Source: a virus (lineage: Duplodnaviria; Caudoviricetes). From it: a stretch of DNA of 64,000 nucleotides. Position 1 is the stretch's first letter; the number at the start of each line of letters is the position of its first letter. The translations under genes and the position numbers were made by a program. The DNA lies in the IMG/VR virus record IMGVR_UViG_3300024284_000007, positions 23,380-87,379 of that record; one strand, given 5' to 3'. Below, piece by piece: positions 1 to 64,000 of this stretch. The notes beneath the pieces are model-generated. The model saw only the letters and a list, made by a program, of their open reading frames with translations. It was not told the origin of the DNA and made no database searches.

Positions 1-1
1 G

Positions 2-325
2 GGTGCTCACGCTTCGATCGCCTGGCTGACTAACAGGATCACGAATTCTTCCAATGCTCTCATGTCGGTTACGCCAGCGGATTTCTCTGCAGCGGAATGG
101 GAATGGCTTCGGGGGAATTTCCGCAAGATCTGCTGCGTTGTCAGTTCCGAGCAGGAGCTGCTCGACCTGTGTGATGCAGCGAAGGAAGCGGATCTGATCT
201 ATGAGCTGATCGAGGACTCTGGACTGACTGAGTTCAGCGGGGTTCCCACGTTCACCGCAGCGGCATTCGGTCCTGACTTCGATGAGAACCTGGATCCCAT
301 TACGGGTCATCTGGTACTCTACTGA
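2..325 (+). CDS. pth2: Peptidyl-tRNA hydrolase, Pth2 family (5' end lies outside the window)
   Basis: Open from position 2: GAHAS (AQxxHA-like), FRKICCVV, LIEDSGLTEF, TAAAFGP, ITGHLVLY; all Pth2 hallmarks. Confidence 0.85.
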   Translation, partial: GAHASIAWLTNRITNSSNALMSVTPADFSAAEWEWLRGNFRKICCVVSSEQELLDLCDAAKEADLIYELIEDSGLTEFSGVPTFTAAAFGPDFDENLDPITGHLVLY

Positions 326-414
326 CATGCTCCAAGAAGAAGTCGGCAGGGCGTCGCTGGCGTGACCCTGCTAGTCCGGGCGGATAATAAGTCCTGGGGT
401 AGAGCGCCAGCAAT

Positions 415-498
415 GGAGAGTGAACGAGCCAGGGTGCTCGGCCTTCCTGCTAAGAAGTGCGCGGGTGATACCGTGGATTTCGAGTATCCCGCTCTCCT
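415..498 (+). tRNA. tRNA-Ser(GCT)
   Basis: Acceptor GGAGAGT/GCTCTCC, anticodon arm CTTC-CTGCTAA-GAAG, long variable arm, T loop TTCGAGT. Confidence 0.85.
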
Positions 499-499
499 C

Positions 500-844
500 A
501 TGGCTAAGGAACTCGCGTTCTCGGTAACCCGCAAGGACCTGAAGATCGAGACTTTTTCTGCGGGCGGACCGGGAGGACAGCATCAGAACACCTCCAACAC
601 GGCGGTGCGCATCACGCACCTCGCGTCAGGGGCGTCAGGAGTGGCGAGAGACTCCCGCAGCCAGCATCAGAACATGAAGAACGCCCTGCGCCGCATGGCG
701 GAATCGGGTAAGTTCAGGGTGTGGGTGAACCGGCAGCTGCTGGGGAATACCGAGCCGCCGGAGATTGCTGTACAGCGGCAGATGCACCCCTCGAACCTGC
801 TGATCATGGGCAGGGAGGAGGGGAGATGGAAGATCATCGACTAG
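500..844 (+). CDS. RF-1 (GGQ) domain peptide-release-factor homologue (ArfB/PrfH-like)
   Basis: SAGGPGGQHQNTSNTAVRITHLASG motif. ATG500 chosen because the upstream in-frame part is the tRNA-Ser gene. Confidence 0.85.
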   Translation: MAKELAFSVTRKDLKIETFSAGGPGGQHQNTSNTAVRITHLASGASGVARDSRSQHQNMKNALRRMAESGKFRVWVNRQLLGNTEPPEIAVQRQMHPSNLLIMGREEGRWKIID

Positions 845-853
845 GAAGAGACG

Positions 854-1066
854 ATGAAGAGATTCATGAAAGCAGGACCTCATCCTGCCGTGGGGATCCC
901 GGTCATGACCCTCTGCGGGATCGGGGGGATCCTGGAGCTGAGCGACAAGGGTCATTTCACCTTGTTCGGCAAGGTCATCCAGTCGCATGACGCCGCTGTC
1001 TTCGCGGTCATCGCCAGCGCCGGGTACCTTCTGCTGGAGCTGGTCTTGCTAGCCAGGAGGCACTGA
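854..1066 (+). CDS. Small membrane protein
   Basis: RBS-like GGAAGAG, two hydrophobic segments. Confidence 0.6.
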   Translation: MKRFMKAGPHPAVGIPVMTLCGIGGILELSDKGHFTLFGKVIQSHDAAVFAVIASAGYLLLELVLLARRH

Positions 1067-1067
1067 C

Positions 1068-1280
1068 ATGGGGTGGCTTGCCTTCCTGGTCGTAAGCTCT
1101 GTCGCGGTCTTCGCGCTGATGAAATACGCGGGCAGCAATCGCAGGGCGGCGAAAGTGATCAAGGGGAAAGGGCGCTCATCTCCCCGGATCTGCCCTGACT
1201 GTCGCGAGCCGGCGGGCAAATGCCAGTACCTGCGCCGTCAGGCTGAGCACCCTGGGGGCATGCTCGGGAAGAAGAAGTAA
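1068..1280 (+). CDS. Small protein with N-terminal TM helix and CxxC motif
   Basis: Follows the previous ORF by 1 nt; CPDC...C motif. Confidence 0.6.
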   Translation: MGWLAFLVVSSVAVFALMKYAGSNRRAAKVIKGKGRSSPRICPDCREPAGKCQYLRRQAEHPGGMLGKKK

Positions 1281-1285
1281 CTCAC

Positions 1286-1372
1286 GGAGAGTTCGCCTAG
1301 AGGCTTAGGGCGCTGCCTTGGAAAGGCAGTAAGGTGAAATATCCTTCACGAGTTCGAATCTCGTACTCTCCT
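1286..1372 (+). tRNA. tRNA-Ser(GGA)
   Basis: GGAGAGT/ACTCTCC acceptor, CTGCC-TTGGAAA-GGCAG, long variable arm, GTTCGAATC. Confidence 0.9.
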
Positions 1373-1412
1373 CCGGGGATTAAGCCAGTCAGGGAGCTGG
1401 CATCCCCTTCTC

Positions 1413-1492
1413 GGGAGCATGCTACCGGCGTAGCGCTCCGCCTCGAAAGCGGATACGGGGTAACACCCGGGGGATCGACACCTCTGCTCTCG
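1413..1492 (+). tRNA. tRNA-Ser(CGA), atypical T loop
   Basis: GGGAGCA/TGCTCTC, TCCGC-CTCGAAA-GCGGA, variable arm, T loop ATCGACA. Confidence 0.8.
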
Positions 1493-1514
1493 GCGCAGAA
1501 TAGAAAGAAGGAAC

Positions 1515-1757
1515 ATGCCCGACAGGAAGAAATGCCCGGCCTGCGGAACGATGATGCACCGGTTCATGAACCCTGAGCGGTATGTCTGCCCTAAAGAGAA
1601 CACTCACGCAGCTCTTCTCGCCGAGAAGAGAAGGGCTGAAGGGCGTTCCCGGGGCGGAAAAGCCGCTCAGGCTAAGCGAGCTGCGTCTGGTCGCCAGCGG
1701 GAATGGGCGCGGATACTCGGGAAGAGATTCGGGGGGAAGAACAAGAAGAGCAAGTAA
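1515..1757 (+). CDS. Small basic Zn-ribbon-like protein
   Basis: CPAC...CP motif, K/R-rich, RBS AGAAGGA. Confidence 0.6.
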   Translation: MPDRKKCPACGTMMHRFMNPERYVCPKENTHAALLAEKRRAEGRSRGGKAAQAKRAASGRQREWARILGKRFGGKNKKSK

Positions 1758-1763
1758 CATCAT

Positions 1764-1837
1764 GGGCATCAGTTCACCTGGTCGGTGGACTCACGCTGAT
1801 AACGTGATCGCGCAGGGTTCGATTCCCTGGGTGCCTA
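1764..1837 (+). tRNA. tRNA-Ile(GAT)
   Basis: GGGCATC/GGTGCCT, TCACG-CTGATAA-CGTGA, GTTCGATTC. Confidence 0.9.
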
Positions 1838-1838
1838 C

Positions 1839-1911
1839 GCCGCAGTAGCCTAACGGTCAGGGCAACTGTCTTATGAACAGCAGATTCCAGGTTCAAGTCC
1901 TGGCTGCGGTA
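1839..1911 (+). tRNA. tRNA-Ile(TAT)
   Basis: GCCGCAG/CTGCGGT, ACTGT-CTTATGA-ACAGC, CCAGG-TTCAAGT-CCTGG, discriminator A. Confidence 0.8.
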
Positions 1912-1922
1912 CGGGAGGTATC

Positions 1923-2051
1923 ATGCTGACAGGAAGCTGGAATCCTCACGACGAGGATGACGAGAATCTCGTGCTGGATGTCGAGTGGGTCTTCATTCGC
2001 GGAGGAAAGTACGTTTACTCGGTGAGAGCCGAGAATGCCCCTGTAGCTTAA
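1923..2051 (+). CDS. 42-aa acidic hypothetical protein; stop lies inside tRNA-Arg(TCT)
   Basis: GGAGGT RBS 3 nt before ATG; MLTGSWNPHDEDDENLVLDVEWVFIRGG... Confidence 0.5.
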   Translation: MLTGSWNPHDEDDENLVLDVEWVFIRGGKYVYSVRAENAPVA

Positions 2052-2110
2052 AGGACAAAGCGGCTGGCTTCTATCCGGTCCAGATCCGGGTTCGAATCCT
2101 GGCAGGGGTG
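2037..2110 (+). tRNA. tRNA-Arg(TCT)
   Basis: GCCCCTG/CAGGGGT, GCTGG-CTTCTAT-CCGGT, GTTCGAATC. Confidence 0.85.
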
Positions 2111-2111
2111 C

Positions 2112-2183
2112 GCTCCATTGGGGAAACGGTATCCCGCCAGCCCCTCAAGCTGGAGATCCCCGGGTCGGCACCGGGATGGAGCA
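2112..2183 (+). tRNA. tRNA-Glu(CTC), atypical (C33, T loop GTCGGCA)
   Basis: GCTCCAT/ATGGAGC, CCAGC-CCCTCAA-GCTGG, CCCGG/CCGGG T stem. Confidence 0.75.
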
Positions 2184-2345
2184 CGGAGAAAAGATGAGAG
2201 AAAGAATGTCCAGCCAGTGTACCGCTGCCCCAAAGGCGGTCTTCATCACTGGAAGCGCACTATCACGATTACCGCGATCCTGCGCCTGCGCATCTTCCAC
2301 GCGCGGTGCACGAAATGCGGCGGGTATCCTCAGAAGAGGTAACAT

Positions 2346-2417
2346 GCTCTCATCGTCTATGGGATAGGATCTGATCCTTTCAAGATCGGGAACGGAGTTC
2401 GAGTCTCCGTGGGAGCA
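2346..2417 (+). tRNA. tRNA-Glu(TTC)
   Basis: GCTCTCA/TGGGAGC, TGATC-CTTTCAA-GATCG, GTTCGAGTC. Confidence 0.88.
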
Positions 2418-2432
2418 CGGGAAGGGAAGAAG

Positions 2433-2633
2433 ATGCCGCTCAGCGAGGATGAGCAGGATGCCATGGCAGCCAACTGCCCCTGGTGCTGGGCGGGGATGGG
2501 TGAGCGCTGCAAGAGCCGCAGCGGGAAAGAGCGCCTGCACCCGCATAAACGGCGGATCGCGCGCGCGCGGCGGCGCGGAGGTCTCGGCGGGGTGGGCAGG
2601 ATGCTGCTGGCGGCGAGAAGGGGAAGCAAGTGA
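2433..2633 (+). CDS. Small Cys/His basic protein (Zn-finger-like)
   Basis: CPWC...C...HPH pattern, purine-rich RBS. Confidence 0.6.
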   Translation: MPLSEDEQDAMAANCPWCWAGMGERCKSRSGKERLHPHKRRIARARRRGGLGGVGRMLLAARRGSK

Positions 2634-2695
2634 GTAACGGGAAATTCTAGCCTGCATGGTGAACTGGCTATCACATCATGTGATAAACTAGTCGT

Positions 2696-2768
2696 GGCGA
2701 CTAAGCTCACTGGTGTGAGCGGCACCCTCATAAAGTGCACGAGGTGGGTCCGATTCCCGCAGTCGCTA
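2696..2768 (+). tRNA. tRNA-Met(CAT), elongator (Ile2 not excluded)
   Basis: GGCGACT/AGTCGCT, anticodon loop CTCATAA, T loop TCCGATT. Confidence 0.8.
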
Positions 2769-2769
2769 C

Positions 2770-3201
2770 GTGGGGAAACCGTATGATCCTGAATATTACC
2801 GAAAGTGGCAAGAGGAACGCCGCATTAAGTTCCTGGCGATAGCTAAAGAACGCCTTGGAGGATGCTGTGTTCGTTGTGGTACTACCGAAAATCTTCAGTT
2901 CGATCATATTATTCCAGGTTCCAGGATTCGTGCGATATCATCAGCAACTAATTGGTCGCTAGCTCGCTTTCTTGCCGAAGTGGACAAATGTCAGCTTCTT
3001 TGCGATGCGCATCATCGTGAAAAATCAAAGGAATGCGGAGAGCAAGGCGGAGGCTGGAATCGTATCGATAACCCAGAACACGGAACAGAGATTTGCTATA
3101 CACGTGGGTGTCGTTGCGAACCATGTCGTCAAGCCCGGCACGACGTGCGGGTAAGACGAGGTGAACTCAATGGCACGCGAGGACATTACAAAAAATCTTG
3201 A
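2770..3201 (+). CDS. HNH endonuclease 1
   Basis: CVRCGTTENLQFDHIIPG...CQLLCDAHHREK; lower GC; starts 1 nt after tRNA-Met. Confidence 0.9.
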   Translation: MGKPYDPEYYRKWQEERRIKFLAIAKERLGGCCVRCGTTENLQFDHIIPGSRIRAISSATNWSLARFLAEVDKCQLLCDAHHREKSKECGEQGGGWNRIDNPEHGTEICYTRGCRCEPCRQARHDVRVRRGELNGTRGHYKKS

Positions 3202-3227
3202 CATCTCCTCTTCGGAGGAGGTAAGGT
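3198..3227 (+). promoter_or_regulatory. SigA-type promoter
   Basis: TTGACA-18 nt-TAAGGT just upstream of tRNA-fMet; the spacer is a CTCCTC-TTCG-GAGGAG hairpin. Confidence 0.6.
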
Positions 3228-3238
3228 AGATCTACCGA

Positions 3239-3312
3239 CGCGGAGTAGAGCAGCTTGGCAGCTCGGTGGGCTCATAACCCTCAGGTCGCGGGTTCGAATC
3301 CCGTCTCCGCTA
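3239..3312 (+). tRNA. Initiator tRNA-fMet(CAT)
   Basis: Unpaired C1:U72, GGG/CCC at the anticodon stem end, CTCATAA loop. Confidence 0.9.
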
Positions 3313-3342
3313 CCGGTCCCGACAGGACCCTAAAGAGTCTAT

Positions 3343-3415
3343 TGGCCTCTAGCTTAACTGGCAGAGTCGCTCCCTGTTAAGGAGTTAGGTCCCGGTTCGA
3401 ATCCGGGGGGGTCAG
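3343..3415 (+). tRNA. tRNA-Asn(GTT)
   Basis: GCTCC-CTGTTAA-GGAGT, GTTCGAATC, discriminator G. Confidence 0.85.
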
Positions 3416-3540
3416 CGGGATGCAGGTGCACGCGATAAACTGGCTTACCTGCGCCTGGCAGATCAGCGCCCTACCCAGGGGGTGCCTCAGACGGAGACAG
3501 CGGGTCACGTACGTCCCAGTCCCCGCCGAGCTGATCACGT

Positions 3541-3596
3541 GGTTCTGTAGCTTAGCTGGTCTAAAGCACCGCCCTGTCAAGGCGGAGGTCAACGGG
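3541..3596 (+). pseudogene. Truncated tRNA-Asp(GTC): 5' strand, D arm and anticodon arm only
   Basis: GGTTCTG-TAGCTTAGCTGGTCTAAAGC-CCGCC-CTGTCAA-GGCGG-AGGTC, then no T loop or 3' acceptor strand before HNH2. Confidence 0.7.
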
Positions 3597-3612
3597 CTGA
3601 TAAGATGACCGG

Positions 3613-4029
3613 GTGCCTTACAGGGATCCTGATCGCCAGCGCGAGTATCAACGTCAGTGGGTAGCTAGTCGGCGTGCTGCATGGTTCAAGGATAAATCTT
3701 GCGTGATATGCGGGAGTGCCGAAGATTTGGAACTGGATCATCTTGATCCGGGCAAGAAAGTAAGCCATCGCATCTGGTCATGGTCAGCAACGCGACGCGA
3801 AGCTGAACTGCTTAAATGCAGGGTTCTTTGCGGTAGTCACCATAAAGAAAAATCTGCACTGGAGCATGCAAAAGGTATCGCGAACGGGACGGCGAAGCTA
3901 ACTGAAGAGCAAGTCCGAGAAATTCGTTCTTCAGGAATGGGTCACCGACCCGCCGCTAGGGTGTATGATGTAAATGAAAAAACCATCCGGTTGATCCGGA
4001 AGGGTAAAATCTGGGGTTCCGTGGTGTAA
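3613..4029 (+). CDS. HNH endonuclease 2 with C-terminal HTH-like tail
   Basis: CVICGSAEDLELDHLDP...CRVLCGSHHKEK; KLTEEQVREIR; stop codon lies inside tRNA-Asp. Confidence 0.9.
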   Translation: MPYRDPDRQREYQRQWVASRRAAWFKDKSCVICGSAEDLELDHLDPGKKVSHRIWSWSATRREAELLKCRVLCGSHHKEKSALEHAKGIANGTAKLTEEQVREIRSSGMGHRPAARVYDVNEKTIRLIRKGKIWGSVV

Positions 4030-4087
4030 AGGTTAGCACACTACCCTGTCAAGGTAGAGGTGGGGGTTCGACTTCCCCTCGGTTCCG
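4015..4087 (+). tRNA. tRNA-Asp(GTC) with two U.U mismatches in the acceptor stem
   Basis: GGTTCCG/CGGTTCC, CTACC-CTGTCAA-GGTAG, 8-nt T loop TTCGACTT, G73. Confidence 0.75.
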
Positions 4088-4189
4088 CTGGAGGCGTTCA
4101 TGTGACGCTCATGTGGTACGAGATGCCGGAGACTGGCATCCTTCCCCGGGGGGTATCCTGGAGGGAGCTGGCGGATCACTGGCTGACCC

Positions 4190-4399
4190 ATGATCCGCTT
4201 CCGGAAAGAAGAGATGATGATAAGCATGTGCGGGTCGAGTGTCCCGCTGTGGGAATTCCTGGCAGGGATACTGTGCGGACTGGTACTCTCGGTAACCCTG
4301 ATACGCCTGTTCAAGCTGTACGGGCTCCTGATCTGCCTGCTTATCATCATCGCGGGAGCTATCATTGTTAAGACAGCATTCATCAGGTACGGATGCTGA
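4190..4399 (+). CDS. Small 2-TM membrane protein
   Basis: Two long hydrophobic runs; start uncertain. Confidence 0.6.
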   Translation: MIRFRKEEMMISMCGSSVPLWEFLAGILCGLVLSVTLIRLFKLYGLLICLLIIIAGAIIVKTAFIRYGC

Positions 4400-4400
4400 C

Positions 4401-4574
4401 ATGTCATTCGACGGGCAGGACTATCCCTGGCTCCACCTGTGGATGCTGTCAGCAGTGCCGCTGGTGACATTCGCGGCAGGGGCGCTGTCCTGTAAGATCC
4501 TGGGGAAGTGGACCTGGCTGCTCATCGGGCTGGGAGTCCTGCTGCTGGTCATCCTGCGGGCAGCTGGAGGGTAG
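4401..4574 (+). CDS. Small 2-TM membrane protein
   Basis: MSFDGQDYPWLHLWMLSAVPLV...; abuts the previous ORF. Confidence 0.6.
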   Translation: MSFDGQDYPWLHLWMLSAVPLVTFAAGALSCKILGKWTWLLIGLGVLLLVILRAAGG

Positions 4575-4688
4575 ATGGCGATAAACAGGAAGTGCCTGGC
4601 ATGCAGGTGGAACAGCCGCCTGCTGCGCTGCAGCTGCACCTACCGGTGCTCTGCGCTATGGTGCAAGGGCAGGGGAGTGAAAATATAG

Positions 4689-4761
4689 GGACGCTTAGCT
4701 CAGCGGTATGAGCGCTGCCCTGACACGGCAGAGGGCGGCGGTTCGATCCCGTCAGCGTTCA
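4689..4761 (+). tRNA. tRNA-Val(GAC)
   Basis: GGACGCT/AGCGTTC, CTGCC-CTGACAC-GGCAG, GTTCGATCC. Confidence 0.9.
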
Positions 4762-4778
4762 CTCGGCTGGAAGAAAAG

Positions 4779-4868
4779 GCTGCTAGCGAGCCGGATCTTC
4801 CCGCGCCGGGGATAGAGACCCGGCTCCGGCGGCAGACGTGCCGTGCGTTCCATGAGCACATGGGCAGC
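4779..4868 (+). ncRNA. Candidate four-way-junction RNA of unknown family
   Basis: GCTGC/GCAGC closes three hairpins: GAGCCGG/CCGGCTC, CGGCA/TGCCG, CCATG/CATGG. Confidence 0.4.
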
Positions 4869-4876
4869 TGGACCAA

Positions 4877-4954
4877 GGGGATGAATGGTTCGACCGGGCT
4901 GCAAGACCGCATGCGGAACAGCCCGGGACCAGGGCTCGGTACCCTGCATCTCCA
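4877..4954 (+). ncRNA. Minimal tmRNA-like RNA (tRNA-like domain only, no mRNA-like domain)
   Basis: GGGGATG/CATCTCC acceptor with G3.U70 and A73; tmRNA D-loop analogue AATGGTTCGAC; P2a CGGGCTG/CAGCCCG; GGAC linker; T arm; only 17 nt between the P2a strands. Confidence 0.75.
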
Positions 4955-4998
4955 CTGCCGGGGGTTAAGCGGCGCAAGCCTCAAACCCCCGGCGTCCA

Positions 4999-5070
4999 GC
5001 CCCCATGGTGAAAGGGATATCATGGGAGATTACGAATCTCCCGGTGCCTGTTCGAGTCAGGCTGGGGGTG
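4999..5070 (+). tRNA. tRNA-Arg(ACG)
   Basis: GCCCCCA/TGGGGGT, GGAGA-TTACGAA-TCTCC, T loop TTCGAGT. Confidence 0.85.
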
Positions 5071-5084
5071 CGGAAAGGAAGAGA

Positions 5085-5291
5085 ATGAAGGCACTGAAGC
5101 CGCGTCCGGCAAAACGCGGGTACGTCATCATCGGGGGACTGTCAGTACTGGCGGTGTGGGCATGCACGCAGGCTCTCCACGTCACTCCGCTGGTAGCCCT
5201 GGTCATCGTCGTCGCGGGCATAATCCTGCTCGCGGGAGCATTCTCCCTGCGTTCCCGGGGAATTAACCGGGAGGTGAAACGCAGGAGATAA
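5085..5291 (+). CDS. Small 2-TM membrane protein
   Basis: RBS AAGGAAGAG, two hydrophobic helices, basic ends. Confidence 0.65.
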   Translation: MKALKPRPAKRGYVIIGGLSVLAVWACTQALHVTPLVALVIVVAGIILLAGAFSLRSRGINREVKRRR

Positions 5292-5362
5292 GGGCGGCTC
5301 GTCCAATGGGAGGGCCTCTGCGTTACGAGCAGAAGACAAGGGTTCGATTCCTTTGCCGCCTA
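5292..5362 (+). tRNA. tRNA-Val(TAC)
   Basis: GGGCGGC/GCCGCCT, TCTGC-GTTACGA-GCAGA, GTTCGATTC. Confidence 0.85.
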
Positions 5363-5363
5363 C

Positions 5364-5517
5364 GGGAATGAGAGAGGGTACGGCAGGGCTACTCAGGGAG
5401 TCCGGGTGCGTGCCATCCAGAGGAGTCCGAAGACGGCAGGACGGTTCCTGAGTCTGTCCTGCTTGCTTGACGGATCGCTCTCACCGAGCCCAGGGTCGTG
5501 GGCAGCTCTCATTCTCC
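5364..5517 (+). ncRNA. Candidate ~154-nt structured RNA between tRNA-Val and tRNA-His
   Basis: Terminal stem GGGAATGAGAG/CTCTCATTCTC, nested stems GGCAGGGC/GTCCTGCT, ACTCAGGGA/TTCCTGAGT, GTCC/GGAC, two apical hairpins. Confidence 0.55.
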
Positions 5518-5519
5518 AT

Positions 5520-5594
5520 GGCGGATATAGCTCAATGGCAGAGCGCTGGCTTGTGGTGCCGGTAATCCGAGTTCAATCCTCGGTATTCGCCCCA
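5520..5594 (+). tRNA. tRNA-His(GTG) with encoded G-1 and CCA
   Basis: G-GCGGATA/TATTCGC-C-CCA, CTGGC-TTGTGGT-GCCGG. Confidence 0.9.
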
Positions 5595-5617
5595 CGCGAT
5601 CATCCGGAAAGGGTATC

Positions 5618-5752
5618 ATGAAGATATTCAGGCGCAGGAAGAAGCGCAGTCAGGTGAAATGCTTCATCTGCCATACTCGTACGCCCCCAGAGGGCGCAGC
5701 TGTCTGCGCGCACTGCCTGAAGCACAATATCAGGATGAGGAGTACGCAATGA
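5618..5752 (+). CDS. 44-aa basic CxxC...CxxC peptide
   Basis: AAGGG RBS; CFIC...CAHC. Confidence 0.5.
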   Translation: MKIFRRRKKRSQVKCFICHTRTPPEGAAVCAHCLKHNIRMRSTQ

Positions 5753-5842
5753 GAAGTTATTATCCGGGTCAGCATAGCTGTCACTGACCCTGCCGGATCT
5801 TGCACTGGGATGCTTTGTGGTAAGGTATGATATAGTAAAACT

Positions 5843-6439
5843 ATGAACTATACCGCAGAGCAGATGCGAGAGTACCAGAACCGGAGGCGTGAAGCTCTTC
5901 GCGCCGAATTGCGCCTGTTGCTCGGCGGGAAATGTGCTCGTTGTGGCAAGACTGAGGATCTTGAATTTGATCATATAGATCCAAAAACAAAACTTTTCTC
6001 GATAGCAAATGGACTGGATAAGCCGCGTGCTGTTCTTTTGCAAGAAGTGGAAAAATGCCAGCTTCTTTGCACGCCTCACCATATCGAGAAAAACTCCGAA
6101 GATGGAACACGTGTCCGAGGAGAACGACAGTGGAAAGCAAAGCTCACTGTTGCCGATGTCCAGAGTATCAGGGCATCAACTCTTCATTATCGCGAACTGA
6201 TGAAAATTTATGATATTACCAAGGCTCATGTATTCGCTATTCGCAGACGTGCGGCTTGGAAGCATGTAGACTTATCCTTGCCAGGGTACTCAAGCGGCCA
6301 ACGAGATCTGACTGTAAATCAGATGGCATCGTCCTTCCTAGGTTCGACTCCTAGTCCTGGTACATGTATAACACAGCAAATAAATACGAATTCCCCAATA
6401 ACACCGAAGTCTGGACCTATGAGATCATTGCCTATATGA
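5843..6439 (+). CDS. HNH endonuclease 3; its frame runs through tRNA-Tyr
   Basis: CARCGKTEDLEFDHIDP...CQLLCTPHHIEK; KLTVADVQSIR; AT-rich. The C-terminal ~55 aa come from tRNA and downstream sequence. Confidence 0.85.
   Translation: MNYTAEQMREYQNRRREALRAELRLLLGGKCARCGKTEDLEFDHIDPKTKLFSIANGLDKPRAVLLQEVEKCQLLCTPHHIEKNSEDGTRVRGERQWKAKLTVADVQSIRASTLHYRELMKIYDITKAHVFAIRRRAAWKHVDLSLPGYSSGQRDLTVNQMASSFLGSTPSPGTCITQQINTNSPITPKSGPMRSLPI
6280..6362 (+). tRNA. tRNA-Tyr(GTA)
   Basis: GCCAGGG/TCCTGGT, TCTGA-CTGTAAA-TCAGA, long variable arm, GTTCGACTC. Confidence 0.88.
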
Positions 6440-6594
6440 TCACCGAAGGTAAGACTAGAGCTAGCGTCACTCTCGGATTCTATGGTGAATTGCGCGCTTC
6501 CGGAACTGGTGCAATCGTCGGGAAAGATGTTGGCGATACTGAGCAGCAGGTGATCCTCAAGCTTATCGGTACTGAGGATATCCAAAAGCTCTAA
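6364..6594 (+). CDS. Hypothetical protein (lower GC)
   Basis: 76-aa ORF starting right after tRNA-Tyr. Confidence 0.5.
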   Translation: MYNTANKYEFPNNTEVWTYEIIAYMITEGKTRASVTLGFYGELRASGTGAIVGKDVGDTEQQVILKLIGTEDIQKL

Positions 6595-6655
6595 GGGGAA
6601 CGTGCAGCAGGTTCGATTCCTGCATCCGGTACCCATTCGCCGATTAAGGACCGAC

Positions 6656-6790
6656 ATGAAGACCATTGCCATTCTCCCTTCCGAATGCCATACGATGATG
6701 CTCGGCATGCGGCTGTGCGTGGTATGCTGCCATGCATGCCGGAGGGGATTCCGGTGCGACTGCTGCAGGAGGATGAGAGAAGATGCTTAA
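6656..6790 (+). CDS. Cys-rich peptide
   Basis: AAGGA RBS; CVVCCHAC...CDCC. Confidence 0.45.
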   Translation: MKTIAILPSECHTMMLGMRLCVVCCHACRRGFRCDCCRRMREDA

Positions 6791-6914
6791 CGAGCTAGCC
6801 GCGACAGGGCATTCCGCCGGGTTCACTATCGGCGCGATAGTGCTCGGGGCGATCTGCGTCATCATCATCGTGGTGCTGCTGGTCATGACCCGCAAGCGGC
6901 GCGGGAAGAAATAA
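6783..6914 (+). CDS. 43-aa single-TM peptide with basic C-tail
   Basis: ...GAIVLGAICVIIIVVLLVMTRKRRGKK. Confidence 0.55.
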   Translation: MLNELAATGHSAGFTIGAIVLGAICVIIIVVLLVMTRKRRGKK

Positions 6915-6920
6915 AGTAAT

Positions 6921-6990
6921 GCCCCCGGTAGCGGATTCTTCCACTGGGTTTCCGAAATCCGGATGCCGTGTTCGACTCACGGCGGGGGTG
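6921..6990 (+). tRNA. tRNA-Arg(CCG) with a reduced D arm
   Basis: GCCCCCG/CGGGGGT, CTGGGT-TTCCGAA-ATCCGG, CCGTG-TTCGACT-CACGG; D region only GGA-TTCT-TCC. Confidence 0.7.
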
Positions 6991-6996
6991 CTATGT

Positions 6997-7071
6997 GACG
7001 CTGTGGCGAAGATGGCATAACGTGCACGTCTGCAAAACGTGTATTCGCGGGTTCGAGTCCCGCCAGCGTCT
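6997..7071 (+). tRNA. tRNA-Cys(GCA)
   Basis: GACGCTG/CAGCGTC, CACGT-CTGCAAA-ACGTG, U73. Confidence 0.9.
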
Positions 7072-7092
7072 CTGATTTCCGGTCTGTTTCAA

Positions 7093-7167
7093 GCCCGAGT
7101 ATCCCGCCTGTTTCCTAAACAGAGTCAGGGTAATGGACTGATGGGAGTTCGAGTCTCCTCTCGGGTA
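7093..7167 (+). tRNA. Atypical tRNA with anticodon CCT (Arg): no D arm, long variable arm
   Basis: GCCCGAG/CTCGGGT, 7-nt connector TATCCCG, CTGT-TTCCTAA-ACAG, ~19-nt extra arm, GGGAG-TTCGAGT-CTCCT. Confidence 0.6.
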
Positions 7168-7265
7168 CATGGCTGTCCCCTGGAGGATACGGGTATATTA
7201 CTGCCCGAAGTGCTGGAAACCCGGGAGGAAGCCGGGAAAGTGCAAGAATTGCAGCGGAGGATGAG

Positions 7266-7448
7266 ATGAGAAAGAAAGTTGCACGGCAGAGTGAGCGCCG
7301 CTCAAACCGCCCGGCGAAGCACCTCCCGGAGAAAGGCGAGCGTGTCGTCGTCTGGGGGACCCGGGGCAGGTCAGTCCCGGAACGGGCAGCGTACATCATC
7401 ATCCCGCTGCTGATCGTCGTCGTCGCGATCATCCTGCTCTCGCTGTGA
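7266..7448 (+). CDS. Small protein with C-terminal TM helix
   Basis: Basic N-terminus, YIIIPLLIVVVAIILLSL. Confidence 0.6.
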   Translation: MRKKVARQSERRSNRPAKHLPEKGERVVVWGTRGRSVPERAAYIIIPLLIVVVAIILLSL

Positions 7449-8122
7449 TGGCGGAAGAGGAGAAGAAGCTCAGCCCCCTCGCAGTGGGAGCGGCTGCCCT
7501 CGCGTCGGTGACCTCGATGGTCGTCGGGTCCCTGTTCGGGGACTCCGGCACGCTCCTCGGGGCGGCACTGTCCAGCGTGACCTGCTCCGTGGCGGGGTAC
7601 CTGTATGAGGACAGAGCCCGCAGGGCTCACGCGAGGCTCAGGGCGCGGAAAGAACGGGGCAAGAGCGGGGAAGGTTACGCCGCCCGGCTGGAGGACATGC
7701 CGCTGGAACGCCATCTCCACGAGGACAGGGCGCACCGCATCCTGCACGGGTCCTGGGGGCTCAGCCGCCGGATCGGGGTAGCTGCCGGGCTCCTCGCGGT
7801 GATGGCGGGATCGTGCGTGGTGACGCTGACCGCGATCGAGAAGGCTACCGGGCAGACGTTTTCCTCCGATGTCCGCCACGTCACTTTCGGGGCTCCGGTC
7901 CAGTACGGCACCACCCTGGGCAGGCACGGCATCCAGAGCCCTTCTCCGGCTCCCTCTCCCACGGCGAGCCCGTCACAGCGGAGCACCTCTGAAAGTCCCT
8001 CAGCGACGCCTACGGCGTCTCCTGATGCCTCTCCGGACCAGAGCCCTTCCGTCTCTCCGGACGCATCCCCCGATTCATCCCCGGCGACGGAGACTCCCGT
8101 TCCTGCCGGATCGGGAATGTGA
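7445..8122 (+). CDS. Membrane protein with Ser/Pro/Thr-rich C-terminal tail
   Basis: GTGA overlap with the previous gene; three hydrophobic segments; SPSPAPSPTASPS tail. Confidence 0.75.
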   Translation: MMAEEEKKLSPLAVGAAALASVTSMVVGSLFGDSGTLLGAALSSVTCSVAGYLYEDRARRAHARLRARKERGKSGEGYAARLEDMPLERHLHEDRAHRILHGSWGLSRRIGVAAGLLAVMAGSCVVTLTAIEKATGQTFSSDVRHVTFGAPVQYGTTLGRHGIQSPSPAPSPTASPSQRSTSESPSATPTASPDASPDQSPSVSPDASPDSSPATETPVPAGSGM

Positions 8123-8134
8123 GAGGGTAAGGTC

Positions 8135-8575
8135 ATGGCTGACTGGGATGCCCGCTGGCTGGATCTCGCCGGGGAAGTGGCAAAATGGAGCAAGGACCGC
8201 TCTACCAAGGTCGGGTGCATCGTCGTCGGGGACGGGAAGCGGCTGCTGTGCTGCGGGTACAACGGCTTCCCCCGGGGGATTGATGATGATACCGCCGACC
8301 GTCATGAGCGCCCGCTGAAATACATGCTCACTGAGCATGCCGAGAGAAACGCCATCTACAATGCCGCCCGGGAGGGCGTGGATCTGCATAACTCGGTGAT
8401 GTACAGCACCCTGTATCCCTGTGCCGACTGCGCTCGCGGCATCATCCAGTCAGGAATAGCGGAAGTGGTCACCCGTGAGCCGGACTGGAACCTCCCGATA
8501 TGGGGCTTCAGCTTCACGGTTTCCCGGATCATGCTGCAAGAGGCGGGCGTTCATGTCCGTCTCGTCGCGCCTTAG
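8135..8575 (+). CDS. Deoxycytidylate (dCMP) deaminase
   Basis: SKDRSTKVGC, GYNGFPRG, HAERNAI and PCADC Zn motifs. Confidence 0.92.
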   Translation: MADWDARWLDLAGEVAKWSKDRSTKVGCIVVGDGKRLLCCGYNGFPRGIDDDTADRHERPLKYMLTEHAERNAIYNAAREGVDLHNSVMYSTLYPCADCARGIIQSGIAEVVTREPDWNLPIWGFSFTVSRIMLQEAGVHVRLVAP

Positions 8576-8906
8576 TGGTCTCGCAGGCGAGGAGGTTGAA
8601 GACGACGGCTGCCGCATGATCTTCATCTTCTTCCTCGCAGAGCCACTGCATCAGGTGACGGAACGCCGACCCCTTGAAGCGGGTTATCTCTTCCTCTCCT
8701 GATGCTTTCTCCCAGTTGCGTTCCCCGTACTTGACCGCACCCCGTGTCAGCAATGCAGCCAGCCTGGTCAGGAACTGCTCCTTGTAGGGGATTCCCTCCG
8801 GGAGGATCAGGTCGAATCTCGGTTTATCCCCGTTGATGTCCCGGACCATTCCCGAAGCGTATTCCTCGCGACGTCCGGAATCTTTCGTGATGTACTCGCG
8901 ATTCAT
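8529..8906 (-). CDS. dATP/dGTP diphosphohydrolase domain protein (DUF5664-like)
   Basis: KPRFDLI, GAVKYGERNWEK, SAFRHL, EDHAAAVVFN motifs. Confidence 0.8.
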   Translation of the reverse strand: MNREYITKDSGRREEYASGMVRDINGDKPRFDLILPEGIPYKEQFLTRLAALLTRGAVKYGERNWEKASGEEEITRFKGSAFRHLMQWLCEEEDEDHAAAVVFNLLACETTKARRDGHERPPLAA

Positions 8907-9129
8907 GACTTCCAGTTCCCAGTCAGGTATGAAAGGCTGCCCTGCCGTCATCCGAAAACGATGCTCCATACCTGCAACCCGATGTAAAGACCTCCGGCGA
9001 GAATGCACAGCAGGCTCACCCTCCAGTCACGGGGGAGTTCCTTCCACGCCTGCCAGATGTACTCGAAATCCATGCCTCTCCAATGAGAAAAGGTGCCTCC
9101 CGTCTCCGGGAGGCATTTCCTTTTCCGCT

Positions 9130-9414
9130 CTATGCGGTCAGCGCCTGTTCCAGGTCCTGGACCAGCTTGGCGATCAGCTGCTCCACATCTGCCTTGACGC
9201 CGGGTCCAGCTGCCCCGATCGCCTGCTCGACGTCGGATTTCGCAGCACTGGCGAGAGTCCTGACCCGCGCCTCGATGTCAGCGGCTTTCGCCTCCAGGAC
9301 ACTGATCTCCGTCCTGGCATCGGCGAGGGCGGATTCGACCGCTGTCCTGGCGTCTCCGGAGACCTCGGACCACAGCTTGCTCAGCTCGGCTTCGAGTCCT
9401 GAGAGAATGCTCAT
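9130..9414 (-). CDS. Helical Ala/Glu-rich hypothetical protein
   Basis: Strong GC3 bias, GGAG RBS. Confidence 0.7.
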   Translation of the reverse strand: MSILSGLEAELSKLWSEVSGDARTAVESALADARTEISVLEAKAADIEARVRTLASAAKSDVEQAIGAAGPGVKADVEQLIAKLVQDLEQALTA

Positions 9415-9424
9415 GATGTAACTC

Positions 9425-9556
9425 CTATATTTCCTTGATGATGACGCTGGTGCGCTTGCAGTTCAGGCAGCGGATCCAGTTGCACTGACTGTTCTCGCAA
9501 TGAGCCTGCGTTCTTCCCTCGTCACCGCAGTGCGGGCATTCCGGGGATTCTGTCAT
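9425..9556 (-). CDS. 43-aa Cys-rich peptide coupled to the endolysin
   Basis: ATGA overlap with the lysin stop; CPHC...C...C...CLNC. Confidence 0.55.
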   Translation of the reverse strand: MTESPECPHCGDEGRTQAHCENSQCNWIRCLNCKRTSVIIKEI

Positions 9557-10314
9557 CCCCCGACCACCTTGCTCCAAGTATCCGGACCGCAGATCCCGTC
9601 GATAGCAAGCTTGTGCCGCCCCTGGAGCAGCCTGACGGCGTTGACGGTCATCGGGTCGTAGACACCAGTGAGGTTGCAGGGATAACCGTAGACGTAGTTG
9701 AGGATCGCCTGGAGCCTGCGGACGTACCAGTGCGGCAGGTCCTTGTCTGCCATGCCCTTGCTCAGGACCGGGAGATCGTTCATGATCGCCTCCATTTCCG
9801 CCGGGGACAGGAATGCTCCTCCCGGGATGTCGCTGAAGAAATCCGGCAGCAGCAGGGACTCATCGAGATTGATCCCCCGGGACCTGTCGGTGAACTGGGT
9901 GCCGTCTGCGGAGATGTCCATCTCCCGGCAGGTGTCCGGACCGCAGATGTGCGCCTGGTCCGTGTAATGCGCGCTCCACAGGCGCAGCAGGCTCCTCGGC
10001 ACGCCCGCTGCCTTCATGTCGCTCAGCACTTCCCGCATCACCGAGGCGCTGGCGTACAGGCAAGGGCGCTTCAGCCCTCTCGCGAGCTGCCGGGAAACCC
10101 ATCCCGCCGCCTGCGCGGGAGAAGCGTCGCCGGTCTCGATATCGAGGCAGTCCGCGTTATCCCTGGCGAATACCGCGATGGAAAGGACACTGGCATGAGG
10201 GAAGCGCGCCCGGATCTGGGCAGTATTGGCGAACCTGCCGTCAACATACCCGGCATAAGCGAATCCGCCAGGCGGGAGCAATGGCGTGTCCACCGTGTCG
10301 AACATGGTGATCAT
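9553..10314 (-). CDS. Endolysin: GH25/DUF1906-like catalytic domain plus C-terminal peptidoglycan-binding domain
   Basis: AYAGYVDG, DCLDIETGDA, PCLYAS, LWSAHY, GTQFTD; C-terminal VRRLQAIL...DGICGPDTW; GGAGGT RBS. Confidence 0.85.
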   Translation of the reverse strand: MITMFDTVDTPLLPPGGFAYAGYVDGRFANTAQIRARFPHASVLSIAVFARDNADCLDIETGDASPAQAAGWVSRQLARGLKRPCLYASASVMREVLSDMKAAGVPRSLLRLWSAHYTDQAHICGPDTCREMDISADGTQFTDRSRGINLDESLLLPDFFSDIPGGAFLSPAEMEAIMNDLPVLSKGMADKDLPHWYVRRLQAILNYVYGYPCNLTGVYDPMTVNAVRLLQGRHKLAIDGICGPDTWSKVVGG

Positions 10315-10523
10315 GGCACCTCCTCTTCCGAGGGTAGCGATTCTTTTCCTGGCTGTCCATTGACCGCGCTGGCGTGAGCCCTGCTTTTCTCGTGCTCGGC
10401 GGTGATGTGCCTCTTCAGGCTGAAGTGATGCCACAGGAACATCAGGACGGTCCAGAAACTGATCGCGAACACGTTAGGCCACAGCTGAGCCCAGTCTTCC
10501 GCGATAAGCTTGAGCATGCTCAC
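10311..10523 (-). CDS. Membrane protein, holin candidate
   Basis: One TM segment; overlaps the lysin start. Confidence 0.6.
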   Translation of the reverse strand: MSMLKLIAEDWAQLWPNVFAISFWTVLMFLWHHFSLKRHITAEHEKSRAHASAVNGQPGKESLPSEEEVP

Positions 10524-10556
10524 GCCTCTTCTTCCTGCCATTGCGCAGCGCGCTCG

Positions 10557-10862
10557 TTAGCCCACGCGACACCGCACGGACCGCACATGCAGGTAAGCGC
10601 ACACAATTCCGCGAAACGCCCGCAAGCGTGACAGTAGCCTTCTCTCACGGGTCACCTCGCAATTGCAGCCGGTACATCTATCATGCCACATTCCCGCCAG
10701 CGCCCGGATGGAAACCGCTTCACTCTTCCCGTGCCACTCGATGCGGGATTCCTCTTCCAGGTACCCGGCGATCTCGCAGGGACGGCAGGTTACGGGACTC
10801 TGGGGTGTTCCGAAAGCCACCAGAACAAGATCCCGAACAGGAACAGGAACTGGTAGCCCCAT
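10557..10862 (-). CDS. Hypothetical Cys-containing protein
   Basis: Fills the operon gap; start uncertain. Confidence 0.35.
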   Translation of the reverse strand: MGLPVPVPVRDLVLVAFGTPQSPVTCRPCEIAGYLEEESRIEWHGKSEAVSIRALAGMWHDRCTGCNCEVTRERRLLSRLRAFRGIVCAYLHVRSVRCRVG

Positions 10863-10942
10863 ACGCCGTGATGGACCGACCAGGCAAGGCAGATGATCGA
10901 GAGGATGAAGAAGACTCCGGCAATGACCCAGCTGATCTTCAT
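10790..10942 (-). CDS. 50-aa 2-TM membrane protein (not in the ORF track), holin candidate
   Basis: GGAG RBS; MKISWVIAGVFFILSIICLAWSVHHGVWGYQFLFLFGILFWWLSEHPRVP. Confidence 0.6.
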   Translation of the reverse strand: MKISWVIAGVFFILSIICLAWSVHHGVWGYQFLFLFGILFWWLSEHPRVP

Positions 10943-10951
10943 GGTGCTCCT

Positions 10952-11275
10952 TTACGGATTGCAGTCACGGGGCTTGAACACGGTCTTCAGGTACGCCTCG
11001 AACAGGGCGACATTCTGCTTCTGCTGAGGCGTCTTCGGCGGTGAGGACAGTCCGATGATGTACTGCCACAGCTCGATCTGCTGGGCACGCGCCGTATTGC
11101 CCGACTCGCACAGGGCGCGCTGGTCCTGCTGCGCCACCTGCGCAATCTGGCTTGCCGTGCTGGCCACGCCGAACAGGAAGTACTCGCCGACCAGCGCGCT
11201 CGCCACCAGCAGGGCAATCGCCACGATTGCCAGCACCACCCGGGTCGCCGGACTCGCGTACAGGAAGTTCTTCAT
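10952..11275 (-). CDS. Membrane-anchored lysis-cassette protein
   Basis: N-terminal TM helix, helical C-terminus with two Cys. Confidence 0.7.
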   Translation of the reverse strand: MKNFLYASPATRVVLAIVAIALLVASALVGEYFLFGVASTASQIAQVAQQDQRALCESGNTARAQQIELWQYIIGLSSPPKTPQQKQNVALFEAYLKTVFKPRDCNP

Positions 11276-11490
11276 CGCTTGAGCCTGTCTTCCAGGACGG
11301 AAATGCGCGTCTCGTGATTGGCGTACATCGCCTTCATGTCGGAGACTTCCTTCGAGAGGTTCTGCACGGCGAGCGTGTTCTCCTCAGTGGCATTGACCTG
11401 CTTGAAGATGCCCCTGCCGATGACGATGATCGCCGACAGCAAGACCACCAGCCCGCCGAGCCCGCCGATGGCGACCAGTGCGTTCAACAT
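11272..11490 (-). CDS. Membrane protein with coiled coil (lysis cassette)
   Basis: TM helix followed by heptad repeats ending RISVLEDRLKR. Confidence 0.7.
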   Translation of the reverse strand: MLNALVAIGGLGGLVVLLSAIIVIGRGIFKQVNATEENTLAVQNLSKEVSDMKAMYANHETRISVLEDRLKR

Positions 11491-11496
11491 TTCTCC

Positions 11497-11898
11497 CTAG
11501 AGCAGGTCGGCGATCATCTCGACATCGCGGCGGGCGGTCCCGGTCAGGTCATCCGGACGGGGAGTGAAATCCAGGTCACCCCAGGACAGGGTGTCGGAAG
11601 GGTCCCCGTGGAAACCGTGGAGAAGATACTCCCGCAAGGATGCCTGCCTTTCCTGCGCAGTCTCCCCGGTGATCTCGTGAGGTTCCACCACGACATGATT
11701 CCACCTGCCGTGGAACCGCATGAAACGGCTGTATCTCTCTTGCTGGAAATGCAGGGGCTTGGGCTCGCCGGAGGCGGTTACTGACGATTCGCAGACGATA
11801 TGCACCAGCCCGGGAACGCTTTCGAGGGCTTCCATCCGGGCTTCCAGCTCATCGAGGCGGTTTTCCGCCAGGACGATGCAGTCGAAAACACGCGGCAT
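11497..11898 (-). CDS. Short GT17-like (beta-1,4-GlcNAc transferase N-terminal) protein
   Basis: VFDC...LDELEARM...HIVCESSVTASGEPKPLHF...NHVVV...ERQ...SWGDLD resembles the GT17 pattern. Confidence 0.55.
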   Translation of the reverse strand: MPRVFDCIVLAENRLDELEARMEALESVPGLVHIVCESSVTASGEPKPLHFQQERYSRFMRFHGRWNHVVVEPHEITGETAQERQASLREYLLHGFHGDPSDTLSWGDLDFTPRPDDLTGTARRDVEMIADLL

Positions 11899-11935
11899 AT
11901 CAGCTCCAGTAGGACGTGGGCTCGTGACGGGAGAG

Positions 11936-14900
11936 TTAACTCCAGTATGTAACTGGTTCATAATCGAGCGTGAGGGTGACCTGCCCGGTGACGGGCTGGT
12001 TGTGCGTGCCGAAATCGAGACGGCGCTTGATCTCCGTCACGCGCATCGTGTAGACGGCACCGCCACCCCCGATGATCCAGTCTTCCAGGGTCACGATGTC
12101 TCCCACGTTGATTCCCAGCACCAGCGGCCATGCGGCAGGATAGGCGGCGGCATCGATGAAGACGTTCTCTGCCCTTCTCCTGGGGGTGCCGAACGTGGAA
12201 AGCAGCCAGTCCGCCTGCGCCTGCATCTCCACAGGATCCTGCAGCCAGGAAGTGACCTGCAGCGGCTGGGCTCCGTAGCGGATCTGCGAGGCATTCGCGG
12301 TCGTCGCGTCAGAGGGGGTGATCAGTGGCAGCGCTGCGCCCGTGGGGGACAGCGGGGAGATGGTGATCGCGTTGTATACCCGCTGCGGGTCGGTCACCCA
12401 GTTGACCTGCTGGTAGTAGGGGATCTTCCCGGCAGAAGGACCGATCTGCCAGACCGGGGAGGAGTACTGCGAGGCAAGGTGGGGGCGCTCCCAGTAGGTG
12501 AGGTTGCCGCAGTTGTCGATGAACAGCATGCCGTCATCGGACTCCTGGATCGCCTGGACGGCGGAGCCGGTCTGGGTTCCCCCTCCGGTGCTCCCGGGTG
12601 CCTGCACCAGCAGGGGAGCCTGGTCGATGCATCGCTGCGGGCTGGAGCACCTGCCGCCGCGCATCAGCCGCTCGATCCGCTGTCCCACCGTGTCCCCGAT
12701 GGAACTCGGCGCGGTCGGAGGGGAAGACCCGTCCCCGCCGCTGACCTGGCCGACGCCCTGCCCGTTCGCGGAAGCGCCGTAGCCGGAGTTGAAGGAGTCC
12801 CCCGCGCCCAGGACCACGGCAGCCTGCGTCTCGCTGCCCAGCGAGGAGGCGGTGTAGACATCGAAGGTGCTCGCGACCCCGCCCCAGCCCACCCACAGCG
12901 CGAACCACTGGGTACTGGACGGGAAGTACTGGGCACCCGTCGCCCAGGCGGACGGCCCGGAGGTGTACCCGCCGATGTTCGCGACGACCACCGCGCTCGC
13001 GGACGGCACGGAGTTCCCTGTGTAGCCCCCCAGGTTCAGCGAGCCGTCCGGGGTGAAGCTCGCGGAGCCCCCGAGCTGGGCGGGACCCACCCACTGCACG
13101 GACGGGGTAGTCGGCGCGGGAATCTGCCCGAATGCCGTGGTGGCAGCCCAGTAGTGATCGTAGATGCGGTAATAGGGGAGAATGTAAGGATAGACCGCGA
13201 TATGAGAGAAAGCGGCATTCCCCCCGTGCTGGATTCCCGCCGGGGAAGACCCTCCGCCGCTGCCGAAGTCAGCATTGGCGATAAGGCAGGTCCATGCGCT
13301 CGTCATTCCCGCGCCGGTACCGGAGACCTGGGCGGTGGCACCCCCGTTGATCCACACCGTCCACGCGCTCGTCGTGGCGGTCAGGGTGACCTGGAACCAG
13401 CTCTCCGAACGGAGGTCGGAGGCGGTGTAAACGGAATGGGTCGTCGGAGTGGAGCCATTATACGTGATGAGGTTCAGGTGCCCGCTGTTATTCAGCTGGA
13501 GAATGGCGACCGGATTGGACGAGGTAGCCAGTTCCAGCAATGTCAGGCTGGTGAAAGGCTGCTGGCAGGCGCTGGCGAAGCCGCTCTGCCCGGTCGGGAC
13601 GTATCCGGTGGCGCTGCCGAGGTACTGGTAATTGAACCAGCCTTCCACGGTGATGCCGTTCGCCAGCGGGGGGAAACTGGCGTCATTGCAGATCAGGTAC
13701 CAGCCGTAGGAGCCGGTCGTACCGGCGTGCCCGGACTGCTGCCAGCTCGCGGAACCGGGCTGGGCGCTGACCGGGTTGCCGGTATCGAAGGAAGCAGGGG
13801 ACTGCACGGGGTCCCCGAACATCCACCCGGAGTTGGTGCCCGCCGCGTAAGTGGCGATGCTGGGCGGCACGATCACTCCCGACCCCGCTCCCAGCGAGTT
13901 GCCGTCCGTGTCGTAGATAGCCTGCGGCAGCGCCCCGTTCGGGGATAGCCTCACGCCGAGGGTCTTGGTGTTCCCTACCGCCGCATTGAGCATCTCGGTC
14001 GGCAGGACCCCTGCCGTGCCCGGCTGGTCATCTAGCGGCCACCAGGCGTAGGGTCCGTCCTCGAAGACCTCGCTGCGGTAGAACGTCGGCGGGGTGGCGC
14101 TCAGCGCGTTCCACAGGTCAGTGCCGGTGATGTTGACATAAGGGCGGAACTGCTCGTCGATCTTCTCGGTCCACTCCTGCGCATTTCTCTGCAGGATGTA
14201 CCACCGGTTCACGGTCGTTCCCCCGATGGTGCCCAGTGCCATTCTCAGCCGCAGCGGGGTGCCAGGCTCGATGTTGGGGTAATAGGGAGAAGACGCGTTA
14301 GTGGACGTCAGGGCGAGATCAGGGTTATCTGCCTGGGCTTCGAGGAAGCTAGCCTGCAATTCGCCCAATTGATACTGGATTCCCGTCGTTTCATCCCAGT
14401 TCCACAGCCGTGATGTCAGGTCGGTCCAGGTCAGCTCGGAATTGGGGGTGTTGAATCCCGCCCCGAGCGCCGCCTCGAATTTCAGGTACGGCCAGTTCGC
14501 GTTCTGCCCGGCGGGAATGGGGGTGGCTGCCGACACCTGCACCCCGAGCATGAAGCCGGACATGTCCTCGGCGACGGAGGAGGTCCCGGTGATGCTCTGG
14601 GAGAAGACGGTGGACGGGAGCACTGCCGCTGACAGGATGTTGTCCGCCAGCGTGTTGCTGCCGTTGCTCTGGGTCTGGGTGTCCAGCGGGAGCCAGCCCG
14701 CGCCTGCCTGGTAATGCTGGGAGACCTGGGTCGCGGTTAGCGCGGTCCCGTAAATCGCGCATTCCGCCATCAGCCCGTTCAGGTAGTTGCTGTTGAAGGT
14801 GGAACTGTACCCGATCCCGATGTTCTGGGTGCCCGCTGGCATCGACCCGGAGAACGGGACGGCGGTAGCAGCGAGAACCCCCTGCAGGTAGACCTTGATA

Positions 14901-16759
14901 TTAGAGCCGTCCCACGTCCCGACGACGTGCGTCCACCCGGTAGCCGCGATCGGGATGGAGGACTGCACGAGGTTCCAGTTCGTCCCGTTCCCCACCCAGA
15001 AAGTCGGGAGATTGTGCCCGGCTCCTTCCAGCGAGAACATGAAGCCCTTGTTGTCGGCGGTGGGATTGTCATTGCTCATGATGACGGTAGGGCCGGGGGT
15101 GAGCCCGTTGTAGTTGACCCAGGCTTCCGCCGTCACCGCCGACAAGGCAGGATTGTAGGATGTCAGGACGTGGCTGGAACTCGCAACGGAGAACCCGGCG
15201 ACGGTATTCCCGGGAACGAGGTCGTTGGTATTCCCGAAAGTCACTCCGGTCGCGGTCCCGGAATGACCGTTGCCGCTGGAGTCGGCGGCGGTTCCCGATC
15301 CTGCGGTCTCGTTGAGCTTCCACCATGCCAGCGGCGAGGACCCGGAGATCAGCTGGTTGTAGGCGTCGGGGAAAGCCTGCCCGGAAGAGGCGTTGTCCCC
15401 GCCGAGCGCTGCGATGATGAAAGCCGCCTGCGAGGGCGCTCCCAGTGACATGGACAGCGAGGTGCTGGCGGCGTTATATGCTGTGGTCGTGGCGGTGACC
15501 GTATCCCAGGGACCCAATCCCGATATCTCGACCACCAGCACGTTGATGGCGGCGATCTCCATGTCCGGGGCGACGTAGACCCTGTTCACCACCCGGGCGG
15601 TATTGGGGGTATAGGCAATCGAGGTGCGGACGTTCCCGTTCGAGCCCGCTGCGGGGTACTGACGCCAGTAGGAGTGGATGTCATCCCCCACCCCGACGTG
15701 GACGTTCGCGATCGCCGGGTTCTGCGTCCAGGACGCGATGCAGAACAGCCAGTTTCCTGCTGTCGGGGTCCCCGAGCCGGTGCCCACCGAGCTTGCCGGG
15801 TTCAGCTGCACGACTGCGGACTGCAGGGCGGAGGTGATCGCGGCGAAGGTGGTCCCCTGCCCGTAGCCGCCCGCCCACTGGTTGACTACCGCAGGCTGCG
15901 GGGCGGTGCCCAGGGCTGTCAGCGTGCCCGTCCCGGACAGGGCGGCGCTCGCGGGGATCCTTACCGGGGGCTGAGCAGGCGGCAGGGGGTGGCTTCTGTG
16001 CGGGGCGAAGCGCCGGAGCCAGGTGCGCCCCGGGGCTATCACCGACAGCGTGTTGTTCGCGCCGGGGGCGGCGGAGACGGCGGTGGCAGTGAGGGTGCCT
16101 GTCCCGGCGAGGGTCGCGGTGCCGCTGACCGAGGAGGTGAAAGTCAGGGTGATCTGCCCGGGAGCGCCCGTTCCCCCGGCGTGGTTGATGGAGCCGCCGC
16201 TGCCCCCGCCGCCCGCGCCGCTGCCCGGGGCGTTCCCGTTGCTCCCGGCGGAAGTGTTGCCGCCGCCGGTTCCCCCGGCAGCCCCCCCGCCCGAGCCCGC
16301 CGAGCCCCCGGCTCCGCCGCCGCCGAGTCCTCCGGCACTGCCGGTGCCGCCCGCACCGGAGCTGCCGCCGGAGCCGCCGCCGCCGGAGCCGCCGTCGTTG
16401 GATCCGGCAACCCCGGTGCCCCCGGTGCCCCCGTTGTTGTGGATGGCGTTGGTGCTGCCGGTGCCGCCCGCACCCGCGTTCTGCCCGGAGGCGTTCGCCC
16501 CGTGGTGCGCGGTGACGGTGACGGAGGTCCCCGGGAAGCTGGTGTCGGTCCCGGTGCCCCCGGAGCCGATGGTGAAGCTGATCGTGCCGGAGACCGCGAC
16601 CGAGGTGTCTTCCGCGTACTCGCCGCCGCCGCCGCCGCCGCCGGAGCGGACTCCGTGGGCGGAGGTGCCGCCGTTGCCGCCCTCGCCCCAGGCCTGGCAA
16701 TCGACGGTGGGAGCAGCCGCAGCCCACGATCCGGAGGAGGTGAACGTAACGGTAGTCAC
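11936..16759 (-). CDS. Large minor tail protein (Gly-rich N-terminus, LamG/concanavalin-like domains, C-terminal hub-like region)
   Basis: 1607 aa downstream of the tape measure; PLAWWKLNETAG, WTHVVGTWDG, ECAIYGTALTATQVSQHY motifs. Confidence 0.85.
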   Translation of the reverse strand: MTTVTFTSSGSWAAAAPTVDCQAWGEGGNGGTSAHGVRSGGGGGGGEYAEDTSVAVSGTISFTIGSGGTGTDTSFPGTSVTVTAHHGANASGQNAGAGGTGSTNAIHNNGGTGGTGVAGSNDGGSGGGGSGGSSGAGGTGSAGGLGGGGAGGSAGSGGGAAGGTGGGNTSAGSNGNAPGSGAGGGGSGGSINHAGGTGAPGQITLTFTSSVSGTATLAGTGTLTATAVSAAPGANNTLSVIAPGRTWLRRFAPHRSHPLPPAQPPVRIPASAALSGTGTLTALGTAPQPAVVNQWAGGYGQGTTFAAITSALQSAVVQLNPASSVGTGSGTPTAGNWLFCIASWTQNPAIANVHVGVGDDIHSYWRQYPAAGSNGNVRTSIAYTPNTARVVNRVYVAPDMEIAAINVLVVEISGLGPWDTVTATTTAYNAASTSLSMSLGAPSQAAFIIAALGGDNASSGQAFPDAYNQLISGSSPLAWWKLNETAGSGTAADSSGNGHSGTATGVTFGNTNDLVPGNTVAGFSVASSSHVLTSYNPALSAVTAEAWVNYNGLTPGPTVIMSNDNPTADNKGFMFSLEGAGHNLPTFWVGNGTNWNLVQSSIPIAATGWTHVVGTWDGSNIKVYLQGVLAATAVPFSGSMPAGTQNIGIGYSSTFNSNYLNGLMAECAIYGTALTATQVSQHYQAGAGWLPLDTQTQSNGSNTLADNILSAAVLPSTVFSQSITGTSSVAEDMSGFMLGVQVSAATPIPAGQNANWPYLKFEAALGAGFNTPNSELTWTDLTSRLWNWDETTGIQYQLGELQASFLEAQADNPDLALTSTNASSPYYPNIEPGTPLRLRMALGTIGGTTVNRWYILQRNAQEWTEKIDEQFRPYVNITGTDLWNALSATPPTFYRSEVFEDGPYAWWPLDDQPGTAGVLPTEMLNAAVGNTKTLGVRLSPNGALPQAIYDTDGNSLGAGSGVIVPPSIATYAAGTNSGWMFGDPVQSPASFDTGNPVSAQPGSASWQQSGHAGTTGSYGWYLICNDASFPPLANGITVEGWFNYQYLGSATGYVPTGQSGFASACQQPFTSLTLLELATSSNPVAILQLNNSGHLNLITYNGSTPTTHSVYTASDLRSESWFQVTLTATTSAWTVWINGGATAQVSGTGAGMTSAWTCLIANADFGSGGGSSPAGIQHGGNAAFSHIAVYPYILPYYRIYDHYWAATTAFGQIPAPTTPSVQWVGPAQLGGSASFTPDGSLNLGGYTGNSVPSASAVVVANIGGYTSGPSAWATGAQYFPSSTQWFALWVGWGGVASTFDVYTASSLGSETQAAVVLGAGDSFNSGYGASANGQGVGQVSGGDGSSPPTAPSSIGDTVGQRIERLMRGGRCSSPQRCIDQAPLLVQAPGSTGGGTQTGSAVQAIQESDDGMLFIDNCGNLTYWERPHLASQYSSPVWQIGPSAGKIPYYQQVNWVTDPQRVYNAITISPLSPTGAALPLITPSDATTANASQIRYGAQPLQVTSWLQDPVEMQAQADWLLSTFGTPRRRAENVFIDAAAYPAAWPLVLGINVGDIVTLEDWIIGGGGAVYTMRVTEIKRRLDFGTHNQPVTGQVTLTLDYEPVTYWS

Positions 16760-16799
16760 GCTGTCCTCCAGGAGATCAGGCTGTCAGGCACTCAGGCAC

Positions 16800-17195
16800 C
16801 TACACGAGCGATACGGTGATGCCAGCGGCGCTGACCTGGAACGTGTTGCCCGTCGCGACGTTGACCGGCTGCCCGGTCCAGGTTCCCCACAGGTGGCGCA
16901 GGGGGCTTCCCGCCGTATCCCAGATCTCCAGCCCGACAAGAGACCAGGCGCTTCCCGAATTAGTCCACGACACGGTGCCGGAATTGGATGTGGCAGCGGC
17001 GGAGACAGTATTCCAGGTAATCGCCGATCCGCCCGTGGTGTATCCCGTGCCCCCGGTCAGCTCCGTCATGTTGGACGTAGCGGTAGGGGCGGTCGTGCCG
17101 AGCCGGATCTTCGTCGCGGCGACCGTCGTGTAGGCGGTGTTATTGAGGATGGCGGCGAGGATGTTAGTGGCATCCGTCTGGTCGAACATTGCCAT
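16800..17195 (-). CDS. Minor tail protein (Thr-rich beta)
   Basis: Position in the tail module and composition. Confidence 0.7.
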   Translation of the reverse strand: MAMFDQTDATNILAAILNNTAYTTVAATKIRLGTTAPTATSNMTELTGGTGYTTGGSAITWNTVSAAATSNSGTVSWTNSGSAWSLVGLEIWDTAGSPLRHLWGTWTGQPVNVATGNTFQVSAAGITVSLV

Positions 17196-17207
17196 GGAGA
17201 TGTCCTT

Positions 17208-17816
17208 TTAGTTCAGCCCGAGGACGATGAAGCTGTAGACGGTGAGGGAATTAGACGCAGCGCCCCACAATGCCCCGAGTTCCACGTAATACGCAGCCTG
17301 AGTCCCCGAGGACCCGATCGAGACCGTGGTATTGGGGTTAGCCGTCGAGGAACTGCAGCGGGATGCCAGCAAAGTGGACGTGGTGGGATAGACCTTCATG
17401 ATCCCGTCACTCAGGAACGTGTTGGTACCCGAGCCTCCGGGAGTCACGTTGGCGATTACCACTTCCAGTTCCCATGGCACGTTCGTCAGGGATGCGGTCT
17501 GGTTGACCGCCCCGGTCGTGGCGAGGATCCCGGCAGTACCGGCGGTCAGGTTCGCTGCGGTGAGGGATCCCTGGGTGGTGTTCGCGGTCACCGCGAGAGT
17601 CAGCGCGTTCGTGCCGGTCGTCGTGGAGAGCACTCCGTGCGCCTTGACGAGCAGGGACTTGCCGGGCGCGCTGTAGCTGGGCAGCCAGAAGTTCGCGGGC
17701 AGGAATGCCGCGCCGGTCGGAAGGATGACGGCAGCAGCGGAAGTTCCGGTGAATGCCGTGCTGTTCGCACTGGCGGAGGACAGTGCCTCCGTCTGGGTGC
17801 CCGTAGTCCAGGACAT
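17208..17816 (-). CDS. Minor tail/structural protein
   Basis: Thr/Ala/Ser-rich beta-type ORF in the tail module. Confidence 0.7.
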   Translation of the reverse strand: MSWTTGTQTEALSSASANSTAFTGTSAAAVILPTGAAFLPANFWLPSYSAPGKSLLVKAHGVLSTTTGTNALTLAVTANTTQGSLTAANLTAGTAGILATTGAVNQTASLTNVPWELEVVIANVTPGGSGTNTFLSDGIMKVYPTTSTLLASRCSSSTANPNTTVSIGSSGTQAAYYVELGALWGAASNSLTVYSFIVLGLN

Positions 17817-17831
17817 GGGATGATTTCTCCT

Positions 17832-17990
17832 TTAAGCGGCGAATGCGGTAATAGTGACGGTGCGACAGCCGCGCCCGGCGTGATCGTGATTTTCGGGGCA
17901 GCAATCGCAGGACAGGGCTCCGTCCGGGTTGCTCCCGTTAAGAGTGCGCGCGGATTCCCCGCAGGAATCGCAGGTGACTTCCAGGAACAT
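17832..17990 (-). CDS. 52-aa Cys-rich peptide
   Basis: AAGGA RBS; CDSC...CDCC...HDH...C. Confidence 0.5.
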   Translation of the reverse strand: MFLEVTCDSCGESARTLNGSNPDGALSCDCCPENHDHAGRGCRTVTITAFAA

Positions 17991-18003
17991 GGCGGTCCTT
18001 TCC

Positions 18004-21000
18004 CTATGCGGTCTTGCCGGTCTGCCTGATGCCGGTCTTGCGGTTGCGCTTCGCCTGCTTGAGCAGGGCTGCCTGGATCTTGGCGACCAGCGCGTTCAGT
18101 TCCTTGGTGCTCAGGTCAGCCAGGTCGCCTTTGCCGCCGCCGGACATCGAGATGTGAATCGAGACGTTGTTGTTGACGAACGTGCCGCTCTTGAGATTGG
18201 GCGCGAGAGTGCCGCCGTACTGCCCCATCGCCGCCTGCGCGCCCAGGCCCTTCGAGGCTTTCTGGATCTGCGACCACAGCTTGTTCACCGACTTGACGCC
18301 GCCCTGACCGCCGAGGATCGACTGGGCGAGGGCATCTCCCTGCTGCGGTCCCGCCGCGATCAGCTGCGCCAGCACTGCCTTATTCAGGTGCCCCTTGCGC
18401 AGCTTCGCGATGTCCTTGGCGAAAGACTGCTCAGTCTTCAGGTAGTCCTTCATCTGGTCCTGCACCGACTGCGCCTGCTGGGTGGGATCGCCCTGCGCAT
18501 ACGCCGCGACGTAGGCGTTCCAGTCCTTGGCGTTGAACCCCTTCGTGCCGGGGCCTGCGGGGTGCATCTGCGCCGCCGTCAGCCCGGACGGGCTGGTCAG
18601 GTTCATGTTCCCGAAGATCCCGGTCCCCTTGCCGGACGGGTCGTAGCCCTGCCCGTAGGCGGCTGCCTGCGCGACGCCCTGGGCATACTTGATCTCCTGG
18701 GAGATCCGGCTCACCAGCTGCTGCGCGATCTTCTGCGCTCCCGGCCCGATGTTCTTCATGCCCGCCGCGATGCCGTCGATGATGCTGACGGAGATGTTCT
18801 TGAGGTCCTTCGAGTTCTTCATGTCCCTGCCGAGCTGGCTGATCAGGGTGTCGATCAGGTGCTCGCGCTGCGGGCTTACGCCGTGGACGGGAGCGCCCGG
18901 ATGGATCCCCAGCGACCTCATCAGCGGATGGGGACCGGTCACGGGCATGTGCGGCACTCCGGAGCCGCCCTGGGTGCCCTGCATCTGCTGCTCCAGCATC
19001 GCGAGCAGGGCGGGATTCCACTGAGCCATGCCGGAGCCCAGCCAGTACCGCATCGGACCGTAGATGGGCAGCCCGGCAAACCCCCCGGCGGCGAAGCCGG
19101 GGACATTATGCGCGCCGAGGAACGGGGCGACGGCACTGACAAGGTGCTTGGGGACGACAGCCTCGCCGGGTTCGAGCATGGCGGGGAAGATGTCCCCGCC
19201 GCCGTAGCCGGGGATTCTCATGCCAGCCTGCGCCCCGGCACGGAGCCGCATGTTCGGCGCTCCGGTCCCGGCGAACGTGGCGGGAGCTATTCCCCCTGCT
19301 GGCGTCCCGGCGGCTATGACCTGGTTGATCGTCCGGTTGATCGTGTTAATCTCGATCGTGACGACCTTGTTGTGCAGTGCGGCGATCTCGGCGTTCAATG
19401 CTGCTACCGCACCAGCGCCCTGCGCGTGCGCGGCAGCCTGGACCGTCTTGCTCCTCAGTGCCGCGATGGCGTTGTTCAGGGTCTTGACCTGATCGCTGCC
19501 GGACGCCTGGACCTGCGCCTTGACGACCTTGTTCTGCAGCTTCCCGAGCGCGGACTGCACCTGGGAAGTGTCCGCCTGGACCCTGACCTTCGCATAGGCT
19601 CCGCTGACCGCCGAGTTGATGGCAGCCTGGATTGACGCGGTGCTCCCGGCACCGGAGCGCTGGGCGACTTCTTTCGTCATGTCCAGCCCGGCTGCCTTCG
19701 GGATGCCGGAATTCGCCAGGAACGTCGCGTAATCCCGCAGCGCTCCGGTATTGACGCTCTTCCCGCCGGAATGCAGGATGCTGTCCATGAACCTGTTCTG
19801 CAGGTCCGCCCCGTGCGTGGTGAGTCCCTGGGCGAGCCCCCCGACGATTCCCGAGCCGATCTGCTGGGTGAACTGCTGGGCGTCGCGGGGAATTTTCGAC
19901 GCGGCAACCGTCCCCTGGTTCATGTTCCTGTTGTAGGCTTTGGCATTCTCCGCGAACTGGTTAGTCCAGTCCGCGACTTTCTTGAAGTCCTGCTGCTGGT
20001 TCGTCCCGGAAATGGCGGGACCGCCGAATTCCTGGGCGATCGTGGACAGCATCGACAGCCCCGCCGGGGACTTGCGCATCATCGGGAGCAGCTGCTGGAT
20101 CTGGAATGCCGCCATCTGCGTGGTCTGCCCGGGTCCCAGTGCCCCCATCGTCTGCATGTTCCGCAGCCAGTCGGTCTGACTTCCCAGCTGCGGGATGAGT
20201 CCGCTCTGGGGATTAGTGAGGACATTCCACGCCCCCGCGCCCTGCTTGGAGGTGAACGAGGTCAGTGCGTTCGCGAACGCCTTGAAAGCGGGAGGTGCCT
20301 GAAGCTTGATGCCGCCCCTGGAAGAGGTCACCTGAGCACCGCCGAGCGTGCCGAAGAAGCCGGAGGCTCCCGCCGCGCCTCCCGTCACGAGCTGCAGCAG
20401 CTGGTCGTAGGCCTGGTTGACTGCCCCGACCTCGGAATGCTGCAGTCCCGCCATCGCGGTCTGCGCGCCGACCGCCGCGCCGAACATCCCGCTGCCGTGG
20501 ACCCCGGTGAAGTTCATCGCCTGGTAGCCCGCCTGCAGGTTGGCGATCATCGTCTTCGCCTGAGAGGACAGCTTGCCGTTCTTCTCGAAAGCGCTCCCGA
20601 GCTGGAGCTGCGCCATGGTGGCGACGTCGTAGGCCTTGCCCATGTCCAGGGTGGAGCCGGTGATGCCCTTCCACACGTTCGCGACCTGCTGCCCGGCTCC
20701 GAGGGCGCTGACCATCGTGCTGGACAGGTTCTTCAGTTCCTGCTGCGCGACACTGAAGTTACTGGGAGTGCTTCCGCCAAGCCCGATCAGGGAACCGAGC
20801 GTGCCGAGCCCCCCGCTGAAGGCTTCAGTCAGTCCCTGCCATGCTTCGCCGGGCCTTCCTTTCCCGATGCCCGCGCCGATGGCACCGAAGCCCTGGAGGG
20901 ATCGCTGGACGGGGCTCATGGATCCCGCCGAGGTAGCGGGAACCTTCCCTGCCGCCTGCATCGCCGACAAGATGGAGGGAACCGCCTGCGCGAATCCCAT

Positions 21001-23343
21001 CTGGTTAATGTCCTGCATCGTCCGGTCGGCGGCGAGCTGCGCCGGGCTCTTCCAGGTGACGCCCTTGTTGATCAGGAAGGCGCTCGCGGCGAGCGCGCCG
21101 ATGTCCACCGCGCCCAGGCTGCCCATCGCCCCGGCGACGCCTCTCCCGGCGATCGTCTCGCCTTCCTTCGCGGCAAGACCTGCTGCCACGTCCTCGGCGG
21201 TCGCGGTCCTGGCGACCTGCCCGAACAGCCCGCCGGGGATCCTCGCCAGTCCGCGTGCGGCTCCTCCGACCAGTGCCGGACCCCACCGCGCCCCGCCTTC
21301 GAACGACAGGATGGGGCCAAGCGCGGGACCGAGCCAGCCGGTGAGCTTCGCCAGCCCGCCGGTAGCCCCCTGGAGGGTGGACAGCAGGTCCCCGCCGACG
21401 CCGGGAAGGTTCGGGGCGGTGTGCAGGAAGATGTCGCCGACGTTTGCCAGGACGTCACCGAGCTGCTGGAGGTATCCTGTCCCGCCCGACACGATGTCCC
21501 CGAGCTGCTTGCCGAGCCCGTGCTGGAACTCCTGGGTCATCGTCGCGGCGAACCGGTCGAACATGGCGACGGTGTTCGTGCCGAGCTGGACGAAAGCGTT
21601 CCCGGCCCCGGCGCGGAGCATGTTGACGCCCGCCCCGGCAAGCTCGAAGGTTCCCCCGGTAGCGAGGTCCTGGGCAGTCTGCAGAGGGCTGTTCTTCAGC
21701 CCCCACGCCTGCCCGGTGGTGATCCCGAGGGAATCCCCGAGGGATTCCGAGGTAGCGAAAATCGCCTTTGCCCGGGGGATGAGCTGCTCGCCGCCCTGCA
21801 TGCCGACGAGCGTCCCCATGCCCGCCGCGACCGTCGCCGGTCCCACGGTCGCCAGCAGTTCGTTGGACAGCATCATCACCCAGTGCGCGACCGGGTACCA
21901 CTTCTTGATGAACCCGCCGACCGCCGCCGACTCGACGGCAGCCCTGCCCAGGTCGAAAGAGCCGCCTCCGGCTGCGTTCCGGACCGCTCCGAGAGCGGAG
22001 CCCGCGAGGCTCCCGGCTCCTGCGGCGGCACCTCCGAGGATCCCGCCGACGCCTCCGGCGTTCCTGACCGCATCCCCGATCCTGCCCGTGACGCCGGAGA
22101 CTCCCGCGCCTGCGGCGGCGGTGGCAGCCGCTACCCCCCTGGCGATGCTGCCCGGCAGCGACTTGACCCCGTTGATGAAGTCCCTGCCCATGTCAGGGCG
22201 CTCCAGGAGATGCGCCAGGGCGGCGAACCCGCCCCCGGCGATCATGCCGGGGATCGCCGAGCTGTACCTGCGGCTCTCGTCGATCACCCGCATGACCCTG
22301 GCGATGTTCTCGCTGGAACCCAGGATGTCTTCCTGCTGACCGGGCCTGCGGGGAGGCCACGGGAAACCCGTATAGGTCCCGTACTCCCGGTGGGGGTCCG
22401 GTGTCCAGTTCGGGTTCCAGGCATCTTCCGGCGGCGCGGACCGCCGTCCCCTGCTGACGAGATCTGCCGCCTCCCTCGCGGCGTCTCGCATCTCCTGGAT
22501 GAGGGACTGCCGGGGCTGCACGGTCGCGGCAGTCCGCAGGCGGCTCAGCTCCGCTTCCGCCTGCGCCGCACCGGCATGAGCGCTCGTGGAGCCGGTGCGG
22601 AGGATGTCCATGAGCTGGCTGGAGGTGGCGATCCGCTGAATCCCGGCTTCGGCAGCCTCAGCATCCTGGGTGACGCCCTGCAGTTTCTTCCGGAAGGAGT
22701 CGATCCCCCGCTGGGCAATTCCCGAGGCGAAGGATTTCTCTATGGACTTCCCGGTTGACTCGATCTGCTGCTGCAGCTTCACGTGCTCGGCGGCGACTTC
22801 GCCGAGAGCTGTCATCTGGATGCTCTTGGACGCCTGCACGACCTTGGCGATAGCCTCGTAGTGGGCTTTCTGCTCGGCGGCTGCTTCCTTCGCTGCCGCT
22901 GCCTGGATATTCCTGGAAGCCTGGGCTACCTTCGCAACCGTCTCGTAGTACTCCTGCTGCGCCTGCTTCTGGATCCCGATCGAGGCAACGGCGATCCTGG
23001 AGACATCCTGCTGCGCTTCGGCGGTGCGCTCGCTGGCGGCAGCGAGGAACTCGTACCCGTTGGCGAGCCCCCTGACCCTTTCGGTATATGCCTGCACGGA
23101 AGTGCCGAGGCTGTCGAATTCCTTCTGGACCCGAAGGAGCCGCTGGTACTGCCCTTCCGTTCCCGCGAGCGCGGCGGTGACCTTGATCTGCATGTCCGCC
23201 AGCTCGCCGAAGGACCGGCGCGCATCTTCATTGGCTCTCGCCATCGCGATGGCGGCGAGAACAGTCTCGTCAGCTCCCCTCTTGTAATCGGAAGCATCGA
23301 AAATCGCCTTCTGCTTGACGTCGGGAAGACCGGTTGCGGGCAT
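18004..23343 (-). CDS. Tape measure protein
   Basis: 1779 aa, Ala/Gly/Gln-rich helical, downstream of the tail assembly chaperones. Confidence 0.92.
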   Translation of the reverse strand: MPATGLPDVKQKAIFDASDYKRGADETVLAAIAMARANEDARRSFGELADMQIKVTAALAGTEGQYQRLLRVQKEFDSLGTSVQAYTERVRGLANGYEFLAAASERTAEAQQDVSRIAVASIGIQKQAQQEYYETVAKVAQASRNIQAAAAKEAAAEQKAHYEAIAKVVQASKSIQMTALGEVAAEHVKLQQQIESTGKSIEKSFASGIAQRGIDSFRKKLQGVTQDAEAAEAGIQRIATSSQLMDILRTGSTSAHAGAAQAEAELSRLRTAATVQPRQSLIQEMRDAAREAADLVSRGRRSAPPEDAWNPNWTPDPHREYGTYTGFPWPPRRPGQQEDILGSSENIARVMRVIDESRRYSSAIPGMIAGGGFAALAHLLERPDMGRDFINGVKSLPGSIARGVAAATAAAGAGVSGVTGRIGDAVRNAGGVGGILGGAAAGAGSLAGSALGAVRNAAGGGSFDLGRAAVESAAVGGFIKKWYPVAHWVMMLSNELLATVGPATVAAGMGTLVGMQGGEQLIPRAKAIFATSESLGDSLGITTGQAWGLKNSPLQTAQDLATGGTFELAGAGVNMLRAGAGNAFVQLGTNTVAMFDRFAATMTQEFQHGLGKQLGDIVSGGTGYLQQLGDVLANVGDIFLHTAPNLPGVGGDLLSTLQGATGGLAKLTGWLGPALGPILSFEGGARWGPALVGGAARGLARIPGGLFGQVARTATAEDVAAGLAAKEGETIAGRGVAGAMGSLGAVDIGALAASAFLINKGVTWKSPAQLAADRTMQDINQMGFAQAVPSILSAMQAAGKVPATSAGSMSPVQRSLQGFGAIGAGIGKGRPGEAWQGLTEAFSGGLGTLGSLIGLGGSTPSNFSVAQQELKNLSSTMVSALGAGQQVANVWKGITGSTLDMGKAYDVATMAQLQLGSAFEKNGKLSSQAKTMIANLQAGYQAMNFTGVHGSGMFGAAVGAQTAMAGLQHSEVGAVNQAYDQLLQLVTGGAAGASGFFGTLGGAQVTSSRGGIKLQAPPAFKAFANALTSFTSKQGAGAWNVLTNPQSGLIPQLGSQTDWLRNMQTMGALGPGQTTQMAAFQIQQLLPMMRKSPAGLSMLSTIAQEFGGPAISGTNQQQDFKKVADWTNQFAENAKAYNRNMNQGTVAASKIPRDAQQFTQQIGSGIVGGLAQGLTTHGADLQNRFMDSILHSGGKSVNTGALRDYATFLANSGIPKAAGLDMTKEVAQRSGAGSTASIQAAINSAVSGAYAKVRVQADTSQVQSALGKLQNKVVKAQVQASGSDQVKTLNNAIAALRSKTVQAAAHAQGAGAVAALNAEIAALHNKVVTIEINTINRTINQVIAAGTPAGGIAPATFAGTGAPNMRLRAGAQAGMRIPGYGGGDIFPAMLEPGEAVVPKHLVSAVAPFLGAHNVPGFAAGGFAGLPIYGPMRYWLGSGMAQWNPALLAMLEQQMQGTQGGSGVPHMPVTGPHPLMRSLGIHPGAPVHGVSPQREHLIDTLISQLGRDMKNSKDLKNISVSIIDGIAAGMKNIGPGAQKIAQQLVSRISQEIKYAQGVAQAAAYGQGYDPSGKGTGIFGNMNLTSPSGLTAAQMHPAGPGTKGFNAKDWNAYVAAYAQGDPTQQAQSVQDQMKDYLKTEQSFAKDIAKLRKGHLNKAVLAQLIAAGPQQGDALAQSILGGQGGVKSVNKLWSQIQKASKGLGAQAAMGQYGGTLAPNLKSGTFVNNNVSIHISMSGGGKGDLADLSTKELNALVAKIQAALLKQAKRNRKTGIRQTGKTA

Positions 23344-23366
23344 GTCTCACCTCCTCGCGGGAAAGA

Positions 23367-23867
23367 TCAGGGGTCGTACTTGCGGAACTCGTCCCGTCCC
23401 GCATCAGCGAGAGAGCCGTCATCGACGGCTTCCTGCGTGGTCGGGCTGAGATAAGGGTGCGCGGGGATCTCCAGGACGTCGTGGAACCAGCCCTTGCGCG
23501 GGGAGCCGCTGTCCTTCCAGTGCAGCTTGTCCCTGTTCAGGGCGCTGACCACGCAGCCGAATTCGGTGACGCGGGAGTAATCGGAGTCGTTGCCGACCCA
23601 GGCGAACGCCCGGAGCCCCCCCCGCGAGGCGGGGATCCAGTACATGGCGTCGGCGAGCTTCCCGGTGGACATCGCGGGCGGCTCTCCCGGGCGGGCGCGG
23701 TGCCATGCGCCGGACGGTTTCTTCGTCCGGCGCAGGGTCACCCGCTGCGCCCGCTGCGCGATGTGCTTCGCCAGGGCGGTGGCAGCTGGCGCAGCTCCCT
23801 GGGCGGAGAGCTTGGCGACTTCCTGCCAGAGCCTGATGTTCTCCTCGAACGAGATCTCGCCGCTCAC
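23367..23867 (-). CDS. Tail-completion protein (HK97 gp10-like)
   Basis: PPAMSTGKLA, EFG, HPYLSPT-type motifs. Confidence 0.6.
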   Translation of the reverse strand: MSGEISFEENIRLWQEVAKLSAQGAAPAATALAKHIAQRAQRVTLRRTKKPSGAWHRARPGEPPAMSTGKLADAMYWIPASRGGLRAFAWVGNDSDYSRVTEFGCVVSALNRDKLHWKDSGSPRKGWFHDVLEIPAHPYLSPTTQEAVDDGSLADAGRDEFRKYDP

Positions 23868-25006
23868 ATCCTGCGCGCCTCCATGCGCTTCAGCAGTTCG
23901 CTGACTGCGGGCTTCATGTATTTCTCTGAGACGTTCTCCACGGAATACTCCCCGGCGAACTCACGGAGCCTGGCGTGATCGACCTGGTTACGGTCCTGGT
24001 ATGCTTTCTCGTAGGCGATGGCGATCTCGGTAACTGACGGTTTCACCCACCATCCTTTGTGGACGCCGTTCCAGAACGGCTCGCCATTGACCTCGGTGCC
24101 TAGCGGGTTCAGCTCGCTCATCGAGGACGCGGCGGTAGTGATGACCGGGGTCCCGCAAGCCTGCGCCTCCATGATGGGAATCCCGAAACCCTCCCCGAAT
24201 GCGCAGGCGGAAAGGACATCCAGCATGCCGTACCATTCCGCGAGTTCCTCCGGGCGGATCAGCCCTGCCGCGTAGCGGTACTGGTCCACCGTCCTCACCA
24301 GGTGGGTGATGCCCAGGGACTCGGCGAGAGCCTCCAGGTCCTGCCCGCCATCGGTGTGCACTCCCGAATGCAGTGCCAGCAGGGCATCCGGGTGGCTCTT
24401 CGCGAATCTCGCGAATGCCAGCATCTGCTCGGGCAGGCCTTTCCTGATCGCGTCGTTGTTGGCACCGTTGATGCCCACCACGAAAGCGTCCGGGTCCACG
24501 CCCATCATCTCGCGCAGTTCCTTCTTGCCTTCCGGGAGGGCAAAGACGTCCAGGTCGATCCCGTGCGGGACGTAGACCGGATCGAAGCCTGCCGCGCGGA
24601 ACCGGTCGTAGCCGAACCGGGACATCGCGATCAGCTGGGCTCCGGAAGCCTCCACGTTCACCCGGTCCGCCGTGGACATCGGGCGGCAGTCCGCCGGGAG
24701 CCAGTGCGCTAGCGGCAGTTCCGAAAGAAGATTCGGGTCGAGGACCCATACGTCACCCAGGGTGATCACCAGGTCAGGACTGGTCATCTTGCAGTGCTGG
24801 TGCAGTGACGTCGTGCAGTAATTGCTCCCGAAGCCGGGCAGGACGGGCATCCCGTTCCACTGGGTCGGGGATCCGGACAGCCCCCAGTAGGAGCTGATGA
24901 TCACCTCGTGCCCCATCCTGAGCAGTTCCTGTGTCCAGACGGCAGTCTGGGTGCCGTAGCCGGACGGTGCCCAGGGGGCACAGGAATGCCAGACGATCTT
25001 CGCCAC
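23864..25006 (-). CDS. Glycosyltransferase, GT4 family
   Basis: PSGYGTQ, VPHGID, EGFGIPIMEAQACGTPVI. Confidence 0.9.
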   Translation of the reverse strand: MAKIVWHSCAPWAPSGYGTQTAVWTQELLRMGHEVIISSYWGLSGSPTQWNGMPVLPGFGSNYCTTSLHQHCKMTSPDLVITLGDVWVLDPNLLSELPLAHWLPADCRPMSTADRVNVEASGAQLIAMSRFGYDRFRAAGFDPVYVPHGIDLDVFALPEGKKELREMMGVDPDAFVVGINGANNDAIRKGLPEQMLAFARFAKSHPDALLALHSGVHTDGGQDLEALAESLGITHLVRTVDQYRYAAGLIRPEELAEWYGMLDVLSACAFGEGFGIPIMEAQACGTPVITTAASSMSELNPLGTEVNGEPFWNGVHKGWWVKPSVTEIAIAYEKAYQDRNQVDHARLREFAGEYSVENVSEKYMKPAVSELLKRMEARRM

Positions 25007-25018
25007 TCGCGGTTCCTC

Positions 25019-25291
25019 TCAGTTGTCATGCTGCAGCGGGCGCTGCATTTCCGCCATCGCGCTGAGCGTTCCCAGGGCATCGGTCCTGGCTTGCTTTACC
25101 ACGGGCAGCCAGAATTCTTCTTCCAGGGACAGCTCGTCTATCAGCCGGGGATGCCAGTCCATGTCCTGGATGAACTTGTCATAGGTCAGCATCCTCTGCG
25201 GGAATCCTTCCGGGAAATCCGGGGCAAATGCCGGGTCCCGGTTCTGGAAATGATGCAGGAAGACCTTGGCTAGCTGCTCGGCTGCTTTTTT
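25019..25291 (-). CDS. Tail assembly chaperone, -1 frameshift extension
   Basis: Slippery A AAA AAG (25291-25285) near the end of the chaperone ORF opens a 90-codon -1 frame with no start codon of its own. Confidence 0.8.
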   Translation of the reverse strand, partial: KKAAEQLAKVFLHHFQNRDPAFAPDFPEGFPQRMLTYDKFIQDMDWHPRLIDELSLEEEFWLPVVKQARTDALGTLSAMAEMQRPLQHDN

Positions 25292-25626
25292 GGGTCCGGG
25301 GTCCCGCGTCCGCCGATCTTGTCCATCAGCGGCTGGACTGCCTCTTCCAGGGCGGCGTAGTCATCAAGGTCCATCACGTCCCCGATGATCACGTCAGCGG
25401 CAGCGAAGGAATTCTGCGCCGGGACGGGGACCGGGTAGCTCCAGGCAGTGATGATCCTGCCGAGCAGGGCATTGCGCATGTCGTTCTGCATCGCCAGGAA
25501 GGACGTGGAATTGCTCGTCTCGCCGATCTGGACTTTCGCCACTTCCTGGACCTCGAAACGGTCCCGGACCTTCAGGTCGGTCCGGTATTCTACCCACGCT
25601 CCCGAGGGCAGTTCAATGCGAGCCAT
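25270..25626 (-). CDS. Tail assembly chaperone
   Basis: Between major tail and tape measure; ends at the slippery site. Confidence 0.85.
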   Translation of the reverse strand: MARIELPSGAWVEYRTDLKVRDRFEVQEVAKVQIGETSNSTSFLAMQNDMRNALLGRIITAWSYPVPVPAQNSFAAADVIIGDVMDLDDYAALEEAVQPLMDKIGGRGTPDPKKQPSS

Positions 25627-25653
25627 TCGCGCTCCTTTTTCCTGTGTTCTTGC

Positions 25654-25698
25654 AGAAAAACGCCCTCCCGGGAATCTTCCGATTTCGAGAGGGCGTTT
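25654..25698 (-). terminator. Intrinsic terminator after the major tail gene
   Basis: AAACGCCCTC...GAGGGCGTTT hairpin followed by TTTTT. Confidence 0.65.
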
Positions 25699-25708
25699 CT
25701 GCGGGGTT

Positions 25709-27079
25709 TTAGTAAGTCGGCGTGCCGTTCACCAGCGTGACCGTGCCCGGCCCGAGTCCTCCGGAACCGCCGATGTCCGCGCTGTTCGCGACACCCTCGA
25801 ACGAGTTCCCGTAGCCGATCAGGACCTTGTTCCGCATGATCTTGGACTTCACGTTCGCCACCTGGTTCGCGTTGAAGGTGAGCGTGAACGGAGTTCCCGA
25901 GTTGGGGATGTTCGCGTTGGTGATGGAGATGCTCATCGGTGCCTGGGCGTTGAGGAGCATCAGGTCCAGCGGGGTCTCCGAGTTAGTCGGGTCCCACTGG
26001 ATCGTGCCGTCCATGGTCAATGGACCCCTGGCGATGACATAGGGAGTCTGCGTTCCCGCGACCAGCCAGTAAACCTGCGTCTGGCGCTTGAAGGAGACAT
26101 TGAACTCCCCGATTCCCGCGTAGCTGCCGGAACTGGAGATGGTATTCCCGGCGACGACAACCGTTGATGCCCAGTTGGGAATGGGGCGGCTGTTGGTGGT
26201 CGTGTTGGTGACCGCCTGCGTCGCCACGGTGGACTGCCAGGAATCGCCGGACATCTTGATTCCCAGGAGCTGCTCGGCGTTCCCGGAGAAGTCAAGGCTC
26301 TTCAGTACGGCGCTGGGATACTGCCGGGCTCCGAACGTGTTCGTCGGGGCAGTGCCGTATGTCGCCGAGGTGAATACATTGACGATGTTGGTCACGTCGG
26401 TGAAAGTGTGCGTCGGCGGCTGAGCGCCGAATGCGCCGCCGTATCCCAGCTGCGAGTTCAGCGCCGCGAAACGGTGCGTGAACTGCGTTCCGGTCGCCAG
26501 GTTAGCGAGCGTGGAACCCGCGATCGTGGACCCGCTGATTACCGAGGGATGCGGGAAGCGGAGCGGTGTACTGGCGAAGTTGACGACGTTGCTCGCGGCG
26601 GTAGAGGAGATCTGGATGACCTCATTCACGTATGACCCGGGAGTCACGGCAGTGGTCGCCGTGCCGATCTGGAGATATGCGCCTGCTGTATATCCGGCGG
26701 GAGGCGCGGCGCTCAGCGTCATCGCGATAGCGCCGATTCCCAGGGTTCCCGTAATTGTCGAAGGAGTCCCGATCGCGCTGCAGGTAGTGGACAGGTCTCC
26801 GAATACGTTATCGAAGAAGTACCCGTGACTGTCGAGGAAGTTAGGTCCCCCGAAGGAAAAGGACGCGGATTCAACGCCGAGGGTCTTGTAGAACAAGTCC
26901 GTCATGCTTCCCCTGATTGCCTTGTCGTCAAGGAATTTCGGGGTGTCCTCGGGCTCGAACTGCGACTGATCGAGGGGATGGGTAATAACAGGGTTGACTA
27001 CCGTACCGACTGTCAGCTCGCGGGCAATTCCGAGCCAGGACAGTACGCCCGGGTAGATGTTGGGGCCACCGAGTGCCAC
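25709..27079 (-). CDS. Major tail tube protein
   Basis: 456 aa, beta-rich, upstream of the chaperones; has an internal Thr/Ala-rich insertion. Confidence 0.8.
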   Translation of the reverse strand: MALGGPNIYPGVLSWLGIARELTVGTVVNPVITHPLDQSQFEPEDTPKFLDDKAIRGSMTDLFYKTLGVESASFSFGGPNFLDSHGYFFDNVFGDLSTTCSAIGTPSTITGTLGIGAIAMTLSAAPPAGYTAGAYLQIGTATTAVTPGSYVNEVIQISSTAASNVVNFASTPLRFPHPSVISGSTIAGSTLANLATGTQFTHRFAALNSQLGYGGAFGAQPPTHTFTDVTNIVNVFTSATYGTAPTNTFGARQYPSAVLKSLDFSGNAEQLLGIKMSGDSWQSTVATQAVTNTTTNSRPIPNWASTVVVAGNTISSSGSYAGIGEFNVSFKRQTQVYWLVAGTQTPYVIARGPLTMDGTIQWDPTNSETPLDLMLLNAQAPMSISITNANIPNSGTPFTLTFNANQVANVKSKIMRNKVLIGYGNSFEGVANSADIGGSGGLGPGTVTLVNGTPTY

Positions 27080-27113
27080 ACAGTCCTTTCTTTGCCCTCA
27101 CGGGCGACAGCCG

Positions 27114-27629
27114 TTATGCGTTGAAGATTTCCCACATGGAAACGGTCATGAGCGCGTCATAGCGCTTGATGCGCTCATCGGCGGTTGATTCAACCCCGAT
27201 CCGGTAGCTGATATCCTCACCGGTATTGTAGATGGTGGAGGTTATCTCGGTACTGGGGTCCGTGATGTACACCGGGTTCGGCATGGAATAGCGCAGCGCG
27301 AACATCACCGCGTCCACCATTCCCGGGAAAACCGGGTCCTGCTGCTTATCTGATCCCGCTGAGAACCAGGTCAGGTAGACATCCATCTTGTGCAGGATGC
27401 CCTTGGTCCCCGAGGAAGTCCCCGGTCCCGTATTGCGGGGAATAGTCCCGCCCAGTTCGGAGGACCGGTTCTCCTCGCCGTCAGAAGGCCAGATGTAGAT
27501 CGCCGGGACCTTCGCCTGGATCCGGGGATCAGGCGGGGTGATGTAGGCTTTCGCGGCAGGCTTCCCGTAAGGCATGGGAAGGTCATCGAGAAGGCTCAGG
27601 AGAAAGGACTGGGCATTGACGATCGGCAC
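27114..27629 (-). CDS. Tail terminator / head-tail joining protein
   Basis: Position just upstream of the major tail gene; GTG start inferred. Confidence 0.6.
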   Translation of the reverse strand: MPIVNAQSFLLSLLDDLPMPYGKPAAKAYITPPDPRIQAKVPAIYIWPSDGEENRSSELGGTIPRNTGPGTSSGTKGILHKMDVYLTWFSAGSDKQQDPVFPGMVDAVMFALRYSMPNPVYITDPSTEITSTIYNTGEDISYRIGVESTADERIKRYDALMTVSMWEIFNA

Positions 27630-27661
27630 AGTTATCCCCTCAGCTTTTATACTAGCATGAA

Positions 27662-27898
27662 TTAAGCTTTCTGCGCCTTTACTGCTTTCACCGGCTTCTG
27701 CGGCGTCACTTTCCCGCCGCCCTGGGGGGCGGTGACATGGTGATTGCCGGGAGCGGCGGTGCGCTTTTTCGCGGCACACTGCCTCGCGTGCGCGGCGGAA
27801 GCCTTCTTCGCTTTTGCCGTGCTGCGCTTCTTCAGCGAGGTAGACCTGCGCTTACCGGCGGCGGACTGCCGCCTGGTCTTGACTGGACCGCAGGACAT
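27662..27898 (-). CDS. Small Lys/Ala-rich basic protein
   Basis: KKRSTAKAKKASAA...PVKAVKAQKA. Confidence 0.6.
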   Translation of the reverse strand: MSCGPVKTRRQSAAGKRRSTSLKKRSTAKAKKASAAHARQCAAKKRTAAPGNHHVTAPQGGGKVTPQKPVKAVKAQKA

Positions 27899-27906
27899 GA
27901 GACCCC

Positions 27907-28897
27907 CTAGATCGTGCGCTTGTACGGATGGCAGAGCAGTTCCGCCTCCGTGGTGAGCCCTACGACGTCGCCGCCAGTGCTCTGGGAGTGACCGCCGATG
28001 TCGTGGATGGTGGTCGTGGTGGCACCCCTGGTCAGCGCCTCGGCGGTGGCGAAGTGGATGCACGCCTGCTCAATACTGGCGGGCAGGGTGGTGATGATCG
28101 TGCCCGCCACGTGCGGGTAGACCAGCGGCGCGGACAGGCTCAGGGTCCCCGGTCCCGCCGCCGCCGACGCGGAGTTCGCGTGGACGGTCTCCTGCTGTCC
28201 GGAGTCCTTGATCACCCCGGTAGCCCCCGTGGTGCCCTGGTAGCTGGTGATGCCCCAGCCGGTGACGTCGCTGACGGACAGGGTGGTCGCGCCAGCGAGA
28301 GCGCTGGAGGTGATCTCCGCGTGCGGGAAGCCGTTGATGTAGCTCACCTGGATGACATAGCCGTTGCGCCCGAAGCACCAGTTGATGAATCCCGGTCCGA
28401 TGATGATCGCCTGCCCGCCGTAGGCGTCGGTGGCAGGCGCGACCGAGTTGAAGATCCCGAACGGGGGGTACTCCGGCTCCGCCCATCCCGTGGGCAAGGT
28501 GGTCCACTGCCGGGGCCACGTGTTGTTGGGGCACACCTGGACCTGGGTGACTTCCAGGATGGGGAAGCGGGAGAGGATAGCCCTGGCATTGGACCCGGTA
28601 TTGTTCCAGTAGGGCGTGCGGGTCGCTCCGCCTGCGCCCGGTCCGACCGTCACCCGGAAATCCGGACCCCGGAGCACCTCGATATCGACGGTGGCTCTCA
28701 GGATCTGGTTGCAATAGCTATCGACCTTGGCAGTGGCTCTCGCGCACATGTTCCACCACTCGGCTTCGTTCTGCGCGGGAGTGATGTCATCTCCTACGGG
28801 AATGCTGGTCCAGTCCTAAATCGATACCCGTAGGAGCAGTCAGGAGCGTCACCGGGGAAATGTACGGTGCTGTGATCAGCGGCATCGGGGTAGTCAT
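27907..28897 (-). CDS. Head-tail adaptor; frame interrupted by a 7-nt insert TTAGGAC (28813-28819)
   Basis: N-part MTTPMPLITAPYISPVTLLTAPTGID starts at an ATGA overlap; the C-part frame continues WTSIPVGDD...MCARATAKV. Confidence 0.75.
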
Positions 28898-29094
28898 CGG
28901 GCATCACCTCCCCTCTTTCTCTCGCATTTGGTGCAGATCCACGCCTCAAGCGCACTGTCCCATACGGAATGCCTCGGGCAGATGTCATCACCGCAAGTGT
29001 CCACGGCGCACTGAGCCCACGGAGCAGCAGTCCTGGCGACACGTCCCCTCTTGGGACCTCCACACCTTCTACAGAGGCCAGGTGCTCTTGACAT
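28894..29094 (-). CDS. Zn-finger-like small protein
   Basis: GAGGTG RBS; CRRC...C...C...C..H...CTKC. Confidence 0.6.
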   Translation of the reverse strand: MSRAPGLCRRCGGPKRGRVARTAAPWAQCAVDTCGDDICPRHSVWDSALEAWICTKCERKRGGDAR

Positions 29095-29104
29095 GCACCA
29101 CCTC

Positions 29105-29491
29105 TTAGCTTTTTTCCAGGTATGCAGCAAGAGCCCGCAACCTGTCCGGATCGTCGTGAGCCCATCCCAGAAGCCTATTGCAGGTATTGCACAAGATGCC
29201 CCTGACGCAGTTCTCACATCCAAATCTTCCAGGGCAGCAAGAATGATCATGGTCCACGCAGAGCTTTTCAAAAGAACCGCAGACTTGACAGCCTTGCGAC
29301 GCTGCGTACCCACGCCAGTAGGCTCTGGTCTTACCGGCGTGGGTTCTCGCATTATCGTGAGGGCGCGTAGCTTCAAGGTAAATCTCATGCGCAGCGCAGC
29401 ATTCTTCGCATCGGCAGCCACGCTTCTTGTATGTAGCGTTCTTGCCGTGACTCCAGACGCCGTTTTTGCAGCCTTCCCGGTGATTGCTCAT
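29105..29491 (+). CDS. Endonuclease VII-family (homing-like) nuclease, antisense in the structural operon
   Basis: CQVC...VDHDHSCC...VRGILCNTCNRLLGWAHDD. Confidence 0.88.
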
Positions 29492-29547
29492 CAGGGATAC
29501 CCTGAATTATCTTGCCTGCACAACCCCGGGGCTCGGCTCATAGGCTC

Positions 29548-29925
29548 CTACGTCTTGTACTCGTAATCCGCGAGGGTGTCCTGGGAAACGGGGGTGAATG
29601 TCACTCTCGGAGGCCAGCTCCACTGACCTTCCTCATCACCCTCATGCCGGGAAGTCGCCCAGAACAGGTCATTGCCGTCGAGGTGGACCTGGAGGTTAAC
29701 GACGTCATGCGGGTTTCCCGGGAATATCCTGACGACTATCGCGGGATAAACCTCACCCGGGCGAACGGGATTCCCGAAATGCCCGACGTGACCGGTAGCC
29801 CCGGGATTGCCGCCCTCGCCGTAAGTGCGGGTGAAAGTCATGTAGTCATGACGCCTGCGGTTGATGTCCTGGGCGTCAGCCTCTGCGATCCGGTACTGGA
29901 CGATGCGTCCTGCCGTGGGAGTCAT
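29548..29925 (-). CDS. Hypothetical phage protein
   Basis: PTAGRIVQY...PAIVVRIF...VNLQVHLDG...WSWPPRV, a recurrent phage motif; ATGA coupling. Confidence 0.7.
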   Translation of the reverse strand: MTPTAGRIVQYRIAEADAQDINRRRHDYMTFTRTYGEGGNPGATGHVGHFGNPVRPGEVYPAIVVRIFPGNPHDVVNLQVHLDGNDLFWATSRHEGDEEGQWSWPPRVTFTPVSQDTLADYEYKT

Positions 29926-30623
29926 ACTGCCACCGGAGTAGTCTCCAGGCGCTCGATGAGCGCGGCTTTGCTGCCCTTGTCGGAGATGCCCGCCGTACGG
30001 CACATCTTCTTCAGGGTGGCGACATGAAGCGCCGTCAGCGAGATAACGCTGTCGTGACCCGGCTCGAACGGGATACTGTCCGCCGGAGCTGTCCCTATTT
30101 CCTTCTGCTTCGCCATGGAGATGCCGCACTCAGCGCAGAACTTGGCTCCGGCGGCGTTGTCGTGACCGGTGGCGCAGACGGTCTTGCCCTCGATGAAATG
30201 AGAGGGAAGCTCGCGCTTCATCATCCACTCGGTCTCGAAGGGGATCTCGGTGCCCGCCGCCCGCAGCGCTGCCAGCGCCTGGATCATCTGGATCTGGTGG
30301 GTGGCACGCTCGGTGCGGACCGCGTTCGTGGCCTGCTCGTCGGGGGTCAGCGGGATGGACTCGGGAGTGGAGGACCAGTGCGGGTCCGCATCGGCGACGC
30401 GCTCCTGCTTGGCGGGGATGCCGAGCTTGGGGTCGCCCGGGGTGGTCTTGAGGATCTGCGGCTTGCGGGCTCCCCGGAGGTAAGCCTCGCAAGAAGGGCA
30501 GTCCAGCTCCCAGTCTTTCGCGGGAGCGCCTCTCACTACGGGTCGGCTGTGCGAGTCGCCGCAGCCTCCGCTCGTGGAGGGAATGGATACGCTCATGAGG
30601 TCAGAGCGTGCGTACAGGGGCAT
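29922..30623 (-). CDS. Protein with Zn ribbons and a C-terminal SAP-like motif
   Basis: CPSC, CATGH...CAEC, LHVATLKKMCRTAGISDKGSKAALIERL. Confidence 0.65.
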   Translation of the reverse strand: MPLYARSDLMSVSIPSTSGGCGDSHSRPVVRGAPAKDWELDCPSCEAYLRGARKPQILKTTPGDPKLGIPAKQERVADADPHWSSTPESIPLTPDEQATNAVRTERATHQIQMIQALAALRAAGTEIPFETEWMMKRELPSHFIEGKTVCATGHDNAAGAKFCAECGISMAKQKEIGTAPADSIPFEPGHDSVISLTALHVATLKKMCRTAGISDKGSKAALIERLETTPVAV

Positions 30624-30634
30624 TGGCAGTCCTT

Positions 30635-30961
30635 TCAGGGAACATATTGCCCGCTCGGTCGTTCGCGGGACATCTGGGATTCCGGGACGGTCTCCGACCC
30701 GCAAGAAGGGCAGGTTCTCGTCCAGGAATGGTGGATGGTATTGCTCGGGCAGTCCGGGCACCATCTTCCTTCAGGTCCTCTTCTCACGAAATGCTTCTCC
30801 GGTCCGGCATCGACAAGTCCTGCCTGGGCGTAGTTGTTGCCCTTCAGCGCCGCCATGTGATGATCGGCGACATCCACGAACGTTCCCGGCTTGGCGACAT
30901 AGCGGGTCCCGTCATCCGCCTTGAATCCCATGCAGCCAGGGGGGAGGTTCACTCTGGTCAT
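30635..30961 (-). CDS. Hypothetical protein with a C-terminal Zn ribbon
   Basis: CPDC...CPSC. Confidence 0.65.
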   Translation of the reverse strand: MTRVNLPPGCMGFKADDGTRYVAKPGTFVDVADHHMAALKGNNYAQAGLVDAGPEKHFVRRGPEGRWCPDCPSNTIHHSWTRTCPSCGSETVPESQMSRERPSGQYVP

Positions 30962-30968
30962 TGCGCTC

Positions 30969-31250
30969 CTATGTGCTGATGATGTAGCTGACGGTCGCGG
31001 TCTGCCCGTTCTGGGTGACGCAGAAATTCAGCCCGCCGCCCTTGGAGATCGCAGTGGTCACGAACGACGTGGGAAGCGCATTAGGCGTCAGCAGGAACCC
31101 CGTGGAGGAGGTGACTCCCGTGGCGGGTCCTACCGCCACGGTCGCGGGACCGATGTTCGCCAGGACGATGCTGCACAGTCCGGCAGGGACGGTGCACAGA
31201 GCTGTGGGGACAGTGTTGTCATAGGACAGCTGCCCGGTGATGATGCTCAT
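30969..31250 (-). CDS. Small beta-rich putative virion decoration protein (paralog family)
   Basis: Shares the V-x-G...VT...G motif with its neighbours. Confidence 0.65.
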   Translation of the reverse strand: MSIITGQLSYDNTVPTALCTVPAGLCSIVLANIGPATVAVGPATGVTSSTGFLLTPNALPTSFVTTAISKGGGLNFCVTQNGQTATVSYIIST

Positions 31251-31828
31251 CAGTTCCCGGTAGAGATAATGAAGCAGAATGACGATGCGGTGCCGTTGCC
31301 GGTCGTGGCGTAGTACGTAGCCCCGCCGACCGAGTTGTAGGCTTCCTGGCTGAGCGGGGTCACCGGGACCGGCATGCCGCTCGCGGCGGTGACCCTCGCC
31401 GATGTCCCGAGGTAGACCGCCTGGGGGGTGGTCGGCTGGTAGAGGGTGAAGTTGCTCAGCCCGGCGGGGAGGATGAATACAGTAACCGTGCTGTTAGCAG
31501 GCACCGTTGCCGTTCCCATGATCACGGACATGATTTTTCTCTGTAACGCCGTAGCAACATAAGTAACTGTCGTACTATTGCCCGTAGCTGCAATGGCATA
31601 CAGGTCCTGTCCGGGATGCAGGTGCACCTGAAATCCGTAAGGAGTAATAGTGCTATACGGATTCCCCTGGAAGAACCCCGTTGATGATGTGACGCCGGAG
31701 TCACCAAAATAGATTGCACATTGCGCGTACAGTGCACTTACTGTAACTTCGGTGATGTGTTCAGAATCTGCGGCGACAATCAAGGCAGGAGCAGAATCCG
31801 TTATACTTACCTGACCATAAGAAAACAT
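31250..31828 (-). CDS. Two tandem paralogous decoration-like units joined through an in-frame TTA
   Basis: Unit 1 is AT-rich (aa 1-94), TTA is codon 95, unit 2 starts MSVIMGT. Confidence 0.6.
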   Translation of the reverse strand: MFSYGQVSITDSAPALIVAADSEHITEVTVSALYAQCAIYFGDSGVTSSTGFFQGNPYSTITPYGFQVHLHPGQDLYAIAATGNSTTVTYVATALQRKIMSVIMGTATVPANSTVTVFILPAGLSNFTLYQPTTPQAVYLGTSARVTAASGMPVPVTPLSQEAYNSVGGATYYATTGNGTASSFCFIISTGN

Positions 31829-31834
31829 GATCCC

Positions 31835-32122
31835 TCACTGATCAGTGACGATGATGTAATTAACGAGTCCAGTGGTTCCGGATGTATTTGCCCCGTAAAG
31901 CGTAGCTCCTCGGGAGGAGACATAGCTTGAAAAGCTTGTGGGAATCGAGTGGCATTGCAATCCGTTCAGCCCGGTCACCGCTGTACTCGTCCCGACTGAT
32001 ACGACATTCGTAGCAGAAGTTGACGAGTTCCAGAACGTGGCATTGCACAACCCGGGAGGAACAGTGAAGAGAGCGATCGTGGATGCGTTCGGCACCGTGA
32101 TCTGCCCCATGACGTAGGTCAT
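31835..32122 (-). CDS. Small beta-rich putative decoration protein (paralog family)
   Basis: VSVGTSTAVTGLNG motif. Confidence 0.65.
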   Translation of the reverse strand: MTYVMGQITVPNASTIALFTVPPGLCNATFWNSSTSATNVVSVGTSTAVTGLNGLQCHSIPTSFSSYVSSRGATLYGANTSGTTGLVNYIIVTDQ

Positions 32123-32137
32123 CTCAGCTTACTCCTT

Positions 32138-32845
32138 TTATACTTTCTCCAGGATCCACTGGACGTCAGGATTGAATTCCTGCCGGACGCGGGAAACGGT
32201 ATTCGACAGATGCATCGCGCGCCATTCCCGGTAGGCGGTGAGATCGGAGCTGCCGCTGGACTCCTCAGCTTCGGCGTAGGTGACGTCACGCTCGGTACCG
32301 GGGGTGACGGTGTAGTGCAGGTGCTCGATGACCGCCTCGGGGACGTACCGGATCAGGTCAGTGCGCTTGCCGATCTCGCTGATGGCGTTGTCGCAGTAGA
32401 AGTGCCTGACTGCGGAGAGCGCGAACCAGCCGAGGAACCTCACGAGGTCGCTGGAGACCGCCCAGATCTCCGGGAAGCCGCTGCGGCGCTTGTCGTCGGG
32501 GTAGACCCACCCCGTGCCGCCCAGGTCTTCCAGGGCGTCCATGAGCGCCTTGTCCCATTGCGGGGTGGTGAACAGGTGATCGTCCCCGACTGTCATGATG
32601 GCATCGAAGTCATCAGCATGCTCCAGCGCGACCCGGTTGAAGATGCCGGTCAGGCAGTCCCTCGGGGAGAGCACCGCGTGCACGGCGGGACCCCAGTCCA
32701 TATCCTCGTAGGAATCGTCGTCGTCGTCGGTGATGAACATCAGGACGGTCTCGTCGGCGGGGTCGCTGTCCGCGAAGGACTTGATCAGCCGGGCTGCCTG
32801 CTCCCGGCGGTTGCGGGTGGGAACCATTACCAGGAGGCTCTTCAT
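32138..32845 (-). CDS. Glycosyltransferase, GT2/GT-A fold
   Basis: VMVPTRNR, TDDDD, VGDD, HFYCDN, VIEHLHY. Confidence 0.85.
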   Translation of the reverse strand: MKSLLVMVPTRNRREQAARLIKSFADSDPADETVLMFITDDDDDSYEDMDWGPAVHAVLSPRDCLTGIFNRVALEHADDFDAIMTVGDDHLFTTPQWDKALMDALEDLGGTGWVYPDDKRRSGFPEIWAVSSDLVRFLGWFALSAVRHFYCDNAISEIGKRTDLIRYVPEAVIEHLHYTVTPGTERDVTYAEAEESSGSSDLTAYREWRAMHLSNTVSRVRQEFNPDVQWILEKV

Positions 32846-33204
32846 GCATCCCTCTCGATCAGCGGCACGGGAAGCCGCACGGTGTCGGATTCGTAGGCTT
32901 CGCCGCTTCGCGGGCCTTTCGTGAAGACCAGGACCCTGGTATCTTCCAGTGCCCGCCAGGCGTGCGGGATGCCCGCAGGCTCCTTCACCAGCTCTCCGGG
33001 ACCATGAACGTCCTCATGGAGCCCGTCATCGGCGACACTGGCGAACAGCATCTTCCCGCTGACGACATACGCCCACTGGACGGTGTTGTGATGAACGTGA
33101 TTACCCCGGACGGCTCCGGCTTTCGTGAAGATCTCGGTAACGGCATCGATCTCGCCCAGGAGGTCCTGGATGACGCCGCGCTCATCCTCGAATCGGTCAG
33201 TCAA
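32842..33204 (-). CDS. Cupin, NDP-sugar epimerase/isomerase-like
   Basis: FEDERGVI, VRGNHVHH, IPHAWRALED. Confidence 0.75.
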   Translation of the reverse strand: MTDRFEDERGVIQDLLGEIDAVTEIFTKAGAVRGNHVHHNTVQWAYVVSGKMLFASVADDGLHEDVHGPGELVKEPAGIPHAWRALEDTRVLVFTKGPRSGEAYESDTVRLPVPLIERDA

Positions 33205-34321
33205 CGATCCTCGCTTCAGGAAGGGGGATGATGAACTTGCCTTCGTAGCCTTTTTCGCGGAGCTTCGGGATCAGGTCATCCGCGATATGCCAGGACAGCA
33301 GGAGGGCGTACTGGGGCTGATCCTCGAAAAGCTTCTTCTCGTCAACGACCGGGATATCCGTGCCGGGAATGCATGTCCCGATCTTCTCGCTGGAAGAGAC
33401 TTCGCAGACATATTCCAGGAAGCCCGCGATATCTGCGTAATTAATCAGCGGGGTAGCGCGGGTGGTTGCCCCGATACCGCAGATGCTCCAGCCGTCCCGC
33501 CATAGCGGCTGCATCAGGTCGAACAGGGCATTGCGGGCTTTCCAGGCACGGGAAGCCAGTTTTCCCTGTTCCTTCACTGCCCAGATGCGGAAAGATCCGC
33601 CGTGAGTGGGGATCTTCTCGATGTCCTCGATGATCAGCCCATGAAAGGCGAGCAGGCGGGACAGGGAGGCTACCGAGTAATAGCGGAGGTGCTCATGGTA
33701 GACGGTATCGATCTGCAGCCCGTTCGCAATGGATGCCCAGTCGTGGTTCTCGGTGACGAAAACGCCGTCGTCGGCAAGCAGGGTCAGCACTCCGGCAAGG
33801 AAGTCATGCGGGTCCGGGACGTGTGCCAGGACATTCGCCGCAGCGATGACTTTCGCCTTGCCATTGTCCCGGCGGATGACCTTCGCGATCTCGGAGGTGA
33901 AGAATTCCTGGTACGTGGCGGTAATGCCCTTACTCAGGCACTTACCCACCTGATTGGTAGGCTCGACGGCTACCGTGGTAAGTGACTTCACCGGGAGCAG
34001 TGACAGGAAAGTGCCGTCATTAGCCCCGATATCCACGACGAGATCATTCATGCACAGCCACGGCTTGACCTTTTCTGCCAGCTCGGCGAAGTGCTCTCGC
34101 ATCGCCCTGGTATTGCCGGTGGCGTAAGGGTGATCCTCCGGGAACATGTCGCGCTGATCCGGGATGTAGCTCAGCTGGACCAGCGTGCAGTTCTCGCACT
34201 TGAGCAGCTTCAGCGGGTATCTCTGCCCGTTATCATGCTCCGCGAGAGGCTGCATGCCCATGTCGAGAACGGGAGCCATGTCCCTCTCCCCGCAGGAGCC
34301 GCAGCGGAGGATCTCAGCCAT
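33197..34321 (-). CDS. NDP-hexose C-methyltransferase (class I SAM, Zn-binding N-terminus)
   Basis: CGSC...LDMGMQPLA...CENCTLVQL, DIGANDG, NVLAHV, DTVYHEH, THGGS, GIGATT. Confidence 0.88.
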   Translation of the reverse strand: MAEILRCGSCGERDMAPVLDMGMQPLAEHDNGQRYPLKLLKCENCTLVQLSYIPDQRDMFPEDHPYATGNTRAMREHFAELAEKVKPWLCMNDLVVDIGANDGTFLSLLPVKSLTTVAVEPTNQVGKCLSKGITATYQEFFTSEIAKVIRRDNGKAKVIAAANVLAHVPDPHDFLAGVLTLLADDGVFVTENHDWASIANGLQIDTVYHEHLRYYSVASLSRLLAFHGLIIEDIEKIPTHGGSFRIWAVKEQGKLASRAWKARNALFDLMQPLWRDGWSICGIGATTRATPLINYADIAGFLEYVCEVSSSEKIGTCIPGTDIPVVDEKKLFEDQPQYALLLSWHIADDLIPKLREKGYEGKFIIPLPEARIVD

Positions 34322-35282
34322 TCGCGCGATACCACGATCCGGTGCGGGTGACGCCTTCCTCGAAAGTCACCTTAGGACCGGTCCAGCCCAGCGCGGTGAT
34401 CTTCGAGATGTCCGGGCACCTTCTCGGCGGGCTTCCCTGCGGGAGTTTCCCGGGAATGACCTTGATTTCCCGGTCGTAACACCACCAGGCTACCTCGCGG
34501 GCTACTCCGGAAATGGTGCGCTCTTCCAGCGTGCCCATGTGGTAGACGTTCATGTGCTCACCCGCGTCAAGCAGGATGATGAACTGGTCTACGCAGTCAT
34601 CGATATAGCAGAAGCTGCGGGTTTCCTCCCCGGAGCCCTGGATCGGGAAGGGAATGGCTCCCTCATGATCCTGGACCAGGGAGTTCATCCGGATGCAGAA
34701 TTCCGGGATGACGTGTTCCCTGCCCATGTCGGGACCGTAGATGTTATGCGGTCTCGTGATGATAAGCCTGTCGAGAATGCCTGTTCTCGCCCAGGCGAGG
34801 GACATGATCTCGCAGGCGATCTTCCCTCCGCCGTAGGAATAGCGGGGGTTGAGGACATCCGGAACTACGAGCGGGATGTCTTCCGGCGTGGGCACTTGCG
34901 GTGCCACCTGGTACGCCTCCGAGGAGGAAACCAGGAGGAGTTCGCTGCACCCCGTCGCCTCGCAGGAGGCAAGGACATTAAGCATCCCCCGCATCGCCAC
35001 GTCGAGCACCTGCCGGGGCTCGGCGTAGAAGGTCTGCGTTCCCTGGAGATAAGCCAAATGCACGACGGAATCGCATCCGTGCATCGCGGCACGGACATTC
35101 TTCTCGTCGCGGATATCACCCTGGAAGATAGTGCACGGAACGCCCTTGAGGCGGTCCGCCTGCCCTCTGGACATGTCATCGAGGACATTGACCTCGCTCC
35201 CGAGGGAAACGAGCTTCTTCACGAGATTGCTCCCGATGAAACCCGCTCCCCCGGTCACGAGATATTTCCTGCCGTTTCCCAT
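34314..35282 (-). CDS. NAD-dependent NDP-sugar epimerase/dehydratase (SDR)
   Basis: VTGGAGFIGS, SSSEAY, YGGGK, RPHNIYGP. Confidence 0.9.
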   Translation of the reverse strand: MGNGRKYLVTGGAGFIGSNLVKKLVSLGSEVNVLDDMSRGQADRLKGVPCTIFQGDIRDEKNVRAAMHGCDSVVHLAYLQGTQTFYAEPRQVLDVAMRGMLNVLASCEATGCSELLLVSSSEAYQVAPQVPTPEDIPLVVPDVLNPRYSYGGGKIACEIMSLAWARTGILDRLIITRPHNIYGPDMGREHVIPEFCIRMNSLVQDHEGAIPFPIQGSGEETRSFCYIDDCVDQFIILLDAGEHMNVYHMGTLEERTISGVAREVAWWCYDREIKVIPGKLPQGSPPRRCPDISKITALGWTGPKVTFEEGVTRTGSWYRANG

Positions 35283-35301
35283 GAGGAAATGGTAGCAGAA
35301 A

Positions 35302-35811
35302 CTAAACCACGCCTGCGGTAACCCGCAGGGAGCCCTGCTGCACGACGGCAGTGGAAACGGTAACGCTCGCCGCGTGGTCATACAGCAATCCGGTGGAGAC
35401 GGTGACAGCAGTCGCGGTAGTGCCCGCGACGACCGCCAGTTCCTGTCCCTTGCCGGTATTGCCGATGATCAGCGTGGTCCCGGCTGGCATTCCCGAGGTG
35501 GTGCCCAGGGTAAAGGAAGTGGCGCCAGCGGAGAGGGCTACTGCGGTCAGGGTATTGCTGACCGTTCCCGGGACAACGTTAGAGCACGCGTAAAGGGTGC
35601 TCGCGGCGTTCTGGAATTCAACCGGGCGATTGCCCGGGTAAATCGGGAACCCGTTATATGGCGAGACGTTGCTCTGTCCCACCCAGACGACGTTAGAGCC
35701 CAGGTTGAAGAAGCGCACCGTAGACGGCGCGTTCGGCGTCGGGGTGAAAACCCAGTTGGGGATCGTAGTGGGGTTGACCACCTGATCGACCCCTGCACCG
35801 AGGTTAGGCAT
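35302..35811 (-). CDS. Thr-rich putative capsid decoration protein
   Basis: Beta-rich; VWVGQSNVSPYNGFPIYPG resembles the paralog motif. Confidence 0.65.
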   Translation of the reverse strand: MPNLGAGVDQVVNPTTIPNWVFTPTPNAPSTVRFFNLGSNVVWVGQSNVSPYNGFPIYPGNRPVEFQNAASTLYACSNVVPGTVSNTLTAVALSAGATSFTLGTTSGMPAGTTLIIGNTGKGQELAVVAGTTATAVTVSTGLLYDHAASVTVSTAVVQQGSLRVTAGVV

Positions 35812-35820
35812 GTCGGCTCC

Positions 35821-36135
35821 TTAGATGACGGAAACGACGCTGCCCTGCCCGACGACGAGGGTTGCCGCCGAGACGCAGGTTGCGTAGATCTGGGTGCTGG
35901 CAGCCAGTGGTCCCTGGAGGAGCATTGACTGACCGGCGGGGATCCCGAAAGCAACCGAAGGCGTGGGCGCGGACGCGGTTGCCACGAAGATCGTGAACGC
36001 GGTGCCGGTGCTCGTGTTGGCGTTGGTCAGGATCAGGTCGCGGAACCCGGTATTAGTGCTGGGCACCGAATAGCAGGTCGTCGTTCCGCCTGCTGCAATC
36101 GTGGCAGTAGTCAGCGGAGTCGCTGCAAGAGGCAC
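35821..36135 (-). CDS. Thr/Ala-rich putative capsid decoration protein
   Basis: Immediately downstream of the major capsid gene. Confidence 0.65.
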   Translation of the reverse strand: MPLAATPLTTATIAAGGTTTCYSVPSTNTGFRDLILTNANTSTGTAFTIFVATASAPTPSVAFGIPAGQSMLLQGPLAASTQIYATCVSAATLVVGQGSVVSVI

Positions 36136-36204
36136 ACTTTCTCCTTTTTGATTGTGCCCTGTACCAGTCCCGGAGAATCAGCTTCTCCGGGACTGGTAAG
36201 TTGC

Positions 36205-38187
36205 TTAGCTGAAAGGCGTAACGTCGCTTACCTGCAGTCCCTGCAGGATTCCGCTGTAGAATGGCGCGTGCGCCACCAGGGAACCGAGCAGGAAAATGGA
36301 GTAGCGGAAGGTGGCGTCGATTACAGGCCAAGCTACTGAACAGTAGTCCTGTACGACGGTCATTTCCCAGGCATTATCGACCTGGCTCCAGGTCTGCGGC
36401 AGCTGATAAGACATCAGCAGCGCAGTTCCCTGGCTCATCCACGGGTGGACCGTGAGCTTGACGGTGGACCTGGTAACCGGGTTCACGAATTCGGCGACTG
36501 CCGCTCCCGCGCGGATCCCGGAAATCTGGTCCTGGGAGATGTTGAGCAGGTAGTTGAGGCTGTTTCCCTGCAGCAGCATGTCATTTGCCAGCCGCATGAG
36601 GTCACCGCCGTCAGCGACGATCTCAGACGGGTCAGCCTTGTAGACGCCAGGGCTGACGTTGTTCATGCCGTTGTTCTCCCACATTGCATCCAATGCGGTG
36701 AAGATGGCATTCGTGGAAAGGTGAGTTCCCACGCTGGAGTTGACGTAGCCGCCCTTCCAGACATTGCTCGACCCGCCGAACCCGACATTGCTGTAAGGTC
36801 CGCTTCCCGTTGCGGAAAGACCGGTCAGGGTGGGGATGAGGCCTTCCATCCGGTTGGAGCTTCCCGTTCCGGTGTCAACGGTGGTCGGGTTGCAGTTCGT
36901 GGTGCTCGAACCGGGTCCCGAGGCGTTGGTGCTCGTGGCGACCGGACCCTGTACGGTGAACCGCAGCCCGCCGATGGAGTTCGCGGTCTGGGTGCCCTGG
37001 TACGTGGTGGTACCAGCCGCGCCGGAGCCGTTCTGCACAGAGGTGCCAGCCTGCAGGAAATAGGTTCCCGCGTTAGTGGTCATGTACAGGTTGTACTGCT
37101 GGGCTCCTGCAACTGGCGCAATCGTGACATCCACGACCTGCCCGGCGGAAATGGCGACGGCGCTGCCGATTGCCGCAGAGGCAATGGACTCGCCGAAGTA
37201 ATTCAGCGCGGACACCTTGAAGTTGACGTTCGTGGTGAACCCGGTGATGGCGGTCTCGTTGGAACCGGCGGTCCGGGCAGTTGCGGTAACTGCTGCCGGG
37301 GTTGCCAGGTTCTGCGAGGAACCGGCAATCATCTGGTATTCCTCGCCGAGCATCATCTCCTGGAGAAGGACCAGGTTCGCCAGCGCGGAAATGTCCTCGA
37401 ATCCCTGGGATTCGAACTGGGCAAGCCACGAGAGCGACTCACTCAACCCGAAGAAACGATAAGGGACATTGAGCTTGTACTCGGTCTGAGTCCCGGTCTT
37501 GGGGATATTCAGCGGCCAGGTGGCGGTGGTCGTCAGCTGACCTCCGGAAGTGACGAGTTCCGGGATGGAAATGTCGATGACGCCCTGTCCGCCGGTCTGG
37601 GAACCGCTGATCCCGAGCAGCCCGTAAACCTGCCGCGAGGAACCCTGTCCCGCAGGGCGCGGGAACTTATTGCGGAAGAGGGTGTAAACCGGGTAAATGA
37701 GACGGCTCGGTGCCAGCAGGTCAAACGGGACCAGCCCGTAGGGGACTCCGGCGGTGCCCATGTTCGTGGCAGTGAAAGACTTCTGCAGCTGCGCGGTCAT
37801 GGACTTGCGCATCAGGGAGTCGCGCGACGCCATCGAGTGGATGCCCGCGTACTGCGGGATGGAGCGGGTGGCAGCCCAGAAGTCAGGGGAAATGCGCCCC
37901 ATGGCATTCTCGGTCTCCCAGGCACCTTCGTAGGTGGCTGCCCGGACATCGAGAATAGCCTGGTGGCTCTTCGTCATGATGTCGCGGTTGTGAGTTGCCT
38001 CAGTCAGGGGAGCGCCGTTGTTAGTCACATGACCGACGCCCTTGACGAGGCTCTTGGCGAGGGACGTCGCAGTCGCCTCGTAGTTAGACCGGCGCGCTAC
38101 GCGCTCGGCGAAGGCATTTGCCCCGCCGAGGGAGGCATTCCCCATGGAAGGGGCTGCGATTCCCTCATCGGTGACGATATCCGCCAC
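36205..38187 (-). CDS. Major capsid protein with an internal FN3/Ig-like insertion
   Basis: Follows the scaffold; PFDLLAPSRLIYP, RNKFPR, EEYQMIAG; beta-rich insert VSALNYFGES...YNLY. Confidence 0.85.
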   Translation of the reverse strand: MADIVTDEGIAAPSMGNASLGGANAFAERVARRSNYEATATSLAKSLVKGVGHVTNNGAPLTEATHNRDIMTKSHQAILDVRAATYEGAWETENAMGRISPDFWAATRSIPQYAGIHSMASRDSLMRKSMTAQLQKSFTATNMGTAGVPYGLVPFDLLAPSRLIYPVYTLFRNKFPRPAGQGSSRQVYGLLGISGSQTGGQGVIDISIPELVTSGGQLTTTATWPLNIPKTGTQTEYKLNVPYRFFGLSESLSWLAQFESQGFEDISALANLVLLQEMMLGEEYQMIAGSSQNLATPAAVTATARTAGSNETAITGFTTNVNFKVSALNYFGESIASAAIGSAVAISAGQVVDVTIAPVAGAQQYNLYMTTNAGTYFLQAGTSVQNGSGAAGTTTYQGTQTANSIGGLRFTVQGPVATSTNASGPGSSTTNCNPTTVDTGTGSSNRMEGLIPTLTGLSATGSGPYSNVGFGGSSNVWKGGYVNSSVGTHLSTNAIFTALDAMWENNGMNNVSPGVYKADPSEIVADGGDLMRLANDMLLQGNSLNYLLNISQDQISGIRAGAAVAEFVNPVTRSTVKLTVHPWMSQGTALLMSYQLPQTWSQVDNAWEMTVVQDYCSVAWPVIDATFRYSIFLLGSLVAHAPFYSGILQGLQVSDVTPFS

Positions 38188-38213
38188 AGTATCTCCTTAG
38201 AATCGGAGCGAAA

Positions 38214-40976
38214 TTACTCAGTGAATCCGTACTTATCGAGTTCCGCCCGCGCAGCTTCCCGCTCGAAGGGGTTCTCGGAAGTGCGCCAGGTACGGTATGC
38301 CTGGCGCATGTGCGCTACCTGAGTACGCTCCGCGTTCTCAGCTACTGTCGTGACACCCGCCGGGCGCACGTTCTTATTCAGCGCAAGACCTGCCCAGGAG
38401 GCGGTCTTGGGGTCGGGGAGATCAGCAGCGGCCTCCCAGCGAGCTTCCTGCTCGCTGATGGTCTTGTCCTGCTTCTCGATCTTCTCCAGCAGCGGCGCAA
38501 TCGCGTCCGCTACCGCGTTCTTGATGACCTCAGGGTCAATTCCGTCCTTGGCGACCTCGGGCTCGGCACCCTTGATCGCAGGCGGCAGGAAGGTAACCTT
38601 GCCTGCATACTGCGGGTCGGCAGCCAGCTTCTCGATAGCCGCCTGAGCCGCCTTGGCGATATCCGCATCCGGGGCATTCAGCGGCTTGAGTCCCAGCTGC
38701 GCCCGCGCCTCATCGACGGACATGATGCCCTTCTCGACGGCATCTGCGAGGAACTGCTGCTGCTTCTGCGCACGCATCCTGCCGAGCTTGGAGCGTGCCT
38801 CATCGACGGTGAGCTTGCCGCTGAGGACCTTCTTGGCGAGCTTCTTGCGCATGCCCTTCTCGATGGACTCGTCGGAGAACTCTCCGCTCAGGGCGGCAGC
38901 CATCTCCTTCTCCGCGACCGGCTCCGGCTTGGCGTCTTCCGCCTTGCCCGCGATCGGGGGGACCGGCGGCTTCTGGTCGATGCGGTAGGCGTCCTGCTCG
39001 ATCATGGGGCAGCCCTGCGGGAACTGGTGCTGCAGGTGGTCGTGCATCATAACCAGTGCCCGGCGGGCGTTGTCCTTCTCCATGTGCGCGTAGGTCAAAG
39101 AAGTCGGCATGCCGGTCTCGGACGGGTACTGCCCGCCGCTCTTCATGAACGAGGGGCTCGGGGACTGGTGCCCGGCGCTGAGCGGGGGACGCCCGAAGGA
39201 GCCTGCGCTGGGGGGGGTGTCCGGGATGGTGGCGGACGTGTTCGGGCTGCCGTAGCCGGGGGAGTTCGCGGCGTGACCTCCCGTGATGACCGGGCGCTTG
39301 AACTTGCCGGGAGACATCATGCCCGGGGTCGGGTAGCTGGTCGGACCGGGGTTCGCGTCCCGGAACGCCTTGTGCAGCTCCAGCCTGAAATCGTTGAGGT
39401 CAGCGGCGTTAGCGTTCTTCAGCGTCTGCACCGCCTGCCAGACCCGGGTCATGAGCATGGCGTTCTCGACGGGACCGCTCGCCGCGTCCACTGCCTTGCG
39501 CATCCACAGGTCCTCATCGAGGAGAGTGGCGAAGTCCGCGAAGGGGTGGTACTTGGCTACCTCGTCCGGGTGGAACGCGGCGCAGCTCAGATCGTGGAGC
39601 CTGCCCAGGTCCGCGTCCATGCCGATGTGCTTGAAGCGCAGCAGCGCGGCGCTCTCCGGGGACATGCCCGCACCCTTGTGGTCGGGGGTGTCCCGCCCGG
39701 CGGGCATCGGGGAGTTCTGGTAGACGCTGGGGTTCGGCATCTCGTCCATGGACGCGGCATCAGAAGCGCCGGAAGCGGACTGCGGAGTACCTGACGGCAT
39801 GCACTTCTCGGAATGCGCGTGGTCGAGCTTGCAGGACTCGGGAACTGCCGACTTGTCATCGGCGTCACCATCGTCTTTGCTGCCCTTGCCGTCGTCGTCG
39901 GACATCCACGGGGGCATCTTCTTGCCCTTCTTCTTGGATGCCTTCTTCGCCTCGGGCTCGGAATCCTTCTCCGGGTCCTTGGTCACGTCCGGGGAAGCCT
40001 CCTTGGGGGTGACATCTTCCGCCCCGTCCAGCTTGTCATTGTCGGTATCGGAGAGGGGATTTGCCACACCCAGTTCCTTTGCCCTTCTGGCAATAAGCGC
40101 TCGTGCGCCTTCTGCATTGCCGTGACCGGTGGATGCCAGGTGTGCTGCATTCTGCAGGTCCCCTGCATTCGCGATTGGATAAGAGCCATCGCTGAGCGCA
40201 TGACCCTGGCTTGCGAGACTGCGGCGCTCCGCCGTGGTGACATCGCGCTTGTACACTTCGGCTTCGGCGTCATAAAGCGCCTTTGCCGCAAGTTCCTCGT
40301 AGTGACCCTCGATGATCTTGGACTTCAGGATCTTCGCCAGGTCGTTGGGAGTGAACGTGAGAGACATATCCTCAGCCAGAGCAGGCTCATCGTGGTAATT
40401 CACCTTGATGACATCAGCGTCGGTGAACTTGGCGATGACATCGGAATCCCCGAAGACCTTCCCGGTAAATTCTGGAGAACCGTCATCAGCGGACTTGACC
40501 AGCTGGATGCCGCAGGACTTGTTCGCGGGGCGGTCCACCAGGGAGATCTCCACGATCTGCCCTCCGGTGATGATGCCGCCGCGCGCCTTGCCGGTGACGT
40601 CCCTCTCGATGGTGGGACGGGCAATGCCCACGGAATAGGCGCGGAGGGCTCCCTTGGAGACCAGCTTCTGCGCTACCGGCTCGATGACCAGTGACTTCAC
40701 CCAGGTAGCTCCGCTGGCATCAGTTTCAGCACTGACGCCGATCCCTGCTGGGTCACGCTGAGCATTGTGCTGGACGCGGACATTCCCGCCGGTCGCCAGC
40801 CATTCCCCGATCGCCTTGGAACTGAAGTCCGGGTGGACGATCTGCTGATCGGCATCGACCGTGCCGTCAGTCGCCTTACCGTAGACGAGGATATCCCCGT
40901 CAGGGGTTGTCTCCGTCTTGTCGATAGGGAAACTGAGGTAGGTCAGCTGTCCGGTGTCGGTGAGCGTGGCTGCCAC
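38214..40976 (-). CDS. Prohead protease-scaffold fusion
   Basis: N-terminal VYGKAT..D.DQQIV, VRVQH, YSVGI, EISLVDRPAN; acidic and helical C-terminus. Confidence 0.85.
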   Translation of the reverse strand: MAATLTDTGQLTYLSFPIDKTETTPDGDILVYGKATDGTVDADQQIVHPDFSSKAIGEWLATGGNVRVQHNAQRDPAGIGVSAETDASGATWVKSLVIEPVAQKLVSKGALRAYSVGIARPTIERDVTGKARGGIITGGQIVEISLVDRPANKSCGIQLVKSADDGSPEFTGKVFGDSDVIAKFTDADVIKVNYHDEPALAEDMSLTFTPNDLAKILKSKIIEGHYEELAAKALYDAEAEVYKRDVTTAERRSLASQGHALSDGSYPIANAGDLQNAAHLASTGHGNAEGARALIARRAKELGVANPLSDTDNDKLDGAEDVTPKEASPDVTKDPEKDSEPEAKKASKKKGKKMPPWMSDDDGKGSKDDGDADDKSAVPESCKLDHAHSEKCMPSGTPQSASGASDAASMDEMPNPSVYQNSPMPAGRDTPDHKGAGMSPESAALLRFKHIGMDADLGRLHDLSCAAFHPDEVAKYHPFADFATLLDEDLWMRKAVDAASGPVENAMLMTRVWQAVQTLKNANAADLNDFRLELHKAFRDANPGPTSYPTPGMMSPGKFKRPVITGGHAANSPGYGSPNTSATIPDTPPSAGSFGRPPLSAGHQSPSPSFMKSGGQYPSETGMPTSLTYAHMEKDNARRALVMMHDHLQHQFPQGCPMIEQDAYRIDQKPPVPPIAGKAEDAKPEPVAEKEMAAALSGEFSDESIEKGMRKKLAKKVLSGKLTVDEARSKLGRMRAQKQQQFLADAVEKGIMSVDEARAQLGLKPLNAPDADIAKAAQAAIEKLAADPQYAGKVTFLPPAIKGAEPEVAKDGIDPEVIKNAVADAIAPLLEKIEKQDKTISEQEARWEAAADLPDPKTASWAGLALNKNVRPAGVTTVAENAERTQVAHMRQAYRTWRTSENPFEREAARAELDKYGFTE

Positions 40977-40999
40977 ATGACTCCTTGATCTCAGGGCAT

Positions 41000-41022
41000 A
41001 AAAAAAGCCCCGGGAAGGGGCT
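41000..41022 (-). terminator. Intrinsic terminator just upstream of the protease gene
   Basis: AGCCCC-TTCCC-GGGGCT-TTTTTT. Confidence 0.7.
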
Positions 41023-41056
41023 GGAGGGAAAGCAGCGAAAGTTATACCACGCTGCG

Positions 41057-41086
41057 ATTTTAAACCATTACCGCAGGAAATGTCAA
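41057..41086 (-). promoter_or_regulatory. SigA-type promoter
   Basis: TTGACA-18 nt-TAAAAT; spacer contains CTGCGGTA. Confidence 0.65.
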
Positions 41087-41087
41087 A

Positions 41088-41258
41088 TTACCTGCGGTTA
41101 AGCCTGCGGGAAACCCATCTGTCTTTCACGACCATCACGTAACCGGCGTCAGTAAAGACGATCCCGTGGCGCAGCCTCGGGTTGATCCCGGCTTTCTCGC
41201 AGGCATTCAGCGCCACCGCGAGATCATGGAGAAGGAGCCTTTTCCGCTTCTTACTGAT
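41088..41258 (-). CDS. 56-aa basic ORF with an apparent ATC start
   Basis: AAGGAG-7 nt-ATC AGT AAG AAG..., overlapping the upstream stop; GC3-biased. Confidence 0.35.
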   Translation of the reverse strand: MSKKRKRLLLHDLAVALNACEKAGINPRLRHGIVFTDAGYVMVVKDRWVSRRLNRR

Positions 41259-41558
41259 GGTGGGACTCCTTCAGCCTCTCCCATTCGGCGAGGGCGGCGC
41301 GCGAGGCCGCGATCACCTCGGGGTGGACTTTCCCCTTGCCTTTCGCCCATCGCCGGGTGGCATTGACCGCCGTGGCGATGGCAGCGGACTCGCTCATCCC
41401 GTTCCGCATGAGGGCATGCGCGATGTTTTCGATGTTAAGTAGCTCGGAAGCTTCTGCTTCTCTGGAACCTTCTTGGATGGCGTATGCCACAATCCGTGCG
41501 TTCCAAGAGGATTGGGCGTTGACGCCAGTTCTGGAGTCTTAGCTGACTTTCCGACCAT
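41251..41558 (-). CDS. Capsid-morphogenesis-associated small protein; frame interrupted by a 5-nt insert TTAAC (41434-41438)
   Basis: GGAGGT RBS and ATG41558 give ...PLGTHGLWHTP...KLPSY; the second frame continues IENIAHALMRNG...AIATAVNATRRWAKG...AEWERLK. Confidence 0.7.
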
Positions 41559-41594
41559 TTTACATCACCTCCATTCCCCTGCTACATTAGATCT

Positions 41595-42263
41595 ATGGAA
41601 TCTAACAAGGAATGCAGTCTTCCCGAATGCCGGAGGAAGCATGTCGCCCGAGGATACTGCAAACTTCACTACAGGCGTTTCATGGATCATGGTGATCCAC
41701 TTGTTGGCGGTCCAGCGCCCGAGAGTATTGACTTCGAGGGGAAGCGCACTTGCACACGATGCAAGGAGACAAAACTCATCGAAGAATTTGGGTCCGATCC
41801 TCGCTATCGAACCAGCCATAAGCGTATCTGCATCAAATGCATGAGTAAGACCACGATTGCGTGGCATCACGCGAACAAGGAGCGCAGTCTCAAGAACCAG
41901 AGAATCGCTCGCGTACGTCGTATCTTCGGCGAGGATGGCTTGAAGATCGAAGAGCGACGACGAGCCGGTGAAGGATGTGACATCTGCGGCAACCGGACTG
42001 TCCGCATGTCTATCGATCATTGCCATGAGACCGAACAGGTTCGCGGGCTTCTTTGCAAAGACTGCAATCTCATCCTCGGCTGGGTTAAGGATGATCCAGA
42101 CCGACTTCGGCTGATGGCGGACTATCTAGACCACTTCGCTTCTTCCAGAGTCGGTATTCAGCCTCATGTCGCATCACCTGCCGACTTCCATCCTTCAAGG
42201 GGATTTTCTGCTCAAGAAGATCTCGAAGTTTACGAAGTGCGCCATCATAGTCATCATGATTGA
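41595..42263 (+). CDS. Endonuclease VII-family nuclease with extra Zn fingers, antisense
   Basis: CSLPEC...GYCKLHY, CTRCKETK, CDICG...IDHCHET...VRGLLCKDCNLILG. Confidence 0.88.
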   Translation: MESNKECSLPECRRKHVARGYCKLHYRRFMDHGDPLVGGPAPESIDFEGKRTCTRCKETKLIEEFGSDPRYRTSHKRICIKCMSKTTIAWHHANKERSLKNQRIARVRRIFGEDGLKIEERRRAGEGCDICGNRTVRMSIDHCHETEQVRGLLCKDCNLILGWVKDDPDRLRLMADYLDHFASSRVGIQPHVASPADFHPSRGFSAQEDLEVYEVRHHSHHD

Positions 42264-42357
42264 TGTACGCCCAGAGACTGGCAAGCCCCCATCCTGTCCG
42301 TTCGGAAATAATATCCGCTTCGCGGATCAGGTAATACCAGTCAAGGTGCCGCTTCAC
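42085..42357 (-). CDS. Hypothetical protein
   Basis: ATGA-type overlap with the portal stop. Confidence 0.5.
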   Translation of the reverse strand: MKRHLDWYYLIREADIISERTGWGLASLWAYINHDDYDGALRKLRDLLEQKIPLKDGSRQVMRHEAEYRLWKKRSGLDSPPSAEVGLDHP

Positions 42358-45300
42358 AGGACTACCCCAGCTCCGTAGACCTGACCGGGCTGCGTTACGG
42401 CTGTTCCCGCTTCCTCGAACTTGAGATGAACTTGCTCTACTTCAGGTCGAGGCTCCCAGTATTTGCAAACCCCTTCGGGAGCTATCTCACCAGCGACGAG
42501 ATCGCATGTTCCATCGTGAAACATAACGCAGTTTCCGCAACGATGATCACCTGTGGCAACGCGATAATCAGCGCTCCACTGTGATACTTTTGGGCGATTT
42601 ACCGACTTATTTCCGGGATCAGAGCCCTGGTGAATCTGCTTGGTGTGAGTTTCCAGCGCCGCCATGCGGTCCCGGGGGCTGATGTTGCCCACGTAAGCAA
42701 GGACCGGCTGGTTCAGCTTGTAGTGCCGCGCCAGGGCTCGGTGATGACCGTCCACGATGAACGCCCTGTTGGAATTCGGCTCCTGCACGAGAACGGAAGG
42801 AGAAGTGTTCCCCTCTCCTGACCTGATGCCCTTCGCGAAGCGGTTCACCGCGTCCGGCTGGTGACTTGCCGCCCACTTGTCTTCGTCGTCGGTATCGACG
42901 CGCTCCCAGGGCACATTGACCGGACCGATCCAGCGTGCCCGCTTGACCCACTCGATGGCGTCGTTGGGGAAGTTCTTCTCCAGCTGGGCGTAGACGTGCC
43001 GCCATTCCACGGGATTGGCGTCGGTGACGTGCTGAGCACCCTTCCCGGCGACGACATTGCTTTCTTCCTCCGGATCCCAGTGCTGGACGAAGACGGAAGG
43101 ATCGGCTGTCTCGGGAAGCCCCGGGCGCGGCGTCGCGGGCTTCGGGGTCTTCGGACCGGGAGTGCTGACCACCGGATGCGGGGCGACCTTAGGGGATCCT
43201 ACCGAGATGGCTCCCGGTCCGGGATCGCTGCCGATTCCCCCTTCAGGCCATTTGTCCTGCTCTTCCTCTCCCTGATCGGGGAACCTGCTCGCAGGACGGT
43301 TGCGTACACGCCGTTTCGGGTATTCATCATCGGAGGAGCCTCTCGGGTAGAGATGCGCGCCAGCCGAGTCAGCGTGATCCGGATCGCTTCTCGGAGGCTC
43401 CCCGCCAGCCGAAGGTCCCGGGACAGCCCCAGGTCCCGCGTCAGGCCACTCAGCACCGCCCCGCTGGGGATAAGGCCACCTGGAGCCCAGTCCCGCGCCG
43501 TGGCGGTCGGGGTCATCGATGGTGATCTGCTGCCCGGTCTCGGTGACCATGTTCTGCAGGACCTTAAGCGACTGGTCTTTCAGTGCCTGCTCAAGATGCG
43601 GGGTCTCCGGTCCGTCCCAGTCATCGCGGAACTTCGGGGAGAGATCAAGATCGCTGATCTCCTTGCGGCGGAACCAGCCTGTCCCTGCGGTCTCCTCGGG
43701 GGTGCTGCCGTTCATGGCGGGAGTGAACATCGCGGGCGATTCGCACAGGTACAGGTAAGCCAGCTTGCCGTCTTCTTCGAGGTGCGTGAAGTCCCTTATG
43801 ATATTGAGAGCCGGGATCTCGCCGATTTCCTCGGTGGTCTCGCGGAATGCGGCGGTCATTCCCTCCTCGCCGACATGGGCGGTTCCGCCGGGCATTCCCC
43901 AGGTCCCGTCATCGCGCTGCTGGAGGAGGTAGCGCCATTTCCCGTCATCATCTCTTGCGCGGATCAGCAGCCAGGCGACGCGGGATTCGTCTTCGCTCTT
44001 ATGCGCCTGCGGCGGCATGGCGTCGGTTCCGGCGGGAAGGGGGACGCACCGGCAGTTCGGGTGACAGGGACCGGAGAGACCGCCGTGGGAAAACGAGGCG
44101 TCCAGGGGGATAACCCCGTCAGAGGAGGCGTCCTTGCAGATATCGCAGGCGTCGTCGGGGGCTATGGCGAGATGCTTGTGACTGACCCCGTTATCGCGGT
44201 AGCACTGCATCGCGCCGTCGTTCATGGCTCGGGCTACCTCAGTCCTGGCGATGATCTCGCTGCGGGCATTGGAGTTCCCCAGCCCGGTCCGGGAGACCTG
44301 CTCCAGCCAGTGAGCGCCCTCGGTGTTCAGGAAGTCCTGAAGGTGATCTCCGTAATCCCCTGCGCTTTTCCCGAGAAGTTCTCCGGCGGAATCATACCCG
44401 AGCTTCCACGCCTTGGTCCACATAGGGGTCATCGCCGCGAGGAAAGTCTCTTTCGTGGCGTCGGAGATGAGCCCGTGGAGAGTCCCCACGGAGACGTACA
44501 TCTTCCCCGAGGCGGCATCCTTGCGGATCTGCGAGCCCTTGATCTCGGCGTCCTGGAATGCCTGGCTGATTTCCTCTTTGTAATGCCCGACGAGACCGAG
44601 GTCCTGCTGCCAGCCGGGGAACTGAGAGGAAGACTTCACGGCTGCCGCGATAAGCTCAGGGGCTTCCGAGAAAGGGACAGGTCCTTGCAAATAGCCGCTG
44701 ACCGGCGTCATGTCCACCCACGGTGAGAGATCAAGCTGGTCAGTGATGCTCTCGGATTTTGCCTCGATGTCCATCGCCCGCCCGATGGCGGTATCCAGCA
44801 GCACGCCCTTCGCGATATCCTCCGCGATCCTGGCGAGGGTGCCGTTGGTGATGTTCACCGGCTCCCAGGAAGTGATCTCCCTGCCCTTCCTGAGGTGCCT
44901 TCTCAGCGCGTCCAGCTCGGAAGCTGCCGCTGCCTTGTTGCGGATCCGGTTCTGAGTGGGAGCGAGTCCCTGCCCTCTCTTGCGGGAGCCGTTGTTGCCA
45001 GTTCTTCCGGTACCTCCGGTAGAACCCCGCTGGGGGCGCAGGGTCCTGGTAGCCCCCTGTGCCGCCGCGTGCTGGGGAGTGGAGGAAGGATCGGGTCGCG
45101 AGGGGGAGACCGGGGCGGAATGGGTGCCGTTCGGCTTGGTGGCGGACGTGCCCTTCTTCGGCTTGGCGGGACTCTTCTTCCCGGAGGAGGAGCTTCCCTG
45201 ATTCTGCCCCTGGGTAAGCATCGCCTGGATGAGCTTGGGTGCTTCGGAGAACGGGATGGGTCCGTTCTGGGTCATCACGATCGGCTCGGAGGTCTCCTGC

Positions 45301-46853
45301 AGTCCCCACGGGGGCATGTCCAGCCGGTCCCGGACCTCATCGATGGAGGCAACGCCGTTCTGGATCTGCTCGACGCCGAGAGAGGTAATCGCCTGCTTGT
45401 CCTGGTCGTTGACCAGCCCCTCGAACTCGAACTGCATGTCCGGCTGGTCGCAGATGTCCCGGAGGATGTGATTGAAGATGTCCGCGATCCACTTGAGCAA
45501 GGGCAAGGTGGACTTGCGGGACTTCACGTCACGGGCTTCCTCGCCGGAGAACCTCACCCCGGAGGCGGAAGGGCCGGTGGGAGTCCCCCCGATGTCGGGG
45601 ATGATGCCCAGTTCCGAGGGCTGCACGTCGAATGCCATGCAGACCTGGTTCATGACGAGATAGTCGAAAGAATCGCTCAGGTCAACCGGGCGCTGCGGCT
45701 CTACCTTACTTCCGGGAGGCAGCACGACGACCTTCAGGTGATATGCCGGATCACCTGCGAGGGCATTGAGGGCATTCTGCAGCTCGCCGATCTGAGTAGG
45801 TGTTATATTACTATCGCCCGGCGATATGTAAACGGCGGGAACCGTTCCTTCAGTGAAATAGTCGAGCTGGAATTCCTGCTTCTGCAGACCGCTGATGATA
45901 GGCAGCAGCGCCCTTTCAACCGGGGGGAACCCGTAGGGAGTCTCTCTCGTCGCCCAGTAGGGGGCATAAAGCATGATATCGGAGTTGAAATCATTGACTT
46001 CAGCCCCGGCGAGACCAGCTTCCTCGATATCGGAGCCTGTTGCCAGCGTCATGTAGTCGCTGCGAGGGACTCCGTAAAGAAACTGCTGGTAAGCAGGGGC
46101 AGGGGGTCTCGGGTGCCCTCCGTGGATGTCGATCAGGGGGCGGATCGTAGGTCCGGACACAAGATTGAGCGAGTCCAGGTTGCTGCCGAGGAGTCCTCTT
46201 CCGCCCATTCCGAAGGAAGCGCCGTATTTAGGCCGGAAAATGAGCGCGAGGGCATCATAGACGAAGATTTCCTCAAGGAACGCATTGAGGAAGGTGTCGA
46301 AATTCCAGAAATCCGGGTCAGGACGCCGGAAGAACCTCTTGGCTTTCGCCTTGCGCTCCCCGAAATCCCGCATGGCGCTGCGGTCGCCCTGGTATGCCTT
46401 CGCGGCATCAGTAGTGAGGGTGATATCCCAGCGCAGCCCCCGGATCTCCTCGCAGCGCAGCTCAATGGCAGCCCTGGCGACCGAGTACTTCTGGGCGAGG
46501 GTGCGGAGCTGGTCGAAAGACGCCAGCTTGAGCCCTTCCGACCCGGGAGGAGTCGGGAGGTTCCAGGCATTGCGGTACTGCCACCACCTGGGACCGGGGA
46601 ATGTCCCGCCAGGCGGCGGCTCATCGACCGGCGTCGGCTGGATCGGGGACATCGGGGCGAAAGCCCCGTCAGTGAACACTCTCGGATCGCGGGGAAGAAA
46701 AGGACCGTAAGTGTTGGCGTAGGAGTTGTTGTAGTACATCTCCGCCTGGACCGGGCTGATCCTGCCCATGCCGGAAGCCTGCGGGGCAGCGGTGTAACGC
46801 GCCCCTCCGGGAATGGACTTGATGGCACTGACGATCGCGCCGGGCCGGGTCAA
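42354..46853 (-). CDS. Portal protein fused to MuF, NUDIX, ParB-like and HiPIP-like domains
   Basis: Portal-like N-terminus (YGFPPVERAL, YFTEGTVP, DEVRDRL); IARTEVARA...PCHPNCRC; GGTAHVGE...AAFRETTEEIG; IVDGHHR; CGNC...C...GVCKYW. Confidence 0.85.
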   Translation of the reverse strand: MTRPGAIVSAIKSIPGGARYTAAPQASGMGRISPVQAEMYYNNSYANTYGPFLPRDPRVFTDGAFAPMSPIQPTPVDEPPPGGTFPGPRWWQYRNAWNLPTPPGSEGLKLASFDQLRTLAQKYSVARAAIELRCEEIRGLRWDITLTTDAAKAYQGDRSAMRDFGERKAKAKRFFRRPDPDFWNFDTFLNAFLEEIFVYDALALIFRPKYGASFGMGGRGLLGSNLDSLNLVSGPTIRPLIDIHGGHPRPPAPAYQQFLYGVPRSDYMTLATGSDIEEAGLAGAEVNDFNSDIMLYAPYWATRETPYGFPPVERALLPIISGLQKQEFQLDYFTEGTVPAVYISPGDSNITPTQIGELQNALNALAGDPAYHLKVVVLPPGSKVEPQRPVDLSDSFDYLVMNQVCMAFDVQPSELGIIPDIGGTPTGPSASGVRFSGEEARDVKSRKSTLPLLKWIADIFNHILRDICDQPDMQFEFEGLVNDQDKQAITSLGVEQIQNGVASIDEVRDRLDMPPWGLQETSEPIVMTQNGPIPFSEAPKLIQAMLTQGQNQGSSSSGKKSPAKPKKGTSATKPNGTHSAPVSPSRPDPSSTPQHAAAQGATRTLRPQRGSTGGTGRTGNNGSRKRGQGLAPTQNRIRNKAAAASELDALRRHLRKGREITSWEPVNITNGTLARIAEDIAKGVLLDTAIGRAMDIEAKSESITDQLDLSPWVDMTPVSGYLQGPVPFSEAPELIAAAVKSSSQFPGWQQDLGLVGHYKEEISQAFQDAEIKGSQIRKDAASGKMYVSVGTLHGLISDATKETFLAAMTPMWTKAWKLGYDSAGELLGKSAGDYGDHLQDFLNTEGAHWLEQVSRTGLGNSNARSEIIARTEVARAMNDGAMQCYRDNGVSHKHLAIAPDDACDICKDASSDGVIPLDASFSHGGLSGPCHPNCRCVPLPAGTDAMPPQAHKSEDESRVAWLLIRARDDDGKWRYLLQQRDDGTWGMPGGTAHVGEEGMTAAFRETTEEIGEIPALNIIRDFTHLEEDGKLAYLYLCESPAMFTPAMNGSTPEETAGTGWFRRKEISDLDLSPKFRDDWDGPETPHLEQALKDQSLKVLQNMVTETGQQITIDDPDRHGAGLGSRWPYPQRGGAEWPDAGPGAVPGPSAGGEPPRSDPDHADSAGAHLYPRGSSDDEYPKRRVRNRPASRFPDQGEEEQDKWPEGGIGSDPGPGAISVGSPKVAPHPVVSTPGPKTPKPATPRPGLPETADPSVFVQHWDPEEESNVVAGKGAQHVTDANPVEWRHVYAQLEKNFPNDAIEWVKRARWIGPVNVPWERVDTDDEDKWAASHQPDAVNRFAKGIRSGEGNTSPSVLVQEPNSNRAFIVDGHHRALARHYKLNQPVLAYVGNISPRDRMAALETHTKQIHQGSDPGNKSVNRPKVSQWSADYRVATGDHRCGNCVMFHDGTCDLVAGEIAPEGVCKYWEPRPEVEQVHLKFEEAGTAVTQPGQVYGAGVVL

Positions 46854-46863
46854 TGAGCCTCTT

Positions 46864-47199
46864 TCATGACACCTGGAGCTGTCCTGCGATACGCACGGGG
46901 ATTTCCGGGCTGTCCGTGATCTTCACGTAGATGATGTAGGTACCGATTCCCAGGGTGATCGTTCCCGCCGGACCGACCAGGCATTTCGCCGTATAGGGGT
47001 ACAGCACGTTCGACGGGACGGAATCCCAGGAACCGGAAACCCAGTCGGAGTTCTGCGGGACCTGCGTCGGGGTCGGCATGAACGCGAACTGGACGGTATC
47101 CGCCGTGGGGTTATAGGAAACCCCGGCCCTGAGTGCGTTTACCGGGATGTTCACGTCCTCGGTGGACAGGTGAGACTGCCCGATCATGGCGAATCCCAT
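46864..47199 (-). CDS. Small beta-rich structural protein
   Basis: Thr/Pro/Val-rich ORF between terminase and portal. Confidence 0.6.
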   Translation of the reverse strand: MGFAMIGQSHLSTEDVNIPVNALRAGVSYNPTADTVQFAFMPTPTQVPQNSDWVSGSWDSVPSNVLYPYTAKCLVGPAGTITLGIGTYIIYVKITDSPEIPVRIAGQLQVS

Positions 47200-47334
47200 T
47201 TACCCTCCGGTTATCCAGTTCGAGTAGGGAATCCCGAGGGTGAAGGTGATCGCGGGAGAGGAAGCCGACACCGGGATAACCCGCAGTGATCTCCTGCGCC
47301 GGAACATGCGCAGGACCCGGTAACGGCGCTGCAC
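47200..47334 (-). CDS. 44-aa Arg-rich peptide
   Basis: Exactly fills the gap between two genes (TAA-GTG and TAA-ATG junctions). Confidence 0.45.
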   Translation of the reverse strand: MQRRYRVLRMFRRRRSLRVIPVSASSPAITFTLGIPYSNWITGG

Positions 47335-47808
47335 TTACTCTTCCCATTCCACGGTCAGGGTGTAGCTCGATCCTGACGGCATGGTGTTGACCCGGTTCAC
47401 GAACGCGAACCCGACATTGGTCGCGGGAGCATACGGCGGGGAAAGGTCCTCGGGGATCTCCCACGGGAAGTCCCCGCCGGACTGGGAGTTGAAGGTCAAG
47501 GTGATCTCGTCGGCGGCATTCAAGGTCGGAGCCCCGGTCCAGGCGGAGATCAGGTTGTTGCTGTTCGCGGCGAAAGCGGAGTTCATCGGGAAGGCGGTCG
47601 CGTTCACCGGGGTATTCGGGGATCCGGCGTGGGTGGGGTTAATCCCGACCTGGAGCTGCTGGCTGCTCACCGCCGACGATCCGGCGATCACCCCGATGAT
47701 CACCCTGCGCAGCCGCAGCCCGGTCGCGGACGAGTACCCCAGCCACGCGAAAGCCGTCCCGGACGCCAGTGCCGCGCCGGAGGTGAGCTGTGCCTTATAG
47801 CGTGCCAT
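47335..47808 (-). CDS. Putative structural protein
   Basis: Beta-rich 157 aa with an RBS. Confidence 0.65.
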   Translation of the reverse strand: MARYKAQLTSGAALASGTAFAWLGYSSATGLRLRRVIIGVIAGSSAVSSQQLQVGINPTHAGSPNTPVNATAFPMNSAFAANSNNLISAWTGAPTLNAADEITLTFNSQSGGDFPWEIPEDLSPPYAPATNVGFAFVNRVNTMPSGSSYTLTVEWEE

Positions 47809-47823
47809 AGAAGCCTTTCAGCG

Positions 47824-49128
47824 TCAGAAGAGCCCGGATCGCTGGCTGGTGAGCGGCGGGACGAGAGTTGAAGTAACAGGAGTGACCTCGGCGTCCAGCC
47901 AGTAATTCTGCGCAAGACCGTCAACGTAGAGATAAGGGAACTGATCGGGACCTGGCGGGGAAACAGGCTGCGAGAACGTGCACTGACCTCGTTCCGTCGT
48001 TCCCGAGCCATTCGAGAACGGCGGGGTATTGCCTCCGCCCGCACCCAGGAACACGTACGCCAGCGATGCCGTGGACAGTCCCGGGGCTGACAGCGGACCC
48101 CATGTGATCCCGCTGCCTCCCGCTCCGGTCCCCCAGTAATTCGTAGCCGCATCCTTCACCGACCACCCGACCGGGGATGCCGCGTTATTGAACACGGATA
48201 CCTTGTAGTTGCCCGCAGGAAGCGTCACTCCGGCGAACGAGCAGGAAATCCATCCCGCACCGGCAGCTCCCGACCACGACGGGGAGTTCGTCCCCGCGAC
48301 TTTCGTCCCGGAGCTGGCTCCCTGGATCGACCATATGTCAGCTGACGTGGCGAGCTGCGTTGTTCCTGACGGGGAGTAATACCAGATCTTATTCAGCGTG
48401 CACGGCTGCGACAGGTGGAATTCCGTTCCCAGCACATAGTTGACGCCGAGGTCCGTGACCGTCGCCGGGTTCGTATCGACCTTATTCGGGTATATCCTGT
48501 ACGAGCCGGAATACGTCACGGGACCCGTATCGGTTACCTGCACGTCCACCCAGAAATTTCCCGAGTTCGACCCTGCGTTCGGCATGATCAGCGACGGGTC
48601 GGTCCCGGCGGTGGAAAACACTCCCTGCGAGGTGCCGTACGGCTCAGCCTTTGTCCCGCCGTGCACCGGCTGGTCCGAGAAAGCCGTCAGCGGCCCGTTC
48701 GTGATGCCAGCAGTATTCCCGCCGGTCCCCCAGGATCCCGCTGGTCCGCCGCCTGCGCCTGACGTGTCGGAATCCGGGAATCCCGTGCCGTTCGTGACGA
48801 ACCACCCGATCGCCGCGTTATAGGCGGTCCCGATCGCAAGGGGCACCGGGGATGCCAGTGCCACGAAATTCCACTGCCCCCGGGTGAGGACGCCGGAAGT
48901 GACCGTCGTGGCGGGAACCAGCGTCCCGGTCGCCGCGCCGTTGATGTTCCACAGCGCGCATTTCCGCGCTACGGTATCGCCGTTGGTACCGGGCACCCAG
49001 ATCCAGTACCCGCTGAACCACATTCCCCCCTGGGTGACCTCGAAGATCACCCCGGAAAGGAAATTCCCGGTATAGGAGACCGGAGACGCGGGACCATTCG
49101 TCGCGGGAAACAGCCGGTACGTAGTCAC
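47824..49128 (-). CDS. Tandem DUF4082-like beta-sandwich protein (putative carbohydrate-binding)
   Basis: Two repeats ending NFWVDVQV and NYWLDAEV; LGTEF...IWYY motif. Confidence 0.6.
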   Translation of the reverse strand: MTTYRLFPATNGPASPVSYTGNFLSGVIFEVTQGGMWFSGYWIWVPGTNGDTVARKCALWNINGAATGTLVPATTVTSGVLTRGQWNFVALASPVPLAIGTAYNAAIGWFVTNGTGFPDSDTSGAGGGPAGSWGTGGNTAGITNGPLTAFSDQPVHGGTKAEPYGTSQGVFSTAGTDPSLIMPNAGSNSGNFWVDVQVTDTGPVTYSGSYRIYPNKVDTNPATVTDLGVNYVLGTEFHLSQPCTLNKIWYYSPSGTTQLATSADIWSIQGASSGTKVAGTNSPSWSGAAGAGWISCSFAGVTLPAGNYKVSVFNNAASPVGWSVKDAATNYWGTGAGGSGITWGPLSAPGLSTASLAYVFLGAGGGNTPPFSNGSGTTERGQCTFSQPVSPPGPDQFPYLYVDGLAQNYWLDAEVTPVTSTLVPPLTSQRSGLF

Positions 49129-49146
49129 GGGCTGCCTCCGGGCATG

Positions 49147-49172
49147 AAAAAACCCGCCGAGGTCACGGCGGG
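49147..49172 (-). terminator. Intrinsic terminator just upstream of the DUF4082-like gene
   Basis: CCCGCCG-TGACCT-CGGCGGG-TTTTTT. Confidence 0.7.
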
Positions 49173-49191
49173 CACAGGTACTCCTGTGATA

Positions 49192-49220
49192 CTTATATCA
49201 CAATACCGCAGTTAAGGCAA
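49192..49220 (-). promoter_or_regulatory. SigA-type promoter
   Basis: TTGCCT-17 nt-TATAAG; spacer contains CTGCGGTA. Confidence 0.55.
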
Positions 49221-49401
49221 ATACCATCTCCGCCCGTATGCCCAGCTGGAGAAACCTTTCCTGGGTCGCGCGGATGATGATATTCCTATCGTATCCTATT
49301 TCCTCTTCCGGGGACAGGAATGCCCGGCGAAGGTTTTGTAGACATCCCCGCAGTCGGAGCAGACGCTCTGCCAGCCCAGCACGACAGACCGCGCCAGCCG
49401 C

Positions 49402-49593
49402 CTAGCCTTCCTGCTGGGCATTCTGCATCATCGACAAGGTGATGAAGACATTGGAGATAAACTGCGTCATCACCGGCTCGGAGAGACCGGACATCATCCC
49501 GGCAGAATGAATCTGGGCGAGTCCCTTCATGATATTCAGGACCTCTTCCGGCGGACCGAAAGGGTCCGGGGGCATGGGCGTTTCGTCGCTCAA
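49402..49593 (-). CDS. Hypothetical protein
   Basis: Coupled small ORF. Confidence 0.55.
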   Translation of the reverse strand: MSDETPMPPDPFGPPEEVLNIMKGLAQIHSAGMMSGLSEPVMTQFISNVFITLSMMQNAQQEG

Positions 49594-49832
49594 TCATCCT
49601 CCTCAGGAGAATCGTCGAAGACATCTTCTATGAATATTACCTGGCTCTCATCCCATTCCTGCCAGTATTCCACCTCAGTGCGGTTCCCGTTGCCGATCCA
49701 CGTCTGCTTCTTGACGCGCGGGCAGGCGCGGAGGTGATATCCCCCGCAATCCTGGCACAGCCCCTCCGGGCGGGCACTGAAAAGCCCGGTAGCCTGCATC
49801 GCCAGGCGTTCCTCCGGGGTCAGCTTAGCCAT
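49590..49832 (-). CDS. Small Zn-finger-like protein
   Basis: CQDCGGYHLRAC. Confidence 0.6.
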   Translation of the reverse strand: MAKLTPEERLAMQATGLFSARPEGLCQDCGGYHLRACPRVKKQTWIGNGNRTEVEYWQEWDESQVIFIEDVFDDSPEEDD

Positions 49833-50001
49833 CTTCGGGAGTAAGCTTCCCGGGGATGTCGGACTTGCCGCAGCAAGGGCAGTAGCCGCAGTTCAGGCAT
49901 TTCCCGGCATGAGCAGCATGCGCCGGATACCAGTAAATGCCCGTATCAGGAACCGGGTTCCACGGAATAGCCGAGGTCACCGAGTAGTTAGTGAAAGTCA
50001 T
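49825..50001 (-). CDS. Small Cys-rich protein
   Basis: Overlaps the terminase stop; CLNCGYCPCC. Confidence 0.5.
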   Translation of the reverse strand: MTFTNYSVTSAIPWNPVPDTGIYWYPAHAAHAGKCLNCGYCPCCGKSDIPGKLTPEDG

Positions 50002-51695
50002 CAGATTCTCCTCCCGGAAAGCCAGTTTCTCCCAGTATAACTTCTCCCGGAATTTCCCGCTCCGGTAAGCTTGGCGATCTCCGACATATACGCCATCGGA
50101 TCGGGGTTGCATTCCGGGCACTTCCCTAGCTTCATGGCGTATTCGTGACCCTGCGGGCAGGTCCGGCTATATGCTGCCGCCCACCGGATCGCCGACTTCT
50201 GGTGCTTGAGATCCCGCTGCGGCTTCATCTCTACCGGGGCACCGCATTTCTTGCAGGCTTTATCCACCATGATCTGCACGTCCTCGCGGCAGTTGCCGCA
50301 GGGCATGAACCCGTAGATCTCCTTGTAGTTGACCATGGCGAAGCCGCACAGCTCGCGCATAGCGTAAACCCAGGCATCGGCGCGGTCGTCGTGGGCTTTC
50401 ACCCGGTCGTCGTAGGCGGTCAGGGCGCACAGCTGCCTTTCCAGCTCCTCGAAGGCATTATGCTCCCCGACCATGTGTATCTGCCCGCGCTCCATCAGCG
50501 GGGAAATGGGCTGCGCCCGGATCTTCTTGGAGTTCATCGCCTGGATGGCCTTGAACGGGATGTAGGGATTCTTGTTGTAGAGCATAGTCTTGAAGTAGTC
50601 CCCGACCCCGTTCTTCTCCCCGACGACCATATCGGCACTCCACCTGTGGAACGCCCCGATGAGGGTATCCATCACCTGATCCGGGGTTCCCTGGATCGAG
50701 CAGTCCTCCAGGGTGTACAGGTGCCGGTCCTCTCCTTCGGCGCAGACCGCGATACCGGTCTCGTCGGATTTGAAGGAAGAGGAAGACGCCGGGTCCACCG
50801 CGACGACCACCCGGCGGAAGTCGGGGATCTCGTCGTGACCGACGCGGAACCTGTCAAACCATTCCATCTGGAACAGGGCACCGGGGATCTCTGCGATGAA
50901 CTCGCCCTGCAGCTCCTGCCTTTCCAGGAAAGAGCCTTCCTCGAAACGGGAGGTCACCCTCTCGATCATCTCGGTGACGCCGCCCGCCTTCCAGTTCTCG
51001 GCGGAGGTGGCGTGAGTGAAGTGGACTTTCTGCGGGTTCGTCTCCGCTTCCTTGATGATCTCCCGGAGCAGCTTGGTATTGCGCGGGGTGGTGGTGATCA
51101 TCATCTGGCCCTTGCTGACACGCAGGGCAGGAAGCAGCCCGGCTTCGTAGAACTCGGGGTAGCGGATAATCCCCAGCTCATCGAACCAGCAGTACGCGAG
51201 GTTGGCACCACGGATCGACTCGGGCTTCTCGGCGGAGAAACCCTGGATGATGCTGCCGTTGCGGAGGGTGATGCGCAGGTCGTTGCGGTTATGGTCGATA
51301 ATCTCGCCGGGCTGCGCCATGTGCTTGATCCCGGACGGACCCTCGAAACAGGTGTTCTTGACATCGGCGAAGGTGGGGGCGCAGACCGCGACCCAGATGC
51401 CCGGCTCGGAAAGACCCCGGGAGATCGCCCAGTTGGCTCCGGTGCGGGTTTTCCCGAATCCACGTCCGGTCATCAGCAGCCAGGTCTGCCAGTCCGGGTT
51501 GGGACCGTCGCAGCCGCAGCGCTTCCCGGTACGGGGATCGGTCAGGTGATGCCTGGGATGGTCGGGGGGGAGCTGCTTGAAGTAAGCCTGCTCTTCCCAC
51601 TGGCGGGGCTCCCTGGCTGCCTTGAAAGCGAGGATTTCCTGCGCCAGGCGAGCCTTGGTCTCGTCGGAGAGCTTCTTGGGGTCTGTTCTTGCTAC
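50001..51695 (-). CDS. terL: Terminase large subunit (N-terminal 74 codons lack a canonical start)
   Basis: QLPP...DWQTWLLMTGRGFGKT (Walker A), WFDE (Walker B), TTTP, VAVDPA, HDDRADA. Confidence 0.92.
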   Translation of the reverse strand, partial: VARTDPKKLSDETKARLAQEILAFKAAREPRQWEEQAYFKQLPPDHPRHHLTDPRTGKRCGCDGPNPDWQTWLLMTGRGFGKTRTGANWAISRGLSEPGIWVAVCAPTFADVKNTCFEGPSGIKHMAQPGEIIDHNRNDLRITLRNGSIIQGFSAEKPESIRGANLAYCWFDELGIIRYPEFYEAGLLPALRVSKGQMMITTTPRNTKLLREIIKEAETNPQKVHFTHATSAENWKAGGVTEMIERVTSRFEEGSFLERQELQGEFIAEIPGALFQMEWFDRFRVGHDEIPDFRRVVVAVDPASSSSFKSDETGIAVCAEGEDRHLYTLEDCSIQGTPDQVMDTLIGAFHRWSADMVVGEKNGVGDYFKTMLYNKNPYIPFKAIQAMNSKKIRAQPISPLMERGQIHMVGEHNAFEELERQLCALTAYDDRVKAHDDRADAWVYAMRELCGFAMVNYKEIYGFMPCGNCREDVQIMVDKACKKCGAPVEMKPQRDLKHQKSAIRWAAAYSRTCPQGHEYAMKLGKCPECNPDPMAYMSEIAKLTGAGNSGRSYTGRNWLSGRRI

Positions 51696-51704
51696 ACAAC
51701 CACC

Positions 51705-51748
51705 TCCTTACATAACAGAACCCCGGAGGGTCAAGCTCCGGGGTTCTG
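51705..51748 (-). promoter_or_regulatory. 13-bp inverted repeat with a -35 (TTGACC) in its loop; terminator and/or terL promoter
   Basis: CAGAACCCCGGAG-loop-CTCCGGGGTTCTG; TTGACC-18 nt-TAAGGA. Confidence 0.5.
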
Positions 51749-51785
51749 TCTTCTCGCCGAAGGGCGCGTAGCGCTCGTCAGCCTA

Positions 51786-52271
51786 TCACCTGACTACCCG
51801 GAACGCCATCGTCGGTGCCCAGTAGCCGTTCCAGTGCGCGTACCCGACCCGGGTCCCCGAGTGGTGCGCGCCATAAGACGTGTGGTACCAGCGCGTTTTC
51901 AGCTCCACGTGCCCGGTGCCGTAGAACAGCAGGTCCCCTCGCCGCGCGTCCGCCACCGGGATCGCCTGGAGGTGCGGGCTGCGCAGCATGGCGTAGGTGT
52001 CGCGCCCCAGGTTGATGCCCGTCGCGTGAAGGAACGCTTCATAGACGACACCGGAGCAGTCGTAGCCCTGCCCGCAGGAAGTGCCGCCGTAGTTGTACCA
52101 GCAGCCAGCCGCATGGGCCTCCTCCCAGTTCAGTGCGGCATTGCCGGGGGTAGCCGATGCCTGCGCGGGAGTCCCCGCGAGAGACATCCCGAAGATCACG
52201 GCGGAAACGGCTGCCGTTGCCGCGTTCCGGGCGTGCTTTGCGTAAGAGGCGTGCTTCCTGTGCCGTCCCAC
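51786..52271 (-). CDS. Secreted NlpC/P60 cell-wall peptidase
   Basis: GRHRK signal peptide ending AQA; YDCSG, GDLLFY, GHV. Confidence 0.88.
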   Translation of the reverse strand: MGRHRKHASYAKHARNAATAAVSAVIFGMSLAGTPAQASATPGNAALNWEEAHAAGCWYNYGGTSCGQGYDCSGVVYEAFLHATGINLGRDTYAMLRSPHLQAIPVADARRGDLLFYGTGHVELKTRWYHTSYGAHHSGTRVGYAHWNGYWAPTMAFRVVR

Positions 52272-52273
52272 GG

Positions 52274-52969
52274 TCAGCACCCGTCGTAGGGAGCCCACGG
52301 GCTGGTGCCCCGCGCCGCGTAGACGCTGGCGAACACCCGGTCTTGCTCGGACACGCTGGCATGCCCGAAGTCGGCGGACGAACCGCCGCCGGATACCCAG
52401 GTGCCGTAGTCGAACTGGTAAAGCCCGTAGTGACCGCTGGAGTTCATCACCTGGCTACGCCCGCCGGATTCACGGGTGATCACGCAGGACTGGAAGCCGC
52501 CCATGCCCGCCGTGGAAACGTTGCCCTGCAGGCTCTGCACCTGCTGCGTCGCGGAGTGCCGGGGGGTATAGGTCTCCGTGACCGGCGGGGGCACGTAGGA
52601 GGTCTTGCAGGACAGGGTGAAGACCTGCCCGGGGTAGATCATGTTGTAGTCGGAGATCTTGCCCTTGTTCGCCGCGTAGATACCGGTCCAGTCTGCGGGA
52701 TTGCCGCAGCGGTCCCTGGCGATCTCCGAGAGGGTGTCCCCGCTCTGCACGGAGACCGTGAGAGGCTGCGCGGCGCGGATCGTGTCGGCGACCGCCCTGA
52801 CGGGAAGGTGCTCCGACGAGACAGGAGCGGACGGGGCAGGAAGGGTTCCTGCCGAGGCTGCGGCAGGCGTGCCCGCGATGATCGCGGTTACCGCGAGACC
52901 TGATCCTGCGGCAGCTACGGCAGTTCCCGTCCGGCTAGGGCGGCGGTGCCGTCCTCGGTGCGAAGTCAT
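52274..52969 (-). CDS. Secreted LysM plus resuscitation-promoting-factor (Rpf-like transglycosylase) protein
   Basis: GRHRR signal peptide; VQSGDTLSEIA...IYPGQVF (LysM); RESGG...YGLYQF...TW...EQD (Rpf fold). Confidence 0.85.
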   Translation of the reverse strand: MTSHRGRHRRPSRTGTAVAAAGSGLAVTAIIAGTPAAASAGTLPAPSAPVSSEHLPVRAVADTIRAAQPLTVSVQSGDTLSEIARDRCGNPADWTGIYAANKGKISDYNMIYPGQVFTLSCKTSYVPPPVTETYTPRHSATQQVQSLQGNVSTAGMGGFQSCVITRESGGRSQVMNSSGHYGLYQFDYGTWVSGGGSSADFGHASVSEQDRVFASVYAARGTSPWAPYDGC

Positions 52970-53064
52970 ATGACTCCTGAGCTAGCAGTACGCTCGCAAA
53001 GGGTCCCCAGGAATCAGCAGGACAGCGAGCCTGTCGGTGACAAGGGATAGCTGTCCTTACGTCA

Positions 53065-53093
53065 CTTATACGCTATTGTGCACAGGTCGTCAA
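53065..53093 (-). promoter_or_regulatory. SigA-type promoter of the Rpf/NlpC pair
   Basis: TTGACG-17 nt-TATAAG. Confidence 0.6.
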
Positions 53094-53452
53094 ACGCTGT
53101 CAGGAGAATCGGGAAATTCCATCGATTCCGCGATGCGGATAAGCTCACAGGCGGGATACGCCCGAGGCTGCCGCCCCTGGGACCGGTAGTCCCGCATGCG
53201 GATCACTCCGGAGGGCTGAAGTCCCTCTTCCTTTACTCGTTTCCGCAGGTCAGGCTCCTTCACGCCGAGGATCTGGGCAGCGAAGGGAAGAGGCCAGCTG
53301 GTGCCGTCAAGGTCCACGAAGGGAAGACTCAGCCATCCGGCGAGCTTGCGCCTGAAATCAGGACCGAGATCACCGGTAACAGCGCTGTCGTCGTCAATAC
53401 CGGGAAGGGGGTGCGCTCCTTCAGGCATCGTCACCTTCCGCTGTTTCCTCAT
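53090..53452 (-). CDS. Putative HTH DNA-binding protein
   Basis: WPLPFAAQILGVKEPDLRKRV resembles an HTH. Confidence 0.5.
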   Translation of the reverse strand: MRKQRKVTMPEGAHPLPGIDDDSAVTGDLGPDFRRKLAGWLSLPFVDLDGTSWPLPFAAQILGVKEPDLRKRVKEEGLQPSGVIRMRDYRSQGRQPRAYPACELIRIAESMEFPDSPDSV

Positions 53453-53554
53453 AAGCGAGCGCCGCAGTCAGTTCCCGCTGCCGTGACGGCTGCTTCTTCT
53501 CCGTGCCATATGCCGCCGTGACGATAATCCACGAGGAAGGCAGCCCCCGGGGTC

Positions 53555-54205
53555 TCATGCAGGCAGTCCTACGACATTATCCATCCAGACCATCTCCCAG
53601 TTGCCGGTAACAGGAGAGTATTCCATCCGGGCTTCGGGCTTACGCCCTTCTTCATCCTTGCAATCCGGGTTGACGCAGAAGATCTTTCCTTCCAGGGCTC
53701 TTGCCCTCAGCGTGTGGTTCTCGCAGAACGGGCACTTCGGCTCGGGAGAACCCGGAGAGCGGGGAAGCCGCTTGGGAATCTCGGTCAGTTCCAGCGCAAT
53801 GGACGCTTTCCTGGACCACTTCTCCAGCTCTCTCGTGCAGAGGCGGACCATGAAATCATCGGTTCCTTCGGAAAGCTGGCAGACAGCATCCAGGGCCTTG
53901 CGGGTATTAGCATTGCTCCCGCCTCTCGCTCTTTGCGGCAGGACCAGCTCCCAGCGCATCTCCCTTTCCAGCTTGCGGCTCAAGGCGTGCAGTTCGAGAT
54001 GAGAGTGGGCAACAGGGGCATACCACGGGGGCTGGGAGAAATCGATCTTGCCGTGGAAGCCGCCCGAAGGCTTCGAAGGCCTTTCCGCGATGAGAAGCTC
54101 AAGCTTCTGGTCGAGAATGAGGGCATGCCCGGCGGAGTCACGGAGCCGGGTGCGGATAGCGACGTGAACCGGGATGACAGCTGGCATGATATACCAGGTT
54201 ATCAC
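53555..54205 (-). CDS. Hypothetical protein with a C-terminal Zn ribbon
   Basis: CPFC...CVNPDC. Confidence 0.7.
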   Translation of the reverse strand: MITWYIMPAVIPVHVAIRTRLRDSAGHALILDQKLELLIAERPSKPSGGFHGKIDFSQPPWYAPVAHSHLELHALSRKLEREMRWELVLPQRARGGSNANTRKALDAVCQLSEGTDDFMVRLCTRELEKWSRKASIALELTEIPKRLPRSPGSPEPKCPFCENHTLRARALEGKIFCVNPDCKDEEGRKPEARMEYSPVTGNWEMVWMDNVVGLPA

Positions 54206-54232
54206 GAAAACCAGTTCGAATTGAAGACGGAA

Positions 54233-54273
54233 AAGAAGCCCCGGAGAGAAGGATGCGCTCTCCGGGGCTTCTT
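54233..54273. terminator. Strong hairpin after the RyR-domain gene
   Basis: AAGAAGCCCCGGAGAG/CTCTCCGGGGCTTCTT. Confidence 0.6.
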
Positions 54274-54298
54274 GCCTGCCGGGAAGGATCGGCAGGGG

Positions 54299-54670
54299 CT
54301 AGAGCAGGGACCTGACGATCGCGATTGCCATCTGGTCCTTCTTCTGCTGCTCAGGAGGAAGCTTGCGCCAGTCCTGCAGGCAGGGGTGCGTAGGAGGGAC
54401 AGCCGCCGGATCCTTCACCTTCCCCAGCCTCCACCCCCTGGCGATCATCAGGTCCACCCACTGCTGGTGGATGTACAGCGCCAGGTCCTCGTCATCCAGG
54501 AAGACGGACTCATCCCGGATCGCCCGTACCCGGTCGATGATGAACTGCTTGTGCCAGTCCGGGAGGATGTCGAACCCAGGATCAGGAGCGGGATCCTCCA
54601 GCCCGATGTTCCACCCGATATTGGCGTAATGGACCGTCCGGGCGATCCGGGTCAGCTCGTCGTCCGTCAC
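54299..54670 (-). CDS. RyR-domain protein
   Basis: HQQWVDLMIARGWRLGKVKD...THPCLQDWRKLPPEQQKKD. Confidence 0.8.
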   Translation of the reverse strand: MTDDELTRIARTVHYANIGWNIGLEDPAPDPGFDILPDWHKQFIIDRVRAIRDESVFLDDEDLALYIHQQWVDLMIARGWRLGKVKDPAAVPPTHPCLQDWRKLPPEQQKKDQMAIAIVRSLL

Positions 54671-54897
54671 GCGACCGCCTCATCTTCCACGGTGTTGACG
54701 ATCGCGTCGAGGACCGCATGGGGGATCAGGTGCGTCTTGACCACATGGACGCCGTTATCCACGTAGGTCATCACGAGCTTGACCAGCCCTACGTCCTCCA
54801 GGGTCTTCTTCTTGCTCGTCAGGGTCTGGAAGATCCGGTCCTCGCTTTCTGAGACCGGGATCGCCTGGAGGGCCTGGGTGTCACCGTTGTTCGCCAT
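54667..54897 (-). CDS. Hypothetical protein
   Basis: AAGGGA RBS; coupled to the next gene. Confidence 0.65.
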   Translation of the reverse strand: MANNGDTQALQAIPVSESEDRIFQTLTSKKKTLEDVGLVKLVMTYVDNGVHVVKTHLIPHAVLDAIVNTVEDEAVA

Positions 54898-54911
54898 GCT
54901 TCGTTCCCTTC

Positions 54912-56543
54912 CTAGATGTCCCCGCGCGAGAAGTCTGCCAGCATCGCGGGGACGTTGCTGTCAAAACCTGCAACATCCAGGCTTCCGGGGTCTGCCGGGT
55001 CCGCGATGCTGCACTGGGTTGCGGTCATGCCAACAACCGCGAGGCGGGCATTGATTCCCGTCGCGTTGCGGTACTGCACCAGAGCCTGGTGCGGGTGGAT
55101 CCGTCCCGCCCAGGTCTCGTTGTCCGTGTAGACCTGGAAGGTATCCACCTCGATCTTGTTCTTCTGCGCCCAGATCATCGGCAGCGAGCAGTCCGTGCCG
55201 CCGAACGGGAGATTCGCGATTACCCGCACGGCATCATCCAGGCGCTGTTTCGGGGAGATCTTCAGTCCCGAGATGCCTTCACCCCTGCCGTTGCCGCTGG
55301 TGAAGCCGGTGATGAGGTAGTTCTCCTCCGTCGCGGCGGTGACCAGGGACAGGGCGGCGGAGATGTCTCTGGGGGACAGTCCCGGAGTTCCGGTGTTCCC
55401 CCACGTCATGGATCCGCTGACGTCGAGAGCCAGCATGGTCCGCTTCCCGCTTGGCGTGACTGCCTTGAACGCCAGGTAGAAGGCGTCATTGAAGGCATCG
55501 ATGACCTGCGGGACCGGGGTCCAGGTGCTGCCACCGTACATGGACTGACCGGCAGCGTAGGTCTTCATCGCGATCAGCAGGCTCACCGGATGGACCCGCG
55601 CACGGATCAGCTTGTCCTGGTCGCGGAGCTGGTCCGTGACCTTCTTCAGGTGCTCCGACATGGGAGCCAGGACCCCGAGCCGGGTCAATGTCGGGAGCTG
55701 GCGGATCAGGGCAGTCATGGGCATCCCCTGGTCAATCAGCGCACGCCAGAAGTCCGCGTGGGTGCGCGCCTCGTCGGGGAACGCCTCCCAGGGAAGTCCC
55801 GGGATGTTCCTGACCAGGTTGACCCATGCCTTCGCGCGGGCGGTTCCCGTGGCGCGTTTCTCGATCTCCCGTGCCTGCTGGTAACCCCTGATCACCTGGG
55901 GCAGGGCAATATCCGTCTCCCGCCCGCAGGCGAAGTCGAAAAGAGCCTTCAGCTGCGGGTCGGAGGTCTTCGGGTGAGCGAGGCGCAGCAGGTCCTTGTG
56001 CGTCCAGCCGTTGCGCTGGCGGTACTTGATCAGCTGGCGCGCCAGCTCCTCCGGGTCCTTATCCAGGTACCAGCCGCTGACCGCCCTGCGCGAACCCCGG
56101 GTCCATCCGCCGAACAGCTCGCGGTATTCCGCCCAGGCGTACAGGTGGGTGCCGATACGAGCCACCTCCGGCAGGATCTCCAGGGCGCGCTTGCGACCGT
56201 CATCATCTCCGAGAACACTGGCGGCGGCAACGGCGTAGAGAGCCGGGTCATTTCGCGGAGCCCTGCCTGCCACGGAGATATCCCGGGCGGCCCCGGCGAG
56301 GGCAGTGGCGTTCTCCCGGGCAACCCTCTTCACGACGTCGGTTGCATCCTTGGTCAGCTTCTTCTCGCCGACGTAGAAGGTGCCCCCGGTGGTGCCGAGA
56401 GTGAGGAAGCGGTAGATCTGCGGGAAGTTCCCGAGCTGGAAAGTCCAGCCCCCAGCGTTGTTTTTCACCTGCCGGGGATCCGCCTGCTCTGACTGGGCAG
56501 TCTTCTTGGTGCCCGTGGAGAGCAGCGGGTCATTGCGTGGCAT
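54912..56543 (-). CDS. rsr: Ro60/Rsr orthologue (TROVE plus vWA)
   Basis: NNAGG, RFLTLGT..GTFY, KYRQRNGWTHKDLLRLAHP, PMTALIRQL, LALDVSGSM, YTDNETW. Confidence 0.95.
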   Translation of the reverse strand: MPRNDPLLSTGTKKTAQSEQADPRQVKNNAGGWTFQLGNFPQIYRFLTLGTTGGTFYVGEKKLTKDATDVVKRVARENATALAGAARDISVAGRAPRNDPALYAVAAASVLGDDDGRKRALEILPEVARIGTHLYAWAEYRELFGGWTRGSRRAVSGWYLDKDPEELARQLIKYRQRNGWTHKDLLRLAHPKTSDPQLKALFDFACGRETDIALPQVIRGYQQAREIEKRATGTARAKAWVNLVRNIPGLPWEAFPDEARTHADFWRALIDQGMPMTALIRQLPTLTRLGVLAPMSEHLKKVTDQLRDQDKLIRARVHPVSLLIAMKTYAAGQSMYGGSTWTPVPQVIDAFNDAFYLAFKAVTPSGKRTMLALDVSGSMTWGNTGTPGLSPRDISAALSLVTAATEENYLITGFTSGNGRGEGISGLKISPKQRLDDAVRVIANLPFGGTDCSLPMIWAQKNKIEVDTFQVYTDNETWAGRIHPHQALVQYRNATGINARLAVVGMTATQCSIADPADPGSLDVAGFDSNVPAMLADFSRGDI

Positions 56544-56571
56544 TACCTTCCCCTTTCCCTGGATTCATGCG

Positions 56572-56603
56572 AAAAGCCCCGCAGTGCGGAACTGCAGGGC
56601 TTT
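56572..56603 (-). terminator. Intrinsic terminator between the Y-RNA array and rsr
   Basis: AAAGCCCTGCAGT-TCCGC-ACTGCGGGGCTTTT. Confidence 0.6.
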
Positions 56604-56612
56604 GAGAAAGGA

Positions 56613-56749
56613 CCGCGCGGATGTGTTCATGGACACCGGGTTTAGTGCTCTGCCATTAAGCTACAGCCTCCACGAAGGGAGGCTGGCGGGAATCGAACCC
56701 GCACCCTCTTCTCCCAGAAAGATAACCGACATCCGTCCGACCCGCGCGG
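56613..56749 (-). ncRNA. Y RNA-like unit 1 (YrlA type with tRNA-like module)
   Basis: Closing stem GCGGGTCGG/CACATCCGC; T arm GCGGG-TTCGATT-CCCGC, looped acceptor CAGCCTCC/GGAGGCTG, D arm TAGCTTAATGGCAGAGC. Confidence 0.85.
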
Positions 56750-56764
56750 ATTCCTCCTGATGGC

Positions 56765-56833
56765 CCTGCAGATGTGTGAATGGGAACCGGGTTGCATCTG
56801 TATGGTGATAACCGATCCCCTCCGACCCGCAGG
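56765..56833 (-). ncRNA. Y RNA-like unit 2 (minimal, 69 nt)
   Basis: Same two closing stems and TTATC motif around a ~16-nt insert. Confidence 0.75.
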
Positions 56834-56840
56834 AGCTTGT

Positions 56841-56978
56841 GATGGCAGATATGTTCTGTGAGAACCGATGTTTAGGCACTCTGCCAATTGAGTTACCCCG
56901 GTTTTACCCGGAGACGGGACTCGAACCCGCAACTTCCCGCTTAAAAGGCGATAACCGATCCTCGTCCGACCCGCCATC
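56841..56978 (-). ncRNA. Y RNA-like unit 3 (YrlA type with an extra Lys-like anticodon hairpin)
   Basis: TCGC-CTTTTAA-GCGG, T arm TTCGAGT, looped acceptor, D arm ACTCAATTGGCAGAGT. Confidence 0.85.
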
Positions 56979-56996
56979 AGGTCTATGTAATTGTGC

Positions 56997-57086
56997 CCAG
57001 CGGATGTGGCAAGTAAAGCACCGTTTTCTGAATCCCAAGGCGAACCCTGGCTGGGACTGATAACCGATGCCCGTCCGACCCGCTGG
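56997..57086 (-). ncRNA. Y RNA-like unit 4 (UUCG hairpin cargo)
   Basis: Conserved closing stems; CCAGGG-TTCG-CCTTGG insert. Confidence 0.75.
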
Positions 57087-57099
57087 TTATGTAGTTCGG

Positions 57100-57211
57100 C
57101 TGACGGATGTGTTGCTGAGACCGGGTGCCTGAGCCATCACAGGCTTTGCCAGGTTTTACCCCGGCAGGTGGATTCGAACCATCGATAACCGATCTTCATC
57201 CGACCCGTCAG
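57100..57211 (-). ncRNA. Y RNA-like unit 5 (YrlA type)
   Basis: T loop TTCGAAT, acceptor hairpin TGCCGGG/CCTGGCA, D-like arm GCCT/AGGC. Confidence 0.8.
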
Positions 57212-57227
57212 TATATGTACTTGTCAG

Positions 57228-57326
57228 CGCGCGGATGTGTTAATGAGAACCGGAACCGGTCTCCCGGGGTAACGCTCACCGAGGTTATCAGTGTGTCAGA
57301 TAACCGATCCTCGTCCGACCCGCACG
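57228..57326 (-). ncRNA. Y RNA-like unit 6 (first transcribed; non-tRNA cargo)
   Basis: Conserved closing stems GAGGATCGG/CCGGTTCTC and the TTATC motif. Confidence 0.75.
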
Positions 57327-57332
57327 AGAAGA

Positions 57333-57361
57333 ACACTACTCTCCTGCGGGAAGGCTGTCAA
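57333..57361 (-). promoter_or_regulatory. SigA-type promoter of the Y-RNA array
   Basis: TTGACA-17 nt-TAGTGT, 6-7 nt before unit 6. Confidence 0.7.
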
Positions 57362-57390
57362 ACGGGTAACCTGGTCCTGCGGGCGGCGTT

Positions 57391-57588
57391 ATGCTCCTGC
57401 GGAGAGAGAAGGGAAGAGGGATGCACCGAGGCGGGACGAACGGGAAGAGGAAGTGCTTCAACGGCTGCGGGAGGCGGGTGCGGTTCCGTCTTATCTGCGG
57501 ACCGTGCAGGCGTAAGGCCAGGAAGATCGACCGGGACATGCGCAGGAACCGGCGCTCGAAGAACGCGAAGCTCCCCGGGAAGAGGTAG
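57391..57588 (+). CDS. Arg/Cys-rich small protein
   Basis: CFNGC...CGPC. Confidence 0.45.
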   Translation: MLLRREKGRGMHRGGTNGKRKCFNGCGRRVRFRLICGPCRRKARKIDRDMRRNRRSKNAKLPGKR

Positions 57589-57590
57589 CA

Positions 57591-57905
57591 GTGGAGAACC
57601 CGGCGGGCTGGGATCCGGCAGAGAAGGTCATCAGCGACGCGATCAGGAAAAACCAGGAGGAAACGAATGCCTTCGGCAGGATCGGGTGGTCCCTGGCGAA
57701 AGACATCGCGGATGCCCTTCGGAACGCGGGACTGCTGGCGGTTACCAGGAAAGTCACTCGCTTCGAGGTAGTCAACCACTCCGGGCGCAGGATAAGCACC
57801 AGCCCGGAATCTCCCCGGGCACTGGTGGCATATGATATCTCAGTGTCACTGAGCCTGCAGGATGATGACAGGACGCTGAAGGTGTTCCTGGGTGAGGGAT
57901 CGTGA
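57591..57905 (+). CDS. Hypothetical protein
   Basis: GC3-biased; coupled to the next gene. Confidence 0.65.
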   Translation: MENPAGWDPAEKVISDAIRKNQEETNAFGRIGWSLAKDIADALRNAGLLAVTRKVTRFEVVNHSGRRISTSPESPRALVAYDISVSLSLQDDDRTLKVFLGEGS

Positions 57906-58321
57906 TCATCGGGGTGACCGCATCGCGGACCTGGAAGGACAGAAAGCAGATCTCCGATGCCTTCGATGAGACGGCTGAGTTTTTCCTGCGTACGTGGAGG
58001 AAAGAACTCGTGGTGGTGATCAACGGCGGGGCTGCCGGGGGAGATGAACTGTGCCACGTCGAGGCAGACTCCCGGGGATGGCACACCGCGATCATCAAGC
58101 CCCTGTGGGGCTTCTACGGGAAACCCGGCGGGCACGTGCGGGATTCCGCGATGGTTTACCTGGGGAAGGGCACCGCCAGCAGGTGGCTGGCATTTCTCGA
58201 TCAGTGCAGGCGAGATGAATGCCAGGGGGAAATACCGCATGACACTCACGGAGCCGGGAAGACCGCAGAAAGAGCGGAAACAGCGGGAATCGAGGTCAGG
58301 AGATACGGATGGCGGTACTAG
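57902..58321 (+). CDS. SLOG-superfamily protein (YspA/DUF2493-like)
   Basis: IGVTASRTW, VINGGAAGGDE, GHVRDSAMV, HGAGKT. Confidence 0.75.
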   Translation: MIIGVTASRTWKDRKQISDAFDETAEFFLRTWRKELVVVINGGAAGGDELCHVEADSRGWHTAIIKPLWGFYGKPGGHVRDSAMVYLGKGTASRWLAFLDQCRRDECQGEIPHDTHGAGKTAERAETAGIEVRRYGWRY

Positions 58322-58701
58322 ATTCCTGTGCGATTTGCACAACAGCGCTCGATATGCGTACTTGCTATCTCTGCGCGAAGATCACGCTGGCAAGCGGCTG
58401 TGATCACTACCAGCCTGCGGAATCCCTCTGTCAAGGTCATACCCTGAAAGAGATATCCCGATTCATGGAATCCGGAGAACAGGCAAAGGTCGTCAGCTGC
58501 GAGTGGTGCTGCGGATGCCCTGAGTGCATGGAGCACCATCGCGGAGGCTGGACGCCGAAAGACAGCGGGGTCCAGGTCCGCCACGGGGGAGCGTGGGACC
58601 GGGTTACCCGGTATGCGGCTCCGTCGCCAGGTGATACCCCCCGCAGTGGCGGCAGTACGCTCTCCTCGGGCGGTACTGCGCCGGACCCCGGTCAGCCCTG
58701 A
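58309..58701 (+). CDS. Cys-rich hypothetical protein
   Basis: Several CxxC motifs. Confidence 0.5.
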   Translation: MAVLDSCAICTTALDMRTCYLCAKITLASGCDHYQPAESLCQGHTLKEISRFMESGEQAKVVSCEWCCGCPECMEHHRGGWTPKDSGVQVRHGGAWDRVTRYAAPSPGDTPRSGGSTLSSGGTAPDPGQP

Positions 58702-58851
58702 CGGTGAGCAGCGCCATCCCGAGGAACAGGCATGCTGCCGCATTGCCCCAGTTCCCGGTGGCAGCGTTATAGACTGCTGCCAGGACAAGGAACCCTCCGA
58801 AACCTGTCATCATCACCACGTCCTTTCACCGGATGCAACCATGAGGATGCC

Positions 58852-59391
58852 GTGACTATTCCCCAGAGCCAGGCGCTCGCCTTCACTGCCGCCGAGAGGG
58901 CTTACCTCATCGACGCCCTGACGGTCTTCATGAGACAGATGGAAGGTACCTGGGAGGAAGATCAGTTCACTGAGCTGAAGATCCTGATGGAATATCTCTG
59001 CCGCCCGAAGCATCACCATGAAGGTTTCCTGGGGAAACAGGTCATCGTCACCCTGGACAGAGAGGGCGTCAATCCGGATGGCACTGCCTACGGGAGCAAT
59101 GAGGTCATCTCCGGGCAGCTGCTGGGGATCGGGGACGGCGGGAACTTCGAGATCCTCGAAGATGACGGGATGGTTTATCATTGCTGGCCCGCGCTGGAGA
59201 TCAGGGAGAGAAATGAAGCGCAGCAAGTGCGTCATCTGCAATACCCGCAGGCGGAAACGGGGGTCGGATTTGTGCGGTCCGTGCGGCAGGACGGTGGGGA
59301 GGTGGGTGACCTACCTGAAGGGGAGCAAGCCCGGGAAGGGAAAATGAGACAGGAAACCAGGTTCCCGGAAGAAGATGAGGCGACACGGTGA
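58852..59391 (+). CDS. Hypothetical protein
   Basis: GAGGA RBS with GTG start; the true C-terminus is uncertain. Confidence 0.55.
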   Translation: MTIPQSQALAFTAAERAYLIDALTVFMRQMEGTWEEDQFTELKILMEYLCRPKHHHEGFLGKQVIVTLDREGVNPDGTAYGSNEVISGQLLGIGDGGNFEILEDDGMVYHCWPALEIRERNEAQQVRHLQYPQAETGVGFVRSVRQDGGEVGDLPEGEQAREGKMRQETRFPEEDEATR

Positions 59392-59506
59392 GCAGGAGAC
59401 AGCGGCTCAGCAATCATGAGGCCTTCGCGGTGCTCCTGCTCGCGGCGACCAGCCTGTTCGTGATCTCCGCGATGGCTGTCGCGTGGTACATCCGGAGGAT
59501 GAGGAA

Positions 59507-59902
59507 ATGACAAGCTACAGCGAGGAAGAGATCCGCTATGCATTCCGGGGATGGCTGACGGAATCCTCCGGGGAATCATTCCTGCGGAGGCTGCATAACA
59601 ACAGGGAGAAATCCGTGCTCTCCGATGACGATACCGTCACGGTGAAAGAGATCAGGGACGCGGAGAAGGCACTGCAAGTCCGGGGGCAGGGGTCCACGAT
59701 CTACTCCGCTGAGCAGCTGCTGCGGAAGATCCACAGTTCCCGGGAGCCGGAATACCCAGTGAACAGCGTCTGGAAAGACGCAAACGGGATGGTCTGGCTC
59801 CGGGTAGCCGACGACGGCGGGGGATGGGCGTGCTTCGGGTCTGCGGGGACATATTCCCTTAACTCCCCCAAGCGCCCGCTGAAGAGAATGGACGTCATAT
59901 GA
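59507..59902 (+). CDS. Hypothetical protein
   Basis: GAGGA RBS, GC3-biased. Confidence 0.65.
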   Translation: MTSYSEEEIRYAFRGWLTESSGESFLRRLHNNREKSVLSDDDTVTVKEIRDAEKALQVRGQGSTIYSAEQLLRKIHSSREPEYPVNSVWKDANGMVWLRVADDGGGWACFGSAGTYSLNSPKRPLKRMDVI

Positions 59903-60043
59903 CCCAGGCAGTAGGCGTGATCCTGCTGATCATCACGATCGTGGGGGTGATCCTGGTCGCAAGCAACATCGACAGCTTCTCCCGCAGGGAGCGAGGTCTC
60001 CCGAAGAAGAAGCGGAAGGGCATCAGGAAGGGGAACGGGGAAC

Positions 60044-60328
60044 ATGAGAAGTGACATCTTCATCAGTCACCAGGCGGGGAGATGCCCGGTCTGCGGAGCC
60101 CCGATCCTGGACTGCGGGTACTCCGATGATCCAGCGCTATGGGAGCATGACTGGTCTCGCAGCGAGGACAGCAGGGCAGCCCTGTTCTACCTCAACCCGG
60201 AGAACCGGCAGAGCGACGGTCCCGCATACAGGAAAGACGGGACGCAGGTGAACCGAGGTGCAGGACCTGCCCAGGGTCCGGAGACAGGTCCTGCGGGGGC
60301 GCTTACATCGCCCAGTGCTTCACCGTGA
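60044..60328 (+). CDS. Hypothetical protein with a CPVC motif
   Basis: GGGGAA RBS. Confidence 0.45.
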   Translation: MRSDIFISHQAGRCPVCGAPILDCGYSDDPALWEHDWSRSEDSRAALFYLNPENRQSDGPAYRKDGTQVNRGAGPAQGPETGPAGALTSPSASP

Positions 60329-61727
60329 TCTCCATCGCGAGCACGAGGCAGCGCCTGCCCTGGTACTTGACGTAGCCCCCGACGACAGGAGCCCTGCTGC
60401 GGGTGACCGTGATGATGTCATCACGGTCCCTGATCTTCACTGTGACCATCATCTTCCTTCTTCCGGGAGAGACCCCCTGCAAGAGGTCTTACCCAGCCCC
60501 TGGGGATTAAACATCCTCGGGGGCTTCCTCATGTCCTTGCAGGAGAGTCAGGGACTGCCTGCGGACCTGGGAGACGCAGTGGTGCCGGTTCCCGAACTTG
60601 CGCAGGACCCCCTCCCTCCAGATGACGTAAGCAACTCCATCAGGGTAGTTCAGCTCCGGCTCCGGGGAACCTCATGCCCGGTGATGACGTACCTGCCGTG
60701 GAGACTGCGGTGATGCGAGCCGTGGTACTCCACGGCAGATCCCACCGGGTAAGGCTCCAGCTTCATCTCTTCCCTTCCGCCAGCCATCCCCTGAGAAGCC
60801 TCTACACGCGGGGATTTTCCTTCCTGAAAATTTTACCAGGAAAAAATACCAGCATGTTCATGCAGCTCAGAAAGCTTCTGAGGAGTTCCGGGATCTTATC
60901 TCAAAAATACGGGAGGGTGCTTGTCGGCACATCCGAACTCCAGTTCGAATATGTCGAATCATCTACCTCTTTACCTGCACGTGCTTTCGGATTTCTGTGG
61001 TGCCTGGATTTTCGAAAGCTTGTGCTAAGCATGATCCTATATGATCACTGGCAGGATCATATATCATCTGGTGATGCATCATATTCCATCTGCTCCAGGA
61101 TCCTGTATGATTCCCTGGAGTACGAGATATGAGATATCATCTGAGGAATCGAGAGACTGTTCGAAATGCACCATAGGCGCTATCTAGGCTACCCCGTTCG
61201 ATGCTTCGCTATTGTTTTCGGATTGTTCCTGTGAAGTGCAACTTTCCATAGCACCGGGGCACCATCACATGGTAGCACACTCGAACAAATTTTCGCAACT
61301 GTTCGATCTAAAGAACCTTCTGACCTGCGCTTCTATTCGAAAACCTGTCTGAAAGTGCCCCTGCATGACCCTGTGCTCCACGCTGTCAGCAGACCCTGGC
61401 CTGATACCTGACTGCCCCCGTTATGGTCTCTCCGTGGCTCTCAGGAGTTTTCAGAGGGTATCCCGCCACTGGTCTCCTCCCCTGGTTTTCGAGAGTCCTT
61501 CCATGCCCCGATACGTCCGCTGCAGACCCCGTTCGGTGCCCCTGCCTGCCCTCCTGCACCGCTTCCCCGCTGGTGCCTGGCACTGAGGGCACCCTTCAGC
61601 CCGTATGCAGTCGCGGATTGTGGGCATGCGCTTATCATACCCTTCCCTATCTCTCCGGTCTGGATTACCTGCTTTACGGGCAAAGAGAAACCCCCGGGGG
61701 TAATCCCCGGGGGTCTGCTCCTGTCTC

Positions 61728-62207
61728 CTACACCAGCACGCGGTACCCGCCCGGCACCCGCAGGACAGTAAGGCGGATGCCGTTCCATTCGTCATCGTGG
61801 TCAGCGGCTCCCAGGATCATCTCGGCGCGGTCCGGGTGGATCCCGTAGGAGGTGACCAGCTTGCCGCAGGCCTCATCACGGGTCAGCGGACGCGGGGTGA
61901 ACACCGCTCCCCGGAAGGTCTCCGGGGAAGTGCTGGCAGCTTCCACGGCAGCGTCCAGGGGAGCGGTCACGGGTACCGCGATCTTCACCCATCGCTCCCC
62001 GTAGCCTGCCACGGTCACCAGGACAGTTTCCGGGTAGGTGGACTCCTTCCCGGAAACCCAGCCGCGAACGCCGCTCATGGCGGGCATCGAACCGCAGGCA
62101 GGCTCATTCCACTCGATGAGCTGACCCGGACGGGGCATCACGGGGACAGTCAGGGTCCAGATGCGGGCGTTGCCGATGCGCTCTGAGGTCATGGTTCCGG
62201 TGATCAC
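61728..62207 (-). CDS. Hypothetical protein
   Basis: GGAG RBS, GTG start, GC3-biased. Confidence 0.65.
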   Translation of the reverse strand: MITGTMTSERIGNARIWTLTVPVMPRPGQLIEWNEPACGSMPAMSGVRGWVSGKESTYPETVLVTVAGYGERWVKIAVPVTAPLDAAVEAASTSPETFRGAVFTPRPLTRDEACGKLVTSYGIHPDRAEMILGAADHDDEWNGIRLTVLRVPGGYRVLV

Positions 62208-62210
62208 GGT

Positions 62211-62420
62211 TCACGCTCCGATCAGGATGAGGGTCACGGCAGTCACGGACAGGACAGCGATGACGGAGACCAGGAACGTGATTCCGGCTCTGGCTCCCTT
62301 CATCCTGGTCATCCCGATGGCAATCGCCAGGATGACCATTGCGATGAGCGCTGTGAGCATTCCGTGTCCTTCCGTCGCTGGAGACTCCAGCGTAACCCCG
62401 CAAGTGCCTGATCTGTGCAC
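62211..62420 (-). CDS. Small 2-TM membrane protein
   Basis: The likely start is the internal MLTALIAMV; two hydrophobic helices. Confidence 0.6.
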   Translation of the reverse strand: MHRSGTCGVTLESPATEGHGMLTALIAMVILAIAIGMTRMKGARAGITFLVSVIAVLSVTAVTLILIGA

Positions 62421-62966
62421 TTTTCAGGTTACAGCTCCATAACAATGCAACTGATTACATTCAGTGAGATCATCGAACTGATTACAGCGTTAACACTGCT
62501 TACGCCGTTCGAGCTTGCGGGACCTGGGGACCTCGGGACACCGTTCTGGCGTAACCAGCTGGCTACTGCCAGTAGCTTCCCTGCATCCCGGCTAGATGAC
62601 TGCCTGGGTACAACTCTCTGACCTGCCCTTTTCGAGCGATTCGAACTGTTAGCAAGACTAACGGAAATGCTTTCGGATTTCTGCGGACGCAAGTTACCCG
62701 TCAGTATGTCAGGACATACCACCTGGGAAAACGTGATGCAGGAGTCTGCGGAAGGCTCGGGATGTGCCCTGTAACCAGCCACGATGCACTGTGAGCCTGC
62801 CTGCCACTCTCAGCGCATCCTGGTATAGGGGTGTTCGAATAACCGCTTACAGGCGCTCTGAGAGCCTCCATTCGAACACCACTCCCCGGTCCCTTCGGTG
62901 CCTTATTCGAAATCCTCCGACGAAACCCTTGTCAAGGGTAATCATGCAACTACTTTCCGATGTTTG

Positions 62967-63076
62967 TGCAGGTCAGAGCACCATGATTTTCCGTTACCAT
63001 TCCGTGATGGAATAACTTGCCTGGTAGCAAATGTGCAGGTCAGAGCTTGATCATTTGCGTTACTGCAGGTCAGAGC
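62967..63076 (+). repeat. Three direct copies of TGCAGGTCAGAGC
   Basis: 62967-62979, 63034-63046, 63064-63076; inverted partial copies at 62616 and 61319. Confidence 0.8.
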
Positions 63077-63344
63077 ATGTAACACGCTGACCAACCATGC
63101 GATAGCGTTTGGCTTGTTCGGAAGCGCGGCAACGAGGACCGCAGGCAGGACAGAGCGGACCAGGGATATCCACCCCTGCCACCATCGCGAGAACCCGCGT
63201 GGGAAGTGGTGACAACTGAACGTCTCGGAGGGCTATGCGCGGGCTGGTCCCGTGACCTCCTGACACGCACTCCCCTAGCGGGCATGCAACGGACCTGACG
63301 TGAGGCGCAAGCCTGCGGAAAATCCATGCTGGCAGTCAAGGACA

Positions 63345-63765
63345 ATGCTGGCGTGAGTCACTGACCACATGCCCGTTAGGTACGGAGTAAAAGGCTAACT
63401 AGCTCACGGTTAAGGCGAATGCCGCACGGGTTTGTCACCAGCATCACAGGATGCCCGGTAAAGCGGTTAAAGGCTGAGGGGAACGCTCCCGGAGCCACGC
63501 ACGATACGTAGACAGAGCATGGGTCGCGTGCCTAAAAATGCATAACGGATCAAGTGGGAGCCCGGTAACCCGGCGTCGCTTCGGCAAGAAAACTCCCAGC
63601 GTGCCCATGGTGAAGACACGTACCTGAGAATCAAGATCCGTTATGCTACAGCGCGTGACTAAGCCCTAGTCACGGCAAGCCGATGGCAAGTGAGTTGAGA
63701 GATCACCTGCCTGACGCACCCTTCAGCTAGCGGGACCGCTTACGGGTCCCGCGCTTTACGCTGAA
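63345..63765 (+). ncRNA. Candidate large pseudoknotted ncRNA
   Basis: No credible ORF; many long stems including a perfect 12-bp GCATAACGGATC/GATCCGTTATGC and crossing pairings. Confidence 0.55.
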
Positions 63766-63814
63766 GACCTCAGAGAGTGAGTGCCCTACCGGGTACCCGG
63801 GGAATCGAGTGAAA

Positions 63815-64000
63815 ATGACTGCTGACACTGAGTTTGATCTCGCCAGCGAATATGACCAGATTCTCAAGGAGCGCAACGACTTCGGTGATGAGCTTGACAA
63901 GCGCGACTACTCCCGTTATGCCATCACGCTAGCGGGCATCGTCGCGGTTCTCATCACGCTGATCATCTGCGCTACCTTCTTCGGTATCGCCTGGATTACG
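63815..64000 (+). CDS. Membrane protein, runs off the window end
   Basis: MTADTEFDLASEYDQ...ITLAGIVAVLITLIICATFFGIAWIT. Confidence 0.65.
   Translation, partial: MTADTEFDLASEYDQILKERNDFGDELDKRDYSRYAITLAGIVAVLITLIICATFFGIAWIT

Follow-up and report, generated by a model that had tools for sequence, protein, structure and literature searches.

The phage DNA analysed here carries, at positions 4877–4954 on the plus strand, a TLD-only mini-tmRNA gene of 78 nt (up to the discriminator A73), i.e., a complete tmRNA tRNA-like domain (TLD) without a tag reading frame and without pseudoknots. Judged by its sequence, the element is a TLD-only (or "CDS-less") tmRNA of the DS6A type, named after the mycobacteriophage, and it probably interferes with or short-cuts ribosome rescue in the host. 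All positions refer to the window, which is the whole 64,000-nt stretch under study and which stems from an 87-kb record of an uncultured virus from soil metagenomes, estimated to be roughly 71% complete. While TLD-only phage tmRNA as such was known, we add a carrier clade with a large tRNA array, a Pth2 peptidyl-tRNA hydrolase and a GGQ protein, as well as an atypical T loop and a reading of the element as a deletion at the GCAUG word of helix 2, and we find Pth2 to be no general partner. The identity, homology and structure of the element, the selection acting on it and its genomic context are shown by the analysis.

From its 5′ end, the element reads GGGGATG, AATGGTTCGAC, CGGGCTG and a 17-nt insert, followed by CAGCCCG, GGAC, CAGGG, CTCGGTA, CCCTG, CATCTCC and A, and this string, as quoted in a first-pass annotation made from the letters alone, was retrieved exactly at 4877–4954 (+). 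Its minimum free energy (MFE) fold consists of the acceptor stem, helix 2 with a hairpin, and the T arm (–34.8 kcal/mol, z = –2.25), with the individual parts as listed in Table 1. The alanine identity set is present in full (i.e., a 7-bp acceptor with G1-C72, G2-C71, G3.U70 and A73), and the element moreover carries the stemless D analogue ending in UUCGAC and the GGAC junction closing helix 2a that are features of the tmRNA TLD. The first-pass annotation had considered every TLD feature to be present, which is correct for the acceptor, G3.U70, A73, the D analogue and GGAC, but not for the T loop, which is a non-canonical CUCGGUA.

Table 1. Parts of the mini-tmRNA and neighbouring genes in the window.
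Feature	Position	Strand	Remarks
Pth2 peptidyl-tRNA hydrolase, 3′ part	1..325	+	Full ORF begins 62 nt before the window
160-aa GGQ / RF-1-domain protein (P0001)	362..844	+	Directly downstream of Pth2, within the tRNA region
tRNA-Val(GAC), upstream neighbour	4689..4762	+	ARAGORN and Rfam
Acceptor stem, 5′ strand GGGGAUG (G1, G2, G3)	4877..4883	+	Pairs 7/7 with 4947–4953
Stemless D-loop analogue AAUGGUUCGAC	4884..4894	+	11 nt, the shortest in the family
Helix 2a, 5′ strand CGGGCUG	4895..4901	+	Pairs with 4919–4925
Inner module CAAGA-CCGCAUGCGG-AA	4902..4918	+	A-rich internal loop plus 3-bp hairpin with CAUG loop (hairpin at 4907–4916)
Helix 2a, 3′ strand CAGCCCG	4919..4925	+	Fold and family covariation
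GGAC junction ahead of the T arm	4926..4929	+	Same junction in the tmRNA consensus
T arm: stem CAGGG/CCCUG, atypical loop CUCGGUA	4930..4946	+	Stem pairs 5/5
Acceptor stem, 3′ strand CAUCUCC (U70), and discriminator A73	4947..4954	+	Sequence and family alignment
tRNA-Arg(ACG), downstream neighbour	4999..5071	+	ARAGORN; synteny

An mRNA-like domain (i.e., a resume codon and a tag frame with a stop codon) is absent from the element, in which only the 17-nt insert is found and for which the ARAGORN tag search came back empty. The insert between the strands of helix 2a contains no TAA, TAG or TGA, and the sole stop triplet of the whole element is a TGA at element positions 6–8, in the acceptor/D-analogue region. 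Pseudoknots PK1–PK4 are likewise absent, as the element has no sequence to form them, and both the stop-triplet scan and the MFE fold bear out the earlier description of the insert as free of stops and pseudoknots. The window copy does not encode CCA, the bases 3′ of A73 being CTGCC. Since an independent soil metagenome contig is identical across 4850–5100, the sequence, including its odd T loop, is not an assembly error. Directly 3′ of the mini-tmRNA, a GC-rich hairpin (CCGGGGG...CCCCCGG) is located at 4958–4992 (+); no T run follows it, so that it is not a typical intrinsic terminator, some of its positions are kept in two syntenic contigs (L016 and L010), and it may be a processing or stability element.

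When the Rfam tmRNA model RF00023 was scored directly, it matched the element from end to end (model positions 1–374) with 36.6 bits and an E-value of 1.4e-14, compared to 19.6 bits for the tRNA-Ala(GGC) of the same phage, which makes the match to the tmRNA model far beyond chance. Nevertheless, this score lies below the RF00023 gathering score of 47 bits, and a default Rfam scan at the gathering threshold reported nothing at the element site. ARAGORN made no tmRNA call there, and a permissive cmscan of 4760–5000 (241 nt, E ≤ 10) missed RF00023, yielding a permuted-tmRNA half-match and two chance hits. The Infernal and ARAGORN check that the first-pass annotation had proposed was thus positive with direct scoring, while ARAGORN and the filtered scans remained silent. 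A second RF00023 match in the genome, considered as a possible second mini-tmRNA, was rejected as the ordinary tRNA-Ala(GGC). The same discrepancy was seen for the family described below: 42 of the 50 mini-tmRNAs score above the Rfam gathering score when RF00023 is applied directly, but filtered cmscan and ARAGORN pass them over, and such genes are consequently under-reported in phage annotations.

These scores also bear on the question whether the element is some other tRNA-like sequence, such as a tRNA-Ala of aberrant structure, a permuted tmRNA represented by its acceptor piece, an attP site copied from the 3′ end of host ssrA, or a decoy for a host defence factor sensing tmRNA or tRNA-like RNA. 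The permuted-tmRNA model does give a weak partial match on the 3′ half of the element (17.9 bits, E 0.066), tRNA-Ala genes weakly cross-match tmRNA models, and the existence of defence proteins with SmpB-like domains (PMC11090510) counts for a decoy. However, a tRNA-Ala (RF00005) was rejected because there is no D stem, no anticodon arm and no 7-nt anticodon loop, nor any tRNA call by ARAGORN or Rfam. Moreover, since the 5′ and 3′ TLD strands are both present in the standard order, with the 5′ strand upstream of the 3′ strand, the element is neither a permuted acceptor piece (the two-piece model RF04321 found nothing significant in the genome) nor an attP fragment of ssrA, and the 71%-complete record yielded no integrase. 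The tests made gave no link between the element and a defence system. We consider it very improbable that any of these readings applies.

The first-pass annotation had further suggested looking for homologues in other phages, and this search yielded DS6A and about 50 distinct relatives from uncultured phage contigs. Three IMG/VR pattern scans, in which the acceptor stem was left unconstrained, were combined with a parsing script and provided 49 distinct elements, and a covariance model (R1) was seeded from 14 family members, with the window and DS6A left out. R1 scored the window at 77.8 bits (E about 1e-15, end to end) and DS6A at 67 bits, compared to 30 bits or less for true tRNA-Ala genes (28 bits for one real tRNA-Ala). 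In a structural alignment of 52 sequences (50 distinct rows), standard pairs filled 98.4% of the pair cells, vs. 68% in shuffled and 36–52% in slid controls, and compensatory changes were found at 17 of the 21 pairs (50 distinct sequences). As this alignment was fitted to the model it favours pairing, a bias offset by the slid controls and the count of double changes, while a MAFFT alignment (A1), in which the 5′ acceptor strand was shifted, was excluded from the pair counts. Specifically, compensatory changes occur at all six modelled pairs of helix 2a, four of the five family pairs of the T stem covary, and so do acceptor pairs 4–7, whereas no variation at all occurs at G1-C72, G2-C71 and G3.U70 among the 50 distinct sequences. 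Homology and covariation thus support the structural part of the first-pass annotation, an intact TLD that lacks an mRNA-like domain.

Outside the stems, A73 is found in 49/49 parsed members, C74 in 46/49 and a full encoded CCA in 7/49. The GGAC junction is kept in 48 of the 49 (DS6A has GCAC), UCGAC is invariant in alignment A1, and the D analogues of the family measure 11–16 nt and end in UUCGAC. Members are 74–95 nt long, with 78–80 nt being commonest, and roughly half of them lie in or beside tRNA arrays, the other half standing alone. Two 95-nt members with a longer helix 2 insert were noted (L032:11235–11329 (+) and L025:11908–12002 (+)); on L032, ARAGORN calls a 644-nt permuted "tmRNA*" from the start of the element, with the tag AKQHGSTPA, which may be a false extension. 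Seven pattern matches on bacterial chromosomes included one genuine member, in Nonomuraea wenchangensis, the other six not being the element, and a mini-tmRNA was present in 2 of 151 sampled Actinomycetota. Mini-tmRNAs are rare in bacterial chromosomes, and they are common, though mostly unannotated, in phages.

The 17-nt insert corresponds to a conserved small hairpin, CCG-CAUG-CGG, that is common to DS6A and many relatives. Its exact inner core (pattern CCGCATGCGG) was found in 46 genuine viral members, 18 of the 64 matches to this pattern being chance occurrences in coding sequence, and a scan without any demand on the motif revealed GCAUGC-type hairpins in 11 of 22 distinct members, the remainder having other small hairpins. 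When the Rfam tmRNA consensus was placed on the full-length tmRNA of N. wenchangensis, the strands of distal helix 2 proved conserved, with the 5′ strand ...gggCAUGCC pairing with the 3′ strand AAGCAUGUAG.... Since GCAUGC is its own reverse complement, both strands of helix 2 carry the same word as a direct repeat, which in the full-length tmRNA flanks PK1, the tag frame and PK2–4. Deletion between the repeat copies would leave a ...G-CAUG-C... cap, as in the mini-tmRNA, from which we infer an origin by internal deletion. This suggests that the insert is the collapsed distal end of tmRNA helix 2, of which the mini-tmRNA keeps the conserved GCAUG element, and the hairpin-bearing subfamily probably descends from full-length tmRNA by internal deletion at the GCAUG repeat.

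The T loop of the window copy (CUCGGUA) differs from the UUCGAnU/UUCAAnU of 46/49 members at three of seven positions (i.e., 54, 58 and 60), with U55, C56 and G57 being kept. This atypical loop is the probable cause of the window copy remaining under the Rfam cut-off that most relatives pass. Given this loop and an RF00023 score among the lowest of the family, affinity for the partners of the RNA could be reduced. Departures in the T loop recur within the family, as non-canonical loops were also seen at L134:994–1073 (+) and L164:6796–6873 (+), which have GGCGGCA and GGCAGAA, respectively.

The mini-tmRNA of the window is embedded in a same-strand array of more than 25 tRNA genes, of which at least 17 lie in the window and others upstream of it. 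Within this array, window positions 2696–2768 (+) match the Rfam tRNA model with 43.8 bits in the absence of an ARAGORN call and may represent an unusual array tRNA. The order Val(GAC) – mini-tmRNA – Arg(ACG) – Val(UAC) – His – Tyr is also found in contigs L016 (115 kb) and L010 (135 kb). Among these three syntenic phages the element is 70–75% identical and the neighbouring tRNAs 60–80%, the spacers are 0 to 270 nt long and 16–49% identical, and the stems of the element differ via compensatory changes. By this pattern of conservation, the mini-tmRNA is maintained by selection and is not decaying. A DNA similarity search against cultured phages returned conserved tRNA segments only, a megablast of 13 kb gave no match, and a tblastn search with TerL gave at most 36% identity to any cultured phage, with the hosts of the matches spanning several phyla.

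The element might alternatively be a non-functional relic, i.e., a tmRNA gene truncated not long ago, or a fragment that the array has picked up and that drifts unselected. A deletion of the kind proposed, from one GCAUG word of helix 2 to the other, would give just this architecture, and the atypical T loop and sub-threshold Rfam score of the window copy also point that way. However, covariation is strong across the 50 sequences, position and tRNA-level conservation are kept in three diverged phages of which the spacers are unalignable, the stems pair perfectly, and the same sequence recurs in an independent metagenome, so that we deem a relic highly unlikely. The first-pass annotation had named a decaying fragment of a full tmRNA as one of the outcomes that would undo its reading; descent from such a tmRNA by internal deletion is indeed probable, but the evidence for selection contradicts decay.

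The DS6A tmRNA was listed as "TLD only" by Hudson, Lau and Williams (PMC4131195; also PMC11915505) and corresponds to tmID 11587 / Phage__Mycobacterium.9 of the tmRNA Website (PMC4131195, PMC11915505). We located it at 28478–28557 of JN698994 (28478–28560 for the 43.2-bit match), where it is unannotated in the record. The earlier notion that a phage TLD-only tmRNA lacks precedent outside protist mitochondria is thus overturned by DS6A and by the size of the family. Both elements are about 80 nt long with a GGGG... acceptor, G3.U70, A73, a stemless D analogue ending in UCGAC, a short helix 2a and a 5-bp T stem, both are devoid of a tag frame and pseudoknots, and neither phage has SmpB. They moreover have an inner motif in common (an A-rich loop, a CCGCAYGCGG hairpin and AC), which reads GAAAACCGCACGCGGUAC in DS6A and CAAGACCGCAUGCGGAAC in the window. 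In contrast, the junction of DS6A is GCAC and its T loop is canonical, where the window has GGAC and the atypical loop. The phages themselves are unrelated, DS6A being a 60.6-kb temperate actinophage in which the element stands alone (the only ARAGORN call in the 50 kb scanned was a doubtful 91-nt tRNA-Lys, some 14 kb from the element), whereas the window belongs to a large soil phage with the element inside its tRNA array and with Pth2 and the GGQ protein nearby. Relatives of the single published case thus occur in large, unrelated soil phages that carry tRNA arrays.

What the element has in common with full-length tmRNA (RF00023) is the TLD, namely the acceptor identity, the UUCGAC and GGAC elements and the T arm, together with the beginning of helix 2 and, from the distal part of this helix, the GCAUG word. 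It has no PK1–PK4, resume codon, tag frame or stop, and measures about 80 instead of about 350–400 nt. Full-length tmRNAs are known from phages (e.g., the mycobacteriophage Bxz1 group and Bacillus phage G; PMC4131195), yet none was found in the member records, where all RF00023 matches were about 80 nt. CDS-less tmRNAs have further been described from jakobid and oomycete mitochondria, and as forms of about 65 bp from Mallomonadaceae plastids (PMC11915505, PMC4131195, PMC3590771). Those of jakobids and oomycetes are accompanied by SmpB targeted to the organelle, and their proposed role is to deal with incomplete mRNAs (PMC11915505, PMC4131195). These organellar RNAs resemble the phage element in keeping the TLD without a tag message and in relying on SmpB encoded elsewhere, but they form a different lineage, derived from alphaproteobacterial two-piece or plastid tmRNA. 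Furthermore, in organelles the RNA has taken the place of the resident system, while that of the phage exists alongside the full tmRNA of the host and is probably in competition with it. Synthetic TLDs, in which the 5′ and 3′ ends of tmRNA are joined via a short capped helix 2, are also comparable and bind SmpB; examples are a Thermus thermophilus TLD capped with UUCG (PDB 2CZJ) and the TLD of Shimizu and Ueda 2006 (reviewed in PMC3929946). These are laboratory constructs, however, whereas the mini-tmRNA is a natural gene with a conserved rather than arbitrary cap (the CCG-CAUG-CGG hairpin).

With regard to protein partners, SmpB is absent from the window phage (in its 71%-complete record) and from all 25 larger member records, 12 of which are at least 90% complete. 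The full Pth2 ORF (G000:C1:23318–23701) matches PF01981 with 91 bits and phrog_1866, and is of the archaeal/eukaryotic type (91 bits with the NCBIfam Pth2 model, below its cut-off of 126 bits). The GGQ protein encoded downstream of it scores 65 bits with PF00472 and 114 bits with phrog_3122 ("RF-1 domain peptide chain release factor") and has an intact GGQ motif; its best NCBIfam match is the GGQ region of prfH, below the cut-off, while ArfB reaches just 27 bits. The protein may be a codon-independent release or rescue factor. Both genes lie 4.0–4.9 kb upstream of the mini-tmRNA in the same tRNA/translation gene region, and both occur together in the window phage and its closest relative (G008). 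Across the family, however, just 2 of the 51 mini-tmRNA records proved to have Pth2, namely the close syntenic relatives G008 and G012, and 11 of the 12 near-complete members lack it, while an RF-1 domain was found in 2 of 51 records and was absent from 10 of these 12. The two proteins are thus not family-wide partners of the mini-tmRNA. The coupling to Pth2 put forward in the first-pass annotation consequently rests on a genuine phage Pth2, but is no trait of the family.

Trans-translation is the main ribosome-rescue route of bacteria and an antibiotic target, and the elbow of tmRNA (UUCGAC ... GGAC) is the part bound by SmpB. For the window element, we infer expression, processing, charging, SmpB binding and a benefit to the phage. 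The mini-tmRNA would probably be transcribed together with the tRNA array and excised by the tRNA-processing enzymes of the host. Since CCA is not encoded, it would be added by the host as well (no CCA-adding enzyme was found in the 71%-complete record), and since the phage has no SmpB gene, the mini-tmRNA would have to use host SmpB. Having kept the alanine identity set and the SmpB-binding elbow, but offering no message for the ribosome to resume on, it would compete with the full-length tmRNA of the host for SmpB and, once charged, also for EF-Tu and for access to the empty A site where ribosomes have stalled. Such competition would hold down both ssrA tagging and normal trans-translation in the infected cell.

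We put the chances at about even that the main function of the mini-tmRNA is to compete with host tmRNA, both for SmpB, AlaRS and EF-Tu and for stalled ribosomes. For a molecule of the DS6A type, strong inhibition of tmRNA has been reported in E. coli, for which titration of SmpB is a suggested cause (PMC4131195, PMC11915505, citing Mao et al. 2009), and this inhibition is reported to work with or without chargeability. The sequestration of SmpB and EF-Tu that the first-pass annotation offered as an option is the published idea for the DS6A homologue (PMC4131195, PMC11915505). Because this reported inhibition constitutes the only functional data for the class, competition with host tmRNA is ranked first. 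Nevertheless, the identity set is invariant beside freely covarying acceptor pairs 4–7, which indicates that charging is selected, and inhibition regardless of charging, as reported, means that pure SmpB titration leaves the invariance of G3.U70 and A73 unexplained. This absolute conservation argues that charging matters besides SmpB titration; it points to a step in which AlaRS, EF-Tu or the ribosome takes part, and fits productive rescue equally well.

Productive ribosome rescue, either tag-free or with an alanine tail, is accordingly a possible reading, although we consider it rather unlikely. The alanyl-mini-tmRNA, with host SmpB and EF-Tu, would here enter the stalled ribosome and accept the nascent chain, after which, for want of a resume codon, the peptidyl-Ala-RNA would be released, repeated entry possibly first adding a template-free alanine tail. 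Release could occur on the ribosome through a GGQ factor (the protein at 362–844 or host ArfB) or after drop-off through Pth/Pth2, and the phage would thereby recycle ribosomes fast and without a host tag. The selection on charging speaks for such rescue, as do the co-occurrence of Pth2 and the GGQ/RF-1-domain protein in the window phage and G008 and the jakobid and oomycete CDS-less tmRNAs with their organelle-targeted SmpB (PMC11915505, PMC4131195). Moreover, template-free synthesis of polyalanine is reported for a TLD fragment in the presence of SmpB (PMC3929946, citing Shimizu and Ueda 2006), so that a charged mini-tmRNA can in principle accept a chain and translocate. In contrast, the rarity of Pth2 and of the RF-1 domain among the records implies that the release step would usually be host-supplied, and the sole in vivo report for this RNA type describes inhibition. 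Within the clade of the window phage, the neighbouring Pth2 and GGQ genes are more in keeping with a resolution of stalled ribosomes by the phage than with a mere block to their rescue, and the mini-tmRNA, GGQ protein and Pth2 might even form a phage-encoded, template-free rescue pathway, which we regard as doubtful. If it were true, ribosomes freed from the wreckage of host mRNA would serve phage translation without the ssrA tag and the coupled decay of mRNA and protein. Whether by competition with host tmRNA, which we favour, or by rescue, a natural and widespread class of phage RNA acting in trans-translation would be valuable as a tool and would offer insight into the way phages handle host translation.

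A number of further features were noted elsewhere in the window. A Ro60/Rsr orthologue is encoded at 54912–56543 (–) (NF041674, 511 bits; phrog_850), and at least two sub-threshold matches to YrlA (Y RNA-like) lie just upstream of it within 56614–56982 (–), i.e., at 56614–56736 (E 5.7e-5) and 56872–56938 (E 1.7e-5). The "tRNA-Lys(UUU)" that ARAGORN calls at 56905–56982 has its anticodon at the odd position 38, receives no Rfam tRNA call and overlaps a YrlA match; it probably represents a Y RNA module of tRNA-like form. A 1499-aa ORF at 42354–46853 (–) combines a portal (phrog_2662), a minor-head/MuF-like region and a NUDIX-like stretch into an unusually large portal fusion. Finally, a glycosyltransferase and an NAD-dependent sugar epimerase/dehydratase are found among the structural genes (23864–25006 (–) and 34314–35381 (–), respectively), and a dCMP/cytidine deaminase is encoded after the tRNA array at 8135–8575 (+).

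Follow-up and report, generated by a model that had tools for sequence, protein, structure and literature searches.

How could a complete head-tail adaptor be made from a gene whose reading frame is interrupted, close to its start, by seven nucleotides beginning with TTA? This question is raised by a putative adaptor gene in the window, by which we mean the whole stretch of 64,000 nucleotides of phage DNA analysed here; the contig, for which one assembly is available, comes from a metagenome and is incomplete (71% by CheckV). We argue below that the answer is probably programmed translational bypassing, that is, a short ribosome hop that would be triggered by a slow-to-decode UUA.

Results

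Anatomy of the interrupted gene

The adaptor gene lies on the minus strand and begins, as the initial annotation had pointed out and as is read directly in the sequence, in an ATGA overlap at 28897, its ATG (28897-28895) sharing bases with the TGA (28896-28894) of the ORF upstream, for whose Cys-rich product a Pfam search gave no match. Frame 0 reads MTTPMPLITAPYISPVTLLTAPTGID up to a GAT at 28822-28820, the last of 26 codons. The order of the bases that follow is confirmed letter by letter: TTA (28819-28817), a single G (28816), GAC (28815-28813) and then TGG ACC AGC ATT CCC from 28812, where the 302-codon body of the adaptor starts. The take-off and landing codons, GAT and GAC, both specify Asp, and TTA leads the insert. 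Also read directly, and as first described, are the TGA (28789-28787) that ends the unshifted frame 10 codons past GAT and the TAG (28818-28816), inside the insert, that closes the downstream frame. Between this TAG and the ATG at 28749 the downstream frame has no ATG, GTG or TTG; the first 21 codons from the resume TGG thus have no start codon before them, yet they are conserved.

If the 7 nt are left out, the junction reads TGID-WTSIP. This had been proposed to be a natural motif, and it is the same in more than 100 uninterrupted homologues of 323-331 aa, in which TAPTGIDWTSIP is read continuously; in the alignment TGIDW is unbroken in them and extra residues are absent. The nearest homologue (P0004, 95% identical) is among these, its locus, L003, having GGC ATC GAC TGG ACC and no insert. 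In the joined reading, Met1 and Arg51 have neither Lys nor Arg between them. The features discussed here are collected in Table 1.

Table 1. Positions of the interrupted genes and of associated features in the window
Feature	Position	Strand	Remarks
Adaptor upstream coding segment	28820..28897	-	ATG and 25 codons; aligns with residues 1-26 of intact homologues
7-nt non-coding insert TTAGGAC	28813..28819	-	TTA would be the A-site codon at take-off, GAC the landing codon; TAG closes the downstream frame
Adaptor downstream coding segment	27907..28812	-	from resume TGG 28812-28810 to stop 27909-27907
Frame-0 stop TGA	28787..28789	-	UUA-decoding ribosomes would end here, giving a 36-aa peptide
Small Cys-rich ORF, 66 aa	28894..29093	-	between endonuclease gene and adaptor; stop overlaps adaptor ATG
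Endonuclease VII family gene, homing-endonuclease candidate	29105..29491	-	Pfam PF02945, E 8.6e-14; ~210 nt upstream of adaptor ATG
Second interrupted gene, 100-aa head-module protein	41251..41558	-	between portal and protease
Second Endonuclease VII family gene	41595..42263	+	PF02945, E 4.2e-16; 37 nt upstream of second interrupted gene, divergent
Phage tRNA-Asp(GUC)	4015..4088	+	reads take-off GAU and landing GAC; part of 35-gene array
RF-1/GGQ-domain gene	515..703	+	inside tRNA array, beside PTH2 gene
PTH2 peptidyl-tRNA hydrolase gene	1-322		adjoins RF-1/GGQ-domain gene

Inserts across related loci

The identical 7 nt are present in six independent assemblies, namely this phage and L002, L029, L035, L043 and L097, and the flanks have diverged among the five others; because six independent assemblies carry the same 7 nt, the comparison indicates that the insert is not an assembly error. 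More broadly, 41 of 87 unique related loci (47%) are interrupted within the same four-codon stretch of the APTGID[WF] motif, by inserts of 5-26 nt that fall into 28 types. A frame-0 TTA leads 24 of the 28 and TAG another two, the last two being led by CAA with an in-frame TAG. Lengths of 0, 1 and 2 modulo 3 are all represented. Four of the in-frame inserts (L049, L117, L102 and L146) hold an internal stop, so that no single +1 or -1 shift would rescue those four, and L001 carries an in-frame version of 9 nt encoding GID-LPD-W. Most interrupted loci have the downstream frame closed 1-2 codons before the resume codon, and no start codon lies between insert and resume codon in the interrupted loci.

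In 21 of the 28 types, the insert closes with a triplet that is compatible at positions 2-3 with the tRNA of the take-off codon (permutation mean 5.2, maximum 15, P<1e-5); no such fit is seen in any of the 28 types for triplets that end 1 or 2 nt further upstream. The third base of the take-off codon is T or A in 26 of the types, and where loci are intact, the corresponding codons have C there in 55% of cases. Strict synonymy between landing triplet and take-off codon is limited to 9 of the 28 types, many pairs being mismatched at position 1 (GGT/AGC, ATT/CTC, ACA/TCA) and two being poor fits (ACA/ATT). With so few synonymous landing triplets, either the pairing rule is looser than in textbook hops or some of the loci are defective.

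In 30 intact homologues, residues A21, P22, T23, G24 and D26 are invariant, which makes extra residues produced by frameshifting unlikely at this junction. Both flanks of the insert are under purifying selection in interrupted loci, the upstream segment with a pN/pS of 0.30, and two of the interrupted relatives are complete genomes with terminal repeats. On this comparative evidence, the pattern of inserts across related loci is far beyond chance.

RNA folding placed a 10-bp stem around the adaptor site that is private to this phage. Folding energy showed no excess across the 41 interrupted vs the 46 intact loci (mean z -0.05), and a structural RNA signal for the hop was dropped, there being no conserved flanking structure in these loci.

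Codon usage and the tRNA set of the phage

TTA is the rarest codon in this phage genome. It is also the rarest in the adaptor genes, where it makes up 8 of 25,574 codons (80 genes) and is confined almost wholly to recoding junctions or to the position directly after the gene's last conserved codon. The array of 35 tRNAs carried by the phage includes Leu-CAA, Leu-GAG and Leu-CAG, and tRNA-Leu(UAA) is absent from it, as it is from three relatives (35-42 tRNAs), among which one genome is complete. The RF-1/GGQ and PTH2 proteins could possibly serve as rescue factors for ribosomes stalled at UUA, and a link between them and bypassing is conceivable.

A second interrupted gene

The second site reads ...AGC TAC [TTAAC] ATC GAA..., with the take-off TAC at 41441-41439, a 5-nt insert at 41438-41434 and the resume ATC at 41433-41431. 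Without TTAAC, the reading (P0124) runs through the junction as LPAY-IQNIAHAL, in line with uninterrupted homologues of ~98 aa; the TTAAC insert is also present in L187. Identity of the N- vs the C-terminal parts among relatives is ~60-70% throughout, with no contrast between them. The 5' end of the portal gene was checked and has no TTA break. A candidate break at 48818 (+) proved to be antisense to a real gene and was rejected, as was the TTA at 31546, an ordinary mid-ORF codon; a genome-wide script for more TTA- or TAG-led breaks was noisy and missed known sites.

Identity of the protein and of the lineage

From its fold and synteny, the interrupted gene is predicted to encode an HK97 gp6-like head-tail adaptor. 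The adaptor assignment made initially from the sequence thus finds agreement in a fold match to neck adaptors and in the position of the gene, which is single-copy in the head-tail module and lies downstream of portal, protease and capsid-like genes. In the AlphaFold model (pLDDT 80, pTM 0.80), residues 6-327 align with neck adaptors in a wide structural search at Z values that are middling throughout, namely 9.3 for phage 812 (187 residues), 8.8 for GTA, 8.7 for Mycofy1, 8.6 for Mu and 7.7 for HK97 gp6 (94/96 residues). Residues 10-60 are part of the predicted helical core that aligns with HK97 gp6-like proteins, and a beta-barrel is inserted at residues 187-270 of the model. Annotated adaptors were matched by tblastn at 24% identity. 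No match for the protein was obtained from Pfam, PHROGs or a PDB sequence profile, and no significant one from Foldseek against the PDB.

A megablast of the region against cultured phages gave no match. Cultured phage relatives show 26-31% identity and span several phyla, and the only genome match for host inference is a MAG labelled Actinomycetes, at 30% identity. A Streptomyces-type host, a dependence on bldA and a developmental switch as the function of the hop, all of which had been proposed along with it, are not supported.

Discussion

The proposed hop

In the model that we favor, translation would initiate at the AUG at 28897 and proceed through 26 codons, and GAU (Asp26) would occupy the P site when UUA enters the A site. 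There the ribosome would be expected to pause, because UUA is the rarest codon of the phage and the tRNA set of the phage lacks tRNA-Leu(UAA). The peptidyl-tRNA-Asp, held on GAU via a weak G:U wobble, would then release it, the mRNA would slide by 7 nt and the same tRNA would re-pair with the GAC at 28815-28813, after which decoding would restart at the UGG at 28812 to yield the normal ...TAPTGID-WTSIP... motif of uninterrupted adaptors. Ribosomes that decode UUA instead would end 10 codons on and produce the 36-aa peptide. The core of this model, a peptidyl-tRNA-Asp paused at UUA that re-pairs at GAC 7 nt further on, was already contained in the initial annotation, and it receives strong comparative support from the 28 types of one design in three length classes, the TAG-led and the stop-containing in-frame inserts, the landing-triplet fit, the invariant APTGID of intact homologues and the phiHau3-like architecture. 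The pause, the hop itself and the efficiency of the hop are what we infer from the observed anatomy, recurrence, conservation, codon rules, TTA rarity and missing tRNA. Two inserts, those led by CAA, depart from the rule that a slow codon stands in the A site at take-off.

Readings without a hop

The gene could conceivably also be read through by a +1 frameshift after decoding of UUA, in which G 28816 is skipped and GAC UGG follows, giving a product with two extra residues (...GID-L-D-WTS...). Frame logic permits such a shift, this being the sole open path between the TAG at 28818-28816 and the frame-0 stop, and frame logic alone may also permit a quadruplet-like reading of UUA-G and then GAC in this gene; moreover, the GID-LPD-W version of L001 suggests that extra residues at the junction may be tolerated. 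However, tRNA-Leu(UAA) would have to re-pair from UUA to UAG, which is a poor fit, and the product would break a motif, APTGID, that is invariant in intact homologues. The match of the landing triplet would have no role, and a single frameshift rescues neither all three length classes nor the TAG-led or the stop-containing in-frame inserts. In phiHau3, a bypass peptide was found by mass spectrometry, and a +1-frame stop placed in the gap did not lower recoding (PMC10732093). We therefore regard a +1 shift as unlikely.

Still less probable are two readings in which recoding plays no part. The 36-aa N-terminal peptide and a 280-aa body that starts with Met-Cys-Ala-Arg at ATG 28749 might be made as two separate pieces, and public gene calls of 278-282 aa (P0018, P0052, P0062, P0076 and P0100) are consistent with this. 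Against it, the 21 codons that separate the insert from ATG 28749 are conserved at the protein level in interrupted loci and have no start codon ahead of them, residues 10-60 belong to the helical core of the adaptor in the predicted fold, and in other interrupted loci the first in-frame start is found anywhere from 6 to 88 codons downstream, so that there is no consistent internal start; we consider this arrangement very improbable. It is, finally, hardly credible that the gene is simply broken, be it as a pseudogene, in a defective phage or by a sequencing error, and that no full-length adaptor is made. The single assembly of the contig and the incompleteness of the fragment leave some room for this reading, which is already strongly disfavoured by the recurrence of the identical insert in five other assemblies with diverged flanks, by the interruption of 47% of related loci at the same motif, nearly always led by the rarest codon, by purifying selection on both flanks, by the two interrupted relatives with complete genomes and by the single-copy nature of the adaptor in the head-tail module.

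Why the inserts might exist

Programmed bypassing, as favored here, says how the insert would be crossed, and it is compatible with a reading of why the insert is there, which we put forward tentatively. The ribosome-binding site, the 26 N-terminal codons and the insert could together form a selfish cassette, a mobile or immunity unit tied to Endonuclease VII-type homing endonucleases, in which the insert would interrupt the endonuclease target in the conserved APTGIDW-coding DNA, much like the T4 gene 60 gap vs MobA. In agreement with this, the 87-kb genome has only two Endonuclease_7 genes, and they flank the two interrupted genes. At the second site, the 2 loci with the insert both have the orthologous endonuclease gene, which none of the 79 intact loci has, the orthologue (66% identity) being found at the same place only in L187, the other locus with a TTAAC insert. 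Furthermore, three near-identical pairs of loci that differ in insert state (this phage/L003, L079/L098 and L114/L121) are 95-100% identical on the 3' side and 70-76% identical in the 63 nt 5' of the insert, whereas five pairs of the same state are 95-100% identical in those 63 nt; this breakpoint pattern rests on the three pairs. The sequence of this phage is that of L003 on either side; in between lies a patch of ~100 nt which extends up to the landing codon and agrees with L002 instead. The same features have been described for MobA elements (bioRxiv 10.1101/2022.08.31.505936). At the adaptor site, however, no more than 5 of 31 interrupted loci, and 2 of 41 intact ones, have an Endonuclease VII-like gene within 1.5 kb, and L003 combines the same endonuclease gene with an intact adaptor. 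Upstream GC content does not differ by insert state.

The insert might act as a throttle or sensor that responds to the tRNA-Leu(UAA) of the host; we find it at least as likely that it is an interruption which the phage tolerates and which accompanies a homing endonuclease or gives protection from one. A wider and rather doubtful extension would be that UUA serves as a free "punctuation" codon in these large soil phages, with TTA-led gaps as a general means of tolerating the interruption of essential genes. Cassettes of ribosome-binding site, N-terminal exon and gap would then spread by gene conversion with Endonuclease VII-type homing endonucleases, and the gap would protect its carrier from cleavage as in T4 MobA/gene 60, with a far simpler signal. 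The basis named for this extension is the sets of up to 42 tRNAs without tRNA-Leu(UAA), the PTH2 and GGQ proteins and the confined TTA.

Comparison with known systems

Bypassing mediated by UUA has been described for the large terminase of Streptomyces phage phiHau3 and of two Streptomyces prophages (Smith et al. 2013; Antonov et al. 2023, PMC10732093), and for one phiHau3 site the junction peptide was identified by mass spectrometry after expression in E. coli (PMC10732093). The phiHau3 terminase sites, which we read directly, are GGC[TTACTCCGGT]AAG and TCT[TTAACGGTCC]ACG. The present gene resembles them in that a frame-0 UUA directly follows the last conserved codon (here GAT-TTA, with GID-W in homologues), in that the non-coding gap is short (7 or 10 nt as published, 7 nt here), and in that one tRNA reads both take-off and landing codons (GGC/GGT and TCT/TCC in phiHau3, GAT/GAC here); in both cases, the junction lies in a highly conserved protein motif and an essential virion or packaging gene is interrupted. 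They differ in the gene, a terminase there and a predicted head-tail adaptor plus a small head-module protein here, and in the lineage, which here is unrelated, uncultured and ~125 kb in size, with no cultured relative above 31% identity. Any dependence on bldA is conjectural here. Interruption is also far more frequent, affecting 41 of 87 loci with 28 types of 5-26 nt, compared with 3 of 100 terminase genes, and it includes TAG-led and stop-containing in-frame inserts. Conserved flanking RNA structure, though suggested for phiHau3, was not found here, and the apparent link to Endonuclease VII genes and recombination breakpoints is particular to the present loci.

The other obvious comparison is T4 gene 60, whose 50-nt bypass lies within a MobA homing-endonuclease element (Manning & Atkins, bioRxiv 10.1101/2022.08.31.505936). 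In T4 the P-site tRNA takes off and lands on a matching codon while the A site holds a stop or a rare codon, as would be the case here. In both systems, the interrupted gene also has a nuclease gene beside it, identity with relatives that lack the insert is lost at the landing codon, the copy 5' of the gap is diverged (70-76% here, 67-81% in MobA elements), and loss of the endonuclease with retention of the gap is frequent. Compared with the 50 nt of gene 60, however, the gap here has a length of 7 nt and lacks a take-off stem-loop, and nothing points to a nascent-peptide signal, the N-terminal peptide being shared with intact homologues. Moreover, the nuclease is of the Endonuclease VII family and not MobA, the target gene has not become two ORFs with added tails, and the endonuclease association is weak across relatives at the adaptor site.

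When the codon in the A site is starved in E. coli, the peptidyl-tRNA can reportedly slide on to a matching codon that lies between a few and some tens of nucleotides further along, as found by Gallant and Lindsley. That slide is an induced laboratory error, whereas the interruption described here is fixed in genomes and the hop would be needed for an essential protein. Programmed +1 frameshifting, as at CUU UGA C in prfB and CUU AGG C in Ty1, likewise combines a slow A-site codon with a change to the +1 frame. Here, in contrast, both GAU to AUU and UUA to UAG pair poorly one base downstream, and among the relatives the shifts required span 5-26 nt and all three phases.

Implications

Four UUA-led bypass sites have been published; they are distributed over three terminase genes, and only one phage has been studied by experiment. 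If our interpretation is correct, the same device is now seen in another essential gene and in a phage lineage unrelated to those, and the 28 variants at one site, together with a second site in the same genome, form a natural series. The rules that this series suggests are a slow A-site codon (UUA or UAG), a take-off codon ending in U or A, a gap of 5-26 nt in any phase, and a landing codon that mostly ends in C and for which pairing is needed mainly at positions 2-3. The series would also connect short hops with homing endonucleases and with recombination breakpoints, and so bears on why bypass inserts exist. Gene callers truncate or split such genes, which thus stand in public databases as proteins of 278-282 aa instead of an adaptor of ~327 aa.

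The adaptor gene is divided by a 7-nt insert

The ORF on the minus strand that the initial annotation had called a head-tail adaptor lies downstream of portal, protease-like and capsid-like genes, and tblastn matched annotated adaptors to it at 24% identity. An AlphaFold model of the closest homologue without the insert (pLDDT 80, pTM 0.80) aligns over residues 6-327 with the neck adaptors of phage 812, a gene transfer agent, Mycofy1, Mu and DT57C and with HK97 gp6, at middling Z values of 7.7-9.3, and contains an extra beta-barrel at residues 187-270. Because fold alignment, tblastn matches and gene position all point the same way, head-tail adaptor is a reasonable identity for the gene product.

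Read directly from the sequence, frame 0 of this gene is MTTPMPLITAPYISPVTLLTAPTGID, with the take-off codon GAT at 28822-28820; it then continues as TTA GGA CTG and ends at TGA 28789-28787 after a total of 36 aa. The long frame is open from GAC 28815, ends at 27907, and has its earliest ATG, GTG or TTG at ATG 28749. This reading places the 7-nt insert TTAGGAC (28819-28813) between two coding pieces exactly as had been claimed. The unbroken motif expected in homologues was borne out as well: with the read-through translation as query, more than 500 relatives were found, mostly 323-331 aa long and spanning the query end to end, and they give an uninterrupted ...TAPTGIDW(T/G/S)(S/T)IP... The closest one, P0004 on contig L003, is 95% identical and reads GGC ATC GAC TGG ACC without the insert. 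Locus L002, from a different metagenome and with 81% protein identity, reads GGT ATC GAT TTAGGAC TGG ACT TCC, such that the 7 nt are identical to those of the window and the flanks differ at synonymous sites, and locus L001 carries a 9-nt in-frame version, GAC TTACCTGAC TGG.

Coordinates of features in the window
Feature	Position	Strand	Remark
PTH2 peptidyl-tRNA hydrolase gene	1-322 (G000:23318-23701)	+	inside tRNA array
RF-1/GGQ-domain gene	515-703 (G000:23894-24082)	+	inside tRNA array
TAG closing the adaptor's long frame	28818-28816	-	direct reading
Adaptor start ATG	28897-28895	-	overlaps TGA of upstream ORF
Endonuclease_7 gene 1	29105-29491	-	about 210 nt upstream of adaptor ATG
Site-2 gene, head module	41251-41558	-	5-nt TTA-led insert, TAC[TTAAC]ATC
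Endonuclease_7 gene 2	41595-42263	+	37 nt upstream of site-2 gene

The downstream frame of most interrupted loci has a stop 1-2 codons ahead of the codon at which the motif resumes, with no start codon between the two, and the earliest in-frame start of the interrupted loci lies 6-88 codons beyond the resume codon. The segment 5' of the insert shows a pN/pS of 0.30 in these loci, and in the six loci with TTAGGAC the 21 codons 3' of it show a pN of 0.26 versus a pS of 0.75. The low pN relative to pS on both flanks, together with the missing intervening start, argues that both pieces are translated and under constraint. Two interrupted relatives (G002 and G003) are complete genomes with terminal repeats.

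Inserts follow a take-off and landing rule

For a census, 64 viral and 80 metagenomic loci were retrieved with patterns drawn from the protein's C-terminal half, which kept the sampling blind to the junction. Junction state was assigned by script. The N-terminus was covered in 87 unique loci, of which 46 were intact and 41 interrupted, the insert always following the codon for T, G, I or D in APTGID[WF]. The 28 distinct inserts are 5-26 nt long and represent all three remainders modulo 3. TTA is the first frame-0 codon in 24 types; two others are led by TAG (L112, L116), and the remaining two, GAT[CAACC(G/C)TAGGAC]TGG, are in frame yet contain TAG. The TTA-led inserts of L049 and L117 are likewise in frame, with TGA inside. 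TTAGGAC itself is shared by six unique loci (the window, L002, L029, L035, L043 and L097), whose adaptor bodies are scattered over several parts of the tree.

We scored a landing triplet as fitting when it shared position 2 with the take-off codon and both had a purine, or both a pyrimidine, at position 3. By this measure 21 of the 28 types have a fitting triplet at the end of the insert, and none would if the triplet were taken 1 or 2 nt further upstream; when landing triplets were shuffled among types, the mean fit was 5.2 and never exceeded 15 (100,000 trials). Strict synonymy holds in nine types, position 1 is mismatched in the pairs GGT/AGC, ATT/CTC, ACA/TCA and ACT/GCC, and GAT/GGC would need G:U at position 2. 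Take-off codons end in T in 19 types and in A in 7; in intact loci the last base of the same four codons is C 102 times out of 184, and landing triplets are mostly C-ending. These endings fit a tRNA that quits a weak wobble pair and re-pairs more strongly.

While the P site holds the take-off codon and the A site a slow one (UUA, sometimes UAG), peptidyl-tRNA would unpair, re-pair at the landing triplet, and let decoding restart after it, thus restoring the invariant motif. Such a hop is the simplest account covering all insert variants. A +1 shift after UUA is read is possible in the window, where frame logic allows it; it cannot account for gaps of 5, 8, 11 and 26 nt, for gaps that open with TAG or are in frame but contain a stop, or for the landing rule. 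Bypassing is the best-supported mechanism and probably the correct one. Of 100 actinophage terminase genes, 3 are described as having UUA-led gaps, 7 or 10 nt long, and a junction peptide is reported for phiHau3 g6/7 (Antonov et al. 2023, PMC10732093, following Smith et al. 2013). The phiHau3 sites, read directly from its record as GGC[TTACTCCGGT]AAG and TCT[TTAACGGTCC]ACG, have the same design, and for this reason the adaptor insert belongs with them; it differs in affecting a new gene in a new lineage, with far more natural variation.

No conserved RNA structure was found around the insert when the 41 interrupted and 46 intact loci were compared. A perfect 10-bp stem (CUCCUACGGG / CCCGUAGGAG; 28791-28836, minus strand) around the take-off codon, gap and landing codon is present, without conservation, in the window only, and arose where an L002-like 5' patch joins an L003-like 3' part.

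A second interrupted gene, nucleases and segment exchange

At site 2, ATG 41558 and 40 codons lead to TAC, followed by TTAAC (41438-41434) and by ATC, which opens the remainder. About 100 homologues, uninterrupted and roughly 98 aa long, match the insert-free reading (P0124) across LPAY-IQNIAHAL. The insert's landing triplet, AAC, also fits the take-off TAC at positions 2 and 3. L187, a diverged relative, is the only one of 80 related loci to share the insert, as TAT[TTAAC]ATC. At the protein level, the homologue P0222 has four extra residues at this junction (LPAYILGRFQNI), which may be an in-frame TTA-led insert. In a distant homologue (L223:390-575 and upstream) the frame is broken at NWV|E by TGA instead of TTA, which may reflect an error or a further recoding site.

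The 87-kb genome holds exactly two Endonuclease_7 (Endonuclease VII family) genes, each directly upstream of one TTA-interrupted gene. On the adaptor-body tree the insert state requires at least 19 changes. Where two loci share at least 93% identity in the 300 nt 3' of the motif, the 63 nt 5' of it are 95-100% identical when states agree and 70-76% identical when they differ (three pairs). A patch of about 100 nt in the window matches L002, and the sequence flanking it on either side equals that of L003. The patch spans the ribosome-binding site, the first 26 codons and the insert, and the landing codon marks its end. Pair identities and patch together indicate that insert state switches through exchange of the 5' segment, not through local indels.

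The T4 MobA element is described with the same features: identity breaks off at the landing codon, a homologous segment has diverged, the nuclease has often been lost, and the insert keeps the element from cleaving itself (Manning and Atkins, bioRxiv 10.1101/2022.08.31.505936). A comparable nuclease and recombination origin, as an alternative or addition to the idea that the insert senses tRNA supply, gains from the placement of both nuclease genes and from site 2, where L187 has the orthologous nuclease gene at the same position and all 79 intact loci lack it. At the adaptor, however, the association is weak (interrupted loci, 5 of 31; intact loci, 2 of 41), and in L003 the nuclease gene accompanies an adaptor without an insert; we regard this origin as possible but less likely than not.

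UUA rarity and tRNA supply

TTA is the rarest sense codon of the source record (87-kb IMG/VR, 71% complete; crude ORF set), and it occurs 8 times in 25,574 codons of 80 adaptor genes with inserts removed. The 35 tRNA genes of this 71% complete genome include Leu-CAA, Leu-GAG, Leu-CAG and Asp-GUC, and Leu-UAA is absent among them, as it is in three relatives with 35, 42 and 41 tRNAs, which do supply tRNAs for other rare codons. Two other relatives, G002 (L021) and G004 (L032), each of about 130 kb, have zero tRNA genes, and G002 is complete with an interrupted adaptor. The proposed Streptomyces/bldA developmental switch received no support from any test here. The PTH2 and RF-1/GGQ products might handle ribosomes or peptidyl-tRNAs stalled at UUA. 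In L156 (G005:C1:18400-35700), whose adaptor is intact, ARAGORN reports a tRNA-like gene with the four-base anticodon 'tagg' in the tRNA array.

Seven of the eight adaptor TTA codons lie immediately 3' of the last conserved residue (RRT[IV]), in L001, L095, L076, L085, L102, L106 and L123. Five of these loci have no stop codon, and the ORF continues for 24-100 codons antisense into a convergent gene, which in L106 and L102 is DUF6221, the adaptor-strand TTA being its TAA stop; UUA at the adaptor 3' end may be the de facto end of translation. Elsewhere in the window, an in-frame TTA (GCG TTA CAG; 31544-31546, minus strand), perhaps just an ordinary codon, lies in the middle of a 192-aa ORF (31250-31828) whose frame is unbroken.

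Follow-up and report, generated by a model that had tools for sequence, protein, structure and literature searches.

A TTA-led five-nucleotide gap in a small virion-module gene of an uncultured high-GC phage: a probable ribosomal hop next to a homing-type endonuclease gene

The DNA analysed here, referred to as the window, covers the 64 kb at the right-hand end of a viral contig of 87,379 bp, which comes from an uncultured phage and has a GC content of 61%, 35 tRNA genes and an estimated completeness of about 71% (CheckV). The contig is a metagenomic assembly, with low-complexity sequence at its 5' end. On the minus strand of the window, a small gene that, in all relatives, has the portal/MuF gene on one side and the protease-scaffold gene on the other is distributed over two reading frames (Table 1): part 2 lies in the −1/+2 frame of part 1, so that bridging the two requires a displacement of −1, +2 or +5 nt. 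Inspection of both frames of the minus strand showed that an earlier note on this DNA had been accurate to the base as regards the ribosome-binding site, the start codon, the KLPSY end of the first part, the intervening TTAAC and the switch of frame. The small gene is flanked by a free-standing homing-type endonuclease gene of the EndoVII family, which is divergently oriented, with 36 nt from ATG to ATG, and lies about 160 nt from the gap.

The same note had pointed out another TTA-led break, of 7 nt, and this one is also borne out by homologues. It affects a gene labelled head-tail adaptor (hereafter the 'adaptor' gene), where positions 28822-28810 read GAT TTAGGAC TGG, as compared with GAC TGG in four intact homologues (L056/L057, L079 and L082), whose products read ..APTGID-W[GSA]SIP... 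The same seven extra bases are present in the 'adaptor' gene of another phage (L058), which is 72% identical. At this sibling site the candidate take-off and landing codons, GAU and GAC, are synonymous. A second EndoVII-family gene, inserted between genes that are adjacent in relatives, is separated from the sibling gap by a zinc-ribbon ORF of about 65 aa.

Table 1. Positions, in window coordinates, of the two interrupted genes, their gaps and the neighbouring nuclease genes.
Feature	Position	Strand	Remarks
Shine-Dalgarno sequence GGAGGTG of the small gene	41566..41572	-	7 nt before ATG 41558; direct sequence reading
Small gene, whole	ATG 41558 to TAA 41253-41251	-	~100 codons, broken after codon 40
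Small gene, part 1	41439..41558	-	40 codons, MVGKS..GLWHTPSKKVPEKQKLPSY; collinear with N halves of intact homologues
Proposed take-off codon TAC	41441-41439	-	Last codon of part 1, after ..AAG CTT CCG AGC (KLPSY)
Coding gap TTAAC, 5 nt	41434..41438	-	No counterpart in about 70 intact homologues; identical in L053 and L084
In-frame TTA of the gap	41438-41436	-	Sequence
Proposed landing triplet AAC of the small-gene gap	41436-41434	-	Overlaps TTA
Small gene, part 2	41251..41433	-	ATC GAA AAC ATC .. CAG TAA; IENIAHALMRNG..ESHHQ, then stop; three-helix-bundle domain (predicted)
Frame-A TGA	41394..41396	-	Would end a 54-aa truncated product if TTA is decoded normally
EndoVII-family free-standing homing-type endonuclease gene, 222 aa	41595..42263	+	PF02945, E=4e-16 (Pfam); PHROG endonuclease VII
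Second EndoVII-family gene, 128 aa	29105..29491	-	About 290 nt upstream of the sibling gap
Sibling gap TTAGGAC, 7 nt	28813..28819	-	Gene labelled head-tail adaptor, ATG 28897, stop 27907
Proposed sibling take-off codon GAT	28822-28820	-	Proposed landing codon GAC 28815-28813; reading would resume at TGG

When the two parts of the small gene are joined, they match uninterrupted proteins of other phages. A matching domain is found at the start of gp8 of Streptomyces phage LazerLemon (..LPGYIREIARALMRNG.. / ..ELPGYIREIARALMRNG..) and a matching motif in the Microbacterium phages Rasputia and Leaf (..LPKYIRNIADALMK..), the domain of Rasputia being located inside a 1,282-aa 'capsid maturation protease'. 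Twenty closer homologues, retrieved from a large collection of metagenomic proteins, are 86–112 aa long and 63–90% identical, and read ..QQLPAY[IHLV][QE]NIAHALMRNG.. / ..GLWHTPSKKVPEKQQLPAY[IHLV][QE]NIAHALMRNG... The LPxYIxxIAxAL motif, which the earlier note had attributed to actinophage head-morphogenesis proteins, is therefore real, being present in LazerLemon gp8, Rasputia, Leaf and these 20 sequences. All 20 are single ORFs, at variance with the possibility, raised at the same time, that the N and C parts are separate genes in homologues. An alignment-based scan of IMG/VR retrieved 50 loci with the small gene, 47 of them intact, and altogether the ~100-aa gene was found intact in about 70 homologues of 96–104 aa. 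With the halves of the window's gene used as tblastn queries, those intact loci that align right up to the junction show the match to the N part ending one base before the match to the C part begins. The length of the junction is fixed in these homologues, with the exception of L005, and deletion of exactly TTAAC from the window's gene gives LPxY-[IHLV]xNIA; hence, removal of exactly 5 nt restores the protein. L005 carries, one codon further on, an in-frame TTA-headed insert of 12 nt, or 4 residues (TAC ATT [TTAGGCCGCTTC] CAG).

In an AlphaFold model of an intact homologue (pLDDT 72), the junction is predicted to fall in the first turn of helix 1 of a three-helix bundle. The small protein has no named family in Pfam, PHROGs, PDB sequence profiles or a BFVD fold search, and the only matches of the family search are to the same domain within proteins of 1,187 aa and 1,282 aa. 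The N part alone (41 aa) has no phage homologue detectable by tblastn. Likewise, 700 nt of the locus gave no DNA match in the phage collection, where the capsid protein found remote matches only, indicating that the collection holds no close cultured relative. As part of the hop reading set out below, the small gene would probably encode a single protein of about 100 aa, corresponding to a conserved domain that occurs alone or within large actinophage head-morphogenesis polyproteins.

A search of related phages for TTA inserts, a check suggested in the earlier note, showed that the small gene is broken at the same codon in three other genomes, whose proteins are only 64–69% identical to the C part of the window's gene. 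Two of these genomes are IMG/VR records: L053, which reads GCT TAT [TTAAC] ATC CAG AAC, and L054, which reads CCG GAC [TTAAAGGC] TAT ATT GAG and therefore has an insert of 8 nt. The third, L084, was found by a DNA-pattern scan of JGI metagenome contigs and reads AAC TAC [TTAAC] ATT GAG CAC, as compared with AAC TAT ATC GAG CAC in its intact relative L086. In a maximum-likelihood tree, the four broken alleles stand apart from one another, each beside intact ones, their distribution being polyphyletic; L054 pairs with L042, and L084 with L032/L040, both nodes carrying starred support. The protease/scaffold gene, the C-terminal end of the portal gene and a 42-aa ORF display no frame breaks in about 55 related loci.

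The rarity of TTA in these genomes, already emphasized in the earlier note, was quantified. In the 31 confident genes of the contig, TTA occurs in frame twice in 12,885 codons versus 41 and 60 times in the off frames, and both in-frame occurrences are doubtful, one lying upstream of the likely true start of its gene and the other in a dubious ORF. The five largest structural genes of the contig contain no TTA codon. TTA is the rarest sense codon in five of six related genomes, and the sixth has none in frame. An all-against-all translated comparison of the six genomes, which extends the search for TTA-led breaks to entire genomes, yielded five homology-supported frame breaks, namely the small gene in three genomes and the 'adaptor' gene in two, and all five begin with an in-frame TTA. 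A chance origin of the TTA-led breaks is excluded, since TTA is nearly absent in frame and yet heads every one of them. The remaining candidates of the all-against-all tblastn were discarded, as they correspond to boundaries between genes or to antisense shadow ORFs. A homology-free scan for TTA followed by a gap of 4–14 nt, a synonymous landing codon and an open downstream frame retained 2.3% of the TTAs versus 1.6–4.2% of control trinucleotides; with a rate no higher than that of the controls, such a scan cannot discover sites in these high-GC genomes. A stricter ORF-based scan returned ordinary gene boundaries only.

No tRNA-Leu(UAA) was found among the 35 tRNAs of the contig, itself about 71% complete, which extends beyond the window the check that the earlier note had called for, and none was found in a 135-kb relative (G004), which has the same set of leucine tRNAs. 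The leucine anticodons in the contig are CAA, GAG and CAG only; its tRNAs do cover other rare A/U-ending codons (AUA, AGA, UUG, AAA, CAA, GGA and GUA). A host search of genome contigs returned a single MAG, labelled Bacillota, which gives no basis for inferring the host; a scarcity of tRNA-Leu(UAA) in the host is an assumption on our part.

The two EndoVII genes described above are the only ones in the 87-kb contig, and each of its two TTA gaps has one of them upstream; the association between gap and nuclease extends to the other phages. L053 carries a 66%-identical EndoVII gene in the same position, L084 an HNH-type gene (172 aa) immediately upstream of the small gene, and L054 a truncated homologue of the latter. 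When only loci with 800 nt or more of sequence upstream are counted, a nuclease gene or its remnant (EndoVII or HNH) lies directly upstream in four of the four broken small-gene alleles versus none of the 48 intact ones, a split expected by chance about once in 10^5 (hypergeometric count, allowing for near-duplicate loci). In 11 intact alleles, a distantly related nuclease gene lies downstream instead. Note that the link is not absolute and is weaker for the 'adaptor' gene than for the small gene, as the 'adaptor' gap of L058 has no EndoVII gene within 2.5 kb, an HNH-like ORF being located 1.3 kb away. This co-occurrence points to the gap being the mark of a selfish element that would shield the target site of the nuclease, as in the case of T4 gene 60 and mobA. 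The earlier note had proposed another purpose, a recoding control over head assembly, for which we found no support: with a nuclease gene or remnant adjoining the insert in all four small-gene alleles, the mark of a selfish element is the favoured explanation. A regulatory role of the gap is possible.

We consider it probable that the small gene is expressed by a UUA-stalled hop of +5 nt over this nuclease-linked gap. A ribosome carrying peptidyl-tRNA-Tyr on UAC would meet UUA in its A site, where decoding is proposed to stall, UUA being almost unused and the phage supplying no tRNA for it. The peptidyl-tRNA would then release, the mRNA would slide by 5 nt and the tRNA would re-pair with AAC at two of the three positions, so that reading would resume at AUC and produce ..KLPSY-IENIAHAL.., with LPSYIENIAHALMR as the expected junction peptide; those ribosomes that decode UUA would stop 13 codons later. 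The gap would form a cassette with the adjacent homing endonuclease gene: by breaking the most conserved DNA stretch of the small gene, which is the likely cleavage target in phages devoid of the nuclease, it would protect the carrier genome, and it would move with the nuclease gene during homing. The two-out-of-three match between AAC and TAC, given in the earlier note, is confirmed by the sequence; the landing triplet is not synonymous with UAC/UAU, the first position being an A-A mismatch. In L054, the putative landing goes from GAC to GGC, with a U-G wobble in the middle position. RNA folds at three small-gene sites are no better than those of shuffled sequences (z = −1.4, +0.4 and +0.8), and these sites have no conserved internal Shine-Dalgarno sequence. 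The TTA-triggered hop of variable length (5 and 7 nt) put forward in the earlier note thus gains comparative support from the exact fit to homologues, the recurrence of the insert, the selection acting on the gene and the avoidance of TTA, and it is from these that we infer the hop itself.

If there were no recoding at all, the insert would be a selfish hitch-hiker that inactivates or splits a dispensable gene, leaving a 54-aa N-terminal fragment and perhaps a C-terminal fragment initiated at GTG 41490. Homing elements can indeed spread costly alleles, the polyphyly of the broken alleles means that each could be young, and the GTG does exist in frame B of the window. We nevertheless regard this explanation as unlikely. 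The nucleases of the window and L053 share only 66% identity and the flanking small-gene alleles about 65–73%, a divergence which implies that the cassette is old, and yet the halves are intact, without any second lesion in either of them in the four broken genomes. When the window is compared with L053, synonymous sites are close to saturated (pS 0.67–0.75), and dN/dS values of 0.20 (N halves) and 0.05 (C halves) indicate that both halves are under purifying selection; despite this near-saturation, the 5 inserted nucleotides are identical in the two phages. Moreover, the C half of L053 and L054 contains no ATG, GTG or TTG between the preceding stop codon and the conserved motif, and therefore it cannot be a separate gene there, which led us to reject the split-gene reading. 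Besides, about 50 related loci all have the gene in intact form, beside those for the portal and the protease, and the other gene broken in the same manner is a large conserved virion gene.

A programmed frameshift of −1 (or +2) at TTA or close to it, which would yield LPSY-LN-IENIA or LPSY-N-IENIA (the junction peptide being LPSYLNIENIAHALMR for a −1 event), is improbable in our estimation. It has in its favour that frame B is the −1 frame of frame A, that rare 'hungry' codons promote frameshifts (review: PMC5009743) and that the 4 extra residues of L005 suggest a site tolerant of insertions. On the other hand, the frame-A codons CUU CCG AGC UAC UUA ACA UCG AAA ACA contain no X_XXY_YYZ slippery heptamer, and one or two extra residues at the junction occur in none of about 70 intact homologues, two points for which we discarded the −1 frameshift as the main reading. 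Furthermore, re-pairing of tRNA-Tyr is not possible at −1, where the triplet is CUA in the window and UUA in L053, or at +2 (CUU), and the break falls, according to the model, in the first turn of helix 1 of a folded domain. The sibling gene, finally, is beyond rescue by a simple +1 slip, since the +1 frame opens with UAG; a frameshift was rejected on the same grounds by the authors of the phiHau3 study discussed below (PMC10732093).

Excision of the 5 nt from the mRNA with rejoining of the ends, or their reading as an extended codon by an unusual tRNA-like gene of the phage, seems very unlikely. We know of no system that removes 5–8 nt from a bacterial mRNA; as for an extended codon, it would add a residue found in no homologue, and gaps that differ in sequence as well as in length (5, 7, 8, 10 and 12 nt) cannot represent one codon. 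A sequencing or assembly artefact, conceivable given the metagenomic origin of the contig and its low-complexity 5' end, has next to no likelihood, as two other assemblies, independent of this one and from clearly different phages, have TTAAC at the identical codon, a third has a related 8-nt insert, and the insert does not lie within a homopolymer; the earlier note's argument against random sequencing error is thereby upheld.

Taken beyond this locus, the UUA-stalled hop leads to a broader proposal, which we put forward tentatively and to which we give slightly less than even credence: among uncultured high-GC soil phages, at least two nuclease families (EndoVII and HNH) may have spread together with UUA-led 'immunity scars' of 5–12 nt placed in the most conserved codons of the adjoining virion genes, very short hops tolerating a mismatched landing codon. 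If this is true, UUA would serve, in such phages, as a general 'do not decode' signal more than as a leucine codon, and the ribosome would respond to it by hopping or stopping. Translational bypassing is among the rarest departures from ordinary decoding, the published natural cases being T4 gene 60 and its relatives, the byps of yeast mitochondria, and three terminase genes, those of phiHau3 and of two prophages. To these, the locus would add a natural series consisting of four alleles of one gene and of a second gene in the same genome. A 5-nt gap with a near-cognate landing triplet bears on how little signal ribosome hopping needs, and the co-occurrence with nucleases suggests a reason for the existence of such gaps: they would protect the target site of the nuclease itself, a purpose shown only for T4. 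As gene callers split or truncate such genes, essential virion genes of such phages are expected to be mis-annotated.

The closest precedent is provided by the terminase genes of the Streptomyces phage phiHau3, of StrepC.1 and of an S. catenulae prophage, for which, according to a review, it was proposed in 2013 that UUA-led gaps are bypassed when tRNA-Leu(UAA) is unavailable (Smith et al. 2013, J Bacteriol 195:4924, via PMC5009743). The phiHau3 gene has two 10-nt gaps, and the StrepC.1 and S. catenulae prophages have gaps of 7 nt (Antonov et al. 2023, PMC10732093); in the sequence record, those of phiHau3 read GGC[TTACTCCGGT]AAG and TCT[TTAACGGTCC]ACG. The 2023 study observed a full-length product and, by mass spectrometry, a junction peptide in E. 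coli, using a UAA-substituted g6/7 construct, and found UUA-led inserts in only 3 of 100 terminase genes (PMC10732093). The principle of a UUA-led gap is thus not new: it was proposed in 2013 and partly verified in 2023 (PMC10732093). As in phiHau3, a short TTA-led insert breaks the frame of an essential virion or packaging gene of a high-GC phage, at a point where the flanks are contiguous in homologues; UUA is otherwise avoided, and the ribosome is proposed to stall at UUA and then to hop. In the sibling gap, the synonymous take-off and landing codons (GAU..GAC) follow exactly the design of GGC..GGU and UCU..UCC in phiHau3. The differences are that the genes affected here encode a small head-module protein and a large virion protein rather than a terminase, in an uncultured and unrelated lineage; that the 5-nt gap of the small gene is shorter than any published case; that its putative landing triplet overlaps UUA and is only near-cognate (UAC to AAC); and that it is found in four alleles, in linkage with a homing-endonuclease gene. 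The authors of the 2023 study favour a regulatory role, the gaps acting as a sensor of the host growth phase, and the word 'homing' does not occur in the text of their paper (PMC10732093). If the broader proposal made above is true, the phiHau3 gaps may also be immunity scars, not growth-phase sensors.

The bypass of T4 gene 60 and the mobA element reportedly go back to Huang (1988) and Bonocora (2011). In T4, a 50-nt gap within the mobA homing-endonuclease element protects its carrier from MobA, and the codon that follows take-off is a stop codon in T4 and the rare AGG in some relatives (bioRxiv 10.1101/2022.08.31.505936). The small-gene locus resembles this system in that an essential gene is interrupted by a non-coding gap next to a free-standing homing-endonuclease gene, that gap and nuclease gene co-occur with a patchy distribution among relatives, and that a poorly decodable codon follows take-off. 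The T4 gap, by contrast, is 50 nt long (20 nt in one clade) and relies on a take-off stem-loop, matched GGA codons, an internal Shine-Dalgarno sequence and a nascent-peptide signal, whereas the small-gene gap has 5 nt, no significant fold and the sense codon UUA after take-off; moreover, MobA is an HNH enzyme and the nuclease found here belongs to the EndoVII family (HNH in L084). The small-gene gap displays no sequence homology to the gene 60 cassette, of which it is an analogue and not a member.

Two further systems are more remote. The 'byp' elements of Magnusiomyces capitatus mitochondria, GC-cluster-like and 27–55 nt long (Lang et al. 2014, via PMC5009743), are, in the review's account, likewise numerous short mobile inserts in coding sequences; they belong to an organelle with its own ribosomes, and that account records no link to an endonuclease. 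The non-programmed short hops described in E. coli at stop or 'hungry' codons (Weiss et al. 1987, for +5 and +6 hops; Gallant and Lindsley 1998; via PMC10732093) offer, as cited there, the same elementary event, a peptidyl-tRNA jumping a few nucleotides when the A-site codon is slow, but were seen at low efficiency in synthetic or starved systems and are not conserved features of natural genes. Judging from its sequence, the small-gene locus combines a UUA gap of the phiHau3 type with the genomic logic of T4 gene 60.

The homologue of the small head-module gene in the related locus L005 carries, one codon past the position of the window's TTAAC gap, a 12-nt insert that is headed by TTA and keeps the reading frame (TAC ATT TTAGGCCGCTTC CAG). 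These 12 nt may be translated into four extra residues, or they may be hopped over, from AUU to UUC. The L005 homologue is followed, about 0.4 kb past its end, by an HNH gene. Genes for distantly related nucleases, EndoVII or HNH, are also found downstream of the small gene, and ahead of the protease gene, in eleven loci where the small gene is intact (loci listed: L014, L015, L021, L024/25, L036, L037/39 and L051). In these eleven loci the genes flanking the small gene showed no frame break.

The 7-nt gap in the window's putative head-tail adaptor gene lies inside the 26-nt loop of a perfect 10-bp inverted repeat. This structure is not conserved between the window and L058, a related locus with the same adaptor gap, where the fold is different and consists of a hairpin beginning at the take-off codon (z = -2.9).

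Coordinates of the features discussed in the text
Feature	Sequence	Coordinates	Strand
12-nt in-frame insert headed by TTA, small-gene homologue	L005 (Logan SRR28285680 contig)	336-347	
Perfect 10-bp inverted repeat, CUCCUACGGG / CCCGUAGGAG	Window	28791-28836	minus
ORF spanning two tandem paralogues	Window	31250-31828	minus
In-frame TTA in this ORF	Window	31544-31546	minus
Third paralogue of the ~95-aa tandem genes	Window	31835-32122	
Small basic ORF (..HGIVFTDAGYVMVVKDRW..), after the small gene	Window	41088-41250	minus
Single ORF, 1,499 aa, preceding the small gene	Window	42354-46853	minus
Low-complexity 5' end	C1 (whole contig)	60-140	

Elsewhere in the window, two paralogous genes, each about 95 aa long, stand in tandem, and an in-frame TTA occupies the expected end of the first. 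The junction reads ..TVTYVATA-TTA-CAG AGA AAA ATC-ATG.., with no stop codon ahead of the ATG of the second paralogue. This TTA may be a stop-like signal or, alternatively, the two paralogues may be fused. The related genomes G003 and G005 have two copies only.

Outside the window, the 5' end of the contig is made of T runs followed by C18 and G6. This end probably arose as an assembly artefact, and the contig is therefore an incomplete genome.

Both L004 and L084 conserve the basic ORF that follows the small gene. For its conserved N-terminal basic stretch, the window offers no obvious start codon ahead of GTG 41216. The counterpart of the large preceding ORF in L086, a locus with an intact small gene, encodes a 1,318-aa product with portal, Mu-F-like and NUDIX parts, and the next ORF of L086 is similar to the C-terminal end of the large ORF in the window. 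The corresponding region of L004 is made of three separate genes (883, 342 and 462 aa).
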